Assembly: GCA_965215885.1 (NCBI GenBank)
Contig: CBDCEW010000098.1
Coordinates: 1 to 64,000, forward strand
Direction: 5' to 3'
Source of the DNA: Candidatus Moanibacter sp.
Lineage (GTDB): Bacteria; Verrucomicrobiota; Verrucomicrobiia; Opitutales; UBA2987
DNA: 64,000 bases
The position numbers and the translations under genes were made by a program. Below the pieces are notes generated by a model, which ran no database searches, was not told the DNA's origin, and saw only the letters and a list, made by a program, of their open reading frames with translations. Of this stretch, positions 1 through 64,000 are shown one piece after another; position 1 is the stretch's first letter; each line of letters opens with the position of its first letter.

Positions 1-756
1 GAGAATCGCAACACCCTGGTCATCGATCTACGGCTGGCGGAGCGTTATTTCCCAGAAGGAAATGCTGAGGGCCAGTATCTCACCTTCTCCGGAATTCCGG
101 AAAACGACGAAGATTGGCCGGCCATCATTGGAGTCGCTAAGGATGTTCGCCATCTGGGATTGACCGATGAAAGTGGCCGCCCGTTTGCTTACGAGTGTAT
201 GTTTCAGCACGAACGGCGTGTTTTTAGTATTTTTCTTCGAAGCAAAAGAATGGAAAAAGATCTCCTACCGATCGTACGCCAAAAAATGCGGAAACTGGAC
301 CCTCAATTGCCCCTATTTCTGACCGGACAGATGGAATACTTCGTCAACAGGTTCCTAAGTAATCGCAAAACTGTATTGGTCCTAGTGGTAGCCATGGTCG
401 TCATCGCCTTGACCCTCATGTCAGTTGGAGTTTATGGAGTATTATCCTACGATGTCTCACAACAGAAGAGAGAGCTGAGTATTCGCATGGCCATCGGGGC
501 TAATAAGGTTAATATCGCTTGGCTCGTTCTGAATCGCGGATTGTTGCGAGTCGGTTTTGGGTTGGTTGTCGGTATTTTTGGGATATGGGTTCTGCGCCAG
601 TTTTTGCAATCTTTCCTGTTTGGCATCGAATCGATGGATTGGTCCTCGATTGTTATCACAATCTTCATTTTGGCAGCCGTTTCGTTTACGGCATGTTACA
701 TTCCCGCCCGGCGAGCAAGCCTGCTTGATCCGGCTGACGTGCTGAGGGAAATTTAG
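1..756 (+). CDS. ABC transporter permease (MacB/FtsX family), 5' partial
   Basis: Frame 1 is open from base 1; GVYGVLSYDVSQQKRELSIRMAIGA and C-terminal YIPARRASLLDPADVLR motifs; several TM segments. Confidence 0.9.
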   Translation, partial: ENRNTLVIDLRLAERYFPEGNAEGQYLTFSGIPENDEDWPAIIGVAKDVRHLGLTDESGRPFAYECMFQHERRVFSIFLRSKRMEKDLLPIVRQKMRKLDPQLPLFLTGQMEYFVNRFLSNRKTVLVLVVAMVVIALTLMSVGVYGVLSYDVSQQKRELSIRMAIGANKVNIAWLVLNRGLLRVGFGLVVGIFGIWVLRQFLQSFLFGIESMDWSSIVITIFILAAVSFTACYIPARRASLLDPADVLREI

Positions 757-997
757 ACGCCGACCGCCACGAAGTTAACAGGTCGAAAGACTAAAGAGAA
801 TTGAACAGAAGGAAACAAAGAGAAACGAAGAGTATGCCCACGGATGGCTCAGCAGTACCACGGATGCGGATTGATACGGTGGGGATTTGATGGTGTCATC
901 AGAAATTCTATGATCCGTCGAATTGTGGGAGGGACTCTTCGACACGGCGTTGCGCTGCGAAGACGGGTTTGCCTCGATACAAACCACGGTGTTCGAT

Positions 998-1095
998 CGC
1001 GGCATAAAGCCGCTCCTACATACCCTCCCGGGTTCTCTCAATCGTTCGAAGCCTCTAATCCCCGTCAGGTTGTAGGAGCGGCTTTATGCCGCGAT
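998..1095. repeat. GTAG-type REP doublet (cgcggcataaagccgctcctac / gtaggagcggctttatgccgcg)
   Basis: Perfect inverted pair, each a GTAG followed by a GC-rich hairpin. Confidence 0.85.
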
Positions 1096-1385
1096 CTGGA
1101 CATTCCAGCATCTCTATCCATTAAGCGACCATTGATAAAGCGATGGAGGATGCTGGCCATGAGAGTCTGGTAGGGAATTCCGTCTGCCACAGCAAGAGCT
1201 TGAATCTCTTCAAGATCCTTTGAGGAAATCCTTATGTTCACCCTGCGATCTTTTCGGAGCGTATTCCTGGCATATTGCTGGTGTCGTCTAACTTCGCGTT
1301 TGAGATTCTGTACAGATTTCCATTCGCCACGATCAACGGAAACCAGCAGTTCTTGTTCTTCCTTATTCAGTTTAATTTTCTTCAT
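1065..1385 (-). CDS. Antitoxin (CopG/BrnA-like), C-terminus reads into a REP
   Basis: KDRRVNIRISSKDLEEIQALAVADGIPYQTLMASILH motif; overlaps the upstream toxin. Confidence 0.85.
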   Translation of the reverse strand: MKKIKLNKEEQELLVSVDRGEWKSVQNLKREVRRHQQYARNTLRKDRRVNIRISSKDLEEIQALAVADGIPYQTLMASILHRFINGRLMDRDAGMSRSRHKAAPTT

Positions 1386-1659
1386 TTTTCTCTCCCAAAT
1401 ACAGCCGTGTCGCTTGGCGGCTGGGTATGATTGTTTTTAAGAAACGACCTCCTCTAGTTTCGACAAATGGTATCAAGTAAGCATATTCTTGAATGCACAC
1501 CACAAGAATCTGCTGATTGGGATATCTGACTTTGTTTGGGTGTTCATAGATATCGAGGATATCTCCACGCTCAAGGTGCAAGACAACCTGCTCAAAATTG
1601 ACCCCGCGTTCGGCTTTTAGTTGCTCATTCTTCACCTGATCCCATTGGTAGTAATCCAC
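1372..1659 (-). CDS. BrnT-family type II toxin
   Basis: WDQVKNEQLKAERGVNFE...HPNKVRYPNQ...FLKTIIPSR pattern; toxin-then-antitoxin order. Confidence 0.85.
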   Translation of the reverse strand: MDYYQWDQVKNEQLKAERGVNFEQVVLHLERGDILDIYEHPNKVRYPNQQILVVCIQEYAYLIPFVETRGGRFLKTIIPSRQATRLYLGEKNEEN

Positions 1660-1685
1660 AATCAGTTCTTAGCACATTGTGTGCT

Positions 1686-2285
1686 TTATGGAAACAATTC
1701 TTTTGATCCCGAAAGTCGAAGATTCCCAATCAGCCTCTTATCCGTCTCCTCGATCTCGGATAGCTCAGAGAGTAGTGCCTTTACAGCTTCCTCCGAGTAT
1801 TTCAGTTGAAACCGGAGCAGCTTGTCGCAGGCGCAGGCCATGTAGTGGTCAGCAGTCTCCGGCCTACCACGATATCCGTACTTCAAAGCCCCAACAACGT
1901 TCCAGAAAGCAGAGTTTGGAACAGACCAGTCGGGAAAGGGGTTCGGCCACTTTTCCCGGCAATCTCTGACGGATTTAACAACAATTTCCATCCGCCAGAA
2001 AATCGGGTGGTCGTAGAAGGCAACTCTCAGATCCTGAGCCATTCTATCGTCTTTGTATTCTGGATCGTACCTCACCGACAGGTTGCCGAACCGTCCGCGT
2101 AAGCGCCGTATGAGGCCATCGTAGAAATCCTTATCCAGTTCCCGGTCGACCTCTGCCTGGAGATCGACATCGCTGTATTCGTCCATCTGACCCGAAGCGA
2201 ATGATCCCCGAAAGGCTACTCTACCCGGAGCCAGATGCTCCTGGATTACGGAAAAAATCTCGTTTCCAAACTCTCGAATGGTCAT
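1686..2285 (-). CDS. Nucleotidyltransferase-domain protein
   Basis: RGSFASGQMDEYSDVDL (GS...DxD) pol-beta motif; ATGA coupling to the upstream gene. Confidence 0.8.
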   Translation of the reverse strand: MTIREFGNEIFSVIQEHLAPGRVAFRGSFASGQMDEYSDVDLQAEVDRELDKDFYDGLIRRLRGRFGNLSVRYDPEYKDDRMAQDLRVAFYDHPIFWRMEIVVKSVRDCREKWPNPFPDWSVPNSAFWNVVGALKYGYRGRPETADHYMACACDKLLRFQLKYSEEAVKALLSELSEIEETDKRLIGNLRLSGSKELFP

Positions 2286-2680
2286 CGTTCCTTGAGTTGC
2301 AACAGATCCCATAGATTACCGTACAAGTCCTTGAAAACCGCTACAGTGCCATAACTCTCGTCTTCGGGTTCACGGACAAAGACGACGTCCTTCTTCTTAA
2401 GAGCTCTGTAATCGCGCCAGAAATCATCTGTGTGAAGGAACATAAATACTCGACCACCTGTTTGGTTTCCGATGCTAGCGGATTGTTCCGATCCGACCGC
2501 ACGCGCCAGTAACAATCGCGTTTCAGTAGAACCAGGCGGGGCAACCAATACCCAGCGTTTATTCTGCGTTTCAAGGATTGTGTCTTCGATCAAACGAAAG
2601 CCGAGAACATCAACATAGAACCTGATTGCTTCGTCGTAATCCCTCACGATAAGCGAAACGTAGCCGATTGACTGTTTCAT
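2282..2680 (-). CDS. VOC/glyoxalase family protein
   Basis: VRDYDEAIRFY...YGTVAVFKDLYGNLWDL. Confidence 0.9.
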   Translation of the reverse strand: MKQSIGYVSLIVRDYDEAIRFYVDVLGFRLIEDTILETQNKRWVLVAPPGSTETRLLLARAVGSEQSASIGNQTGGRVFMFLHTDDFWRDYRALKKKDVVFVREPEDESYGTVAVFKDLYGNLWDLLQLKER

Positions 2681-3123
2681 TGCCCGCCTTGAAAGGGTTC
2701 GTCCGGCTCAAGACGCTTCCCCATGCTGACTACCTCGTCGACCTTGAAGCCTATACTTTTGTAAAATTCGATAACATCCTGATTCCTTGCCCTGATCTGC
2801 AAGTTGATTTTGGGACAACCCGCATCGGACAAGAGCCTTTCTGCCTCTCTCATCATTTCTGCCGCATACCCTCTTCTTTGGTAACGAGGGGAGACAGCCA
2901 GGTAATTGATCCAACCCCGATGACCTTCATAACCGGCCATGCAGGAGGCGATCAGGTCTCCGTCGAATTCACCCACCAGGAACCACTCGGGATTCACCTT
3001 GCTCTTTCTCTCGATGTCCCGAATCGGATTATTGTGGGATACAACCAAGCCGCAATCGACCCAGAGTTGAATGACTCTCTCCTGGTCGGTGGGTTGGTAG
3101 GTTCGTATTTGGAGATTACTCAA
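2677..3123 (-). CDS. GNAT acetyltransferase (YpeA-like)
   Basis: GYEGHRGWINYLAVSPRYQRRGYA...KINLQIR...FYKSIGF; TTG start inferred. Confidence 0.85.
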   Translation of the reverse strand: MSNLQIRTYQPTDQERVIQLWVDCGLVVSHNNPIRDIERKSKVNPEWFLVGEFDGDLIASCMAGYEGHRGWINYLAVSPRYQRRGYAAEMMREAERLLSDAGCPKINLQIRARNQDVIEFYKSIGFKVDEVVSMGKRLEPDEPFQGGQ

Positions 3124-3209
3124 TTTGCTATGTTGCGTAGAATAGCGCTCGAGCTCACAGGTCAAAGAAATTGATTCTGCTGAAATAGTTCTCGACTCGG
3201 GATCCTCGA

Positions 3210-3282
3210 CCACGTTCTTGCGAACGCGGCTACAAATATCAACGACTTCCGAAGCACAGTAGCCGCGTTCGCAAGAACGTGG
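3210..3282. repeat. GTAG-type REP doublet (ccacgttcttgcgaacgcggctac and its reverse complement)
   Basis: Inverted pair seen directly; related copies at 39436-39527 and ~52497-52520. Confidence 0.8.
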
Positions 3283-3304
3283 TAGTGCTAAGCAAAACCA
3301 TTCC

Positions 3305-3650
3305 CTCTCCTATCATGCCTCACAATCGTGATCTCCCTGTCTTCCTCTTTCGAATTTAGATAACGATTATGATCACGACTGAGGGTCATAACGGTTCCCT
3401 TCTCCCTTCGTGGCTCTCAATCGTGATCTCCCAGTCGATTTTCTTACTTTCGACTTTAGATTACGATTATGATTCACGACAAGAAGATCGAAGCGATATC
3501 CCTCTTTCGTCGTGTCTCTCAATCGTGATCTCCTAGTCGATTTTCTCTTTTCGACTTTAGATCACGATTATGATTCACGATGAGAAGATCGATGCGGCAC
3601 CCCTCTCCCATCGTGGTTCTCAATCGCGATCTCCCAGTCGATCTTCTCTA
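3305..3650. repeat. BIME-like tandem array, ~3.5 units of ~100 bp (caatcgtgatctccc...agattacgattatgattcacga)
   Basis: Unit starts near 3323, 3418, 3520 and 3621; each unit is an imperfect palindrome. Confidence 0.9.
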
Positions 3651-3660
3651 TGGCCTCCGC

Positions 3661-4191
3661 CTAATCCCTGTCCTTAGACTTCGGGGCGCAAGCCGAAGTC
3701 CTCAAGTTTTCCCTCAGTTTATCTATCTTAAGCACCACAAACTCCATGCCGTCACTCTTCCTCGGGAACCTTTGATCTTCCTGAAAACCGATCCGTCGAT
3801 GAACTTTCAATGCCCTTTCATTGAATTCGGCGACAGTCACACGGAACCGCTCCGTTTCGAACTGCTCGGATCCAAACTGAAGGGCTTTTACAATTATCTC
3901 GGCTCCCAACCCCTTACCGGTCAGATCCGGTCTCGACCCGCCACCCGTGTCCAAATAGGAGTCATCGTAGCTTCCGCCGTCTACCCGCCCGTCTTCGCCG
4001 AAAGAGCGAAACCCGACAAGACAGCCTTCGTCGAGGACAGCAAAGAACCTGTTTCTTTCATTGATAAGATAATCGACAGCTTTTTCTCGATCATCAGCAG
4101 CGTAGTTATAGAGATCATACGGCGCCTCATAGCGCCAGGAAACGATTTCGCTGGCGTATTTTTGCGACATTGGCTCGAAGGTTAGGTTCAT
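3661..4191 (-). CDS. GNAT acetyltransferase (RimJ/RimL-like)
   Basis: WRYEAPYDLYN...RPDLTGKGLG...FNERALKV..RIGF. Confidence 0.85.
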   Translation of the reverse strand: MNLTFEPMSQKYASEIVSWRYEAPYDLYNYAADDREKAVDYLINERNRFFAVLDEGCLVGFRSFGEDGRVDGGSYDDSYLDTGGGSRPDLTGKGLGAEIIVKALQFGSEQFETERFRVTVAEFNERALKVHRRIGFQEDQRFPRKSDGMEFVVLKIDKLRENLRTSACAPKSKDRD

Positions 4192-4232
4192 GCTTCTCAA
4201 GAAAGGTTTTTTCCGTGACAATTTGAATTTGA

Positions 4233-5715
4233 GCCTCGTCAGCAGAATCTGTGGGTTATTTCGGGTTCAGGCAAGTCGCCCATGGTATGAAATAGGGCGA
4301 TCTTAAGCACTTCGAAGCTCTTAAAGCCGTATGCTTTTCTGATAGTGAGATTTATATTGCGGTTAAAGCCCTCCACAATGCCGCAGGAAAAGGCCTTTTT
4401 GGCCCGAAACCAGTTGAGGATGAGCGGCTCGTGTTTGCGCACCGAGCGCACGAACCTTTTGATCGGTTTGAGGCGCGAACGCATGGCGCGCGTGCACCAT
4501 TTTTTCAGATACCATTGGGCCCAGTAGGGACTTTTATAATGCCACAAGAGCTGAAAGCTCTCCTTTAGTAGATAGGCCCGCACGCTCTTCAGATCGTATT
4601 GGAGCACCTCCTTGAGGCGGATCTGTTGGGTGGGGGTGAGATTTTGCGGATTTTTCAAGAAACAGTATTTGCTTTTGACCAGCACGTTGATGTAGCCGTC
4701 CCGTTGCAATCGCCTGGCTTCCGCAGCACGAATCTCATTGAGGGCCTTGTTCAGGTTGGCTACCAAGTGGAAGCGATCGAGGATGTGCAGCGCCTGGGGT
4801 GCCTTTTTCTTGATCACTTTGAGGTAAGGCTTCCACAGATCCGAGCAGACGTAGAGGATCTGGCTGCTCTTTTGCGCTCCCAATTCCCAGAAAAAACGCA
4901 AGAGCGATTTTACGTTGCGCTTATTGAATACGCCCAATAGCCGCCGCCGCCCCTCGTCAAGCTGGTAGACCACGGTGAGATAGTGATGGCCTCGATGATA
5001 CTGCACCTCATCGACTCCGATCGCCTCAATCCCGCTCATATCGCGCCGTTTGAGCCCCCAACGCACCATCGCCTCGACCGACTCGAAGACGTTGCGCCAG
5101 TTCGTGCGAAAAACCCTTGCCGTCTCTTCCCAGCTCAAGCGCCTCGCCCACTGGGCCAGAAACCATTGCATTGGCCAACTCAGATGACTCTTGCCCTTGG
5201 CCCAGGGCACCTCTTCGACCTTCACCCCGCACCGCCGGCAATTGACCCGCCGCATGCGGTAACGAAAATACACCTTCATCCCCCACAAGGGCACAAATTC
5301 AAAATGCCTCGCCTCGCTCATGTGGTCGTAGCCGCTGGCCGTCCGGCCACACCCCGAACAGCACACCCGACTATTCTTGCGCGGCTCAATCTGCACCACA
5401 ATCGCCTCCTCCGATTTCACCATTTCCATACTCGCCTTTGCGTAAACAAAGCTCTTGAGCCAATAGCACCGATTCAGTAGCGTTTTGATGAGCACTGGGT
5501 CCTCCGTGTTCAGGATGTATTTTCGGTACTACTTTCATCCTCGGAACGGCCCGGTGCTTCAACCTTTCAATCCCATATGCAAAGAAAACACCGACCAGCC
5601 CCTCCGGCTGTGGAGGAGCGGGTTTCAGGGCAGCGCCCTGACTTCTCCTTGTGCTCACCGACTCTATTTCCTCTTGTAAGCGACGTTACCCACCCACAGA
5701 TTCTGCTGTAGACCC
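4233..5715 (-). mobile_element. ISL3-family insertion sequence (1483 bp)
   Basis: 24-bp imperfect IRs (GCCTCGTCAGCAGAATCTGTGGGT / GGGTCTACAGCAGAATCTGTGGGT); 8-bp target duplication GAATTTGA at 4225-4232 and 5716-5723. Confidence 0.95.
4239..5495 (-). CDS. ISL3-family transposase
   Basis: CxxC zinc finger, GVDE, CSDLW, LDRFH, VEGFN...RKAYGF. Confidence 0.95.
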   Translation of the reverse strand: MLIKTLLNRCYWLKSFVYAKASMEMVKSEEAIVVQIEPRKNSRVCCSGCGRTASGYDHMSEARHFEFVPLWGMKVYFRYRMRRVNCRRCGVKVEEVPWAKGKSHLSWPMQWFLAQWARRLSWEETARVFRTNWRNVFESVEAMVRWGLKRRDMSGIEAIGVDEVQYHRGHHYLTVVYQLDEGRRRLLGVFNKRNVKSLLRFFWELGAQKSSQILYVCSDLWKPYLKVIKKKAPQALHILDRFHLVANLNKALNEIRAAEARRLQRDGYINVLVKSKYCFLKNPQNLTPTQQIRLKEVLQYDLKSVRAYLLKESFQLLWHYKSPYWAQWYLKKWCTRAMRSRLKPIKRFVRSVRKHEPLILNWFRAKKAFSCGIVEGFNRNINLTIRKAYGFKSFEVLKIALFHTMGDLPEPEITHRFC

Positions 5716-5834
5716 GAATTTGATAATTCTCTAAGAGACACCTCGGAGGTCGACAGCCGATTTCAAAGCACAGAATGAGTTAGATTTCCCGTATTTGCGG
5801 CTGTCGTTCAATTCTTCTCTCTGTTTCCTTCTGT

Positions 5835-6677
5835 TCAATTCTCTTGTTCAAAGCTGGTCTTCATCATGATGTAGTTATACGCGATTCCCAAACCACATGA
5901 TTGCAGGGTTGACGCGCTTTTAGCATCAATATCTGAGACGGAGAATATCCTAGAACATCCCGCATCCCTGGCATCTTCAATCCGTCTCCGGATTAACGCA
6001 GTGTGACAACCCCGCCGTCGATACCGTTCATTAGTAAATCCCCACACCAGATATCCAATTTGGTCTTTGATGAATAGTCTCGCGATGGCAATTGGGGTCT
6101 CATCCACCGAAGCGATATAGTTCCTCCAAATGCCAATTGACTGACTGAATTTGAGGTATGTTTTCGCCGTTTCACTCTCGATTTTTTCCTGAACTTTCAA
6201 CTCCAGGGGATAGAACTGGTCGACTTCGTCTGATGAGTACTGGTCGATACGGATGGACTGGTTTGCGCGCTCGGTACTGGAATCATTGCTTTCATCGTAG
6301 ATCCATACGCAGCGCATCTCTCCAACTTGAAACCCTCGTGCGATTAAGTGAGGTAAAATCATATGCTCCCAGAAGGGATGCTGACTCCGGCTGAAATTCG
6401 AAGGGTTGATTTCGATGAAACAGGCGTCTGAATTCTCCTTGAAGTGAGCGATAATCTCATCGAGCAACTCGAAGGATTCGTTTCCGATTAGGATGGCGCG
6501 ACTTGCAAAATTGGCCTTTTTTTGCAGGAAGGTGCGGGTCTCGCCGAATTTCTTGATCACTACTCCGTAGGGATCGCCAGGAATCCGGCTCAGGCCGGTA
6601 AATATCGCCTCAATGTGATCGGCATGCGCCTGTTGCAGCTGTCGAATGCTATAGCGGTTATGTTTGAATTCCCTCAT
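5835..6677 (-). CDS. GNAT-domain protein
   Basis: C-terminal TNERYRRRGCHTALIRRRIEDA acetyl-CoA motif A. Confidence 0.8.
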   Translation of the reverse strand: MREFKHNRYSIRQLQQAHADHIEAIFTGLSRIPGDPYGVVIKKFGETRTFLQKKANFASRAILIGNESFELLDEIIAHFKENSDACFIEINPSNFSRSQHPFWEHMILPHLIARGFQVGEMRCVWIYDESNDSSTERANQSIRIDQYSSDEVDQFYPLELKVQEKIESETAKTYLKFSQSIGIWRNYIASVDETPIAIARLFIKDQIGYLVWGFTNERYRRRGCHTALIRRRIEDARDAGCSRIFSVSDIDAKSASTLQSCGLGIAYNYIMMKTSFEQEN

Positions 6678-6730
6678 TACTGATGGTGTGTCTAATTTTT
6701 CTGTATATCAGGATGTGCTCGACCCTCGTA

Positions 6731-7531
6731 TCATTCCTTCGGGCGATGAGCGCAGTAGGTAATGCTTGCACTACTGCCACTGGCTGGTTCATCGGAATGG
6801 TTTCCATAGAATCGAATGTCCGTATATCCAAGGCTCTCCAGCATCATGACGAATTCTTGTTTGAAGTACCAGCGGGTATGCATCGTATGCAGTTCGGTGC
6901 GTCGGATTTTCCCGTTGACGTGCAATTCATATTGACGCTTCACAACTCTAACCTGTTCGAAGCAATCGAGGGACTCCACCCAGTTTTGCACATGAATCTC
7001 ACCTTCGCCCGCTGGCCGCGAATGAGGTTGCCATGACCAGCGCGTTCCTAACGGTTTACCGTAATCCCGGCCAATGACATCTGAAGGGACAAATAGATCG
7101 ACCAGCAACTGGCCGCCAGGGACAAGATGACTCTGAAACCGCTGGAGCGCCTCTATTGCAAGGGCTCGATCGCCAATTAATTGAAATGATCCGCCGACGA
7201 TAAAGATCATTTTATAGCGATCAGGAAGGTCGAGCCCCTCCATTGATTGTCTGTGTAACTGTGGCGTAACACTGTTCTGTTCTGCCGCGAGCCGAGCGAA
7301 CCGCAGCGCATCTTTTGATGTGTCGGCTCCTTCGACTGGTAGGCCGCGAATAACCAAGGGAATCAGATGTCGACCGGCGCCGCATGCGAGTTCCAGGGCT
7401 GTTCCACCCTGTTCACGGATTCGACGTTCGTAGAAATCGACTTGCTTCTCAGGGTAATTGAAAGGTGAGTAGAGGCACTCAGCCGCAAGACTGTCATAGC
7501 TCTTGCTAAGCAAAAATGATGGTTCAGACAT
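6731..7531 (-). CDS. Class I SAM-dependent methyltransferase
   Basis: LELACGAGR motif I; HLVPGGQLLVD. Confidence 0.9.
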   Translation of the reverse strand: MSEPSFLLSKSYDSLAAECLYSPFNYPEKQVDFYERRIREQGGTALELACGAGRHLIPLVIRGLPVEGADTSKDALRFARLAAEQNSVTPQLHRQSMEGLDLPDRYKMIFIVGGSFQLIGDRALAIEALQRFQSHLVPGGQLLVDLFVPSDVIGRDYGKPLGTRWSWQPHSRPAGEGEIHVQNWVESLDCFEQVRVVKRQYELHVNGKIRRTELHTMHTRWYFKQEFVMMLESLGYTDIRFYGNHSDEPASGSSASITYCAHRPKE

Positions 7532-7764
7532 AGTATGATCCTAATTACGGTTAGAAGGGAGAGAAGGCATCTCCAGGCGAAACTCTGATTCATTTTACCG
7601 TGATCGATCACGGAACGAAGAACCGGTTTCGGGAAATGCGTGGGCATACAAAAAATCGCTTCGCAAAAGCGTTTTTTCAGTATGCGGGACAGCTATGGAT
7701 CAACCGTGCGTCATGATGGGAACCAAAAATCACCGAACTGTGAGAAGGTCCAGGAGAAAGCCTC

Positions 7765-8312
7765 CTCTCCTATCGTGTCTCTCAATCCATTCGACGGGCT
7801 CATGGCAGGCTGTGATCTTCCAGTCGAACTTCCCTCATTCGATTTTAGATTGCGATTATGGTGCACAACAGAAGATTGATTGGGATTCCGCTCTTCCACC
7901 GTGATTCATAATCGTAATCTCCCGTCGATCTTTTCTTCTTCGACTTTAGATTACGATTATGATGCACGACGAAAGATTGAACCGGTTTCCCGTCTCCCAT
8001 CGTGACTCTCAATCGTGATCTCCTTGTCGATCTTTCTTCTTCGACTTTAGATTACGATTATGATGCACGACAGAAGATTGATTGAGTTTCCGCTCTTCCA
8101 TCGTGGCTCTCAATCGTGATCTCCCACTCGATCTTCCCTCTTTCGACTTAAGATTGCGATTATGATTCGCGACATGGAAGACTGAAGTGGTACCCGCTCC
8201 CGTCGTGGTTCTCAATCGTGATCTCCCAGTCGATCTTCCCTCTTTCGACTTTGGATTACAGCATGCCATGAGCCCGTCGAATGGATTATGATTCACGACA
8301 GGAAGATTGAAG
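7765..8312. repeat. Second BIME-like array of the same ~100-bp family, 5 units
   Basis: Same aatcgtgatct...agattacgattatg units; first and last units carry a 24-nt insertion in inverted orientation. Confidence 0.9.
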
Positions 8313-8334
8313 CGGCAGGCCAGGACGGGGATTC

Positions 8335-9076
8335 TTATTCTTCTTTTGTAATCTTATAGACAACCTCGTCCAAGATACCTCCGCTCATTGTCTCTACCCT
8401 GTTCTCTTCATAAACGGTTCCACCGAGTGATTCCGCTATCTTCCGGCTGGGAATATTCGCTCGATCGACCGGATAGCGCAGGTAATCGAAGTCGACATTC
8501 TCAACCGTCCATTGAACCAGGAAATTGATGGCTTCCCTTCCATACCTGTTACCGTGGGCTCCACTCTTCAACCAGATGCCTAGCCCGGACATTTCACACA
8601 CTTCGTAGCGAGACTGCGTAGATAATTGCGTATCAAAACCTTTCCGCAGGCCGGCGGACGACAGCGTGTTGAAACCCTCTGCGGTCGCTGGGCAAGGGAT
8701 GACTTTGAGACGCTGTAAGATCCGCGGTTGTAGCAGAAGGTTTGTGAATTGTTCGGGCTAGCTCCGGCTTCCGAGGATCCTCTTTTCCATGGAGACCACA
8801 ACAACCCAGAAATTCCTCGTTCTCCTTCTCCAAAACGGCAAAAACCAACTCCCGGCAATCTTCCATGCCTTTTCTGGAGGTAGAGATGAAGGCCAACACT
8901 TCCTCAATACTCTCAGCCGGTTTGGGAAACATGTACCGTGTAATCTCCTCGGTGAATTCCTCCCGCATCTCCGATGCATAGGTCTCATTGATGGATCGAA
9001 GCCGAATGCGATCACCGTTGAGGCAGAGTGATGTCGGATCCACTTCAATTTTGAGACTGAAGCTCCTTTCTTCCAT
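8335..9076 (-). pseudogene. RimJ/RimL-type GNAT interrupted by a MITE
   Basis: Removing 8584-8757 plus one CTAG restores ...RKPEL-GIWLKSGAHGNRYG in frame. Confidence 0.9.
8584..8757. mobile_element. 174-bp MITE with CCCGGACATTTCACA / CCCGAACAATTCACA IRs (IS1380-like ends)
   Basis: 15-bp imperfect IR; CTAG duplication at 8580-8583 and 8758-8761; family assignment is inference. Confidence 0.85.
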
Positions 9077-9334
9077 TCAAAATCGGGGCTAGCACACTGA
9101 CCGGAAAAAATTCAAAATCGTACCCATAAACCGAAAACGCAGCCGCATTCCATTTCGGCCGCAACAGTCTTCGTCCTGCTGCGCGAACTGCGCCCAGTCA
9201 AGAGCGGCCTTCCTACAGAAGTTATGCAATTCGTAGGAAGCTCGCTCTTGACACGGCGCAGGCCGAAGGCCGGAGACGGTTGCGAGCGATACCTTCTTAG
9301 CGCTACTCCAGTCTCACGTTGGACCCTCAACACA

Positions 9335-9745
9335 TCACTCCGGAAGCTGCGCACCGACTTTCTGAACCTCTTCGTAGGGTTGCAGCCAAGCGGTCGACTC
9401 ATCGTGCATGTCGACTACCTGAATCCGGTTACCCCAAGGGTCGCGGAAATCGCACCGAAATGGCGGAATCACTTCCAGTCCGTATTTCTTCGTAATCTTC
9501 TCACGGACCTCGGCGACCTGGGCATCGTCACGCACCATAAGACCGAAGTGCCTGTGATCGTCAACATGAGGCCTATCGGAATGAAAGAGCGCGAAGAACT
9601 GGTGATTGCCGAGTTGGAAAAAGGCATCCCCCTCCCCTTCACTCTTCCGTTCCAGATTGAAGACATCGGTATAGAATTCGATCGCTCGCTCGAGATCACC
9701 GACCTCGAGAACGATGTGGTTGCAGCCAAAGACGTGAACAGGCAT
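9335..9745 (-). CDS. VOC/glyoxalase family protein
   Basis: NHIVLEVGDLERAIEFY...HFGL...FRDPWGNRIQ. Confidence 0.9.
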   Translation of the reverse strand: MPVHVFGCNHIVLEVGDLERAIEFYTDVFNLERKSEGEGDAFFQLGNHQFFALFHSDRPHVDDHRHFGLMVRDDAQVAEVREKITKKYGLEVIPPFRCDFRDPWGNRIQVVDMHDESTAWLQPYEEVQKVGAQLPE

Positions 9746-9859
9746 TGGATTTTCTCCTTCTATTTTAGAATCGTGGACGACAAATATCGAAATCAATCGA
9801 GTGTCCGTACCGATCTTACCTGCGCAGGGCACCAACACAAGTAAAACCAACTTTCCATC

Positions 9860-10078
9860 GAAGTATTAGCGAGGCTACGATACACCCACGCGGATCATTG
9901 AGCAGATCGAATCCCCCAATTTGGAAACCTCGTTCTGGACTACCTGGTTTCATCGACGGACAAATCAATCCGCGGTTTTCCCTGGCTCGGAATCAAAATA
10001 CCGTGGAAGTATTAGCGAGGCTACGATACACCCACGCGGATCATTGAGCAGATCGAATCCCCCAATTTGGAAACCTCG
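9860..10078 (+). repeat. Perfect 73-bp direct repeat (9860-9932, 10006-10078)
   Basis: Identical copies read directly, separated by 73 bp. Confidence 0.95.
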
Positions 10079-10310
10079 CATCTGGCTCAGCGGGAGAAGA
10101 CGGCTCGAATCCGTGGTCAATTCTCTTTCATTCGCGACAATTCGCGTTGTCTGCAGTACGGCAGACCGGTTCCTCTCTTCTCTTCCCTTCTCGTTCAGAG
10201 AACTTTCCCTCTTCCCATCAGTAGTACAAGGGAGTCCCGGCAGGGTCTTCCTCTCCCCCTTTGCGTCTTTGCGGCTTTGCGTGAGAATTCTTTCCTCTAC
10301 TAACGCACCG

Positions 10311-10868
10311 TCACAATTCGCCGGACAAAATCCGGTTTACTTCCTCAATGTCAAATCGCTCAGGATCGAAGTCCTCGCCAGCCCACTCTGCAAGTTCCTC
10401 ATGTTCGGGACGGGTTTCGTCGTTATAGGCTTCCAGTAACCTCTCATATCCCCATACCCCACCCACGTCCTCTGGTGGACATCCCCGCCGACCGCCGATG
10501 CACTTTGGAACCGATTCACCTAGCCTGGAAGGGAGGATCTTCTCGAGGACAATTTCATGCTCCCACCCGTCGCCGAAGTCATACTCGTAGGTTATCCATT
10601 GGTTTACTCTTCTCAGTATCGCGTCAATCGGAATGCCTTCCTCTGGAATTGTATCATCCTCAAATCCTAGATCCGACATCCCAAATCGCTCGTCGCCAGC
10701 GACAAACTGATGCAAATGTGTGTGGGTCCACCCCATCGCGATCTGGATTACATAATGTAGCTCGCTTAGATCGGTTGTCCTCGAGATAACCAGTCGCCGC
10801 CATATCGACGGTTTAACACCTTCCAGCGAGACCTTGATTTGATACAGATTGTGGAGATCCCCAGCCAT
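10311..10868 (-). CDS. Plasmid pRiA4b ORF-3 family protein
   Basis: IWRR...LH..IQIAMGW...HLHQF...YEYDFGDGWEH...CPPEDVGG. Confidence 0.95.
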   Translation of the reverse strand: MAGDLHNLYQIKVSLEGVKPSIWRRLVISRTTDLSELHYVIQIAMGWTHTHLHQFVAGDERFGMSDLGFEDDTIPEEGIPIDAILRRVNQWITYEYDFGDGWEHEIVLEKILPSRLGESVPKCIGGRRGCPPEDVGGVWGYERLLEAYNDETRPEHEELAEWAGEDFDPERFDIEEVNRILSGEL

Positions 10869-10967
10869 TTCTAGCTCCTCATCTATTCGTAGAACGCTGT
10901 TTTGAGACGAACAAATAAGGATCGTATCGAACAACGGGTACGTAATGTTAATTCTATTATTAATTTG

Positions 10968-12143
10968 TTAAGAATCAAAAATGAAAAAGACCATTACGCT
11001 GCCATCACCCAGTGCAACAACACGCGCATCGAAATCCTCGAACCTCTCTAACTCGATAAGCGCTCTTCTAGCTATTGAAGTAATATAGCCTTCATCGTAG
11101 ATCGTCCCTATGTCAGCTTCGGTTATCAAATGCAGATTACTCGAATCCGGCTCTTTCTCACCATCAACGAAAAATTCGACCCTCTTTAGTATCGATACCC
11201 GGGATCGATCACTTTTGGACGGAATCTTATGATCCACGGCCATGAGCACTCCATCATACCTGCAGAGAACGAAATACGTATCCTCCTCTCGAAATTTCCG
11301 CAGAACCTTAATCCGGTCGATCTTTTTTCCAATCTGCCCCCGAAAGATTCTTCCGCTGCTCAATTGCACGATCCAGAAAATATCACGATCGTGATCGGCA
11401 CGATTCACCAATTTTAGGTCGTCGGAAATTGGATAACCTCCCGGTGTTCCGGTTGCCCTATCAGTTGGTACGGGCGTTGATGCTGGGTGGGAAGTGCCGG
11501 ATGCCTCTATTCGCGAATTCTCTACGAGCTTCAAAAACTTAAGCTCGGTGAGTCCTCCAGTGCCACCCTCGTTCTCGGGTTCCGATTCGCTTTCGGTTGT
11601 AGAACCTACCAGGATAACCTCATCCAAGGAAATCGCGATGGAGTGAGAGAATTTATGAATTTGAAATAGTGGAATCAAGGCACCGTTTTCATTTGCGAGG
11701 AACCAGGATTTTACCTGCGTATTCGCATAATCAATCACTATCGTATGGTTCCGCCTATCTCCAGGGCGCATTCTTGCTGAGAAGTGGACACCGATATCTC
11801 GCTCCTTCCATTTGATTGGTGCACCATTGGCGGCAAACGCATTTCCGAATCGGATCGTATTCAATTGATCAATAATCACCTCTCCACCTTCCTCGATTCG
11901 GACCTGATGGAAGTCTATTACCTGTACACTTTCCCGGCTCAGGAGGTTTTGGAGAAGATTGCTGTGGTCGGTTTTCGACCTTCCCTGAAGGATATCATTC
12001 AAGCCGGGCTGAAATTCTGCTAAATCCTCGTCCGGAGCAGCCAATCGATAAAAGGAAAGTGTGTAGTCGGCATCAGTCTCAGCGGCATTCAGAAACCCAC
12101 CGAAAAATACAAGAGCGAAGATGTATGAATATGAATTCCTCAT
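10968..12143 (-). CDS. Hypothetical exported protein
   Basis: ~390-aa ORF with signal-peptide-like N-terminus; stop overlaps TCTTAAC. Confidence 0.7.
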   Translation of the reverse strand: MRNSYSYIFALVFFGGFLNAAETDADYTLSFYRLAAPDEDLAEFQPGLNDILQGRSKTDHSNLLQNLLSRESVQVIDFHQVRIEEGGEVIIDQLNTIRFGNAFAANGAPIKWKERDIGVHFSARMRPGDRRNHTIVIDYANTQVKSWFLANENGALIPLFQIHKFSHSIAISLDEVILVGSTTESESEPENEGGTGGLTELKFLKLVENSRIEASGTSHPASTPVPTDRATGTPGGYPISDDLKLVNRADHDRDIFWIVQLSSGRIFRGQIGKKIDRIKVLRKFREEDTYFVLCRYDGVLMAVDHKIPSKSDRSRVSILKRVEFFVDGEKEPDSSNLHLITEADIGTIYDEGYITSIARRALIELERFEDFDARVVALGDGSVMVFFIFDS

Positions 12144-12405
12144 GATCTCAATCACTTTCTGCGAGACCAGTAGCATCATTGACCAGCATATTGGGTCGAG
12201 CCTGTGGAAATTTCAAGTTGTGTCTGCCCTGATAAAGTATCGATCAGCCGCATCGCGGGGAAACCCTCCTTGGCCTGAGGCTGTCGAAGGCCTACACCTT
12301 TGCGGGTAGTCGAGCTGGTCCGACCTCCTAAATTCCCGGCAGGTTGTAGGAAAGCCTTCTCGACACTGCGTTCTTCGGTTCCGGTTTTGAGCTTGTGCCG
12401 CACGG

Positions 12406-12459
12406 TCACAGTTCCCCGGATAGGATCCGGTTCACTTCCTTAAGGTCATATCGCTCAGG
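12406..12459 (-). pseudogene. 3' remnant of a second pRiA4b ORF-3 gene
   Basis: Encodes PERYDLKEVNRILSGEL* versus PERFDIEEVNRILSGEL* at the end of 10311-10868. Confidence 0.8.
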
Positions 12460-12658
12460 ACGAGAAGGAAATTGATCCTTCAGTAGATAACGGCGACTAA
12501 GCTTACGACAAAGGACCGACTGTAGCCTTGCCCCTCCTGCCCTTCTCCCCGTCTCCGTCTCTCTCCCTCCTCTCCCCCTTTGCGACTTCTTGACAGGGCG
12601 TAGTGCCGCCTGCGGGTCGAAGACCGTTGCGTGAGAAATCTTTTCTTCTTCACTCCGT

Positions 12659-13426
12659 TCAAATCTTCTCAGAGAGCCGTTTAATCCATTGGTTCTTACT
12701 TAGGGGATGGTAAGAGAGGAGCTCACCGTTATAGATGACATTGAATACACCATACGCCGATGGCGCGGTGTTATGGACCTGTCTCGCGGTTGTCAATTCG
12801 ATCTCCTTAAAGGCCAGATTCATTGATTCCGCAACCTCTCGAATGTCCGCAACGGATTGATCGATGTAGGGACATTGATCGGTCCTCAATACCGTAATCT
12901 CATCACCGTATTTCTTAACCCGTCTCTCCAGGTTCTTCGGAAACTGTGGCGATTCAGAGTGCTTATCAAACTTCAAGGCGGCCAATTTAAAGGAAGGTGG
13001 CGACTCATCAACGATCTCAAATCCCTTCCGCAGGAAGAAACCTTCGGCAGCCAGCCAGTTTCCGCTACTGGTAACCATTACCACTCCTTTCAAGTTCTGC
13101 TTCTTTGCCTCTCTTTTGCACGCATTGAGCAGAAATCCGCCGCAGCCGTTACCTTTGCTTTTCCCAATAACCCAGATGCAATGGATTACCATGTAGTCCG
13201 CTGCCTGCACCGCTCTCCAGGCGTATCTGCCGGGTATATACTCAATAAAGGCGCGTCCCCCAGTTTTGAGGATTTTCATCTTCATCCCCTCGGCGAAACG
13301 CTTCTTCAGCCACCGCAGTTTTCTCTGATAGCCCTCCGTATTGACTTTGCTCTTCTGGCAGAAGAATCCCACTTCTTCCACGTTCTGTTCATTCACATCG
13401 ATAACGCTGAACTGACTCTTTTTCAT
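12659..13426 (-). CDS. GNAT acetyltransferase with YoaP-like C-terminal domain
   Basis: FIEYIPG.YAWR, IHCIWV, DQCPY, APSAYG.F.VIYNG. Confidence 0.9.
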   Translation of the reverse strand: MKKSQFSVIDVNEQNVEEVGFFCQKSKVNTEGYQRKLRWLKKRFAEGMKMKILKTGGRAFIEYIPGRYAWRAVQAADYMVIHCIWVIGKSKGNGCGGFLLNACKREAKKQNLKGVVMVTSSGNWLAAEGFFLRKGFEIVDESPPSFKLAALKFDKHSESPQFPKNLERRVKKYGDEITVLRTDQCPYIDQSVADIREVAESMNLAFKEIELTTARQVHNTAPSAYGVFNVIYNGELLSYHPLSKNQWIKRLSEKI

Positions 13427-13531
13427 CTTTCTAAATTTTCAGACAAGCTCTGATTAATGTGATCGTGGTCCCGGGTTTCATATGTCGCTCAACCAGATTC
13501 TCCGTCACCGAACTAACACGATTTTTCCCAC

Positions 13532-14047
13532 TCACGTACCACGGAATCTCCCATACTCATCCGGAATTTCAATCCCGAATCGTTCGCTGAGCGCCGACAC
13601 GTCGTGGTAGTCCTTCATTTTGAGGTCATAACCTGTGTGAAACTTGACCATCCACTCCGGTGAAATGCAATCGACCGTATAGCCATCAATGATCCCTTTC
13701 CCCGCCAGCGATTCGGCCGGATACGGGAGCCCAAAGATACAATTACCTTCAGCATCCAAGGTATATGAATGAACATCCACCTCATGTCTGGATTCATCAG
13801 CCAGGACAAAGTTGCACTCCCAGGAGTCATCCCTTGGGATTTCTCTGTAGCCTCGTGATTCGAGGAGTTCCCGCAGCTTCGGAACACCGGCATGCTCCAT
13901 GGCGATGTCGAGGTCGGCATGCGGACGAGTTTGCTCGCCCAATAGGGCATCGACTCCCCAGCCGCCATCGACGTGAACGTTGATGCAGTTTTCAGCGAGA
14001 AACTGAATGATCTCCACTGCGTCTGTCGCTGTCATTTCGGTGTCCAT
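13532..14047 (-). CDS. Lnu/ANT(2'')-like nucleotidyltransferase
   Basis: VDGGWGVDALLGEQTRPHADLD...VDVH...FHTGY...DYHDV. Confidence 0.85.
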   Translation of the reverse strand: MDTEMTATDAVEIIQFLAENCINVHVDGGWGVDALLGEQTRPHADLDIAMEHAGVPKLRELLESRGYREIPRDDSWECNFVLADESRHEVDVHSYTLDAEGNCIFGLPYPAESLAGKGIIDGYTVDCISPEWMVKFHTGYDLKMKDYHDVSALSERFGIEIPDEYGRFRGT

Positions 14048-14367
14048 CCTGTTTCTGTGAGAACTACGAATGACGCGAATGTTTTCTATGTTCTTTCCAG
14101 CGACTCTCACTCCACTGATCGCATAGAGTTTCCGCTGAATTCTGCACCCTAATCGATCGAGCACCACAAGGAACAGTGGGATGGCTACTGCATCAGCGGG
14201 CCAAGTTTTCGTGCTTTCCCTATTTGCCGAACCACTTCTGATTCGGTTCTTGCTGTTCAGCAGAGTCTTCGACATTTCGGCTTCTCGACAGGGCGTAGTC
14301 CGCTTGTGGGTCGAAGACCGTTGCGTGGGAAAATCGAAGCACCTGACTCTTCGTTCAGGAAGCGTCC

Positions 14368-15312
14368 TTACCTCCGGAAAGGCTCGAGATCCAACCCCGG
14401 ATAACGCAATGCAAGCGCCTTCAGGTTCTCTTCGGTCCAGTAGGGATGACCAGGTGGAGGAAATCCGAAGAGCTGGAGCTGTCGGACTGAGGCACGCTCA
14501 ACAAAGGCGTGCCATTCTGGTTCGTGTGCCTGATTGGCCCACGCAATCCGGCCGGCCCATTCCGTAGCAGCGGAGCGGTAGCTCACGTGGATTGAAAAGC
14601 GTGCGCCTCGCGGTTCCGTGAGCGCTGTGCCTCGATGAAAGGTCCCGATGCTGTAGGCTGCGACCGAACCCGCGGGACCCTTGCCGGAGACCTCTTTAGC
14701 ATACCAATCCGGGCGCTCCTCGCGCGACAGCCAATTCGGAAGCGCGGGAGCGTTCTGGGTGACTATCCTGGATACATAATGCGGCGGACCGAGTTCTTCA
14801 GGAACGTCACACAGATAGAGAAAGATCTCAATCTGCTTGAATTCTCTGTGCTCGCTCGGAACCAGGAGAGTGTGGTTGAGGTAGTCCCGGTGATGCGATT
14901 GATCGTAATCGGCCGCACCGGTGTATTTGGCCCATGCTTCAGCTGAGTAGATACGAATGTCTTCGGTCCCGAGCATCGCTTCGGCGAGGGCAACCAGGCG
15001 TGGATGAACGGCAAGAAGACTCAGCTCGACGCTTGTGAACGGAAAGTTGGTAATTCCAGCGAACTCGTCGATACGGTACTTCTCGTTGCGTTGCTCGTCT
15101 GCGTCATCGTGAAATTCGTCGCGGCGAGGAAACAGCATCGGAAGCTCACGTTGAGCAGGCGCGAGTTCACTCAAAGGGACGTAGCCGATTAAGATCGCAA
15201 AGCCGTGTTCCTCCCAATGCGAGATGGCACGGGCAATTTCCGCCCTACGACCGCGAGCCGGTGGTATCATGGATTGCTTCGTCATTCTTCCTCGCAATGA
15301 CAGGTGAGACAT
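14368..15312 (-). CDS. Phytanoyl-CoA dioxygenase (PhyH) family protein
   Basis: HRD (HxD) and distal FHRG iron ligands. Confidence 0.85.
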   Translation of the reverse strand: MSHLSLRGRMTKQSMIPPARGRRAEIARAISHWEEHGFAILIGYVPLSELAPAQRELPMLFPRRDEFHDDADEQRNEKYRIDEFAGITNFPFTSVELSLLAVHPRLVALAEAMLGTEDIRIYSAEAWAKYTGAADYDQSHHRDYLNHTLLVPSEHREFKQIEIFLYLCDVPEELGPPHYVSRIVTQNAPALPNWLSREERPDWYAKEVSGKGPAGSVAAYSIGTFHRGTALTEPRGARFSIHVSYRSAATEWAGRIAWANQAHEPEWHAFVERASVRQLQLFGFPPPGHPYWTEENLKALALRYPGLDLEPFRR

Positions 15313-15394
15313 AGCGTAACAAATCTACACTCTTTGCATTGAAGTCGATCCGCATTAAGGACGAGAACCCTCAATCGCCCGTCCTTCCGCCACC

Positions 15395-15841
15395 TCACGA
15401 AAATAACTGGTTTGCGCGTTCAGCAATCTCTTCCGGAGAGAGGTCTTCAATCTGTTGTGAGAAGGACCACCGGTACCCGAAAGGACCTCGAATCATTGCG
15501 GCACGCGACCCCCAGAATTCGTCCTTTGGCTTGTTCAGCGAAGTGGCGCCTGCCTCCATCGCTCTTTCGTAGGAATTATCACAGTCGTCCGTCGAAATGC
15601 TGAAAAGGCATGAGGAAGTTCCATCCTCCGGCATGGCAACAGCGTGCCAATCCGGCGCCTCATCTGACATGTAAATCCGGGTATCTCCAATCATGAATTC
15701 GGCATGCGCTACACCTCCGTCCGGGATCGACATGCGGTATAATTCCTTCGCGCCGAGGGCCCTGGAATAGAAATCCAGCGCACTTGCCGAGTTTTTTACG
15801 GTATGTGATAGCGATACAGTAGGTTCTTCTTCCGGGTCCAT
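15395..15841 (-). CDS. VOC/PhnB-like protein
   Basis: ALDFY..ALGA.E...HAEF.IG...FWG.R...PFGYRW. Confidence 0.9.
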   Translation of the reverse strand: MDPEEEPTVSLSHTVKNSASALDFYSRALGAKELYRMSIPDGGVAHAEFMIGDTRIYMSDEAPDWHAVAMPEDGTSSCLFSISTDDCDNSYERAMEAGATSLNKPKDEFWGSRAAMIRGPFGYRWSFSQQIEDLSPEEIAERANQLFS

Positions 15842-16051
15842 ATTCTCACCCTGTTAGATATCCTCTTCAATTACATACGTTCTAAGAACGGCGACAAGCT
15901 TTCCAGTCAGGCGTTTGAAGAGAGCCTCGATTCGTCTCTGTTGCTGATATGCTTTAGCTTCGGTCATTGATTGATAAGACTCGAACGGAGGCGTTCCCTC
16001 AAGCCATATCGCGTCATTTGAGGTACTGCTTCATGGCCGGAGAGAGGCAAG

Positions 16052-16120
16052 AATCGAAAAGCTTCCGCTTTCCGCTACGGGCTAAATCCGAGCGTGTAGC
16101 GGAAAGCGGAAGCTTTTCGC
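16052..16120. repeat. GTAG-type REP doublet (gtagcggaaagcggaagcttttcg); also at ~20993-21045 and ~37965-38033
   Basis: Three loci with the same inverted pair. Confidence 0.85.
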
Positions 16121-16220
16121 CTTCTTGGACGCCAATAGTTTCACCCTGCTGTACGGCAGAGTTTGATCCGACATGCCATAATGCGCCGGGGGACCGCCTG
16201 ACCTAAATCCAGCCGATGAG

Positions 16221-17000
16221 TCATCTGTTGACCGTTCTCAAAGTAAGAACTGACTCATAGTGCTTTTGAACCTTTCCGCCGAATTCGCCGTTGATCAAGT
16301 CCGCAATTCCCGCAATAAGGGCCTTCCTCTGCGGGTCGGGCAGATTGATATGGTCCGAATAAGTGCTGAGCAATTCGATGTACTCCTTCGCAGAATAATC
16401 CATGGACCAGGGATACCGGCGTATAACCGGATCCTGAAACAATTCCTGACCGACAGGATTTTGCCGGCTTTTTCCTTTCGTTGACTGACCTCTCGCCATG
16501 GAAGGAGCGTGAGCGTCATAGACATCCTGCACACGTGCGAAGAAGCCTTCATTCTTTCGAATGTGGGTATTTGAAAACACCGCAAGCGCTCCTGTGGACT
16601 TGAGGACCTCCGCGCACTTGATATAAGCAACCTTCGGGTCTACCCAATGAAAAGACGTGGCTGCGATCACTAGATCATACACCTGGTTGCGGGGTTCCCA
16701 GTCTTCAAATGAGCTCACCACGACGCGCACATATTGGATTCTTTCAAATTTGGTGGCCGCCACAGCTGCCAGGTCGCCTCCAATGTCCAAGCAGTCCATC
16801 GAATACCCCCGGTCGGCGAAAGCTTCGGTCGCTTTCCCGGTCCCGCACCCTATCTCAAGGATTCGACCCTGTTCCGGGATTTGGGAGAGGCTAATCACGT
16901 CCTCGATGAGCGCCTCCGGATAGCCCGGACGAATCCGATCGTAAACATCTGCGCTTCGGTTGAACGTCTCTCGCAGCTGTTCTCTATTTTTGTTCATCAT
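16221..17000 (-). CDS. Class I SAM-dependent methyltransferase
   Basis: YD.IRPGYP, LEIGCGTG, AATSFHW. Confidence 0.9.
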   Translation of the reverse strand: MMNKNREQLRETFNRSADVYDRIRPGYPEALIEDVISLSQIPEQGRILEIGCGTGKATEAFADRGYSMDCLDIGGDLAAVAATKFERIQYVRVVVSSFEDWEPRNQVYDLVIAATSFHWVDPKVAYIKCAEVLKSTGALAVFSNTHIRKNEGFFARVQDVYDAHAPSMARGQSTKGKSRQNPVGQELFQDPVIRRYPWSMDYSAKEYIELLSTYSDHINLPDPQRKALIAGIADLINGEFGGKVQKHYESVLTLRTVNR

Positions 17001-17135
17001 CTTTGACTGAAGGTAGGGTTCTGGCTTAATATCTCCCATCGTTACACAGCAGCGATTCATTCCTGATTCTGCCGAAAATTCCCCGAGACGAGAGGTTCCC
17101 TCCCGGGAGGGGCAGGGGTGGGTTGAGTCAGATCC

Positions 17136-17672
17136 TCAATCATGTGTAATTCTTGAGACGGCTTGGCGAGGAAACCCCTTCTTTGCCAATTCGATGATCT
17201 CTTCCACCATAGCCTTCTTCCCACCCATATACTTCTGCCGATCAGAATCGAAGCGTTCATCCAGCTCGAGCTTCAGGTTCGAGAGTCTCTCTCTCCATTC
17301 CCTGTTCTCTTTCAGAAACTCCCGAAAGGCCCTCAATCCATGAAGATGCGGATGGTCCGGGTAACAGGTGTACAAGTGGTGTCTTGGTAATTCGATATGC
17401 CGTGGAAGGTAGTCGTAGGCTTCACGGCCTCGAATACCGAGGTCTCCCTGATGGCGATACTCCAAATCTCCCAGTTCGGCGATCGCCTGCTCCATTTTGC
17501 CCTCGGGCACCACCATCATGATGTCGATGATCGGTTTGGCCACCATCCTCGGAATTGAGGTGCTGCCAAAGTGTTCTATCGATTCGTAAGTCCGCACCCC
17601 AGAAAGAAGATACTCACGAATCCTGCGAAAATCATCCGGCCAACGATTCTGATATTCTGTTACTAATGACAT
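17136..17672 (-). CDS. GrpB/UPF0157 nucleotidyltransferase-fold protein
   Basis: IEHFGSTSIP..AKPIIDI...HHLY...FREFL. Confidence 0.9.
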   Translation of the reverse strand: MSLVTEYQNRWPDDFRRIREYLLSGVRTYESIEHFGSTSIPRMVAKPIIDIMMVVPEGKMEQAIAELGDLEYRHQGDLGIRGREAYDYLPRHIELPRHHLYTCYPDHPHLHGLRAFREFLKENREWRERLSNLKLELDERFDSDRQKYMGGKKAMVEEIIELAKKGFPRQAVSRITHD

Positions 17673-17947
17673 CGAAATGAGACATCTCAGTCCATGCGGT
17701 TCTGCGGGGTCGAATTGGGGCGATATCTGTAGAGTAGATCTTCTATGTTCATATTTCGCCGAAATACGAACATAGGGCTGTTAAGATAACCTCATTCCGT
17801 CGTCCAACTTGCACTAAGTCCTTCTACGGAATCGAAATAGTCGACGTCCTTGTCCCGAATACTTTTCCTCTCTTATTTAGCTCCGTTTCTCTCAGTTTCC
17901 TCCTGTTTAATTTTCTTCGTGATTTCTTTTCTTGCTTCCTAATTGAA

Positions 17948-18652
17948 CTACCAGAGCATCTCGTCAGCATCCAAATCAAAGTACCTCCCGTTGTCCTCTG
18001 CTTCCAGGCTATCAATCTTCTCTTTCAATCGTACGGCCGCATCGGACGGATCCGTATCTGCATCATAGGCCGCAGTTTCGGTCATCAGTCTTCCGGGATG
18101 GATACTGCAAACGATACATTTTTTGAGTTCCTCGTCTTGCGACATGCAAAGCGATGCCATATTTTGAGCCGCTTTGGCGATTCTGTAAGAGTAAGAGAAT
18201 CCACGACCCTTAAACTCTTCTTTAGCATTGCGGTAGGCAGACCCCAGCCTGGAACTGATATTCACAATCTTGGATTGCCCATCGACCAGGAACGGTTGAC
18301 AGGCCTGCGTAACGCGGATTGCTCCCATGCAATGTGTAGACAACAACAGGTTGAGGTAGGAGCAATCGATCTTTGACAGGTTGATTCCCTTTCCGCCTAT
18401 ACCGGCGTTATTGATAACGAGTGACAGAACAGCTGAGTGACCCCTCAATACACCAGTGATTGTTTCACCGGCACTTTCGCGAGTGATATCGCAAACAATT
18501 GGTCTGCAGTTCGCATCGAATTCGCTCCTGATATTCTTGATAGAGGAGGCATCACGAACGATAGGATAAACGATCCAGCCGTTCGAAAGATACTCCATAA
18601 GCAGGTGGTGACCTAACCCTCGGCTACAGCCGGATATCAGGGCCTGGCTCAT
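17948..18652 (-). CDS. SDR oxidoreductase (CsgA-like)
   Basis: SGCSRGLG, INNAG, YRIAK (YxxxK), IHPG. Confidence 0.9.
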   Translation of the reverse strand: MSQALISGCSRGLGHHLLMEYLSNGWIVYPIVRDASSIKNIRSEFDANCRPIVCDITRESAGETITGVLRGHSAVLSLVINNAGIGGKGINLSKIDCSYLNLLLSTHCMGAIRVTQACQPFLVDGQSKIVNISSRLGSAYRNAKEEFKGRGFSYSYRIAKAAQNMASLCMSQDEELKKCIVCSIHPGRLMTETAAYDADTDPSDAAVRLKEKIDSLEAEDNGRYFDLDADEMLW

Positions 18653-18761
18653 ATAGGTTCACAAAAGACTCAGATTTTTCGATTACAGCAACAGTCAAGA
18701 TTCAATTCGTCCCGTCTATTCAGCTCTCACCTACGGTCAGCCTCTCAATTTCATGCTTTCC

Positions 18762-19331
18762 TTATTCAATTCTGCCTTTCTTCTGTTCTCCTGTATTTCT
18801 CCTTCGTGGTGTACCATTCGACAGCTGCTTCGTCAGGTAGAGGGCCAAATCATCGTCGACAGTGACTTCATTTCCATACTTCAAGAAGGATCCTCGTTGA
18901 GATACACCCTTTCCGTCCGGTACATAACCTCGTTTTACATACATGATCTGCGCATTCCCGTAGTCATCCGTAAGTCCGAAACCGATACCTGCGATGTCGG
19001 ATCTTTTCGACACTCTGTTCTCTGCCTCATCCATCAATGCCGTGCCAATACCCTTCCGGCGATATTTTATGAGAACATTGAAGTCCACAATTTCCGGGAT
19101 CTTTGCCTCTCTAAATGGAGGGTAAGCCGCATCCCAATCGATGGTCAGGTAACCGGCAAATTCGCCATTGATCTCTGCAATCAGAACATCCCGTCTTCCC
19201 GCTGTCTGCTCTTCAAGATACGTGTCGTACTTCTTCTTCGGTTTATTCCACCCTTGAGCAGTAAAAGCGTCGGATATCACGACGCTGTCGCTTTCTTTAA
19301 TTTGGCGAATATAGACTTTGTTGCTAATCAC
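18762..19331 (-). CDS. GNAT acetyltransferase
   Basis: DFNVLIKYRRKGIGTALM...DYGNAQ.MYVKRGY.PDG. Confidence 0.9.
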   Translation of the reverse strand: MISNKVYIRQIKESDSVVISDAFTAQGWNKPKKKYDTYLEEQTAGRRDVLIAEINGEFAGYLTIDWDAAYPPFREAKIPEIVDFNVLIKYRRKGIGTALMDEAENRVSKRSDIAGIGFGLTDDYGNAQIMYVKRGYVPDGKGVSQRGSFLKYGNEVTVDDDLALYLTKQLSNGTPRRRNTGEQKKGRIE

Positions 19332-19334
19332 TAT

Positions 19335-19616
19335 TCATTTCGGTGGGCTAGGATTTTTCCCGTATAACATACTTAGGTCGGCTGTATTCCTCAAAGCCGA
19401 GTATTTCAGCAACGTGCAATGATGCCCAATTGTCTGACCCTGTCGACCAGACCGGCGTGCATCGAAAGCACTCGGTTCACCCAGCACGTACGCTCTGGCA
19501 AGGCCGCGACTAAGGCAGTGAATATCCATCGTCGTCTCAGGTCCGCTCTCGAGGGCTGCCGCCAATCTGCAGGATTGGTCACGGTCGAGGGGCTCATGGG
19601 TATCCGATTCGAGCAT
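19335..19616 (-). pseudogene. Probable truncated gene (N-terminal fragment)
   Basis: Coding-like N-terminus that loses coherence after ~FDA; family uncertain. Confidence 0.4.
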
Positions 19617-19628
19617 TTGAATGTCTTC

Positions 19629-20108
19629 TTACTCAAACTTATCGCCTCCGTCCGGCTTGTCGCAATCCTCCTGACCCGGATAGCTTATCTCGTTTCCCCA
19701 GCTTTCAACCTCCGCAAGAAGCCCATCCACGCCTAGAAGACCGGCTGCCCAAAGGAACACCCGATCCCGTTCAGGGATTTCGGTCAGCTTCAACCATCGG
19801 ACGTCCACCAGAACCTCCTGCCCAACTGGAACTTCAGGATCGTATCCCAGTGACGGGTCCTGATCTTCGACGTCGACGAGGAATGAGACAGTCTCGTCAT
19901 CGGGTTTGTAGCAGACATGGGAGGTTTCTCTCACAATCGTTCCCTTTACATTGCATTCCTCTCTCAACTCACGCAACGCGCCTTCCATTGGCGTTTCACG
20001 ATCTTCCAATGCTCCTCCAGGCAGACACCACCATTCTTGCTCGTTATGGCGGTGTTTTACCATGAGCACCCGGTCATCACGAACCACTATCGCTTGAACC
20101 CGCGGCAT
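19629..20108 (-). CDS. NUDIX hydrolase
   Basis: PGGALEDRETPMEGALRELREE Nudix box. Confidence 0.9.
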   Translation of the reverse strand: MPRVQAIVVRDDRVLMVKHRHNEQEWWCLPGGALEDRETPMEGALRELREECNVKGTIVRETSHVCYKPDDETVSFLVDVEDQDPSLGYDPEVPVGQEVLVDVRWLKLTEIPERDRVFLWAAGLLGVDGLLAEVESWGNEISYPGQEDCDKPDGGDKFE

Positions 20109-20123
20109 ACTTTCCTCTACCAA

Positions 20124-20993
20124 TCAGATTGGTTTTCTTCCAAGAGTATATCCGCACCTTAGATTCTCTGGATATTTCCCGCCGGCGTCATGCGCGAGTA
20201 GTGCATCTTTGAGATCGGCCTGAAACGCCCCAACTCTACCACCCAGGACTTTCTTCGAACAGACAGAAGTAGAGAATAGATTTCCAATAACCGAATCCAC
20301 TGTCCAGACATGCGGTTCGACAAAGGAATAATTAAAAACTTCCTCAAATCCAGCTTCCTTTAAGACAAGCTGACTATGGTCAGGTCCCCTGCCCGGTTCT
20401 GGAAGCATTGAATCTTTTTCCCGCCCACCCTTACGATTCACCCATTTCCCTACCGTGTCCGAGACGATTCGTTTCCACGTCTCCGTCCCACTTCTGATGT
20501 TGTAGCACCCTATCGTGGCCAGAAAGCACCCGGACGACAACCACCGGAGCGCCTGCTTGGCGATATGCCACTGATCGAGTCGGTGGAATGCCTCTCCGAT
20601 TGTAATCAACTCAAAGGATGCTGACTCTGCTTCCAACTCCTCGGCTTTGCCGACCATCCACCTGATGTTACCTATTCTCCGTTGTTCTGCCTCTTGTCTG
20701 CCGACCTCGATCATCTCGGGTTCCAGATCGATGGCCCACACCTCCCGAAACCGAGAAGCGAGAGAAAGAGCCACGCGTCCCGGACCACATGCCAGATCGA
20801 GCAGCCTACCCTCGCCCGTAATACCTGATCGTTTCGTGAGGTCCTCAATAAGAGCATTTGGATACGGTGCACGGTAGCGGGCATAGTAGCTCGCCGTACC
20901 GGCAAAAGCATCAGCAGGATAGTCCGGTTTGACGTAGCGGGTAGGTCTCATCTCTTGGTATTCTGTCAAAGGCGTGACGAAATGCTCCCGCAT
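20124..20993 (-). CDS. Class I SAM-dependent methyltransferase
   Basis: YARYRAPYP, LDLACGPG, GEAFH; start uncertain. Confidence 0.85.
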   Translation of the reverse strand: MREHFVTPLTEYQEMRPTRYVKPDYPADAFAGTASYYARYRAPYPNALIEDLTKRSGITGEGRLLDLACGPGRVALSLASRFREVWAIDLEPEMIEVGRQEAEQRRIGNIRWMVGKAEELEAESASFELITIGEAFHRLDQWHIAKQALRWLSSGCFLATIGCYNIRSGTETWKRIVSDTVGKWVNRKGGREKDSMLPEPGRGPDHSQLVLKEAGFEEVFNYSFVEPHVWTVDSVIGNLFSTSVCSKKVLGGRVGAFQADLKDALLAHDAGGKYPENLRCGYTLGRKPI

Positions 20994-21095
20994 TCCGCTA
21001 CGGCTTGCTGACCCTACCGTAGCGGAAAGCGGAAGCTTTTCGATCTTCACATTCCCCGAGCTGACACAGGATCGCGTGATTTCGTCGAAACCGAT

Positions 21096-21494
21096 CTAAC
21101 GCAGAGATCCGCTACCTCCATCCGGCTTCATCTTAAACGTCTCCGCGCAGTCGAGGCAAAGGACTTTACGGGAGGGAATCGGAACGAAGATGGATAGAAT
21201 CAGTAAGATCGCACTCCAAGGGGACAGTTCCATCATGTGCACATTCGATGAACCGCAGTATGGACACTCCATGATTCCCTTCTCGTGTTCGAAATCCAGA
21301 TTGAGAATCTCTCCTGCCTCTTTGACTGATTCCTCCGGCACTTGCAGGCGAATTCCGCCCATTGCGCCGATATACATCCAGTTTACTTGAGCGGAATACT
21401 CATCGGGAATAAAGGCGTCGATCCCACACGCCTCGAGCACCGATCGTTTCAAATAGGCCTCAGAAAGAGTGCTGAATCTGGCAATTGTCTCCAC
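21096..21494 (-). CDS. DUF2007-type putative signal-transducing protein with Zn ribbon
   Basis: EAYL.RS.LE..GI..F..DE...GGIRLQV; CPYCGS...CLDC. Confidence 0.8.
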   Translation of the reverse strand: METIARFSTLSEAYLKRSVLEACGIDAFIPDEYSAQVNWMYIGAMGGIRLQVPEESVKEAGEILNLDFEHEKGIMECPYCGSSNVHMMELSPWSAILLILSIFVPIPSRKVLCLDCAETFKMKPDGGSGSLR

Positions 21495-21539
21495 TAACCC
21501 GCTTATCGCACAAGACCGGAAATCCCTGAGATTTCCGGT

Positions 21540-22073
21540 CTAATGTCTCTCCTCCACCGGTATGTACGTGACTGGCGGTGTGTGCTTCTTCAGTAACTTA
21601 CGTGTCTCAGGATTCAGCTTTCTGAACAACTGTGGTGTAATCGCGAGTCCGCTGGAATTCAACACGGCGGCAGTCATGACTGTCTGGCCAAACAGATCAA
21701 GCCGCTTCTCTCGCTTCGTTCCGAGAGGACCGCACATGACTGGGCCGTAATGTGCCTTTATCACGTGGCGACACTCCGCACCCTGCGAACGCAGCCATTC
21801 ATCCCCTCTATCTTTTAGCTCTTTCAAGTGGCACACTGCAAGGTCCGCCCTATCGCCCGGATAGGCCACAAGACCAGCATCGCCGATGAATTTCACGATT
21901 ATTCCCCCATCCCTTTCGATTATATCACCGACGAATTCGTAGTATCGTGACATGAAGTCAAACATGCCGCCCGGCGAAAGCGGTCGGGCAAATCTCGCAA
22001 ACCGGGTCAGGTCGAAGAATGAAACAACGAGTTCCACCTCCACGGGCGATTCGATTTTATCAAATCCAGTCAT
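21540..22073 (-). CDS. Standalone class III nucleotidyl cyclase-domain protein
   Basis: FFDLTRF and VKFIGDA metal-binding aspartates; HYGPV..G; D.FG.TV. Confidence 0.8.
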   Translation of the reverse strand: MTGFDKIESPVEVELVVSFFDLTRFARFARPLSPGGMFDFMSRYYEFVGDIIERDGGIIVKFIGDAGLVAYPGDRADLAVCHLKELKDRGDEWLRSQGAECRHVIKAHYGPVMCGPLGTKREKRLDLFGQTVMTAAVLNSSGLAITPQLFRKLNPETRKLLKKHTPPVTYIPVEERH

Positions 22074-22371
22074 CTTTCAATCTCCTTATCGTGTTATTGA
22101 CGTTTAACAGCGGCCCATTTTGTCCGCCTGGAAGAAAACAAGGGATCGCCAGCCCACAGGTCTGGCAGTTAGAAAGTTGAGCCTATGAAGCTCCTCTATG
22201 AACCGAAGCAAGCGTGTGACTCTCGCCCAAAGCCGATGCTTTCGCATCGATGTTGTTCAAAGTCGTTTCCATTCGATTCATAAGTTATTCTGGAAGAGGG
22301 TAATACACTACTGTATCGCCAATTCAATGTCAAGAATCTCGCTCCGTTCTTCCGAATATTTCTTCTAGATA

Positions 22372-24287
22372 GACCTTATCCGAAAAGCTACTGATTGGCC
22401 GCAAAGAGGCGCAAAAGGCGCAAGAAAAACTTGAGAAAATCATTTTTTGGCTTGATAAAAAGTGTCGCAACATGCTAGTGTTTAACAACTTAAGATTAAG
22501 AAAGGAGTTAAACATGCCAACATGTGCGACAGAGGAGAACAAAAGCGATAAGACGCCCCTTAGCAACCTCATTCTGCCGGTTCCAGACACGGATTTCCGT
22601 GATTTTCTGGATGAAGTTGAAGAATTGGCCGGGTTCGCGGCGCAAATCATCGAGGCGATCGAGAAGGATCTGGACGCCCATGCGCGTGAGAAGAAGAAAC
22701 TTCGATTGGAAGATCGCAGGTTCTTTGAAGGGCGCACAGCGGAGCTGCCGGAGCTGGACATCGAGGAGGAGAATATTCTGGCTGCTGAATTGAATCTTGG
22801 GGCAGGCCGGCCGCGGATGCCGGCTTATGCGGTATACGTGTTCGTGATGCTTCGAGGGTTTCTGGGTTCGTTGACCACGAAACCGGCACGGCGGTTTGTG
22901 CGCGAGTCGATGAGCTTGTACGGATTTTTGCAGAGCGGGGGACTGAGAATGCCGGCGGTGACGACGATTCTGGAGAACGTGAACCTGGTCAGCCATACGA
23001 CCCGCGAGTTGATCTTTGATAAACAGATTGGGTTTATCCTCCAGGAGCAATGGGACGATTTCGGGAAGCTGACGATCGACAGCACCTCGGTGAAAGCAAA
23101 CAGCTGCTGGCCCACCGATGGGAAGATTCTGAGCGGTCTTTTGATGCGGGCCAATCGTTTGGGTCAGAAGTTGCATGTCTTCGGGCTGGAGGATTTTCGC
23201 AAGGGATGGGTTGGGCGTTGGCTGGAGGAAATGGACAAGCTGGAGTTTCAGATTTGTCTGGCCGCGGGCAAACCGAAGTCGAAGGGCAAGCTGAAGAAAC
23301 ACTACCGGCGGTTGCTCAAGCGGGGCCGCAAGGCGGCCGACTCACTAACGGGGGAACTGAGCCATCTTGAAGAGGGCCTGTCGATGGATTCACTGCCTCC
23401 CACTCGCCGGGAGCTTCTGGAGCGGGCATTGAGCCAGATCAGGGGCGATATTGCCGACGCCAAGCGGGTTGTTGAGTATGCTCATGATCGGGTGTTTCAC
23501 GAAAAGAAGCTACCGTCCACACAGAAGGTCCTGAGCCTCTCGGACGGATCGGCGGCCTACATCAAGAAGGGCAGCCGCAATCCAGTGATCGGGTACAAGC
23601 CACAACTGGTTCGCAGCGAAAACGGTTTTGTCACCAGCCTGATCGTACCGCAAGGCAACGCGGCAGACTCCATTGAGCTGGCGCCGGCCATCGGCGATTC
23701 GATCAAGCGCACCGGTGTCATTGCTGAACTGGTCAGCACCGATGACGGATATGCTTCGGCGAAGGGACGCAAGGAGGTGCTGAGCATGGGGGTAAAGCAG
23801 ATCAGTATCAGTGGGGCGAAGGGCAAGAAGTTGACCACCCCCGAGGACTGGGAGAGCGAGGCGTATCGCGAGGCACGCCGCGATCGCTCCGCAGTGGAGT
23901 CGCTGATGTTCACGATTAAAGATGGATTTGCCTTTGGCGAACTCGGCCGCCGCGGCATCGATGCGGTAGGCGATGAACTGCTCGAGAAGGTTCTGGCCTA
24001 CAACTTCTGCCGCATCATACTGATGAAGAAACGCCGAGGGGAGGAACTGGAACAGGCAGCCTGAATCTGACCGCTTTGAAGCTCAGAGAAAAAAGCACCA
24101 CGGGATGAGTATGCCTCCAGACAGCGGCAAATATACGTATTGTGCAGCAAGCCACGCCGATGGCCGCTCAATACCTGCTCATCGGCAGCGCCGGCAGCCT
24201 AAAACCCGAAACCTGCCAGCCATAGGCTGGTCCGCCCGTGGCGGAGAACCTTAAACCGCCCGCTCGAAAGGCTTTTCGAATGGGGTC
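22372..24287 (+). mobile_element. ISNCY-like insertion sequence (1916 bp)
   Basis: IRs GACCTTATCCGAAAAGC / GACCCCATTCGAAAAGC; 6-bp duplication TAGATA at 22366-22371 and 24288-24293. Confidence 0.9.
22514..24064 (+). CDS. DDE transposase (ISNCY-like)
   Basis: IDSTSVKANSCWPTD, STDDGY, RSAVES...K. Confidence 0.9.
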   Translation: MPTCATEENKSDKTPLSNLILPVPDTDFRDFLDEVEELAGFAAQIIEAIEKDLDAHAREKKKLRLEDRRFFEGRTAELPELDIEEENILAAELNLGAGRPRMPAYAVYVFVMLRGFLGSLTTKPARRFVRESMSLYGFLQSGGLRMPAVTTILENVNLVSHTTRELIFDKQIGFILQEQWDDFGKLTIDSTSVKANSCWPTDGKILSGLLMRANRLGQKLHVFGLEDFRKGWVGRWLEEMDKLEFQICLAAGKPKSKGKLKKHYRRLLKRGRKAADSLTGELSHLEEGLSMDSLPPTRRELLERALSQIRGDIADAKRVVEYAHDRVFHEKKLPSTQKVLSLSDGSAAYIKKGSRNPVIGYKPQLVRSENGFVTSLIVPQGNAADSIELAPAIGDSIKRTGVIAELVSTDDGYASAKGRKEVLSMGVKQISISGAKGKKLTTPEDWESEAYREARRDRSAVESLMFTIKDGFAFGELGRRGIDAVGDELLEKVLAYNFCRIILMKKRRGEELEQAA

Positions 24288-25326
24288 TAGATACCCCTTT
24301 TTGGTGCCGCACCGCTCCTTCAGGATTGGTCGGTCGATCTCCACTACCGTCTCGTTATCTCGCTTGATGCTGAGAGTCCAGGGCCGCTTCTGAATAACGA
24401 CATGAACATACATAGCATAGGTCTCGGCAAAATCATCATATATGTTCGTCGCTGCATAGAGCGATACAAAGTCTGTTCGAACAAGACTCTGGTAGACGCC
24501 GGGAATATCTTCCGAGCGCAGTTCAGCATCATCGAACCTGTAATATCTCACACTTTTTCTCTGTTCAAAATCATCATCGAATACACTTTCATAATCGCCA
24601 TTAGACGATCGCCATGACAGTTTTCAAAAGGGCCAATTCTCGGGATCGCCCCCTTTAAACAAATTAGGGTGTGCCTCCTTCGCAAAGCCAACCATATGCC
24701 CTATTTCGTGTAGAAGAATGTATTGAATGGCTTGGATCCGATCGTCTGACTCTTTCTCTTCAATCACGGCTTCCAATCGATACGAAATGTTACCTGAAAA
24801 CGCGCTGCTCTCTTTCCAGGTGGCCCACTCGTTAGCTGCTCTTTTCAATGGATCCACATCGAGAACTATAAATCCTTTTCTAATATCCTCGTATTCTCTG
24901 AGGGCTTCTCCGTAAGCTGTTCCGCCCAGCTGTCGAACCAGGAAAACGGCGACTGTATACTCCCGAAAATGCTTCTGTACCGCTTCCGGAAATTTCACAA
25001 ATGCACTGACAATATCTGCATGAAACGCGGGATCGATTCGAGCAGCTTCCGGAATTTCTTCCCATCCATTGTAAATATTATCCTTCCTTAGATAATCGAT
25101 AATCACATCTGGTGCCGGAATGATTCGGTCGCTTATATCTCGTCTGTCCCATCCTTCCCAGGTAGCGTGATCTCGCGCTTCGTGCTGTCGCAGTTCCCTG
25201 AACAATCTGTCCCTTGAACCGCTGCAATCTCCGAGCAACGCTACAAGGGAGCACCCGAAAAATATCCAACTTGGAGCCTGTAAGACTTTGGTCGGCAGGC
25301 TCCGAGCAACAAGAAATCTGTCGAAC

Positions 25327-25595
25327 TTATGGTTCAACAGATTTCTTGTTTCCGATTCCCCATCGAAAACCAATCCCCAATGGATGCCCGATCACATCAC
25401 GGTAGGTGCTGCTCATTTTGCCCCATCTTGCCGGAACGTAGCTCTCCTGTGTTTCAAGCAACTCGAACTCGACATCAACAGCTGTGTTCAGGTAGTCAGC
25501 ATCTGATCGTAGGAACTCGCCCAGATTTCATAGCCTCGCTCGACATCTGCTTCTTCAAGCCCCAGGCCCTTGTCCACCTTGAATGCCTTACTCAT
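25327..25595 (-). pseudogene. Internally deleted methyltransferase-like gene
   Basis: N-terminus ...VERGYEIWASSYDQ joined out of frame to a C-terminal-like segment ending ...KKSVEP*. Confidence 0.45.
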
Positions 25596-25779
25596 GTCGC
25601 AATCCCGACGATGTTTTTACTCCTAAAGATCGTTCAGCTGCTATAACGGCCATTATCAAGACCGAAATTTCAGTAGCGCGGTGCTTTAGCCCGCGTCGAT
25701 GCAGAAGCTCGGGCTAAAGTCCCGAGCTACGAATCGCAAATCTTAGCGCCATTCGGATCCACCAACCTCTTCCGATTCG

Positions 25780-26481
25780 TTAGTTCAGTGCCGTACAGAA
25801 TCTCCCAAACCGGGGCTGCTACTTATCCAGCTTATTAAAAGAGGCGATCACGTTAGTAGCCTCCACAATTATCAGCCTGCGTTCTGCAAAACCGAAAAAG
25901 CGCGAATCCTTGCTGATATCGCGATTATCTCCCATTACAAAATAGTGCTTTTCCGGAACGACGATTTTTTCAAAATCTCTCTTGTCCGTGGGAATTACTG
26001 GAATACTCATAACCGCGTGTTTTCTACCAACTAGATCCTCTTCAGCGAATTTTGCGTGGCGCTTGAGTTCGGGCATCAAATCCCTCGTGTATTCACCAGG
26101 TAATTCCGAATAGTCCAACCGCTCACCATTGATGTAGAGTATATTTTTCCTCATTTCGATTTCATCATGGGGAACTCCGATCACTCTTTTTACCAAACGA
26201 ATGCCGTCTTCAGGGGAAAACAAGACAACAATATCTCCTTTCTCGGGCTCTGACCACTGCTTCAAACGGTGTAGCGTGAGGGGAATGCGGAGACCATAGG
26301 CCAGTTTGTTTACATAAACCAGATCTCCCTCCAGGATGGTTGGATTCATGGAACCCGAAGGAACCCAATTCCAATCCGCCAGGCTTGATTTCAAGGGAAT
26401 AAGAATGAATACGACAAAAAAGATCGTGCCACGCCATTCTCTCCACTGATTCGCTAGAGATTTCCTGATATTTTCCCTCAT
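25780..26481 (-). CDS. lepB: Signal peptidase I; TAG at 25819 appears premature
   Basis: GSMNPT serine, LVKRVIG lysine, YFVMGDNR.SKDSR; in-frame QPRFGRFCTALN* follows the TAG. Confidence 0.85.
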
Positions 26482-26858
26482 GACCTTTCTCGACCAAACC
26501 CGGGACAGATTTGATCCATTATTTATGGTCGAATTTCAACTACGATCATGACGACAATGATAGGGCGGACAGATTCACCAGATGTGAATACCGACAAGGC
26601 GCTCACCCGAATCCAATTAATTTGAAGATGAGAAACCAAATCTCACCGGACAGAATGATAATGGAGTATTATTTCTAATTTATTGAAAATCAAAAATAAC
26701 AGAACCATGGGTCAGGTTTCCTCTTACTTTGATCGGTCACCGCAAGGATCGGTGGGTTGGCTACTGCATCAGCGGGCTAACTCTTTGAAAATGCTCTCCA
26801 GCGGGGACCACTCCATCGTCTCCTGCTGAGCCGGGCTCGTGCCTTCTCCAGGAAATAC

Positions 26859-27227
26859 TCATGGCTCCACGTATATCGTCTGTGGATTGATTTTCGGAAA
26901 GAACGCGATGGAGTGAGTATCTGTATCCCCTACGTTCTCGATTCTGTGGACGATACCTGAAGGGATAAAGAGCGAAAACGGAGCGGATAATTCCCTTGGT
27001 GCGTCGTCTCCAATAGTCACCGATGCTCTTCCCGCCAGGACCACGATCGTTTCTTCTACGTCGTGGTAGTGAGGATTTATTACTCCGCCGGGTTCTTGGT
27101 GCTGCTCCCAAACTTCACTCTGTTCGGCGCCGACAGATGCGGTGATTGTTTTGCGTCCCCGAATTCGGCTTACGGGATAACTCCTCCCCTTGGTGAAAGG
27201 CTGATCTGAGTCGAGGATAATGGCCAT
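26859..27227 (-). CDS. Cupin-domain protein
   Basis: PHYHDVEE...FIPSGIVHRIEN. Confidence 0.9.
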   Translation of the reverse strand: MAIILDSDQPFTKGRSYPVSRIRGRKTITASVGAEQSEVWEQHQEPGGVINPHYHDVEETIVVLAGRASVTIGDDAPRELSAPFSLFIPSGIVHRIENVGDTDTHSIAFFPKINPQTIYVEP

Positions 27228-27362
27228 TGTTCGAAGTCTTCTCCCTGGTTTCGTTAAAACGCAATTGGTAAGCCCCGCTCCCCGGGAAATGCACGGCAAC
27301 GGATTTGGCCCAAAGAATTTTCGTTGAGAGCAGATGGGGATTCGTAGCTCAAAGCAAGAATC

Positions 27363-28052
27363 CTATGTCTTATCAAACCAGAGCATTCTTTTGCACAGTT
27401 TCCGATGTTCGATATGTGATTTCTCGCAGTATCCAGTTGGGGTGTATCCCCAAGAACGCACCATCGCTTCCATTTCCCGGCTTCCCTGTTCCTCGGTTAA
27501 TGGTCCCAAAATAAAACGGCCGCCAGGTGCCACGACATCGGACAACAGATGTTCCATCAGTTCATGTTCCCTGGCCCTCGGCACATACTCGAGTTCGGCC
27601 ACACAAACGAAGTCATACTTCTTCTCAGGCGTCCAGAACATGGCGTTTCCGGTGAAGAATCGATTTTCCCACTGCGGAAGCCGGCGTTTTGCCAAATCGA
27701 GCAATCCTTCGGAGATATCGAGGCCGTAAAACTCCACTTTCAAACCTGAGCCGCCCAACCACTGATCCAGCATCTCAATGAGATGTCCATTGGCACACCC
27801 CACATCGAGAAAGTCCCCATCGCTGTCGATTGCCTCCAGAATCATTCCGCGGGTATAGCGATAGACGGATTCCCCGCCACTGTGCCCGGACTGGGCGCGC
27901 GGATTGTCCGCCGCGAGGTAATACTCTGTAAAGGTCCTGTTATGAATATCGAACCACTCCTTCTCAGTAATCCGACCTTCGTCCAACGCGGTCTGTTGTT
28001 CCTCACAGAACTTATAGGCCCTGTTTTTTGCGAACTTGAGAGATTCAGTCAT
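27363..28052 (-). CDS. Class I SAM-dependent methyltransferase
   Basis: FLDVGCANG, YGLDIS, PGGRFI. Confidence 0.85.
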   Translation of the reverse strand: MTESLKFAKNRAYKFCEEQQTALDEGRITEKEWFDIHNRTFTEYYLAADNPRAQSGHSGGESVYRYTRGMILEAIDSDGDFLDVGCANGHLIEMLDQWLGGSGLKVEFYGLDISEGLLDLAKRRLPQWENRFFTGNAMFWTPEKKYDFVCVAELEYVPRAREHELMEHLLSDVVAPGGRFILGPLTEEQGSREMEAMVRSWGYTPTGYCEKSHIEHRKLCKRMLWFDKT

Positions 28053-28101
28053 TCTCTGATTTTTGAAACAATGGAGTTTGCTGCTCAAGCCTCGCACCTA
28101 C

Positions 28102-28452
28102 TCATGTCGATGGTGCGAGCAATTCGGCGTTATCCATCTGGATCATTATTGCCATCATTCCTGATTCGCTTCCTTTCGAATGTAATTCACCTTCCTCAAG
28201 ATATGCGCCTTGACCGGCGGAGATCAGCACTCGAACCCTATCAGATCCAGAAATCCATCCCGTTCCTCTTACCGCGAGGAAAATCTGGCAGAATCCGGAA
28301 GGATGCTCTCCGATGGATCCTTCTGGATCAATATATACGCAGTATACATTCAGAGCGCCAGATCCCTGTGCAATATATACTGAAGCGCTCTTGCAGCTCT
28401 CGAATTGGGTGATCGGATCGGCAATCTCTGAATCAAACGAGAAAATCTTCAT
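28102..28452 (-). CDS. Cupin-domain protein
   Basis: IGEHP...QIF..V.G.GW...GELHSKGS. Confidence 0.8.
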   Translation of the reverse strand: MKIFSFDSEIADPITQFESCKSASVYIAQGSGALNVYCVYIDPEGSIGEHPSGFCQIFLAVRGTGWISGSDRVRVLISAGQGAYLEEGELHSKGSESGMMAIMIQMDNAELLAPST

Positions 28453-28494
28453 TAATCGATTGTTTGCAATAAGTGGCAGTATGCAGCAACCAAA

Positions 28495-28691
28495 CTAGTA
28501 GGCACTTGCACGCCGAAACGAATCAAACAGCCTCTAAATAGTGGATCACGAAACTGTGTTGCCCACGGTTTTCTTTTGAATTGCGTTAGTATATTCCAAT
28601 CACACTTGTTCGAGGTCTAGTAGGCACTTGCACGCCGAAAGCTCAAACAGCCCTAAATAGTGGATCACGAAACTGCCCACGGTTTTCTTTT
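28495..28691 (+). repeat. Imperfect direct repeat, 83 and 75 bp, each starting CTAGTAGGCACTTGCACGCCGAAA
   Basis: Copies at 28495-28577 and 28617-28691 with a 39-bp spacer. Confidence 0.9.
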
Positions 28692-28707
28692 CAGCTCTCT
28701 TCTCGAC

Positions 28708-29529
28708 CTAAATTCCGGTGAGAATGCTCTCATACATCCCCCTACGGTAAGCCTGGACAAAATTCTCCAGTTCCCGTTTCCAGCCCTCAGGCGAAGCAGA
28801 AATTGATAGAGGAGCTGAAGCGGGGTCGTTGAGCCACCCTTTCAGCATTGAAACCCGTCTATCAACTTCCGAACGCACGACTGCAAAGTTCACCCTCCTG
28901 TCTTGGGTGTATCCCGTCAGGAAACCATCAATGATTCCGGAATCCAGAAGTCCTGCCGGATTATGGCGCGTATCGAACAGCACCATGTAGATTGAATTGG
29001 CTAGTTCGTATTCGTATGACGAATAACAGGCGTTCTCGAAGTCAATAACCGTATGGGAGGCGTCGCTGGACAGAACGTTGGTCGGGTTGAAGTCACCGTG
29101 GATCAATTGGTCTTTTTTCAATCTGTTCTCCATAACGTATAGATCATAGCGACAACTCAGCTCAGATAAGACGGTATGAAACTCGGCAAGTAGCTCTCCA
29201 AGTAGCTCTCCGTAATCGAAGGCTTTAGCAAATGACGAGATGTCGAAGGAGGCTCCTTCTATGTAAGGGAATAAAACTGCACAGTAGAACCTACCCTCGT
29301 ATCGGGTTTCCTCTATAAGTCGGCCCGATGGAAATGTCAGGGGCTTGATTACAATACTCGTGACTGCCTCGAGATCCCTCAGTAATCTCAATTCTTCGTC
29401 AAGAGCCTCACGCGATCGATGGTCAGGGTCCGTCAAGCGTAGGATACACGTTTCGCCCTGCACCGTCGCTTTGAACACTTCATTCTGACACCCGCGAATG
29501 TGCTCAAGTATCTCAATACCGTCTAACAT
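28708..29529 (-). CDS. APH/homoserine kinase II-like phosphotransferase
   Basis: IHGDFNPTNV and IDFE motifs. Confidence 0.85.
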   Translation of the reverse strand: MLDGIEILEHIRGCQNEVFKATVQGETCILRLTDPDHRSREALDEELRLLRDLEAVTSIVIKPLTFPSGRLIEETRYEGRFYCAVLFPYIEGASFDISSFAKAFDYGELLGELLAEFHTVLSELSCRYDLYVMENRLKKDQLIHGDFNPTNVLSSDASHTVIDFENACYSSYEYELANSIYMVLFDTRHNPAGLLDSGIIDGFLTGYTQDRRVNFAVVRSEVDRRVSMLKGWLNDPASAPLSISASPEGWKRELENFVQAYRRGMYESILTGI

Positions 29530-29555
29530 TTCTGTCAGGCTGAACACCGAAGGTC

Positions 29556-29643
29556 GTAGGATTCTGCCGTACGGCAGAACGGAGGGCGTTCCAGTTTCGA
29601 TTTGCGAATTTGGTTCATCCTCTGCCGTACGGCAGAGTCCTAC
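29556..29643. repeat. GTAG-type REP doublet (gtaggattctgccgtacggcagaa)
   Basis: Inverted pair with tctgccgtacggcaga palindrome. Confidence 0.75.
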
Positions 29644-29724
29644 ACACTTCCTCCCTTATTCAATCTTTCGCGAATGGCCAAGTTCTTGATGGTCGGACGG
29701 CTCATTCATATTGGTATGCGCCTG

Positions 29725-30273
29725 TTATCTGTGCTCAGCAACGGTCTTCGGCGCAAGTGCCTTAATGGTCAACCGCGGAATCATGATACGCAGTAGCTTC
29801 GGATATTTTCCGTTGGGCCATGGCTTTGGATCCGTAGCTAACGAAGGACGCGCGCGGAGCGCTTTAACTACCAAGGGTGCATGTTCGATGAACTCCGCAA
29901 CCGTGCCGATCGGAGGCAGCGGCGCACTTTGCCAGTAGTCGTCGCCGATCCAACTGATGTAGTAGGTGCGATCGCCCTGATAATTGACTAAGAGCCCATC
30001 GAATTCATCCGATGGAATGCGAACCCGTGTGCCGTCTATGATATCGATCTGGAAGGCACCTTCTCCAAAGGCCACGGTGAAACCAAAGTCCTCGAGTGTA
30101 AGGTCCTCGTGACGCCAGTGATCGGTGATCCGATAGTCAGGATACTTACCAATCTCCCTTCGCAGGGCATCGTACTCCCGATCGTACCAAAACATCCTGT
30201 AATAGGAATACCCCAGAAATGGCAGCGCCACAAGAAAGGAAAGAATTCCAAGGGTGTAAAAGATGATTCTCAT
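29725..30273 (-). CDS. Hypothetical membrane-anchored protein
   Basis: N-terminal TM; stop overlaps AGATAAC. Confidence 0.7.
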   Translation of the reverse strand: MRIIFYTLGILSFLVALPFLGYSYYRMFWYDREYDALRREIGKYPDYRITDHWRHEDLTLEDFGFTVAFGEGAFQIDIIDGTRVRIPSDEFDGLLVNYQGDRTYYISWIGDDYWQSAPLPPIGTVAEFIEHAPLVVKALRARPSLATDPKPWPNGKYPKLLRIMIPRLTIKALAPKTVAEHR

Positions 30274-30286
30274 TCGCTGTTTCCAT

Positions 30287-31087
30287 TCACACTTTTCCAA
30301 TAAACGTTCCCGCATCTTTCTGTATCCGAATGGCACCGGATTTCTGCAACCTGGCTTCGAGAAATTCCCGAAAATCCTCCTTCCGGTCTGCAATCGGTTC
30401 GGAGAGTCTACCGCTCGAATTGTAATAATCCATCAAGGGCGCCACTTCAGTTACATGGAGATGATCTTCGAAGCGTAGTACCTCTACATTTGAGAAATAC
30501 TCCGACAGGATTGCGACTCCGTTGTCTAATCTGAATCCGAAATCATCACGACTGTTGTGAACTCGCCGACCAAGGAAATCCGACATCAGCTCGAAGAGCT
30601 TTGCCATATGAGCTATTCCATTTGTCGCCGCATAGAATTTCCCGGCACCCTTTAAGACTCTTCTAACTTCCAGTAGTCCCTTCTTCAGATCGGGCACATG
30701 GTAGAGCATGTGATTTGCAATGACAGCGTCAAAGGAACGATCTTCAAACGGCAGATCCTGTATATCGGCGACCTGGAAAGAGAAATTCGAAGATGCCTCA
30801 GATAGGTTGGCTCGGGTCTGTTCGAGCATGCCTGAAGAGAAATCGGTCAGAGTGAGTTTCCAGGAGCTATTGAGCTTTTCGATATTCTTCAGCCACAGGG
30901 TCCCCGGACCGCAACCTGTATCCAGAATCGCTGCATCCGTCGGAAATTCAAAATGACTGAATATCCAATCGATCCAGCCCTGCCGATTCGTCGAAAATCT
31001 GGCGTGCAGATTCGCACGCGCATTCAAATTTGAGGCAGTCTTGTACTGGTTCTCCAGGAGGTAGGACTGGTCATCAACTTTTTTCAT
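30287..31087 (-). CDS. Class I SAM-dependent methyltransferase
   Basis: QY....NL.AR..LH, LDTGCGPG, IANHMLYHV. Confidence 0.9.
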   Translation of the reverse strand: MKKVDDQSYLLENQYKTASNLNARANLHARFSTNRQGWIDWIFSHFEFPTDAAILDTGCGPGTLWLKNIEKLNSSWKLTLTDFSSGMLEQTRANLSEASSNFSFQVADIQDLPFEDRSFDAVIANHMLYHVPDLKKGLLEVRRVLKGAGKFYAATNGIAHMAKLFELMSDFLGRRVHNSRDDFGFRLDNGVAILSEYFSNVEVLRFEDHLHVTEVAPLMDYYNSSGRLSEPIADRKEDFREFLEARLQKSGAIRIQKDAGTFIGKV

Positions 31088-31218
31088 CTTACTTCACCGC
31101 AACTTTAAGCTGAATTGCGAGGCTCCTATATGGATTTGCGCAGCAATATCCATTTCCAAAATAAGGCCTTTAGAAACCAAGAGGAAGAGGATAATCTCAG
31201 TACCTTCCGCGAATGCAT

Positions 31219-31958
31219 TTAGGGGTCATCGTTGATCGGATTTTCTAGAGCTTCCACCTCAAATAGATGGGAAAGTCTATCCGGCAATCCACGTTTACTA
31301 GAGTAATTCCTTCCATCCAGATAGTTGCCAGAAGAATCGTAGAACATCTCGGAAATTCGTATCATGTCATTCCTTGAATAGCCCACTGGAAAGCGAAGTT
31401 TATCATTAATGGTTATTCTTTTCTCGGCTTGTCCAAAGTAGCTGAAGGCTTCATTTAGTTCATTGCCTGCCTTTCTAAAGAACTGATCAGCCCTCGCAAT
31501 TCCTAAGGTTGTTTGAAAGTGCTTTTTTAGCTTACCACGCATCTGTTGCCCCTTTTCAGAAAACATGGGTATTCTATACTCAGCAGTATCACCATTTTTC
31601 CAAACTTCCTCCAAGTTGAGTCGTTCATAGTCTCTAATTTCGCGATTCAATCTTTCAAGGGTCTTTTCTATGCTCGCACGTTCTCCCTCGGTAAATCTCA
31701 TAACTTCTGATATTTCTTCTGTAAGCTTGAGACCACCAAAGGAAAACACAGGAATATGAATCACCTCAAAGGCTCTTTTGGTGAGACTGACGAATCCCTC
31801 TGGTTGAGACCACCAAAGGAAAACACAGGAAATCTTGTTGACGAATCCCTCTGAATCTTGTTTTCTTCTGTTCGTTCCCTCTCCAACTTACCAATACGCA
31901 GCAGCAGTTCGGAGTTTCGCAACTCAAGATCGGCCACTTTCTCCCCGAGATGTTCCAA
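31219..31958 (-). pseudogene. Hypothetical protein frameshifted by an internal duplication
   Basis: PVFSFGGL-coding block duplicated (~31728-31755 and ~31805-31832), splitting the ORF. Confidence 0.65.
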
Positions 31959-32173
31959 ATCTCCCTTGGCTTGATCGCGGTATTCATCGACTGCGAGCGA
32001 TCGCTCCGTGTCGCATTCTACATTTCCTGGAATAAGAAAAAAACCCGGCCAACCAAGACCCCTGCGGCAAAAACACTCAATAGTCCGAGAGTCGCCCCAA
32101 GAAACAAGAGTCGCTGAGATTTAATCATGACTTGAATTTTCAGGTGAGTGCGGCCACCCCTCCGGGCAAAGGG

Positions 32174-32262
32174 AACCCACCCCTTACCCCTCCCAGGAGG
32201 GGAACTTTATCAATGAGCCCTAAGTGCAAAGATCCCCTCCTGGGAGGGGTAAGGGGTGGGTT
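32174..32262. repeat. Inverted REP-like pair acccacccttacccctcccaggagggg; single copy also at ~17097-17124
   Basis: Inverted pair seen directly. Confidence 0.75.
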
Positions 32263-32291
32263 TCTTCAAAGCAAGATCACACCTTAGGAAT

Positions 32292-32570
32292 TCGTAGCCG
32301 ATCGACTCCGGCCACACCCCGAACAGCACACCCGACTATTCTTGCGCGGCTCAATCTGCACCACAATCGCCTCCTCCGATTTCACCATTTCCATACTCGC
32401 CTTTGCGTAAACAAAGCTCTTGAGCCAATAGCACCGATTCAGTAGCGTTTTGATGAGCACTGGGTCCTCCGTGTTCAGGATGTATTTTCGGTACTACTTT
32501 CATCCTCGGAACGGCCCGGTGTGCAAAGAAAACACCGACCGCCAGTCGAAGCGCATGTTACTGTAGACCC
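32292..32570 (-). mobile_element. Deleted derivative of the ISL3 element's promoter end
   Basis: ~215 bp matching 5343-5556, then a piece of 5578-5596, ending in the IR tip CTGTAGACCC. Confidence 0.9.
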
Positions 32571-32576
32571 CAAAAA

Positions 32577-35500
32577 TCAAGTGGGTAGCGTCAGACGCGG
32601 GCGTTCGCCAAAGTCTGGCAATTTCGGTGGATTCTCATCCATCTGTTTCAGAATCTCTTCGATCGCGCGATCGAGCTGCGGGTCGTTGCCCTCTTTGAAG
32701 TCCTGAGGACGATAATCGACTTCGATGTCGGGATCGGTGCCGTAATTCTCCACTTCCCAGCCGACATCGGTGAACCAGAATGAATATTCGGGCTGGGTCG
32801 TGAGGCCACCGTCAACGAACCGCGACTGAGGATTGATGCCGATCACCCCGCCCCAGGTCCTCTTACCTATGAGGAGCCCCAACTTCATCAGCTTGAAGCA
32901 ATGCGAAAATATATCACCATCCGAACCCGCGAGTTCGTTGGTTATTGCTACCAGAGGTCCCAATACCGAATCATAGGGATACGGTACGGGTTTACCCCAA
33001 CGTTGAATGTCATATCCGATCCGTCGCCGTGCAAGTTTCTCCAGAATGAGCGGTGAGACATGCCCGCCCCTGTTAAACCGTACGTCAATGATCAAGCCGG
33101 GACAGCTTATCTCCGCGAGATAACCCCGATGAAACTCGGCAAAACCATTTCCAACCATATCGGGAATGTGAACGTAACCGACTTTTTCGTCTGTCTTCTC
33201 GCGGACATAGGTACGGTTTCTTGAGACAAATTCCCGATAACGGGCTTCACGTTCACTTCGGAGGGCTTTGACGATGACTTTCCGGTTTCCGCCACTCTCC
33301 GAATCACGAATGGTCAGCTCAACTTCCTGTCCACCGAGGTTCACCAGGAGTTCACCGGGAGAACGCTCCCTGTTAAGTCCTTGACCTCCAACCGCAATGA
33401 TGCTGTCGCCCACCTTGACGTTGATTCCGGGCTCGTTAAGTGGAGAGTCTTTCGTTTCTTCCCATGCATCGCCGTGCACGATGTGGGTGAGGCGATACTC
33501 GCTCGTCTTCTCATCGCAGACGAAATCCGCGCCGAGAAACCCCTGTTGATAGTTCGGTGAAGAACGGTAGTCCCCGCCAAACTCATAGGCGTGCGAAGTA
33601 CCGAGTTCTCCCTGCATCTCCCACAACAGGTCAGAGAATTCGGAACGCGTCGCAATCCTCTCCAGCAATGGCAGATACCGCTCATAGACGCGCTCCCAAT
33701 CGACATCCGACATGTCCTCTGTCCAGAAATAATCACGCTGGAGCCGCCATGCTTCCCGATACATCTGCTTCCACTCGGCGGTCGGCACGATGGAAGCTTT
33801 GATCCGATTGAGATCAAGCCAACCGCTGCGCCGACTCGGTTCATCACTTCCTTTAGATTTTCCGTCCTCGCTCGGTTTCTCGCCCGCCTTAATTGCGCGG
33901 AGTCGATCACCGCTTCGATAGATGAGTACTTTGCTGTCCCGCGAGAGGACAAACGAATCGACGCCAGTCACAACCTTGTCCTTTTTCTGTTCTTTGAAGT
34001 CGTAGAGGTGAAGCGTCCCTTTCGGCTCGGACTCTTTGCGGGGAAAGGTCTGAATTGCGGACTCGACCGGAAATGATGTGAACAGCACTTTATTTTTCAT
34101 CCCCGCAATCCTGCCATAGCGACCCTCTGGATATGGAAACGCAACTACTCGCTGTTCAATTCCTTCGAAATCTATCTCAATCGATTTTTCCTCTTCCTCG
34201 TCTCCATTTTCATCTTTCTTCCCTTCCCCCTTTTTCTCTTCTTCCTTCTTTTCCTCCAACGGCCGCGGCAGGGGAACGAATGGATTCAACACGTCCTTTT
34301 TCAACGTCACCAGCATTGGGCGCATGGCCTGCGGGAAGCTTAACTCGAAGTGGATGTGGTCATAGACAGGTTTAAATTCGCGATATGAAAGAAAGTAGAG
34401 CTGCTTACTTTCAGGGTCCCACGCTGGGCCGAAGTCGAAGAACTCGGCCGGTGTTACCATCCACGTCTCACCTGTTTCCACTTTGCAGACTTTGATCGAA
34501 GTAGTACGTTCAGTAGACGCGAACCCATAGGCAATCCAGCGTCCATCGGGCGACCATGAGAATCCAGCGATGTTGCCGTATTCACTTCTGTCGAGTCGTC
34601 GAAGTTCCTTTGTCTCCAGATCGACGAGTAACAGTTCGAATCGATGATTGCTTATCGCGATCTGGTCATTCTGGGGTGAGACTTCCAGTCCCGTTGATCG
34701 ACCGATGTCAATACCTTCGAGGCGCACGATATTCTCTTCAGCGTCATGGGCGTGGATCTCAACTGCTTCTTCTCCGCCCGCATCGGAGATGGTTACGAGG
34801 CGTTTCCCGTCGTTGAGGAACTGCGTCAGACGATAGCGAACGCCGTCACGCTCACCCTTCTGGAGCACGGCGCCTTCCCAATTCGCCATTGTAAACGGCT
34901 TCCCGCGCACGGTCAAAACGAGAGCGTGCCCGTCCGGATGCGCATAAAAATCCTGGAGATACTTTGCGGGACTCGTGAACTTGCGTTGACGCTGAATACG
35001 GGGACTCCGAAACTCAATATCAACAGGCACGTCTGAGTCGCTTTCGATGTCGTATACAAAAAGGTCTGCACCGGCGTGGTAGACGATACGCTTCCAATCT
35101 GTCTGTGCCCAGCGAGCGTAGTATTCTGTTTGATCGGTATGCTGCCTTAACTGTTCACCCGTCGGCAGACAGGAGTAGATATTCCCGATGCCTTCGTGGT
35201 CGGAAATGAAATAGATGCGTTCACCGATCCACATCGGGGTGGTAAAATTGCCATTTGCCGGCTCAAGCAGTTGAAAATCCCCATCGCCCTTCACATCAAC
35301 CCAGAGCCGCCCCGCCGTGCCTCCTCGATAGCGCTTCCAGGTCGCCGGATCTCGCGTCATGCGACCCAGAGCGACACCACCGGATGGACCAAAAGTAACG
35401 TGTTTGACCGGGCCGTAGGGGTGGCGCTGGGGTTCCCCACCTTCCGGTGAGACGCTCCACAACCAGGTCCAATGCGGCTCGCCGGCATCGCTCGAATAGA

Positions 35501-35798
35501 GGATTTCAGACCCATCTGGGTTCCATCCGACTACGGTTGCGTTCGATCCCTGGTAAGTCAATCGCCTCGCCTCGCCGCCTTCCGCGGGCATGCAATTGAC
35601 TTCCGGCGGACCCTCCTCGCTGCCTGTAAATGCGAGCAATTCGCCATTTGGCGATAAACAGGGACCGCCCACCTTACTGAGATTTGACGTTAGCCGACGC
35701 GCGATTCCGCCATCGACCGGAACCGTCCACAGATCGTCCTCGCTAACGAAAACAATCGTGTCTCCGCAAATCGTGGGGAATCGGTAGTATCCATGCAT
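32577..35798 (-). CDS. Tricorn protease (peptidase S41B)
   Basis: Beta-propeller repeats, WKRYRGGTAG, PDZ, DVRFNRGG, AGSDGD catalytic serine. Confidence 0.95.
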   Translation of the reverse strand: MHGYYRFPTICGDTIVFVSEDDLWTVPVDGGIARRLTSNLSKVGGPCLSPNGELLAFTGSEEGPPEVNCMPAEGGEARRLTYQGSNATVVGWNPDGSEILYSSDAGEPHWTWLWSVSPEGGEPQRHPYGPVKHVTFGPSGGVALGRMTRDPATWKRYRGGTAGRLWVDVKGDGDFQLLEPANGNFTTPMWIGERIYFISDHEGIGNIYSCLPTGEQLRQHTDQTEYYARWAQTDWKRIVYHAGADLFVYDIESDSDVPVDIEFRSPRIQRQRKFTSPAKYLQDFYAHPDGHALVLTVRGKPFTMANWEGAVLQKGERDGVRYRLTQFLNDGKRLVTISDAGGEEAVEIHAHDAEENIVRLEGIDIGRSTGLEVSPQNDQIAISNHRFELLLVDLETKELRRLDRSEYGNIAGFSWSPDGRWIAYGFASTERTTSIKVCKVETGETWMVTPAEFFDFGPAWDPESKQLYFLSYREFKPVYDHIHFELSFPQAMRPMLVTLKKDVLNPFVPLPRPLEEKKEEEKKGEGKKDENGDEEEEKSIEIDFEGIEQRVVAFPYPEGRYGRIAGMKNKVLFTSFPVESAIQTFPRKESEPKGTLHLYDFKEQKKDKVVTGVDSFVLSRDSKVLIYRSGDRLRAIKAGEKPSEDGKSKGSDEPSRRSGWLDLNRIKASIVPTAEWKQMYREAWRLQRDYFWTEDMSDVDWERVYERYLPLLERIATRSEFSDLLWEMQGELGTSHAYEFGGDYRSSPNYQQGFLGADFVCDEKTSEYRLTHIVHGDAWEETKDSPLNEPGINVKVGDSIIAVGGQGLNRERSPGELLVNLGGQEVELTIRDSESGGNRKVIVKALRSEREARYREFVSRNRTYVREKTDEKVGYVHIPDMVGNGFAEFHRGYLAEISCPGLIIDVRFNRGGHVSPLILEKLARRRIGYDIQRWGKPVPYPYDSVLGPLVAITNELAGSDGDIFSHCFKLMKLGLLIGKRTWGGVIGINPQSRFVDGGLTTQPEYSFWFTDVGWEVENYGTDPDIEVDYRPQDFKEGNDPQLDRAIEEILKQMDENPPKLPDFGERPRLTLPT

Positions 35799-36038
35799 TT
35801 ACAGTCGTGCTTTGAAGCTTATAGTAGGAAAAGTGTAAACAATAATCAGGGGGTCTTACCTAGAGAAGGGAGTTTAACAGAAGGAAACAAAGGTAAACGA
35901 AGAGGAACGGAAAAGAAAAAACCCAACTCGAATGCATATTATACTGAAGAAGGTTCACAGAGGGTCACCGAGTTGTACACGGAGGCACCCAGCGCAGCCG
36001 AGCCGCAACCAAAACAAACGCAGGAATAGAAGAGAAAC

Positions 36039-36335
36039 CGCGGATGACACGGATTGCACGGATAGAGATTGGATTGGAAGGAAGAGAGCAGAATTCGCTT
36101 TACTCGCGTACGCGAGTGAGGGAACGGGTTAGACAGGAATCGGCAAGAGCCGGCCGGCTTTTGCCGAATCCTGTCTAACCCGTTCAGGCGCGTCTTCACG
36201 CTAAGCGAATTCTGCTCTCTTCCTTCCAATCCCACATCCATTGGCCTGTATAATCCTCTCTTACACATTACCCTTTCTGCGTATTATATACTTCCCAACT
36301 AACATGCCATCCGTGATGATCCGTGTCATCCGTGG
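36039..36335. repeat. Nested long inverted repeats
   Basis: Perfect 30-bp IR 36071-36100/36203-36232 enclosing 17-bp IR 36122-36138/36169-36185; outer cacggat-type IR. Confidence 0.85.
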
Positions 36336-36748
36336 TACTATCTCTTAGCGATCCTCAATTTTCTATCATATTAAAAACCAATACCTTATGTGTATCCGTG
36401 GAGAAAAACTTGCTAAGAAAGCAAGGTTCTGTGAAATTGTAATACGGAGAGGACACGGGTGCGCGATGTCGTGTCGATATTGGGAAACTGCATTTTATAT
36501 TTCGTGCACTGCTAGTTCCCGTTTCTTCCTGGCTCCGCATGGAACCTGCATGATATGTAGCCGACCCGCATGGCAGGACGATAACGGTGTCGCAATTAAG
36601 TGTCAGTCGGCTTCGTCTCGACTATCCTGTTCGGCAATCCGGAGAATGGCGGTGGGAATCTCTCTAAACTGATCCACGACCTCGTCGCAGGTCCCAGGTT
36701 GGGCAAAGAATGCACTTCTCATCCAGATTGCCTTTAATCGCTTCGGGT

Positions 36749-37381
36749 TTAATTCCCCGAAGCTTGCTTCGTTTCTAATTCATAAAGTCTAATATCAAAT
36801 GCCTCGGGGCTTGCCCCGAGGATCTTTACTCCGACAGTCTTAGCCGCCATCACATCGTCATCCGGATTGTCTCCGATAAAGATACTCTTTCCCGGTTCTG
36901 TCTCGAGCTCGGACAGGCATCGCAAAAAGATCTCTCTCTCCGGTTTCTTAACACCCTCTTCTCCGGAAATCTTAACTGACCTGAACAGACCGCGAATTCG
37001 TAAACTGTCGATCTTTCTATTCTGTGTTTCCCTACTTCCGTTCGTGATCATCCCCAGTTGATAGTCTTCACTAAGGTTCTTCAAGACTTCCACCGCGTTT
37101 GGAAATGGAATAGCGGCGCTTCCAAAATCGGACCGGTAATTGGAAGTTAAAGATTCGCGTAGCTCGTTACCCAAGTTAAGCTCGGATGAAAAACGTTCAT
37201 AGACTCTCTCCGCAGCTACACAACCATTCTGCTGGTATGTCATATAACGATCGATGAACGACTTCTCTGAGATATGCTGAGACAACTCAAACATACGATG
37301 CTGCTTCACCAGAAAATTGCGGAGTGTAGCACTCCTGTCATGAATGGTCTCATCGAGATCGAATATGATGGCTTCAATCAT
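36749..37381 (-). CDS. HAD-superfamily hydrolase, C-terminus replaced by repeat-derived sequence
   Basis: FDLDET, ITNG, KP, IGDNPDDD; tail runs through gcctcggggcttgccccgagg. Confidence 0.85.
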   Translation of the reverse strand: MIEAIIFDLDETIHDRSATLRNFLVKQHRMFELSQHISEKSFIDRYMTYQQNGCVAAERVYERFSSELNLGNELRESLTSNYRSDFGSAAIPFPNAVEVLKNLSEDYQLGMITNGSRETQNRKIDSLRIRGLFRSVKISGEEGVKKPEREIFLRCLSELETEPGKSIFIGDNPDDDVMAAKTVGVKILGASPEAFDIRLYELETKQASGN

Positions 37382-37865
37382 GGATTGCTAACTCGCGCTT
37401 TTCCCTGGCTGCGTCTGGATCTTGCACGGTCTGGACTCGTTCAATTTTCTCCACGTAGGCGGACCTCAAGCCAGCATTTCTTGCCCCTATTAGAACGTGA
37501 TCTCTGTACCAAGAAAATGGGCGCAGAGATTCATTGATATTCGTAGCAAGGTAGGTGAACGCTTTCGCTTCCACCCCGTTGAAGTCAACCAGGTGCACGC
37601 TCTTCTTCTTATAGCCATGCCCCAGTCCCTCGATCTTGTCCAGTGATTCAATTTCCCCTGGATCGAGGTCGAAAATTACCCCTTCCACCACGTCGGCATC
37701 GGATCCTGTATAGAACGCATTGCATTTCGCCGAACGATCTCCCCCAACCTTATGAAATCGCAGGTCGTGACTCTTCAGTAAAAAGACACCAACACATTGT
37801 GCACTCGGTGCTCGTTCCCGAAGACGATCAATCGCCATGTTGGACCCGTATGCGAAGTACTTCAT
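37374..37865 (-). CDS. Gamma-glutamylcyclotransferase (AIG2-like)
   Basis: YFAYGSNM...LDKIEG..GY. Confidence 0.9.
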   Translation of the reverse strand: MKYFAYGSNMAIDRLRERAPSAQCVGVFLLKSHDLRFHKVGGDRSAKCNAFYTGSDADVVEGVIFDLDPGEIESLDKIEGLGHGYKKKSVHLVDFNGVEAKAFTYLATNINESLRPFSWYRDHVLIGARNAGLRSAYVEKIERVQTVQDPDAAREKRELAIHD

Positions 37866-38083
37866 TGCACTTCCGACTATCGACCGGCCTCACCAATCGT
37901 CCAGACGGGGAATTGCGTGAGGGTCATGTTTCAAAGTCTCTTCTCTCGATTCGGGAAAATGCGAAGATCGAAAAGCTTCCGCTTTCCGCTTCAATCTGAT
38001 TCGAAATGTGTAGCGGAAAGCGAAAGTTTTTCGTCTTTCTGGCCTCGGAGCCATGCTCGAAAATTGCACGCGTTGCAGAATGT

Positions 38084-38323
38084 TCAAATCAAACGGGGTA
38101 GTTCATCAGGCGGCACCAATACCTCAATCGAGCGGGTTTGTCCCGGTTTCCTCCTGATCAATCCCTTCTCATCCAGTTTCAGTACCATCTGGTGAACAGT
38201 CGGGGGTGATACTCGAAAATAAAACTGGATATCGGCTTCGGCCGGCGGACGCCTGTGCAACTTTGTATAGGTGTGTATGTAAGCAAGGTATTGCCCTTGT
38301 CTCTCGGTATATTTTGATTCCAC
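38084..38323 (-). CDS. Small winged-HTH regulator (LexA DNA-binding/MarR-like)
   Basis: T.RQGQYLAYI...PPAEAD...VSPPTVHQM..L...GLI.R.PG..RSI; GTG start inferred. Confidence 0.8.
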   Translation of the reverse strand: MESKYTERQGQYLAYIHTYTKLHRRPPAEADIQFYFRVSPPTVHQMVLKLDEKGLIRRKPGQTRSIEVLVPPDELPRLI

Positions 38324-38619
38324 AACTAGGACATAAGTTTCACGCACATTAGTTGCTTCATGCCCTTGCATAATCTGTGAACAGTCGTTTCCCATTTCTC
38401 TGTTATACAAACTTGAAATGCTTGTTTCCTTCTGTTCAGTTCTCTTTCCGATTCGTTGCCCCTCATTCATTCGTTGCTTAATCATTCTCCCGCTCAGCGG
38501 GATTACGGCTTTGCAGCGCTGCGCTCTATGCGTTCTTCTGTGGCAATTTCTGTTTTCCTATTTCTGTCTTAAAACGTCGCCAATCCGGCATTCAAAAGGG
38601 GATGTCCATTTCACTTTCT

Positions 38620-38954
38620 GAATCGTCTGATTTGTCTTGTTGGCGTTCCTCTCGCTGATGCTTACGGGCTTTCCGCTCGGCCTGTTTCTGCTTCTTGTCT
38701 CGAACCATCTGCTCGATCGACCGGACATTGGCAGGACGCTCTTACCCGAAACGCTTGAAATAGAGAATTTCAATGAACTCCGGGAGAGGAGCCTTCCACG
38801 GTTTCTGCTTGTGGTTCGCCTTGCCACCGAACCTCTTCGGATTCATGCCGAGTTCTCGCGCCATTTGGATGTGCGCGTGGGAAAGATGGAAGCGCTTGCG
38901 CGTATCAACCCACGGCTGGTACTTGGGCGAGAGATTCTTCTTCCGTTTCGCCAT
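38620..38954 (-). pseudogene. Conserved hypothetical protein with apparent premature TAA at 38742
   Basis: MARELGMNPK...WKAPLP..I..LY.KRFG*, followed in frame by ERPANVRSIEQ; 3' end approximate. Confidence 0.6.
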
Positions 38955-38957
38955 ACC

Positions 38958-39305
38958 CTACTCCTCCACTGGAAACAATAGCTCGTTTCCATCAGGGTCC
39001 TTAATCTCAATGACGGGAAAGCCCCACCACTCTCTTGTTGTTTCTATTGATCTTGCATCAATCTCCATTTGCAAAACCTCCAATTCATCTTCTTCGAGGG
39101 CGATGAAGATACGCCCTTTTCCAGCTCGTTCAGTTTCCGTCGCAAGAATGATCTCACAATCCCCTCGGGTTACTTGAGCGACAACTTTTTTTCCGTCTTC
39201 TTCATAGCCCCATGCTTCTTTGAAACCCAAAACACCTGTGTAAAAATCAGATGCGGTTTCAAGATCAGTGACGAAGAAGACTGCTCTCGAATACCAATTA
39301 GCCAT
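38958..39305 (-). CDS. VOC/glyoxalase family protein
   Basis: FVTDL..ASDFY..VLGF...WWG...DPDGNELLF. Confidence 0.9.
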   Translation of the reverse strand: MANWYSRAVFFVTDLETASDFYTGVLGFKEAWGYEEDGKKVVAQVTRGDCEIILATETERAGKGRIFIALEEDELEVLQMEIDARSIETTREWWGFPVIEIKDPDGNELLFPVEE

Positions 39306-39435
39306 CTCTACTTCCTACGTACTCGAATCGGCTATAAACTGGTAGGTTACGTTGAGCAATAGCAATGAAGATTCGATTTTTCCTCATCGCACCAGACGCA
39401 ATTCGTCTATTGTATCTGATTTCGGTGAAAACCCC

Positions 39436-39527
39436 CCACGTTCTTGTCACGCTGGGCGGGACGGCTACAAAGTTTCGTAAGTCGTTGATATTTGTAGCCG
39501 TCCCGCCCAGCGTGACAAGAACGTGGA
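39436..39527. repeat. GTAG-type REP doublet with ~36-bp perfect IR
   Basis: ccacgttcttgtcacgctgggcgggacggctac and its reverse complement. Confidence 0.85.
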
Positions 39528-39605
39528 CGAGGTTTCCAAAACGACGGCTTGTTCAGCAGAATCATATCTATACATAGTACGCGAAATTACTCACGATCAG
39601 AGAAA

Positions 39606-40229
39606 ATGACTGAAGACCGTCCCAACATATTCGTAATCGTTTCACACGACATCGGCAAGCACCTCGGGTGCTACGGAGTTCCCCAGGCGGGCACTCCCCA
39701 CCTCGACCGCTTCGCCTCGGAGGGTATCCGTTTTGATCGATTCCACAGCACCTCGCCCCAGTGCAGCCCGGCGCGCGCCTCCCTCTTTACGGGGCGATAT
39801 CCGCACAGCCACGGGGTGATCGGTATCTGCGCGGCGACCTTTGAATTCGATCTCAATGAGGACGAGAGACACCTTTCGCACATCCTGCACGAAAGCGGCT
39901 ACGACACCGCCTTGGCCGGGTTTCAGCACGAGACCCTCCGTCCTCACGACCTTCCCTTCGACCGATTGACCTGCAAGGACTCCTCGTGCGACAGTGTAGC
40001 AGACTCGATCATTTCCTTCCTGCACACACAAAAAAAGGGAGGGAACCCTTTCTACCTCCAAGCCGGATGGTCTCAGGCGCACAGGCCGTTTGAGAGACAC
40101 GATACTCTTCCCTACTCCGAGGAAGGCATTTTCATTCCGCCGTGGATCGAAGACGAACCGTCGGCGCGGCCGGAAGACCGCGAGTGGGTTCTTGGAAAGA
40201 AGGCACCAAAACTGTGGCCGTTTGCCTGA
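39606..40229 (+). pseudogene. Truncated sulfatase
   Basis: RPNI...HD.G, CSPARASLFTGRYPH formylglycine motif; ~207 aa, well short of a full sulfatase. Confidence 0.8.
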
Positions 40230-40259
40230 CTTGGGAGCCCGGGCAAAGGTGGAGCACGG

Positions 40260-40553
40260 TTAGCCTTTGTACAGCAGGGTTCCGTCCGCATCCCAAGGCT
40301 CCTGAGGCAGGTGGTGTAAATTCCAAACATAACGGACCCGATCAAACTCCGCCTGATGCTTCATGATCTGGAAAATCTCCACCGAAACAGCCAGGGAGAC
40401 CAATCGCCGTGCCTCACCGGGGGAACAGCCCTCGGATTGCAGGCGCTCAATAGTCTGACGAGTCTCCGGAGGCTTATCGTCGCGTATTTGGTTTTCCACC
40501 ACTTCGAGAATGGCAGCTCTGACTACTTCGTGACGTGGTTCTTGTTCATGCAT
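40260..40553 (-). CDS. Conserved hypothetical protein (putative cassette 2)
   Basis: AILEVVENQI....PPET..T..RL; starts just after the attC R' box and stops in GGCTAAC. Confidence 0.75.
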   Translation of the reverse strand: MHEQEPRHEVVRAAILEVVENQIRDDKPPETRQTIERLQSEGCSPGEARRLVSLAVSVEIFQIMKHQAEFDRVRYVWNLHHLPQEPWDADGTLLYKG

Positions 40554-40561
40554 ATTCGATA

Positions 40562-40625
40562 AGGTAACGCTAGCGGTGTGGCGCGGCGGCGCAAGCCGAC
40601 GTTGCCCACGACCGCATTGATCTAC
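40562..40625 (-). other. attC-like recombination site (degenerate R'')
   Basis: GTAGATC-aat-GCGGTCGTGG...CCACACCGC-tagc-GTTACCT; inner arms pair with one extrahelical base; sits between two co-oriented small genes. Confidence 0.7.
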
Positions 40626-40659
40626 GTTTCTGGTAGCATTCGGAGCCTTAACTGTGAAC

Positions 40660-40860
40660 CTAGTGCCCGTCGGTTGCACTTCCTCGCTGCTTCTTCTCTA
40701 AATCGCACAGAATGTATCCGATCAAGCCGCCGCCAATTGCTACCCCTAGTAAGATTCCGACTGTACCGGCAAAATTCAGCCCGAGAATTGCGAGAACCGG
40801 CAGCGCCAAGAATGCCGCGATGGATTTCCAGTTCAGACATATGGATGAGAATTGATTCAT
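40660..40860 (-). CDS. Small two-TM membrane protein (putative cassette 1)
   Basis: AGGAGGAGG RBS upstream; two hydrophobic helices. Confidence 0.65.
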   Translation of the reverse strand: MNQFSSICLNWKSIAAFLALPVLAILGLNFAGTVGILLGVAIGGGLIGYILCDLEKKQRGSATDGH

Positions 40861-40912
40861 TTTTTTCCTCCTCCTTTTCGTAGATCATACAATCGCAGAC
40901 CAGTTGCTTTTT

Positions 40913-40945
40913 ACTTAACTGCTGATAGCCCCGATACGTTGTAAG
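40913..40945 (-). other. Putative attI site
   Basis: GTTAAGT (GTTRRRY) at 40919-40913 between the divergent intI remnant and the first small gene. Confidence 0.55.
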
Positions 40946-40990
40946 TTTTTGGTTATTTGCTGGTTAACTCGGTTGAAACAGCGTTTAACG

Positions 40991-41050
40991 TCCGGTAATA
41001 TGCAACCTGTCGTCAATATTGTAATATGCGACAGGTTGCATATTACCGGA
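40991..41050. promoter_or_regulatory. Perfect 22-bp inverted repeat in the intI-attI spacer
   Basis: TCCGGTAATATGCAACCTGTCG-16 nt-CGACAGGTTGCATATTACCGGA; function inferred from position only. Confidence 0.6.
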
Positions 41051-41116
41051 ATACCGGGAAAAAGCAACAGTAGATGCTTGCAAATTGAATAAGATAGTGG
41101 ATATTTGTTCACTAGT

Positions 41117-41290
41117 ATGGAAGATGAAGTTGGGAAGCATTTCTGGGTAGGCGTTCGGGCGGCACTGACGGAAGAAGCAGGATTTGAAACATCTACGGTG
41201 AAATATCGTTGTAATTGGTTGAGACGATTTCTCGACGATGATTTACACGCATGTCTTGAACCGCGGTGGTAAAGGAGTGCGGCTTCCTAC
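41117..41290 (+). pseudogene. intI: Integron integrase remnant (N- and C-termini fused by deletion)
   Basis: MEDEVGKHFW...TVKY..NWLRRF joined out of frame to STMIYTHVLNRGGKGVR, the characteristic IntI C-terminus. Confidence 0.8.
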
Positions 41291-41398
41291 CCTCACGGTG
41301 ATACAGGGCAGATCGGATATATGCGGTTTCGCATTCTCTAACCCGAAGATAGGACGATTTCTTCCACTGAGGCGGGATCGGTATTGGGAATTTCGGCT

Positions 41399-41540
41399 TA
41401 GGAATCTGTCGGGCTTAGAATTCCTAACATCCCCGTGGTGCCGATTTCATCGTGACAGATCGACATTCCGACACAGATGAGACCGACAGATTCCTAGCAG
41501 CCTGATGAAAAAAGTTCGAATAAGTCCGACAGGCTGCTAG
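41399..41540. mobile_element. Two abutting MITE-like remnants
   Basis: IRs TAGGAATCTGTCGG/CCGACAGATTCCTA (41399-41496) and CTAGCAGCCTG/CAGGCTGCTAG (41494-41540); first IR also forms a hairpin at ~43557-43591. Confidence 0.65.
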
Positions 41541-42448
41541 ACTAAAAAATCCTTAACCAACTCTGGCGTCAACTCTGACACTTCATCCCCGGCGTCTTCG
41601 AGGAGGTAATGTCCGGCATCGGGAAAGGTGTGGACCTTGGCGTTGGGAAAGCGCGCTTTCCATCCCTCGAGGAAGGCCTCGGTAAAGACAAAGTCACGCA
41701 ACCCCCAACAGATGAGCATCGGCTTGTCCTGGAGCTTGGGGAGATTCGCTTCTACGGCGCGCATCGCTCCGTGGGAGGGATGCTTCGCGTTCAAGGGTAT
41801 GTCCTGAACGAATCGATGGGTCGCGATGCGGTTTCTCCAACTGTTGTAGGGATAGAGATATCCACGCCTGACTTCGGCAGGCATCGCATTCGTCACGGCC
41901 ATGTGGACGGCCATACCGGCGAATGCGTTGAATTCGCGAATGAGATAAGCGCCGAGGAGTGGCGTTCGGCATAGCTTGAGCCGAAGCGGAATGTCCTGTG
42001 AGAGAAAGGCGGTTGTATTCAGGACGACAATCTTCTCGACTCGGTCCGGCATTTTCCCAGCCAAGGCGAATCCGATCGGACCTCCCCAATCGTGCACAAC
42101 GATGCTGAATCGCTCAAGATTGAGATAGTTCAGGAGTTCCTCCGCATTCCTGACATGGGTTTGAAGGCGATAGGGATATCGTTGAGGTTTGCTGGAAAGG
42201 CCACACCCGATATGGTCCGGCACGATACAGCGGTGGTGATCTCTCAATCTGGTGACCAGTTTGCGATAGTAGAATGACCAGGTGGGATTGCCATGGAACA
42301 TTACCACTGCCGGACCTTCTCCTTCATCTAGATAGTGGTAGCGAAGTGGAGCCGAATCTCCCCCACCCTTTTCGGCATTCCTCTCCAGATCCAGATAATG
42401 TGAGGCAAAGGGATAGAGGGGTCGGAGATCGTCCGGAAGCAGGTACAT
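41537..42448 (-). CDS. oleB: OleB-like alpha/beta hydrolase (haloalkane dehalogenase fold)
   Basis: HGNPTWS, VHDWGG, GHYLLED; directly downstream of oleA. Confidence 0.8.
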   Translation of the reverse strand: MYLLPDDLRPLYPFASHYLDLERNAEKGGGDSAPLRYHYLDEGEGPAVVMFHGNPTWSFYYRKLVTRLRDHHRCIVPDHIGCGLSSKPQRYPYRLQTHVRNAEELLNYLNLERFSIVVHDWGGPIGFALAGKMPDRVEKIVVLNTTAFLSQDIPLRLKLCRTPLLGAYLIREFNAFAGMAVHMAVTNAMPAEVRRGYLYPYNSWRNRIATHRFVQDIPLNAKHPSHGAMRAVEANLPKLQDKPMLICWGLRDFVFTEAFLEGWKARFPNAKVHTFPDAGHYLLEDAGDEVSELTPELVKDFLV

Positions 42449-42504
42449 CTGTTTTTTCGCACCTCAGTTTCAATATTAGGAAAGCGTATTGTGCGAAAAA
42501 AATG

Positions 42505-43539
42505 TCACCATTCCATGGCCAGCATCATGGAGCTGAGACCGCTTCCGATGCCGAGGAGGGCGACACTGTCTCCAGTCTTTATATTTGCGGTTTCGGCGGC
42601 GAGGGCCAGGGTAAGAGGAAGGGAGACAGAGCCGACATTTCCCATCGTTTCAAACGAAGTGTAGTCCTTCTCCACATCCAACCCAAGGGCTTCGAACAGC
42701 CTTCTCTGATGGGCTCTCCCAACCTGGTGCGTAATGACTCGATCTGGAGTCGATTCATTCCAGCCGGAAATTTCCTTAAAATTCTCCCAGGCTCTCTCCG
42801 CCACCTCGATTCCCGCATTGAGCAACTCCTCTGAATTGGTCTGCATCTCAAGGCCGCTTCCACCGGCCGTGTCTCCTTCGCAGAGTTGGTTATGGCGGGT
42901 ATCGGTTTCGACGACCCCGCAGAGGAGCCGCGGCTTACTCGCGCCGACGAGAGAGTCGTGGCAGAGGACGGCCGCGGCAGAACCGGCTCCAACCGTAAGG
43001 TTGGCGAAGAACGGCTTTATGGAATTTCGATCGAGGTTCGGATCGAGGAGCTGCTCGAGGGTGCGCTCGACGAGGGGCCGGCCATCCTCTCCCGCCACAA
43101 TCAACGCCCTTCGAATCTGCCCGGAATCAATCATACTCCCAGTGAGCGCCATGGCATTGACGAAACCGAGGCAGGCATTGGATAGATCAAAGATCTGGGT
43201 ATGCGGGGCGAGGTCCAACCTCTGGTGAACATACGCCGCGGTGGCCGGCTCCAGTCGGTCGCGGCAAACACCGGTATGGACCACAAGATCAAAGTCATTC
43301 CGATCAAAGACGCTGAGCTTAAGAGCCTCTTGACCCGCCATTGCACTGGCCTCCGAGGCAAGTACAGGCCTCTCCCAGAATCGCCTCTCCCGAATACCGG
43401 TCATCAACTCGAGGCGGCCGTAAGGCAGCCCCAAACGATCATAGAGCGGCGCCAACCGCAGTTCGATCTCTTCAGATGTCCAACGCTCGGGGGGAAGCAC
43501 GTAAGCGATTGATTCAAGGCAGACGTGTCTGAAGTTCAT
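42505..43539 (-). CDS. oleA: OleA-like KAS III/thiolase condensing enzyme
   Basis: RLEPATA glutamate, SNACLG cysteine, THQVG histidine, GNVG asparagine, LLGIGSGL. Confidence 0.85.
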   Translation of the reverse strand: MNFRHVCLESIAYVLPPERWTSEEIELRLAPLYDRLGLPYGRLELMTGIRERRFWERPVLASEASAMAGQEALKLSVFDRNDFDLVVHTGVCRDRLEPATAAYVHQRLDLAPHTQIFDLSNACLGFVNAMALTGSMIDSGQIRRALIVAGEDGRPLVERTLEQLLDPNLDRNSIKPFFANLTVGAGSAAAVLCHDSLVGASKPRLLCGVVETDTRHNQLCEGDTAGGSGLEMQTNSEELLNAGIEVAERAWENFKEISGWNESTPDRVITHQVGRAHQRRLFEALGLDVEKDYTSFETMGNVGSVSLPLTLALAAETANIKTGDSVALLGIGSGLSSMMLAMEW

Positions 43540-43784
43540 CCGAAATTTTTGCCTTGGGAATCTGTCGGACTTAGGGTCCGACAGATTCCTCTAAAGAAAA
43601 TGAATCTGAATTCCACGACAAAGCTCACGACAAGGTTCGCGACCCGTCGCCGCTCTGCTTTGCCGAGGCATGCAAGGTTACCAGAGTTTTCCGTGCCACC
43701 TTCTCCATTCGTGTCCATTCGCGTGCATCTGCGGTTCTCTTCTTCTTTTTTGATTGCGGCTTCTCTGCGCTAGCACATCCGTGG

Positions 43785-44624
43785 TTACTCCCTCTCTTCA
43801 ACCTGTTTTGCTTCCGGCGGCCTCGTAGCCGGACGCACGACCTCCTTGTCAAAATAATTCAGATCCATTCCCGCATTTACCACAATACCCTGCCCGTTAA
43901 TTCCGCTCGAGCGTTCACTGAGGAGAAAAAGGGCGGTATCGGCAACCTCCTGCGTAAGAACGCCCCGTTTTCGAAAAGTGAGCTTCTCGGCGTAGAGGTA
44001 ATTGTCGAGATATCCCGGGATACCGGCTGAGGCACTCGTCTTTAAGGGACCCGAGTTTACGGAGTTGAATCGAATTTCGCTGTCAGCGCTGAAGGATTTG
44101 GCCAGATTCCGCACGCAGCCCTCGAGTGCGGATTTAATGGGCGACATATAGCCGTAATTCTCCGCCGTCACGAGGGTGGATGATATTCCAATCGTAACAA
44201 TGGAGGCTTTCGTATTCAAGTATGGCTTAAAGGCGTTGCTGATTTCAACGAGGGAAAAGGCGGAGATCTGGGCAGCCTGAAGAAAGTCAGCTCGATCCGT
44301 TTCGTGAAACGGCTGGAGGCCACCGCTGTAGTTGGCAAAGGCCAAACTGTGCACGATTCCGTCAAGTGGCGTGAATTCGTCCCTTACCGAGTCCATCAGT
44401 CGTCCGATCTCCTCGGAATTCTCCACGTCGCAGGTGAAGACGGCCTTGTCGGCGAGTAATCCAGCCAACGATTCGCGACGCTTGTCCGAACGAACACTGT
44501 ATACGACCCGCGCGCCCTCTTCTTCCAGGGTCCTTGCAATGGAGTATGCAACGCTTTTCTTGTTGGCTACGCCAAAGACCAGGATCGTTTTGCCTCGGAG
44601 ATTGAGAAAGCTCATAGCCCGCAT
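43785..44624 (-). CDS. fabI: Enoyl-ACP reductase
   Basis: [17 protein letters not shown]...K, GPLKTSA. Confidence 0.85.
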
Positions 44625-44649
44625 TTCTAACGAATTCCTATGAAGCCGT

Positions 44650-45087
44650 TCACTCTTCGATCATGGCGAGGGTGAATTCGATACTGAGAGCGAGCTTGCC
44701 GTCCTGTCTTCTAACGGTTCCGTAGAGCCGGTGGAATTTTCCCATGAGCGTTTCTATGAATCGCGCCTCGATCAGAATCTCATCACCCGGCTTCACCATA
44801 TTTTTGAACTTTGCCTCTTTTATACGCGATAGAATGGGGGTGCGGTCTTCCACACTCTCTCCTTTTTCACGGAATTTGCCGACCAAATAAACGGCGCCCG
44901 TTTGAAAGACTGCCTCACAGAGAAGAACTCCGGGCATAATCGGATTGCCTGGATAATGCCCAATGAAGTGCGGTTCCTCACCCCTGATCTTCCTCTTTGT
45001 GACGGCTTTTTCCTCCGTCACTTCAACGATCTCATCGATGAAAAGAAACGGGGGCCGGTGCGGGATGGTCTGAACAGTCAGATTCAA
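44650..45087 (-). CDS. fabZ: 3-hydroxyacyl-ACP dehydratase
   Basis: [11 protein letters not shown]...[17 protein letters not shown]. Confidence 0.9.
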
Positions 45088-46604
45088 TCTCTCGGACTTT
45101 TGCCCGAATGGCTGCTCGTCATTCTTTTGGAGAGTTCGGGCTGAAGTCCCTCTTGAAAATCGCCCAAAAGCTTGTCGATCTTATTGGCAACGATAACACC
45201 GTAATTAATCGCTCCAAGCCATCCAGACATGATAATGCCGACCGACCCGGCGTGAAAAAGACCTTTTATCTGTTGGGAAAGATTCATCGACACCTTTAAT
45301 CCTTCGAATTTCGTCCCGAAGGAAGTCCCTTTCATATGTTTCGTATAGTAATTGATGGTACGAGGGGTGGCGGCTTCCAGATGGTCGATCTTTTCGCGAA
45401 TTCCCGGTATCAATTTCTCCAATGAAGCGACCGATTCCTCGCAGAGCCTCTCTTTTTCGCGACGGTACTCTTCTTCACTCATTTTGGACCAATCGTCCCA
45501 CGTGCTGTTAAGCGAACAGACGACGGTGGTACGCGGCACTTTCAAATGCGGTCGAGTGGCCGGATAATAGACGGAATAGGTGCGACTGCTGGTGTTGAGA
45601 TCGGTCAATTCTTCCATGGAGAACTCCTTCGCCTCCGACGTGAATACGAGGTCGCCGATCTCCGGGATAGATTCGCCGCGTTTAAGGCCCATATAGACCT
45701 GGCACGAGCTTGTATTCGTTCGGACACTCTCCGCCTCCTTGACGAAGTCGGGCTCAAATTGCTCCCTTCCGACCAACCTCAGGATCGTGTTCTTAATATT
45801 CGCGTTTGAGAGGACAGCCTTGCAGCGCAGGAGCCGACCATTTACACGGACACCTCTGATCTGTTTCTGGCCTTCCCTTTTCTCCACAAAAACGTTTTCT
45901 ACAAGAGCGCGTCTGCGAAGGACAACCCCGTTGCTGCGGAGCTCCTTGACCATCTTTTTTATGAGGACATCGGTGCCCCCTCGAAATGTATACACGCCTT
46001 TGTTCATGAAATTCCCGAAGACGATCCCGAAAGTTATCGCTGGATCGTCCATCGTACTTCCGTTGGCATAGGCCATCGGCTCCATGAGAAGACGATGGAC
46101 ATCGGCGCGTCCGGGAAAAAACTGCTCGAAAAGCTCTCTCGTCGTCAGTGATGTGTCATCATAGAAATTCATAGCCTTTATCTGGTTGAAAAAGGCTTCC
46201 ACCTTCTCACGGGCGATTTTGAATTTCTCGTTCAGGAGCCCGGTAAAATGCTTTCGATCAAAGGTCGTCCAAATATTGAACTGTGGATTTATGAAGCGAA
46301 CATTCCTCAGTTGCACGATCGAGTCCGCGATTTCCTTTGTCCAGTATTTGCGGCACGACTTGATCATACCGATAGGAAAGCCGTGCAGGGAGATATCGAA
46401 AATGTGTCCGCCCTTCCGCTTAAACCAGGTCGCCAATCCTCCATATTGGTAGTGATGCTCGAGAAGAAGAACGGAGTGGCCGTTCTTGGCCAGGCAATTG
46501 GCTCCCGTCAGTCCGGCCAAACCACTGCCGATAACGATCACATCGTAGTATTCGGAAACGTCTGTCAGCCAGTCGCGAGCCATGGAGTTAGATTGATAGG
46601 ACAT
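45084..46604 (-). CDS. Phytoene desaturase-like (CrtI-fold) FAD oxidoreductase
   Basis: VIGSGLAGL dinucleotide motif, ATPRT..YY...G..FG, GLFHAG. Confidence 0.85.
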
Positions 46605-47259
46605 ACCCCGGGTTAGTAGATTCGTAAACCTCCTCCTATCACTATTGTCAGATGAACTTCAACAAAAAAAGAGTTCCGAGCCAGGGTTCGGAAAAAGAAA
46701 AGGGGTCACAGAGCACCACTGAGAAGCACAGAGGCACACAGAGCGGACCAAGGTGGAAGAAGTGGGAGGTATGAAAATACGATTGTTTTCTTATGAAGAA
46801 ATTTCTAAGCCGCAGATATAACCCGTTGATGGTCAAGAAATATGGTTCTGTTAATCAAAAGAGAACGTTAAGCTTAAAAGTTGAATGGATCAGAGATTTC
46901 AGATGACACAAATTGAGCCCTGCCTTGTCATTCCCCATCCGTCGTACGGCGGAGTCCCGGCGGGGTATTCTTCTCCCATATTTGCAACTTTGCGGCTTTG
47001 GTGGAGAACTCTTTCCTCTTTCTCTCCGTTTTCCTTTGTTTCCTTCTGTTCAATTCTCTTCTCCATGTAAGGACCTACGAGTTTAGTTGCAGCTACCCTG
47101 CGCCAAGCTTCCTTTGGCACGGCGCAGCGGAGCAGAGACGGCTCCGTGTTCCTCTGTGACCCTGATTTCGCAACGATTTAACCCTTTATTTCTACCATCC
47201 TTCAATACCAGTTCTTCGCATAGTGCAAAGAAGCTTCAAAGAACAGACTCCCTCGCCGT

Positions 47260-48522
47260 TCAACCCGACAGGAACCGATGAGAGAGATAAAGAATGGAGA
47301 AGCCGGTTAGATAGACCAATCCCATCCAACTCAGAATCCGCATAAAGAGGCCCGGCTGCATCTCTTTTGGGGTATGAAGTGACGTAATGAGGCGATAATT
47401 GAGAAAGGCGAGTAGCGGGGCCACAAGAAAGGCGAGTATCGTGGCCATATCAATCATTTTCGTAAGGTTGAAAAAAAGGGAATGAATGACAAAAATCTCG
47501 ATAACGAAACCCACTCCGATTACAATCCACCGCACGGTTGTCTCGCGAATACGAACCGCGGATATGGCGAGCTTTATGCCGAGGCTTATGGCACGCGGCG
47601 TTGCATCGATCACGGTAAGCGTGGTGGAATACATGGTTGTAAACGCAGCCAGTCCTATTAAGGGAAGCGCCCAGGCACCGAGAGTCTCACTATATAGGTT
47701 GAGGAGCTGCTTGACGAAAAGAGTGCCCTGATCCGAAAACTCCTCTCCAGAACCATGCAGGACAAGTGCGCCGAGCGCAAGAAAGAGGAGGGCCAGAGCA
47801 ACCGATAAGAGGAAGCCGAATCTGAAGTCGTAGATTGCTTCATCAAATCTAATTCGCCGCTGTTGCCTCCTCTCCTTGGCTCCGATCCAAAGCGATTGAA
47901 AGACGGCTAATTCAATCGGTGCCGGCATCCATCCCATGAGCGCGATAAGAAACCCCAGATTCGCCAGATTCCAAGGGGAGGGACTTCTGAATTCCGGGGC
48001 AGCCACGGGACCGTTGAAAAGGGCGATCAGGAAAGCCGCCGCGGTGGCACTCACGAGCAGAAGAATAAATACTTTCATTATTCTCTCTAACCAGATGTAT
48101 TCACCCAGGAGCAGAATACCGACGCAGGACAAGAGAATCAGGATGGCCCATATTGATAAATGCCAATTGCTCGAGAGGAGGTATTTGGCAAGGTAGGCAG
48201 TCAACACGGTGATCCCCGCGATACCAATTATGCCGACTATGATCTGAATAACGAGATAGAGATAAAGAAACCCTCTTCCCATGCGCCGATATCCGTGGAG
48301 CAGACTTTCCCGAGTCGCAACAGTGTAACGATGCCCGTATTCAAAGAACGGGTACTTGAGGAGATTTATCAGGAGCACCAGAATTAGAAGCTGAAATCCA
48401 AAGGACGCACCTGCCCGGGTTGATTGGACAAGATGTGATACCCCAATGGCAGCTCCGGCCATAAGGAGACCTGGGCCGAGTTTCCTGAGAGGACCTTCAA
48501 CAGGTGATGATTCGCCCCGCAT
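47260..48522 (-). CDS. Nramp-superfamily membrane transporter
   Basis: GPGLLMAGAAIGVSHLVQSTRAG, GWMPAP, ~11 TM helices. Confidence 0.8.
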   Translation of the reverse strand: MRGESSPVEGPLRKLGPGLLMAGAAIGVSHLVQSTRAGASFGFQLLILVLLINLLKYPFFEYGHRYTVATRESLLHGYRRMGRGFLYLYLVIQIIVGIIGIAGITVLTAYLAKYLLSSNWHLSIWAILILLSCVGILLLGEYIWLERIMKVFILLLVSATAAAFLIALFNGPVAAPEFRSPSPWNLANLGFLIALMGWMPAPIELAVFQSLWIGAKERRQQRRIRFDEAIYDFRFGFLLSVALALLFLALGALVLHGSGEEFSDQGTLFVKQLLNLYSETLGAWALPLIGLAAFTTMYSTTLTVIDATPRAISLGIKLAISAVRIRETTVRWIVIGVGFVIEIFVIHSLFFNLTKMIDMATILAFLVAPLLAFLNYRLITSLHTPKEMQPGLFMRILSWMGLVYLTGFSILYLSHRFLSG

Positions 48523-48610
48523 CTTTGCACTCGCCGAATCCAATTCGATCAGATATTCGACCCTGTAGAACATTGCACAACACGGTCCATGGCAAGTTCG
48601 GAGTTCTAAG

Positions 48611-49666
48611 ATGAATAAAGAAGAGCTACGGGAACAGTATCCGAAGCTTCTCTTTCTTGATGAAGCGGACCTCGAATCCCTGTCCGGCTATCTTCGCGCC
48701 TTGCACGTGATCCGTGAAGGAGACCGAGTGACGGGCCGAGAGATACCGGGAGCCGGCAACATGAATTACACACTTCGGGTATTCACTCAGGAGGGCTCTT
48801 TCATTCTCAAACAAGCGCGACCGTGGGTGGAGAAATACCCGGAGATCGAGGCACCATGGGACCGCGTATTATCGGAAGCGGAATTCTATGAGCGTGCACG
48901 GGGTCAGCCCGAATTGGCCGAACGCATGCCCCATCTACTTGCGGTGGATGCACAATCGAGGATTCTCGTAATCACGGATCTTGGATCGGCGAGCGACTTT
49001 ACCGATATCTACTCGGATCGACCGCCCTCGGACCTGGAGTTTTCCGAACTGGCGGAGTGGCTTTCATCTCTGCACAACTGTGTATTCGGTGAAGCGGAGC
49101 GAAAGCGTCTCAGAAACCGGGGGATGCGCACTCTAAATCACGAACACATTTTCAACTTCCCGCTTCGAGCAGACAATGGACTCGATCTGGACTCGATCAC
49201 TTCCGGTTTAAAGGAAAAAGCAGAAGAGTTCGTGGAAGATGGCATTTTCGTGAAGGCGGTTCAGGCAGTCGGCGCAATTTACCTTTCCGATGGCCCAACA
49301 CTGGTGCACGGCGATTTTTTTCCTGGAAGCTGGTTGCGTAGCGAAAAAGGCACACACGTCATCGATGCGGAATTCTGTTTCTTTGGTGTCGGCGAATTCG
49401 ATGTAGGGGTCTGTTGCGCACACTTTTGCCTGGCGCGCCTCCACGGCGGCGCTTTGACAAAATTCCTCGAATCGTATTCCGGCAGCATTTCCTTCGATCA
49501 GCGATTAATGAAGCAATTTGCCGGCGTAGAGATTATGCGACGCCTGATCGGCGTGGCCCAACTCCCCTTGACCTATGGTCTCAAGGAGAAAGTTGAGCTG
49601 CTCTCGCTCTCCCGGCGCCTCGTCCTCAATCCAGAAGATTCCGATTTTTCAGTTGAAGAGATTTGA
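48611..49666 (+). CDS. Methylthioribose kinase-like phosphotransferase
   Basis: GAGNMNY, LKQARP, HGDF, VIDAEF, GVEIMRRLIGVA. Confidence 0.75.
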   Translation: MNKEELREQYPKLLFLDEADLESLSGYLRALHVIREGDRVTGREIPGAGNMNYTLRVFTQEGSFILKQARPWVEKYPEIEAPWDRVLSEAEFYERARGQPELAERMPHLLAVDAQSRILVITDLGSASDFTDIYSDRPPSDLEFSELAEWLSSLHNCVFGEAERKRLRNRGMRTLNHEHIFNFPLRADNGLDLDSITSGLKEKAEEFVEDGIFVKAVQAVGAIYLSDGPTLVHGDFFPGSWLRSEKGTHVIDAEFCFFGVGEFDVGVCCAHFCLARLHGGALTKFLESYSGSISFDQRLMKQFAGVEIMRRLIGVAQLPLTYGLKEKVELLSLSRRLVLNPEDSDFSVEEI

Positions 49667-50196
49667 ACAGAAGGAAACAGAGGAAAACGGAGAGTAAGAG
49701 GAAAGAATTCTCACGCAACGGTCTTCGACCCGCAAGCGGCACTACGCCCTGTCAAGAAGACTATGGTCTCAAGTTGAGGCCGTTCCTCGGGAGATGAAGA
49801 GAGAGAGACACGGAGAGTAAGAGGAAAGACGACTTCGACCCGGGGATCAAGAAGACGCAAAGGGGGAGATGAAGAAGAGAGACACGGGAGATGGGGAGAG
49901 TGGGATGCTGATCGATTTTCCCGTCGTGAATCATAATCGTGGTCTCCGTCAAAATGGATTCGACAAGGTTCGGGACCCGTCGTCGCTGTGCTTTGCCGAG
50001 GCAGGCAGGGTTTCCCTTTCGGGTTGTTCCGCGTAATTGGAAAATTAAAGTAAAGGAAGGGCACTGGTCACGTTTGTTCAAACCTCGTCGCAAACGTTCT
50101 CGAGAACCTTGCATCCCTCGGCATAGCGGAGGCACGACGGATGAGGGGAATTTGGTCAATCTTTGGCTGCAATCATAATCGCAGTCGAAAAGCGGG

Positions 50197-51132
50197 CTAG
50201 CTTCTCGGATGGGCCTTACGGTGCGCTTCTTTGAGGCGGGCAACACCGACATGAGTATAAATTTGTGTAGTTGAGAGGCTGGCGTGGCCAAGTAATTCCT
50301 GAACGGATCGAAGGTCGGCTCCACGGCTAAGCAAATGGGTGGCATATGAATGGCGTATTTTGTGAGGCGACATATCCATCGGCAGTTCCGCGAGGCTGAG
50401 ATACTTCTTTACCATTTTCTGCACAAACCGCACGCTAATCCGCTTTCCGTTGCGGTGTACCAGGACGGGGCTATCGAAGCCACTATCCGGCACATATTGC
50501 TCTCTAAAAGTGCGCAGACAGGCCATAGCCACTCTTCCCAATGGACACAGCCGCTCCTTATTGCCCTTCCCAAGAATCCTCGCAACGCCGGTTTCCTCAT
50601 CGATCATACCGTTATTGAGTTGAACCAGTTCGCTCACTCTGAGTCCACCGCCGTAGAGCAGTTCCAACGCGAGCCGATCCCTCCAGGCCTGGAAAGGGGT
50701 AGCTGACTTTTCATTGAGGAGCAGCATCGGTCCCGAAAGGAGGTGAGAAATCTGACTCTCAGTAAGAAATTTCGGGAGTGATTTCCGAACCTTGGGAAGG
50801 ATCGCTCCTACGAACGGATTCGATCGCACGAACTTTTCCTGAAGAAGAAACCTGAAAAATGAACGCAGGGCTGAAATGCGGTTGTGAATGGTCCTTCTCG
50901 ATAGTTGATGCTGGCTCTCAATAATGTAATCACGAACCAGTGTCTCGTCGACTTCTCCCAGGTCTCCGCTCCAGATTCCGGTTTTCCGCAGCCACCGGAA
51001 AAAATGAGCCAGGGAATTTCGGTAATTTTTCACGGTGTGGAGCGAGAGTCTCCTCTCTAAGGACAGCTTATCCAGAAATCGCCGACTCAGGATGGTCTCC
51101 GGAGAGAGGCAGGGTTCAGGTGAACTATCCAC
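50197..51132 (-). CDS. xerC: Tyrosine recombinase XerC
   Basis: GLRVSEL, GKGNKER, HKIRHSYATH, LLGHASLSTTQIYTHV, terminal AHPRS. Confidence 0.85.
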   Translation of the reverse strand: MDSSPEPCLSPETILSRRFLDKLSLERRLSLHTVKNYRNSLAHFFRWLRKTGIWSGDLGEVDETLVRDYIIESQHQLSRRTIHNRISALRSFFRFLLQEKFVRSNPFVGAILPKVRKSLPKFLTESQISHLLSGPMLLLNEKSATPFQAWRDRLALELLYGGGLRVSELVQLNNGMIDEETGVARILGKGNKERLCPLGRVAMACLRTFREQYVPDSGFDSPVLVHRNGKRISVRFVQKMVKKYLSLAELPMDMSPHKIRHSYATHLLSRGADLRSVQELLGHASLSTTQIYTHVGVARLKEAHRKAHPRS

Positions 51133-51221
51133 TTTTGTCTCGGAATTACCCCGTTCCGGTATAAACGTGTTTAGCGTGATGGCAAATACCTTTGTTCGAT
51201 ATTCGAAACAAGGGTTCAAGC

Positions 51222-51363
51222 CTGAATGGCACTAACCGAATGTAAGAATCGCTCGCAAGCGAGCTTCCTACGACGAACGTAAGTTTTTGTAGGAAGGCCG
51301 CTTGCGGCCGAATCGGGAACATCGGTGATCACCGTAACGATCCCTTAATTTAGTGCCATTCGG
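51222..51363. mobile_element. 142-bp MITE-like element containing a GTAG REP pair
   Basis: IR CTGAATGGCACTAA/TTAGTGCCATTCGG; TTCAAGC duplicated at 51215-51221 and 51364-51370. Confidence 0.75.
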
Positions 51364-51443
51364 TTCAAGCCTTAGAAGTGAATTCTGCTGAAAACCCCCA
51401 AGTTTTTGTCCCGGATTCCGAGACCACGACTTTCTCACCTGAA

Positions 51444-51998
51444 TCAATCCAAACCCAACACTTTCCGGCCTTCTTCAGAAATCATATGTGGGGTCCAAAG
51501 CGGGTCCCAGACGATTTGCACATCCGCGGAATTCACCCTCGGTATTCCCTCGATTTTTGCTTTCGCGTCGGCTGCAATGGCCGGCCCCATTCCGCATCCT
51601 TGAGCGGTCAAAGTCATCTTTACCTCCACTCGGCAATGTCCGTCATCCTGATCGAGTATATTCAAGTCGTAAATGAGGCCCAGATCAACAATGTTAACGG
51701 GGATTTCCGGATCGTAGCAGGTCTTCAAGGCATTCCAGACCCGATCTTCACTAAAACTGTCATCTTGCGACTCCTCCAATTGAAGACCCTGGCGAAATTT
51801 CTCGGCAAAAGCATCTCCCAACGCATCGACGTCCGACCTCTCCAGGCGAAACAGGCCCATGTCGGCTCGAATTGTTATCGATCCGCCTAAGGCCTGCGTA
51901 ACAATCACTCCCGTTCCCTTCGGAAGATTGATCTCATCTCCCGCCGGTATCAAAGTTACTCGACAGTCTCGAACCAGTTCTTGCTCTCGATTTTCCAT
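51444..51998 (-). CDS. sufT: Fe-S cluster assembly protein SufT (DUF59)
   Basis: ITQALGGS-like N-domain, YDPEIPVNIVDLGLIY, TLTAQGCGMG. Confidence 0.9.
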   Translation of the reverse strand: MENREQELVRDCRVTLIPAGDEINLPKGTGVIVTQALGGSITIRADMGLFRLERSDVDALGDAFAEKFRQGLQLEESQDDSFSEDRVWNALKTCYDPEIPVNIVDLGLIYDLNILDQDDGHCRVEVKMTLTAQGCGMGPAIAADAKAKIEGIPRVNSADVQIVWDPLWTPHMISEEGRKVLGLD

Positions 51999-52110
51999 GG
52001 TCGCTTCGAAACCGCTAAGCGGTATCTCTACATAAAGGAATTGGAGTACTTAGTAATAAGCCCTTATTTCGGAGTAAAGCAAATCATTTCCAGCCAGGCC
52101 GTATGAAAGG

Positions 52111-52249
52111 AGCTGAACCCAATCCCATTTTTAGGATTTCTCCCACTTTGGGCTGCCCGCCGTTGCCCAAGGACTTCGGAGGACGGGCCGCCCCATACCA
52201 CCGTGCCTGCCGGTGACCACAAGTCCCCAGCTCGAACAGAGTCTCAGTT
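52111..52249 (-). ncRNA. Candidate rod-shaped structured RNA (6S-like)
   Basis: Ends pair (ctgagactc/gggttcag); inner stem tggggcggcccgtc/ggcgggcagccca around an unpaired bubble; folded by eye only. Confidence 0.3.
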
Positions 52250-52580
52250 ATGATTTCCTCCTTCATCCTGTGACCACCGTAAGGAACAGTGGTATGGCTA
52301 CAGCACCCGTGGGCCAACTTTTTCCGGTTTATATTCCACCCGAGGGCATCGCAATCTCATTCGTAGCTCATCCACGAAGAACATTAGCTCCCCGTTACCT
52401 CCAACCTCGCTCCAACACTTCCAGAATCCTGTAGTCTTGCATGCATGAATCAGACAGCCGTGAACATCGATCTTGTGGTCTATCGAGTCTGGTCTCCGTC
52501 TTCTTGCGAAGCCGGCTACATAGGTTTTGATAGTCGATCACGTTAACCACCCACTGCGCCAGGACAGGGAATGATCAATT

Positions 52581-54416
52581 TCAAAATGCCAGATCTGGTA
52601 GCATAAAAAACGGCAGGCGAGCGTAGACACCCCTCGGATCGTTGAGAGCACGCAGGAAAGGCAATTCTCTTTCTACTCTCAGTAGCCTTTCCACCAAAGA
52701 TTCGGATTCCTGGATGAGGGGCGGACGCTTACCTCCTCCAAGGATGACCGCCAGCCATTTTGAAAGGTCGGCCGACTCCGGGACCTCCACGATACTCCAG
52801 TCTTCTTTCAACCCACCGAGTTCGGCAGCTTCTTTGATGGCCGTTCCCAACCCACCAATTCTGTCGACTAACCCAACCTTTATGGCATCCGCACCTGTCC
52901 AGACCCGGCCTTGAGCGATCTGCTCTACTTCGAGTCGGGAAAGATCTCTACCCTTCTCCACTCTTGTGAGAAACTGTTCGTAGATAAATTCAGTAAAATC
53001 CTGGAAAAGCTCCATCTCACGCGATGTCTTAGGCCTGGTGATGCTGAAGATATCAGCGAAAGGAGATGTCTTCACCCCATCAAATGTCACTCCATGTGCT
53101 TTGGCTATCTCTTTGACGTTTGGCGCAATTCCGAACACTCCAATGGACCCTGTGATAGTAGCCGATTCCGCAAAAATGGTGTCGGCATAGGCCGATATCC
53201 AATAACCACCCGAAGCAGCGTAACCGCCCATCGACACAACGACCGGCTTCTCACTTTTAAGGAGGCGCACTTCCCTTTCAATGGTTTCGGTGGCAATGAC
53301 ACTTCCTCCTGGACTGTTCACACGTAAGACGACCGCCTTGACCTTGTCGTCGTTTCGCAATCGTCGCAGTGTTCGTGAGAAGCGGTTGCCTCCAACCTGA
53401 TCGTGCTCGCCCTCACCATCTACAATCTCACCTTCCAGGTAGACGACCGCGACTTTCTGCTTTCCGTCCCCACTTATCTTGCTAAAGATAGAATTCTCTT
53501 CTCTGGAATACTGAGACATTTCAATTTGGGCAAATCCCTCCGCATCTTCTTCAAGCGGACCGAGTTCGCTCAGTTCTTCGAGGACTTCGTCGAAATAGGC
53601 CAACCTGTCTACGAGACCGAATTGAACCGCCTGTTTTGCCTGGAAAATCCCGTACTCATCAGTCAATTCGTCCAGAGTTTCCCTGGCTATCTTTCTGTCT
53701 TTCGCGATATCTTCAAGAATCGTTGACCAGATCCCTTCGAGCCACACGGAAGTCTGGCGACGATTCTCATCGCTCATCCTGTCGCGTGTAAAAACCTCCC
53801 CGTAGGACTTGTACTTGCCGGCCTGAAAGATCTGCACGCCGATGCCATATTTCTCAAAAGCGTTTCCCAGGAATAAGAGATTAGCGGCCAGCCCATTAAT
53901 TCGTAGAAAACCAAACGGATTCAAGATGATTGAGTCCGCTGCCGAGGACAGATAGTAATCGCGTATGGTCGGCCCCACCAGGTATGCAACTACCGGCTTC
54001 CCCTGCTCCCTGAAACGCAAAATGGTTTCACGCAATTCAATTAGATTTGCGAAGTTAGAACCATAATTGAATGGCTTCAGGCTACCATGCAGGAAGAGAG
54101 CCGATATTCGGTCATCTCTGCCTGCCCGATCGATTGCATCGAGGGCTGCCTTAAGATTCAATTGGTGGGAGGGAGAACCTGAATAGGGTTGCCCCAGATA
54201 CCTCCACGGGGAGTGCGAACCGGGCGCATCCGATATATTGAGGGATAGATCGAAAACGAGCACGGAGTCATCTTTTAGGTCGACTTTCTGCCGGCCGAAT
54301 ATCACTCCAAATCCGAGAAACAAAATCAGGAGAAGGACGGAAAAAGCAAGGTAGGCCAAACATAAGGCACCGAATTGCTTGAACGCAACTTTGAGGAAAT
54401 CTTTCATAGCGCACAT
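52581..54416 (-). CDS. sppA: Signal peptide peptidase SppA (67K type)
   Basis: AGKYKS, LRVNSPGGS, SMGGYAASGGYWIS, TITGSIGV, AQGRVWTG. Confidence 0.95.
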   Translation of the reverse strand: MCAMKDFLKVAFKQFGALCLAYLAFSVLLLILFLGFGVIFGRQKVDLKDDSVLVFDLSLNISDAPGSHSPWRYLGQPYSGSPSHQLNLKAALDAIDRAGRDDRISALFLHGSLKPFNYGSNFANLIELRETILRFREQGKPVVAYLVGPTIRDYYLSSAADSIILNPFGFLRINGLAANLLFLGNAFEKYGIGVQIFQAGKYKSYGEVFTRDRMSDENRRQTSVWLEGIWSTILEDIAKDRKIARETLDELTDEYGIFQAKQAVQFGLVDRLAYFDEVLEELSELGPLEEDAEGFAQIEMSQYSREENSIFSKISGDGKQKVAVVYLEGEIVDGEGEHDQVGGNRFSRTLRRLRNDDKVKAVVLRVNSPGGSVIATETIEREVRLLKSEKPVVVSMGGYAASGGYWISAYADTIFAESATITGSIGVFGIAPNVKEIAKAHGVTFDGVKTSPFADIFSITRPKTSREMELFQDFTEFIYEQFLTRVEKGRDLSRLEVEQIAQGRVWTGADAIKVGLVDRIGGLGTAIKEAAELGGLKEDWSIVEVPESADLSKWLAVILGGGKRPPLIQESESLVERLLRVERELPFLRALNDPRGVYARLPFFMLPDLAF

Positions 54417-54543
54417 GGATTAACTGCGATACTGAAAAGGACAAGCACTATAAATCTCGCTTGTCTTGAGTCTCTTTCTCCTAGTATATATCACGAGAGA
54501 TGGAATGCAGCCATAGACCCAACAGAACTCGCTTTGAGGCTTC

Positions 54544-55263
54544 ATGAGGAGTAGCGCTAAAGTAATTCTTGCTCTAGTTCTGATCGCGGCCGCATCCTCG
54601 GGATTGTATATCTGGCAGTCGGGCCGCCATCAGAAAGCACTCGATCGTGAACGCGTCCAGTCGGAAGAGTGGGAACGCCAACTGGAGCGAGCTGCAAACG
54701 AAAATGCCGATTTACTTGAGAAAGCGGAACGCAATGTCGAACGCGAAGCGGAGGCTCGGCGTCAGGCTGAAGATGCCAGACGGATGGCTGAACTTAAGGC
54801 GAAGGAGGAAGAAGAAAGGCGCCAGAAACGCATCACCGAGCTCAATGAACGATTAATTGAGGAAGCGGACGAGCGGCGAAAAGCGGAAGCTTCCCTGGTA
54901 GAACTGGCGGAAAAGATGAAGGCCCTGGAGGCGGCTCAGATAGAAGCGCAAGAGAAACTATCGATGCTGGCGGAAGCTTATGAAGGGGGAGAAGATATTG
55001 CCGGTTCCTTGGAGCAGTTGGAACGCATACGCGAAGAACTGAAAAACAAGGAGCAAGTCCTTGCGCAGATGGCTTCGGACAAGCGGGAATTGGAAGAGCG
55101 CTACGAAGAGGCCTTGCAACGCCAAGTCGCAACCGGGGAGGAAATCATCCGTGAAAGCAGCAAAGGCGATCGTCCGGCCGACCTGCTTTCTCTCATTCGT
55201 GCTTTGCTTGAGGCTCTTGGAATTAAGAAGGGTAATAAGAAGCCCAACGAGAATATTCGATGA
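54544..55263 (+). CDS. Membrane-anchored coiled-coil protein
   Basis: N-terminal TM followed by E/R/K/A-rich heptads. Confidence 0.8.
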   Translation: MRSSAKVILALVLIAAASSGLYIWQSGRHQKALDRERVQSEEWERQLERAANENADLLEKAERNVEREAEARRQAEDARRMAELKAKEEEERRQKRITELNERLIEEADERRKAEASLVELAEKMKALEAAQIEAQEKLSMLAEAYEGGEDIAGSLEQLERIREELKNKEQVLAQMASDKRELEERYEEALQRQVATGEEIIRESSKGDRPADLLSLIRALLEALGIKKGNKKPNENIR

Positions 55264-55507
55264 GGAAAATGCGAAACGGAGTACCAACAAAGCCGATTTG
55301 ATGCTTCCCCAAAACGTCTACAATCTGTTCCCGCCGAGCGGGACGAGGAAGAATGACGAAGCAATCCACGCTTTCGACACTCCAAGAATCCCGATTGCCA
55401 CTTCCACCGCATCGAGTTCACAGGGATAAGGGAGTAGTGACGCAGAGGTACTCATGATGGATGCGTTGGAGGGAAAGTCCGATATATTGACGGTTTGATG
55501 CTCGAGT

Positions 55508-56647
55508 ATGGGATTGAAGTTAGATTCTCGGCTTTCTTACGGTAACGCGCGCCGTATATCGATTACGGATCGTAGCGAACAACCAGAAGTAGCCTTTGCC
55601 GCTGAACCTCACCGAGGTCCGGAATGCCTCTGGTTCTGTTTTCGTCTCGTTCATACTTCCACGGAATCGGATAAGGCCCGGAAAGTAAAACTGGTCCTGA
55701 AATACTTCCAAAATCTTACGGGAAGCGATGATCCTCGGACGTGCCGGCCTGTCCTCAGAAACTCGGATCAAAACTGGATGCGCATGAAACCGGGGAAGTT
55801 GGAAATCGGGCCTGATGGACAGGTTAGTGTTACGTGGTCGATCGATTACCCGACGAAGTATACCGATATCGCTTTCTGTTATCCCTACGGTCGTCAGGAA
55901 GTTGAAAATCTGTGGAAGAAATCCCGTAAATATTGGCGATCGGACACCATCGGTTTGAGCCAGAAAGGGCGTCCTCTGGATCGCCTGAGTAACGATTATG
56001 GTGGAGCCGATTGCGAACGGCCCGGCCTCTACTTAATCGCGAGGCAGGATCCAGGAGAGACTCCTGGATCCTGGGTGTTGGATGGGATTCTTCAACAGTT
56101 GATGCGCGTTAGGAACAACCCCTGTCTGGTATGGGCACTGCCTCTGGCCGATATCGACGGTATTCTCTCCGGGGACTATGGAAGAGGTGGGGATCAATAC
56201 GAAATGAGTAATTCCTGGCGCCTACCGGCGAAACGTCACGAAACACGAGTATATCAGCAAGACATAGAGCGCTGGAAAGCTCGCTGCAAACCCCTTTTAG
56301 CGATCGATTTTCAGGCGCCAGGAGCTTGTGAAACAGAAGGTGTCCACTGCCGGATAAAGCGTGCGCAAGACAATCCCAAATCAGATAAGACTGCCCACAA
56401 ATGGGCAAATATCTTCAAAGATGCACTGTTACCGGAGTTTGCCGCCGCCGATTTTGAGAGAGTGCCTTCTGAGGAGACCTCATCCCAAGCTTCCGATTTT
56501 GCCTCCTTTTTTAATCAGAGGCTGGGAATATGCGCCCTTACGATTATGGTTCCGTATGCCATCGCGGGCACCCACCTGCTGACCTGTAAGAGCTATCGCG
56601 AAGTGGGCAAGTCAATCGCCAACGCCATCATCAAACGAGTGCGTTAG
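55508..56647 (+). CDS. M14 (cytosolic carboxypeptidase-like) protein with degenerate zinc ligands
   Basis: WFCFR N-domain, AFCYPY, IG.S.KGRPL, ARQDPGE in place of ARQHPGE. Confidence 0.75.
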   Translation: MGLKLDSRLSYGNARRISITDRSEQPEVAFAAEPHRGPECLWFCFRLVHTSTESDKARKVKLVLKYFQNLTGSDDPRTCRPVLRNSDQNWMRMKPGKLEIGPDGQVSVTWSIDYPTKYTDIAFCYPYGRQEVENLWKKSRKYWRSDTIGLSQKGRPLDRLSNDYGGADCERPGLYLIARQDPGETPGSWVLDGILQQLMRVRNNPCLVWALPLADIDGILSGDYGRGGDQYEMSNSWRLPAKRHETRVYQQDIERWKARCKPLLAIDFQAPGACETEGVHCRIKRAQDNPKSDKTAHKWANIFKDALLPEFAAADFERVPSEETSSQASDFASFFNQRLGICALTIMVPYAIAGTHLLTCKSYREVGKSIANAIIKRVR

Positions 56648-56798
56648 GGTGACATGGTCAATTCGCGACTGGGAAAGGATTCTGAACAGAAGGAAACAGA
56701 GGGAAACGGAGAAGAGAGGAAGTATTTTCTGAGAAAATCTGAAAGATAGGGGCGCCTCTTCAAGCTGAAATCCCGGACGAGGCTTATGGGCAGGTGCT

Positions 56799-57035
56799 TG
56801 TTTAGCGTTTCTGAGGCTGCCCCGGTCTTGTGCCGGGGTGGCGCACGGTATACAGCTACAATACGCGATTGCCACCGCGCACTCCTCCGCCGGTCCTTTC
56901 TTGCCCTAGCCGAAACAGGGCTAGGGCAAGAAAGGACCGGCGGAGGAGTTGATAGAGGTACACGGTTTATAGCAGGGAACGCGCACCACCCCGGCACAAG
57001 ACCGGGGCAGCCGGCAATCAAAGGCACGCTAAACA
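56799..57035. repeat. Nested cruciform/REPIN-like element
   Basis: Perfect 27-bp IR 56815-56841/56986-57012 around perfect 31-bp hairpin 56881-56911/56919-56949. Confidence 0.9.
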
Positions 57036-57069
57036 CGTCCGAAGCTTTAGCAAAGGAGCACTTCCATCT

Positions 57070-58586
57070 ATGAAGACCGAATACGACGTGATCATAATGG
57101 GCGGCGGTGGGAGCGGTCTGGCCGCCGCGGTAAGCGCAGCTGAAGAGGGGCTGAGTGTGCTTCTCCTGGAGAAGCTTTCGGTCCTCGGTGGCACTACGGG
57201 AATTGCTGTAGGATCCTTTACAGCCAGCCGGACATCCCTGCAGCGCCGGCAAAAGATCGAGGACAGTCCGGCCGAGCACATCGAGGATGCCGGAAAGTTC
57301 GCTGATTGGGAAACCGAAGGAAAAAATAATGCGCCGCTGCGAAGCTACTTTCTCTCTCAGGCCGCGGATACTTATGAATGGCTCGTTGGGATGGGTTTGT
57401 CGTTTCACGGTCCAAGTCCCGAACCTCCGAATCGTGTGCCCCGTATGCATAACGTCGTACCGAATGCCAAGGCCTACATCGCTATCCTGCAGAGGAGATT
57501 TCTCGCACTGAACGGAACCATTTACTGCAATGCCAACGTAAAGAGCCTCCATCGGGAGCGCGAAAGGGTAGTTGAACTGGAGGTCGAGATGGCGAGCGAG
57601 ACAGTCCGATTCAGGGCTAAACGCGGCATCGTTCTGGCGGCGGGAGATTATGCCAATTCAAAGTCTCTCATCGCCAGTCACAAGGGGGAAGAATTCGCCG
57701 ACATTGAAGGTATCAATCCCCACTCCAGGGGCGACGGTCACCGCTTAGTGGATGCCGTCGGCGGCCGGTTGATCAACATGGAAGTAACCTGGGGACCGGA
57801 GATACGTTTTGTGCCTCCGGAAAAAAACCTTTTGTACAGCTTCTTCCCACCCACGGTCTCGCCGCGAGAATGACCGGGCTGCTTCTTCCCCTGGTTCCCA
57901 AGCTGCTCATCGATTATATCATAAAGCGATTACTCGTAACATGGCAGCACCCCGAAGAATCGCTATTTAAAGATGGGGCGATTCTGATAAATGCGGAAGG
58001 CAACAGATTCTGCAATGAGCGGGAGTTTCCTAAACGCGAAATTACTCTCGCCAGGCAACCCGGCAGGATCGCCTATATTCTCCTGGATAAGCGATTGATC
58101 GAGCGTTACTCCGAATGGCCTCACTATATTTCCACTGCTCCCGAAATCGCGTATGCCTACGTGGATGATTATCTTCGCTTGAGAAGAGACGTGACCCACT
58201 CAGGGGACAGTCTCGCTGAAATCGCTCGTCTCAGAAAGATGCCGGTTGAAAACCTGATCGCAACCGTCGATGCCTTCAATGATGCTGTTGGGAATGAAAC
58301 GCCCGATCGATTCGAACGTTCAGGCGATGAATATCCGCTCGAAGGCGACAGATGGGTATTATTGGGGCCTGCCAAGGCCTATTTCACTATCACTGAAGGC
58401 GGTGCAAGTATTAATGAAAATATGCAGGTTCTTGACAATTCCGGGAGTCCTATCGGAGGGCTTTATGCAGTCGGCTGTAATGGATTGGGAGGACAGATCC
58501 TCTTTGGTCACGGTTTGCACATCGCGTGGGCAATGACGAGCGGGCGCCTGGTGGGAAAAGTTCTTGCCGATGAGGAAGACGGGTAG
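57070..58586 (+). CDS. FAD-binding oxidoreductase (fumarate reductase/KstD-like), split by a -1 frameshift at A7 57821-57827
   Basis: GGGGSGL and LAAGD in ORF1; NAEGNRF.NE, TEGG, GLYAVG in ORF2; one extra A joins the frames. Confidence 0.8.
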
Positions 58587-58895
58587 CCCCCATATTGCAG
58601 GAGGTCTCTCGTCTTCCATCCCCCACGCTTGCTGTTGGGTCAGTTGAGGATTCGGGCTACACCAAATGACATTGAACTTCAACGAATCCCCCGGGCTCGC
58701 CCCGGGGATCGTTAGGTTTCCAAGCCACTGCAGAGCAGCCAGGCACATTTTATTTACTGTAAGATGATTAGAAAATGAGAGCGATGACTAAACCCATTGA
58801 AACAGGGAGCGAAGGAGCGGGATCGGTTGACTGTCGAGTCCTGATGAGAAGTTGACACAAACTAATGGGATTCGGGTGTCGGAATTCAGGTTTCA

Positions 58896-60155
58896 ACATC
58901 GTCGTAAGCCTCGTCGTCAGCTTTGTCGAGATCAATCTAACCGATCTCCTGACCCTTGGTCGTAGGCTTGGTCGGGGAAGGATCGACTGAAAAGTACGAC
59001 GAAGTTGACGACGAAGGTTTCCTTGCGGGTGGAGGAAGCGCTCCCAAACTTAACCGTAAGCTTCGGCGTAAGCTTAGTCGAGCGAATGACCGGAAAGTAC
59101 GACGAAGTTTACGACAAAGCTCGCGACAAAGTTTAGAACATCGAAGACCGAAGGTTCCCCTATTTCGATGTTGAATGTTCGACGTTCGCAATCGTAATTT
59201 CACACTGACATCGTCCAGCTATGGCATCTCTGTGTGTCTCCCTACTACAATCAGACAATTTCTTGTTTTCTAAGCAAGGTTTGGAGAAGAAGAGACTGAT
59301 ATTCAATGTATTGTGATCGACAAGGTTCGGGACGAGGTTACTACGTAAATCGGAGCCACCTTCTCAATTCGATCAAATAGGTCTTCAATGTAATCGGATT
59401 CGGCACGCTAACCGCAGGCTCGCTCGGAATTCAGCGGAGCAAACCTCGTCCCGAACCTTGTCCGTTTGGTTACGGCTTCGCTGCGCTAAGCATGATTGTG
59501 GTTCCCATCGAGCGTCATAGCCGCCAACCGCGCTCGGGTATCTGGTGGGACGTCTTCGGCGCCGAGGTGACGCACAACGACACGACCAGGAAGCTGGTGG
59601 ATGAGCACGAGGAAGGGCGGCAGGGACAACGTCTGTATTGGTAACCTGAAGGCACGACCGAGCAAGAGTGACATTTCATCGACCTACAGTGTTTGCTCGC
59701 TGTTCCTCCAGTCCGATGTCAGGTCACGACAAAGCTCGCGACGAAGCTTACGACAATGGTTCCCTTACGGGTGGAGGAAGCTCTCTCCAATCTTTGTCGC
59801 GAGCCTCGTCGTAAGCCTAATCGAATGAGCGACCGAATTCCACGACAAAGCTCGCGACGAAGCTTACGACAATGGTTCCCTTCCGGGTGGAGGAAGTTCC
59901 CTCCAAACTTTGTCGCGAGCCTCGTCGGAAGCCTAATCGAAAGAGCGACCGAATTTCACGACAAAGCTCGCGACGAAGCTGACGACAAAGGGCCCATACG
60001 GGTAGAAAAAGTTCCCACCAAACTTAATCGTAAGCTTAGTCGAGCGAATGACCGGAAAGTACGACGAAGTTGACGACAAAGCTCGCGACAAAGTTTACGA
60101 CGAAGGTTCCCTGACGGGTGGAGAAACTCCCACCAAACTTAATCGTAAGCTTCGT
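58896..60155. repeat. BIME-like arrays built from 12-mers (cgacaaagctcg/cgacgaagctta), 116-bp period
   Basis: Units start at 59726, 59842, 59958 and ~60061; a related block at 58896-59135. Confidence 0.9.
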
Positions 60156-60166
60156 CCCGCTCAGCG

Positions 60167-61772
60167 CATACGCGTAAACCTTATTTTCGCAACTTAGTCA
60201 GATTCAAAAACTTGCGAGGTATTTTGCGGCGGAGTATGAGGGTGTCTCTATCCTCGAGGTTCCACTCCATTTGTTCGCCCTTTTCTATTTGCTTCGTTTC
60301 GACCACAGCGGTGAGGAAATTCGCAGTTGAGCGAGTGCATTTTGGCCGGGTTATCTTCTCTACTTTTACCGTCTACCCCATTTTTTTTCACTTTGGCAGC
60401 ATTTTATACTGTACATTCGTTCATATATAGGATTTATCCTTCGGATGCAAAGTATAAAAAAAGCTGATTGTATCCGTCAAACCTTCCGTAAGTTGAACCT
60501 CACAGCCCTCGCTAAACAGAGTGGTTTTAGAGAGAGGAAATCGCGCAAGATCTCCCCTCTGAACTTTGTTTTGGCTTTGCTGGCGATGGCTTCTAAGGGG
60601 GCCTTGTCCCTTGGCAAAGAAGCCGAGCTTATTGGATTCTTAGCCAACCGCACCATTTCCAGACAAGCGGTCCAAAAGTGCGCCAAAAAAGCCACCGCTT
60701 TTATGACCTTAGTGCTCCTGAGGCTTTTAGAACTTAAAGCTTATGGGCCTGTGGGCAGAGCTGTTCCAAATTGCATGAGGAGCTTTGAACGGGTTCTCAT
60801 TGCCGACAGCACTTCGATTGGCTTGCCTAAGGTCCTGGCCCCCTTCTTCCCCGGAGCGTCCAATCAGACAGGCTCCAAACAGGCTCAACTGAAGATTCAG
60901 GCCTATTACGATCTGCGCAATGAATCCTTCGTTGACTTCAGCCTCAGTAGCTTCCGAAAAAACGATCAGGCTGCTTCCAAAGACATTCTCGCTCTCGCTC
61001 AACCCAACGACTTGATCCTGCGCGACTTAGGCTATTTTGTCCTCGATGTCTTTAAGCAACTCGATCAGCGCGGCTGCTTCTTTGTGAGTCGTTTGAAAAC
61101 CGGCACTTGCCTTTTAGCCAACGAAGGCGATGAAGAGCTCGATCTACGCAAACTTTTACGTGGCCAAAAGCTTCTCGATATGCCCGTTCGGGTGGGTAAA
61201 AAAGCCAAGCTTCCGGTTCGTCTGATCGCCGTCAAACTCCCTCAGAAGGTGGCCCATAAACGCCGCCGCGAGCATAGACAAAACCGCGACAATAGACTTC
61301 GATATACCAGCCGCACCAGCTTCCTTCTCGGTTTCCAAATCTTTATTACAAACCTCCATCAGAAAGACTTTAGCCCTAAGCAGATTCTGAGCTTTTACGG
61401 GCTTCGCTGGCGCATCGAAATTTTCTTTAAGGCCTTTAAGCAACATCTTAATCTCGGTCAGGTCAAAGAGACTACTCCCTACCAGGTTGAGCTTCTTATC
61501 TACGCCCGTCTCATCCTCATTACCCACTTACTCAACTTCGTCTATGGTCCCCTTAGACACTATTCGAATACCAGTTTGTCCTCTCCTCTGAGTATCCTTA
61601 AATTCTCCTACTGGTTTGGCTTCTTTGCTCCCTACTTCTTCATCCTCTCTCACATTCCCAAAGATCAGATCATCCCCCGATGGCTCAAACAAATCCCCAA
61701 ACACTGCACCTATGAAAAGCGTTCTCGACTTGATTTCCTCTCTTGTTTCTTCTCCTTAGGTTAACGCAAATG
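60167..61772 (+). mobile_element. IS4-family insertion sequence (1606 bp)
   Basis: IRs CATACGCGTAAACC/GGTTAACGCAAATG; 9-bp duplication CGCTCAGCG at 60158-60166 and 61773-61781. Confidence 0.95.
60445..61764 (+). CDS. IS4-family transposase
   Basis: IADST, LRDLGYF, Y.LRWRIEIFFK (YREK signature). Confidence 0.95.
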   Translation: MQSIKKADCIRQTFRKLNLTALAKQSGFRERKSRKISPLNFVLALLAMASKGALSLGKEAELIGFLANRTISRQAVQKCAKKATAFMTLVLLRLLELKAYGPVGRAVPNCMRSFERVLIADSTSIGLPKVLAPFFPGASNQTGSKQAQLKIQAYYDLRNESFVDFSLSSFRKNDQAASKDILALAQPNDLILRDLGYFVLDVFKQLDQRGCFFVSRLKTGTCLLANEGDEELDLRKLLRGQKLLDMPVRVGKKAKLPVRLIAVKLPQKVAHKRRREHRQNRDNRLRYTSRTSFLLGFQIFITNLHQKDFSPKQILSFYGLRWRIEIFFKAFKQHLNLGQVKETTPYQVELLIYARLILITHLLNFVYGPLRHYSNTSLSSPLSILKFSYWFGFFAPYFFILSHIPKDQIIPRWLKQIPKHCTYEKRSRLDFLSCFFSLG

Positions 61773-61844
61773 CGCTCAGCGGGATTGCGGCCGAAGGCTA
61801 CCTTAGGTTCATGGCGAAGAAATGGTTGAGAATTTGGCGAGAGG

Positions 61845-62810
61845 ATGTTTACTAATGTCATTCCCAACGAAATGAACCAGGGCTTGAAATTCTCCGGCGC
61901 TATTCCGGCCAATCTCCTCCCCTTCAAAGAGGATTACTCGATCGATGAGCACAACTATCGCAGGCATCTCTCCTGGTTGGCGACGGTGGAAGGAGTGGAT
62001 GCCATTGTATGCAACGGTCATGCCGCGGAAGTCTCCTCGCTGAATTTGAACGAGCGGCGTGAAGCTCTCGCGTTGGCCCTGGAGGAAGTCGGTGACCGCG
62101 TATCGGTCATTTGCGGCATCTTCACCGACAATACACTGGAGGCAGCCAAAATGGCTAAAGAAGCGGAGTCCGAAGGCGCTTCCGGACTGCTTATTTTTCC
62201 CCCTACCCTCTTTATGTGGGGCGCCCAACTGCGGCCCGAAATGCCGTTGATTCATTTCCAGACAATCTCCCAGGCAACCTCTCTGCCTTTAATCGTTTTC
62301 GAGTACCCCCCTTCTTCGGGATTGGGTTACAAACCGGAGACTCTTGCACAATTAGCGGAGATTGAAAATGTCGTGGCTGTCAAGGATTGGAGTAATGACA
62401 TGGTCGCCTACGAACGCAACCTGCGCGCCCTGCGGGCTACCGGCCTTCCCGTGGCTATGCTGAGCAGTTTCACTATGTCTCTCTTTTCGAGTTATGTGCT
62501 CGGTGCGGATGGGTCCATATCCGGGATGGGGAGTGTCACCGCCGACCTCCATGTTGAGTTATTTGAGGCGGTTCAGGCGGAAGATCTCGAAAGAGGGCTC
62601 GCGCTCAACGATCGCCTGGATCCCCTCGTTCGTGTATTTTACGCTCCACCTTTCGTAGATATGCACAACCGCATGAAGGAAGCCCTTGCTCTCCTCGGCA
62701 GAATCGATAACGCGGTTGTCCGCCCTCCCCTCCGGAAAATCGGCGAAGCCGAAAGAGAAGGGATAAGAAGAGCCCTGATCGAGGCCCGGCTTCTTGACTC
62801 GGCTGTTTGA
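61845..62810 (+). CDS. Dihydrodipicolinate synthase (DapA) family aldolase
   Basis: PF..D.SID, NGHAAE, catalytic Tyr (FEYP) and Lys (AVKDWS); substrate unknown. Confidence 0.85.
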   Translation: MFTNVIPNEMNQGLKFSGAIPANLLPFKEDYSIDEHNYRRHLSWLATVEGVDAIVCNGHAAEVSSLNLNERREALALALEEVGDRVSVICGIFTDNTLEAAKMAKEAESEGASGLLIFPPTLFMWGAQLRPEMPLIHFQTISQATSLPLIVFEYPPSSGLGYKPETLAQLAEIENVVAVKDWSNDMVAYERNLRALRATGLPVAMLSSFTMSLFSSYVLGADGSISGMGSVTADLHVELFEAVQAEDLERGLALNDRLDPLVRVFYAPPFVDMHNRMKEALALLGRIDNAVVRPPLRKIGEAEREGIRRALIEARLLDSAV

Positions 62811-63668
62811 TCCAAATTCTCGATTAGATCAGGACCACAGAGAGTTGAGCAGAAGGAAACAAAGGAGAAACGGAGAGAAAGATGAAAGAATTCTCATCCC
62901 GGCGAGCCGGGACAAAGACGCAAAGGGGGAAGAGGAAGAGTATGCCCACGGATGGCTCCGCAGTACCACGGATGGGGAATCAGTTGAACTTGGGTTGAAA
63001 GCCGACTTTTCTCCCTTCGCGAATTGCGACAAGGTTCGGGACAAGGCTTGCGACGAGGTTTGCTCGATTGAATGCCGAGCAGGCCTGCGGTGATCCCGCT
63101 GAGCGGGACGAACCCGCCTCGGCTAAATCACTCGACTCCTTCGACGTATGCTCAGGAAAAGCCCCTCGACATAAGCTTGGGAAAGGTTAGCTCGTCGAAG
63201 TACTTCCGAATCCGTCACCTGTGAGGAAATTCCTGATCAGACTGCGAAGTTTATAATTCTTCTGAATGCCCGGTATGACTTAGGCTCAGTTTCACCCGGT
63301 CAATCCGACAGAGACTGACCTTGTGACTGACGGGGCTAATTCCACTCCTATTGAGCCTACCTGCGAAAATTACATCACGGCGTAGTGCCGCCCTATGGCG
63401 GGGCGAAGACGGACCAACTTCCGGGATAGTTTCCTGAGCAAAAGCGGACCTGTCACGACGTTCCTCCCGACGAACCAGTGAAGCCGGAATGTGACTCTCA
63501 ATTCCTGTTTTACGAGCCATCTACCATGCCCTTTCATTTTTCTCTGTCTTCGAGGTAATCAAACAATTCGCAATCTGGCCCTTTCTGCGGCCCTTCTGCG
63601 GCCGGAATCGAATGTTAGAGATCCGTCTTACCACGCGCTTTAAAAGGGACTTTTGTGCGGTCCGGTTT

Positions 63669-64000
63669 TCAAGGAACCAATAATTGTGCCCAATTGACAA
63701 CGTTTGCAGCAATTTTGATCGCCTCGATGTGGTGCGCCTGTGTGGCTGGTGCGGTGAGGCCTGGGTAGCGCGCGAGAGTTGCATAAACAGTGAGCTTCCT
63801 GGCCTCGCGTACATCCGCTGGAATAGTCAGCCGTGTTGCTGGTAGACCGCCTTGATTGCGAACTCAGCGGCCTGCTGTGCCCAGTAGCATAAGTCTTCCC
63901 ACATTCCGCCCGCAGGCAACGATTGGCTTGTCAGGACCAGCTTCGCCTGCGCGCGCGCCAGCCAATCCTGAGGCGTTCCCGGAGCGGGGCTAGGAGGCGG
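63669..64000 (-). pseudogene. HEPN-domain gene remnant, 5' partial
   Basis: DWLARA...EDLCYWAQQAAEFAIKAVYQQHG* then, in another frame, LTVYA.LARYPG. Confidence 0.7.

Follow-up and report, generated by a model that had tools for sequence, protein, structure and literature searches.

An integron remnant in a Candidatus Moanibacter genome, with a mostly deleted intI gene and a natural GAT-core cassette at its attI site

Between an oleB-like gene and a truncated sulfatase gene, in a stretch of 64,000 nucleotides from Candidatus Moanibacter sp. (contig CBDCEW010000098.1; hereafter the window), lie two fragments of a tyrosine recombinase gene, two small genes and a hairpin resembling a cassette recombination site. 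What was this locus, how did its first gene come to be there, and can that gene still leave? The locus is an integron remnant in which intI is mostly deleted, together with an attI site, a first cassette and its attC (Table 1). We consider it probable that intI was cut to two out-of-frame ends, that this integrase, while its gene was still whole, inserted the first cassette, with its matched GAT/ATC core, at attI, and that the site is now inactive. The two intI ends, the join between them, the attI crossover at 40886, attC1, and the first bases of the cassette, which match its own R'', can be read directly from the DNA. The intI pieces lie on the forward strand and the cassette genes on the reverse, such that the cassettes point away from intI; this divergence had been proposed in the original prediction, as had the loss of most of the integrase, and both proposals stand, the second on the C-terminal IntI match and on the recurrence of the join in independent assemblies.

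Table 1. Features of the integron remnant and its flanks, in positions of the window (a caret marks the point of crossover)
Feature	Position	Strand	Remarks
Truncated sulfatase gene abutting the array end	39606..40169	+	Pfam Sulfatase
Degenerate attC-like hairpin, R'' GGCTAAC overlapping the cassette 2 stop codon	40206..40265	-	doubtful
Cassette 2 gene, 97 aa, no assigned family	40260..40553	-	starts 9 bp past attC1
attC1, 64 nt, R'' GTAGATC (ATC for AAC), R' GTTACCT	40562..40625	-	core unpaired at position 2
Cassette 1 gene, 66 aa, hydrophobic, predicted small membrane protein	40660..40860	-	AGGAGG ribosome site
attI-bearing platform	40886..41113	-	crossover after G at 40886 (…CGATTGTATG^ATCTAC)
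Inverted repeat, perfect 22-bp arms, inside the platform	40991..41050		z -11.3
Likely LexA (SOS) box	41098..41111	+	2 mismatches to TGAACAnnTGTTCA; ends just upstream of intI start
5' remnant of long-type intI, 39 codons, start of N-terminal extension	41117..41233	+	weak match and position
Deletion join	41232..41240	+	bridged by contigs; size from long IntI alignments
3' intI remnant S-TMIYTHVLNRGGKGVR	41232..41282	+	out of frame; codon at catalytic tyrosine position present
Stack of genome-wide short repeats between intI remnant and oleB-like gene	41282..41541		up to ~90 other-locus matches per position
Bridging contigs	X1 40961-41429; X2 41114-41429; X4 41172-41349; X6 41161-41311		

The second peptide, STMIYTHVLNRGGKGVR, begins at 41232 and is shifted by +1 relative to the N-terminal piece, out of frame as predicted. 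It aligns to positions 294-311 of 315 in TIGR02249 (E 3.3e-4, under the cut-off set for the whole protein, as any fragment must be) and to positions 309-327 of 337 in PRK15417, which places its tyrosine at 312, numbered as the active-site tyrosine of IntI1 in a passage of PMC2811028. The piece shares with XerC and XerD a tyrosine-recombinase C-terminus bearing T-x-I-Y-T, but resembles the intact IntI of the same genome rather than its two Xer-like proteins, which differ from it in their endings: these read TQIYTNVEKK and TQIYTHVGVARL in the Xer-like proteins, TMIYTHVLNRGGKGV in the remnant and TMVYTHVLNRGGRGV in the intact IntI. An origin from XerC/D was rejected on the IntI family matches and on this C-terminus, in keeping with the IntI identity first proposed. 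The SPLD-x-L ending usual for IntI is absent, a genome-wide repeat taking over at 41282, where 13 repeat matches from other loci start, and the IntI-specific insertion near patch III would fall in the deleted part. An intact XerC-like recombinase gene, unrelated to the remnant, also lies in the window, 9 kb off (48748-52209, L003).

From the four best-aligned long IntIs, the part missing from intI is estimated at 360-415 codons (1.08-1.25 kb), about nine-tenths of the gene length. Confirmation of the junction by spanning sequence had been called for, and contigs bridged it in all four of the runs examined (out of 24 listed, runs with a small share of words being set aside; from four studies, and one possibly the genome's own source), with at least 31 letters per side and 0-1 differences; as independent contigs carry the join, an assembly artefact was rejected as its source, and differences nearby in run X4 suggest that the deletion is common to distinct strains. 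A microhomology, gacgat, is plausible at the join; like the size of the deletion it is an estimate, no intact parent allele having been found. A DNA search of relatives returned an intact parental intI or platform in 0 of 60, and the platform motif had no match in metagenomes and two in a collection of genome contigs, both chance occurrences inside unrelated genes. Two comparisons with protein collections returned only protein P0001, and 400 genomes of the phylum gave three weak matches (E 0.016-0.038), none significant. Four metagenome loci were rejected as parent candidates, having matched through out-of-frame C-terminal DNA only, and the extension of L021, used as a query, found itself only.

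P0001 corresponds to a further-deleted copy of the same remnant carried by a relative, in which 41194 is joined to 41295 at a 7-base repeat. Because this sibling deletion sits on such a repeat, a repeat-guided event is the likeliest cause of the deletion in the window. It is unlikely that the integrase deleted its own gene through secondary GWT sites in place of replication slippage, an alternative that bears on the cause of the deletion only: IntI can use GWT sites and delete genomic DNA, as part of bioRxiv 10.1101/2022.09.11.507474 reports, and GAT triplets occur at this join and near the one on contig C105, but GWT triplets are common enough to be expected close to any join, and the sibling deletion lies on a 7-base repeat. 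Under repeat-guided loss, a deletion of about 1.1 kb, probably by slippage between short repeats, would have removed most of intI, the genome-wide repeat would have replaced its last codons, and a further deletion would have cut the array after two cassettes.

At that far end, the second hairpin was missed by the covariance model for attC described below and folds with z -0.9. The sulfatase gene is cut at 40169, about 40 bp past this hairpin; a paralogue on contig C72 aligns up to the same position and then diverges abruptly, a break also visible in run contigs, from which we infer a second deletion or rearrangement. Genes at 36749-39305 were considered as further cassettes and rejected, with no attC match there; a HAD-hydrolase gene shares its 3' end with a 98-bp element (36733-36830) that recurs identically dozens of times in the genome. 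On the integrase side, the advised check for an intact intI at the oleB locus of relatives came out negative: none of six oleB loci found in eight genomes of the family had an IntI within 1.5-kb flanks, and, judged by these sequences, an oleB integron is no ancestral trait of the family. The gene directly after oleB in five g2 loci is one we take to be malQ. At 41558-41569, the end of the oleB-like gene, all four runs are 12 bases shorter than the window, which may hold an assembly duplication or a private allele.

Sites of the attI type are otherwise hard to predict, and here the crossover could be located by comparison of copies. The sequence at 40883-41113 has five others in the genome: C80 (92% identical), C104, C69 and C105a (82% each), and the more distant C105b. 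All six are alike up to CGATTGYATG, after which the five others read TT and diverge; because those five stay alike up to G^TT, the crossover is placed at 40886, the position at which contigs of the paralogous platforms cease aligning in three runs. When the R'' of the first cassette is compared with the seven bases from this G, the agreement is 7/7 in the window, C105a and C105b and 6/7 in C80, and no clear matching first R'' was found for C104/C69. The GTTAAGT that had been proposed as attI, about 200 bp upstream on the opposite strand, does exist (40919-40913, minus strand, 198 bp from the ATG), but it was rejected as the attI core: it is kept in two of six copies, and homology continues 33 bp beyond it to 40886.

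On the integrase side of the five other copies, no convincing intI trace was found within 4 kb, two weak matches at E 0.005 being treated as noise, and an IS occupies that side of the C69 copy. About 36 tandem copies of GTCGAAG (C80:69152-69406, L007) stand exactly at the expected intI start on the 92%-identical platform. The C104 and C69 copies share a block that is 99.7% identical, and C104:161568-163900 and C69:17153-19380 form a near-identical duplicate of one platform with its first cassette, either a strain variant or a recent duplication. Within the platform, the 22-bp arms of the inverted repeat are matched at 19/22, 15/22, 15/22 and 21/22 positions in four other copies; the repeat is composed of three copies of a 12-bp motif, and both arms change together in C104/C69 and in C105a. 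Its candidate roles are accessory binding site, operator and cruciform.

The array had been described as frozen by the deletion. Frozen it likely is, but the deletion alone does not suffice for this, as an intact IntI encoded at C100:128287-129216 could act in trans. That gene is the only intact intI of the genome, which besides the window remnant holds two more broken ones. It encodes a short IntI of a different type and has a LexA-like box; a 3'-truncated close paralogue lies inside the C100 array (C100:114956-115306). A second long intI (C105:327125-327938, L068), disrupted by an internal deletion that shifts the frame, lies beside its own attI and a multi-cassette array. Between the intact intI and its array stands an IS of about 1.9 kb (C100:126250-128143), presumably ISAs1-like, of which there are dozens of near-identical copies. 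The attI belonging to this gene is interrupted by an IS and was not recognised. The attI regions at the C100 paralogue and at the C105 intI share matches of at most 9 bases with the window platform; this dissimilarity makes service in trans at the window attI unlikely. With 90% completeness, 5.5% contamination and no recA, the assembly could lack a cognate intact intI.

A platform orphaned but alive, with all six attI copies served in trans, and kept for that reason, by the intact C100 IntI or by an unassembled cognate one, is decidedly unlikely. Consistent with such service, sequence adjoining the crossover is retained in all six copies, five distinct first cassettes follow them, an intact IntI with a LexA-like box is at hand, and the assembly is incomplete; but IntI1, according to the relevant part of PMC2811028, recognises only its own attI efficiently, the close paralogue of the C100 IntI lies beside an unrelated attI, contigs from three runs of three studies join attI to one and the same first cassette with no alternative among the matches listed, and this locus has a truncated array with impaired attC sites. 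Several intact IntIs are found per genome in relatives such as G104, G145 and G146, and with so many integrases per genome, six leftover platforms are a plausible result of ordinary decay. The sole intact IntI of the assembly, being of another type and with a different attI beside its close paralogue, would probably be unable to reload this attI.

The 5' end of the gene is assigned to IntI with moderate confidence, from sequence likeness and position. The ATG at 41117 opens MEDEVGKHFW...NWLRRF as originally read, the stretch ending NWLRRFL, and the fused frame after the join ends at TAA 41270-41272. This piece matched no Pfam or NCBIfam family; in a blastp reference set of 22 IntIs from the same order it aligned best to the first residues of L021, L023, L020 and L027 (E 4e-4 to 8e-3), its best IntI score of 25.8 bits (blastp) comparing with 16.5-20 bits for control recombinase loci (tblastn). 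An HMM of 24 IntI extensions gave the piece 10.6 bits, a score reached by 0 of 5000 shuffles (best 10.5 among the 4280 reported). Among 126,820 genome segments the piece ranked 4, with E 1.8. Long IntIs (400-535 residues) are common in this order, in which 60 of 301 genomes have an IntI above the cut-off. The comparison of both peptides with IntI, as originally advised, has therefore favoured the two unequally, the C-terminal piece matching TIGR02249 and the N-terminal one only weakly matching the N-termini of long IntIs. Its assignment is strengthened by position, since the ATG lies 6 bp past the LexA-like box and faces away from attI.

The box itself is likely, as a prediction from sequence, a LexA site. 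With at most one mismatch, TGAACAnnTGTTCA occurs at 10 sites in 6.36 Mb, including those upstream of lexA, of both other full-promoter intI genes and on the C80 platform; with two mismatches it occurs at 146 sites, such that the window copy taken alone is weak. The candidate motif lies at C36:41191, C83:1337, C4:13992 and seven more sites. In Verrucomicrobia the LexA motif is TGTTC-N4-GAACA, of which this genome has no exact match. A check of recA for the box found that gene absent from the assembly.

It is improbable that only the C-terminal piece derives from intI, the 39 codons being an unrelated short gene or non-coding DNA and the event a replacement rather than one internal deletion. Along with the lack of a Pfam or NCBIfam match, the sole match of these codons among 1.8 billion representatives is another broken copy, and 400 genomes of the phylum gave no significant IntI match for them; against this, the piece follows the LexA-like box at 6 bp, points away from attI and matches long IntIs at their very N-termini, the homology of the C80 platform copy stops just before the ATG position, and another long intI, on contig C105, is broken in the same manner. 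We therefore keep to a single internal deletion that left both ends of one intI.

The protein of cassette 1 has no Pfam or NCBIfam match below E 0.02 and one other homologue in the protein collection. A homologue 63% identical is encoded at C104:78434-78622 (L130), with no attC match beside it and outside any detected cassette; it is possibly a domesticated cassette or a source gene. The small gene followed by an attC-like hairpin, as first described, is confirmed as a reading frame of 66 codons and an attC. In the 64-kb window, attC1 is the best match to a covariance model trained on nine other attC sites of this genome, and so built without it (24.6 bits, E 8e-4, full length). The hairpin follows the gene and has the R''-L''...L'-R' layout, with 5- and 6-base spacers and an extrahelical base; its folding energy by itself is insignificant (z -1.5; 13 of 200 shuffles fold as well). 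The genome gave 35 attC matches, one of them partial and dropped; the core triplets of the remaining 34, which include the nine training sites, are AAC/GTT in 31 and AAC/GTC, ACC/GTT and ATC/GTT in one each, the last being attC1, which departs from the canonical AAC/GTT and is classed as a variant attC. Other matched non-canonical cores were sought in this genome and two candidates rejected: a GTC core at C100:107876 lacks a matching R'', and the ACC site on contig C2 abuts an apparent intron fragment.

The junction G^ATCTAC is the exact complement of the attC1 R'' GTAGATC over all seven bases, and no other such complementary 7-mer lies within 1.5 kb downstream; it follows that the first cassette has a matched GAT/ATC core. 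Across this genome, the 5' core of a cassette is complementary to its own R'' at 7/7 bases in 11 of 15 adjacent pairs, at 6/7 in three and at 3/7 in one. Cassette 1 with a GAT core was found in none of 400 other genomes. IntI exchanges strands after the G of the core, so that when a GTT attI takes up a paired GAT cassette the junction becomes G^AT and the attC has ATC facing GTT, as is seen here. A circular cassette with a paired GAT/ATC attC would have recombined with a GTT attI; the G would have stayed with attI, ATCTAC would have come with the cassette, and the old TTACCT would have moved to the far end of attC1, which, now unpaired at position 2, would be a poor substrate.

Relatives hold cassettes of the same kind. 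We sampled 40 IntI-bearing genomes, with 20 array regions from eight chosen for strong matches and 185 attC sites from seven. Among the 50 sites of G256, 16 have an R'' ending in ATC, as do 11 among the 70 of G278 (27/120 together, within one genus) and none among 65 in five other relatives; the attC model, almost wholly AAC-trained, may under-detect ATC sites. Across 102 adjacent pairs in G256 and G278, the cassette start and R'' read GTT-AAC in 72, GAT-ATC in 19, GAT-AAC in 2, GTT-ATC in 0 and otherwise in 9, a covariation (p 7e-18, overstated owing to the kinship of the genomes and to a duplicated block in L106) which argues that GAT cassettes are a real class moving as a unit. That GAT at attI and ATC in R'' arose in place as two independent point mutations, for which one might cite the decay of the locus and the two single GAT-AAC mismatches among these pairs, is scarcely credible, given that the integrated positions lie 261 bp apart and unpaired, such that nothing selects for a match, that all seven bases match, and that GAT/ATC cassettes form a class in relatives. 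Five cassettes with R'' ATC in G278 and G256 start G-TAG and not G-ATAG, one base short (L100:4446-4506, 5963-6036 and the 14557-14617 region; L101:2718-2778 and 3309-3376; L105:3882-3942). These starts may reflect slippage during strand exchange, specific to GAT cassettes, by which T at position 2 is restored.

In the laboratory such cores are already known. The triplet GTT was called absolutely conserved in the integrons then known in the part of PMC2811028 that introduces its mutants, where a paired GAT attC recombined with wild-type attI1 through IntI1 at 1.9 times the wild-type level, and an unpaired GTT/ATC site at 6e-6 compared with 2.2e-3, about 370-fold less. The latter figure describes attC x attI recombination and not excision, and the notation in that portion of the paper is ambiguous as to which arm was changed. 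The engineered attCaadA7-GAT and attI1-GAT (1.9-4.6 times wild type with IntI1, by the same partial account) share with the window site the T-to-A change at position 2 with the partner change; they differ in that the window site is natural, lies at an attI junction and belonged to an integrase of a long, uncharacterised type. A search for natural GAT/ATC attC sites in the literature found none, only laboratory mutants and GWT secondary sites, most subscription journals and supplements falling outside it, such that absence from print is not implied.

If the IntI1 insertion figure for an unpaired core may be carried over to excision, an extension by analogy, a GAT core where textbooks give GTT likely helps to lock cassette 1 in place. 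A broader form of this idea is possible, although we hold it only tentatively: in the integrons of the order the spelling of the core, GTT or GAT, would act as a compatibility lock, in which a GAT cassette inserts efficiently, is left unpaired before a GTT neighbour and leaves only when the neighbour shares its spelling, the window locus being such a cassette at the attI of one among six platforms that remained after their integrase was lost. Against a strong lock, non-random pairing of GAT and GTT neighbours was absent in G256 and G278 (7, 19, 16, 66; Fisher p 0.42); matched and unmatched cores are mixed at random in these GAT-rich arrays, a pattern in which no lock is apparent, and GAT cassettes are evidently in circulation.

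Dead integrons themselves are of a known, ordinary kind. Inactivated chromosomal integrons of Xanthomonas, in work of Gillings and co-workers from 2005, are said to have lost intI by deletion, which fixed the cassette array. The likeness to the window lies in that loss and fixation; the difference is that Xanthomonas has one ancestral locus, and here the genome has several platforms and the oleB loci of six relatives lack an integron. Of the intI gene, 39 and 17 codons remain, out of frame, where a complete integron has it intact; a predicted attI with a G^TT-type crossover is present beside it by sequence, and its core complements the first R'' in four of five distinct platforms. A CALIN comprises at least two attC with no intact intI nearby, and the contig, which has no intact intI, holds one confirmed attC and one degenerate. 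In the part of Cury et al. 2016 (PMC4889954) that bears on this, intI pseudogenes lie near 15 of 279 CALINs, and 20% of integron-bearing genomes have several integrases. The locus resembles a CALIN beside an intI pseudogene as described there in having attC-bearing cassettes next to a recognisable dead intI, and differs in having one model-confirmed attC where two are required, and in an attI that is kept and mapped, with five more platform copies in the genome. No sigma-70-like site for a cassette promoter (Pc) was found on the cassette strand, and one was found on the forward strand, as expected by chance; the cassette genes may still be expressed. The window locus is accordingly an ordinary dead integron, to which the attI at 40886 and the natural GAT-core cassette there are the additions.

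These additions bear on how integrons of this lineage are to be read. With six copies of one platform to compare, an attI crossover could be mapped to the base, in a lineage for which we found no described attI. The natural GAT/ATC cassette at that crossover shows that a GTT/AAC core called "invariant" does vary outside the laboratory, in line with what laboratory mutants had predicted, and searches anchored on GTT will misplace such sites, as happened at this locus with GTTAAGT. Should an unpaired core indeed prevent excision, the spelling of the core would offer a simple and testable means of controlling which cassettes remain fixed.
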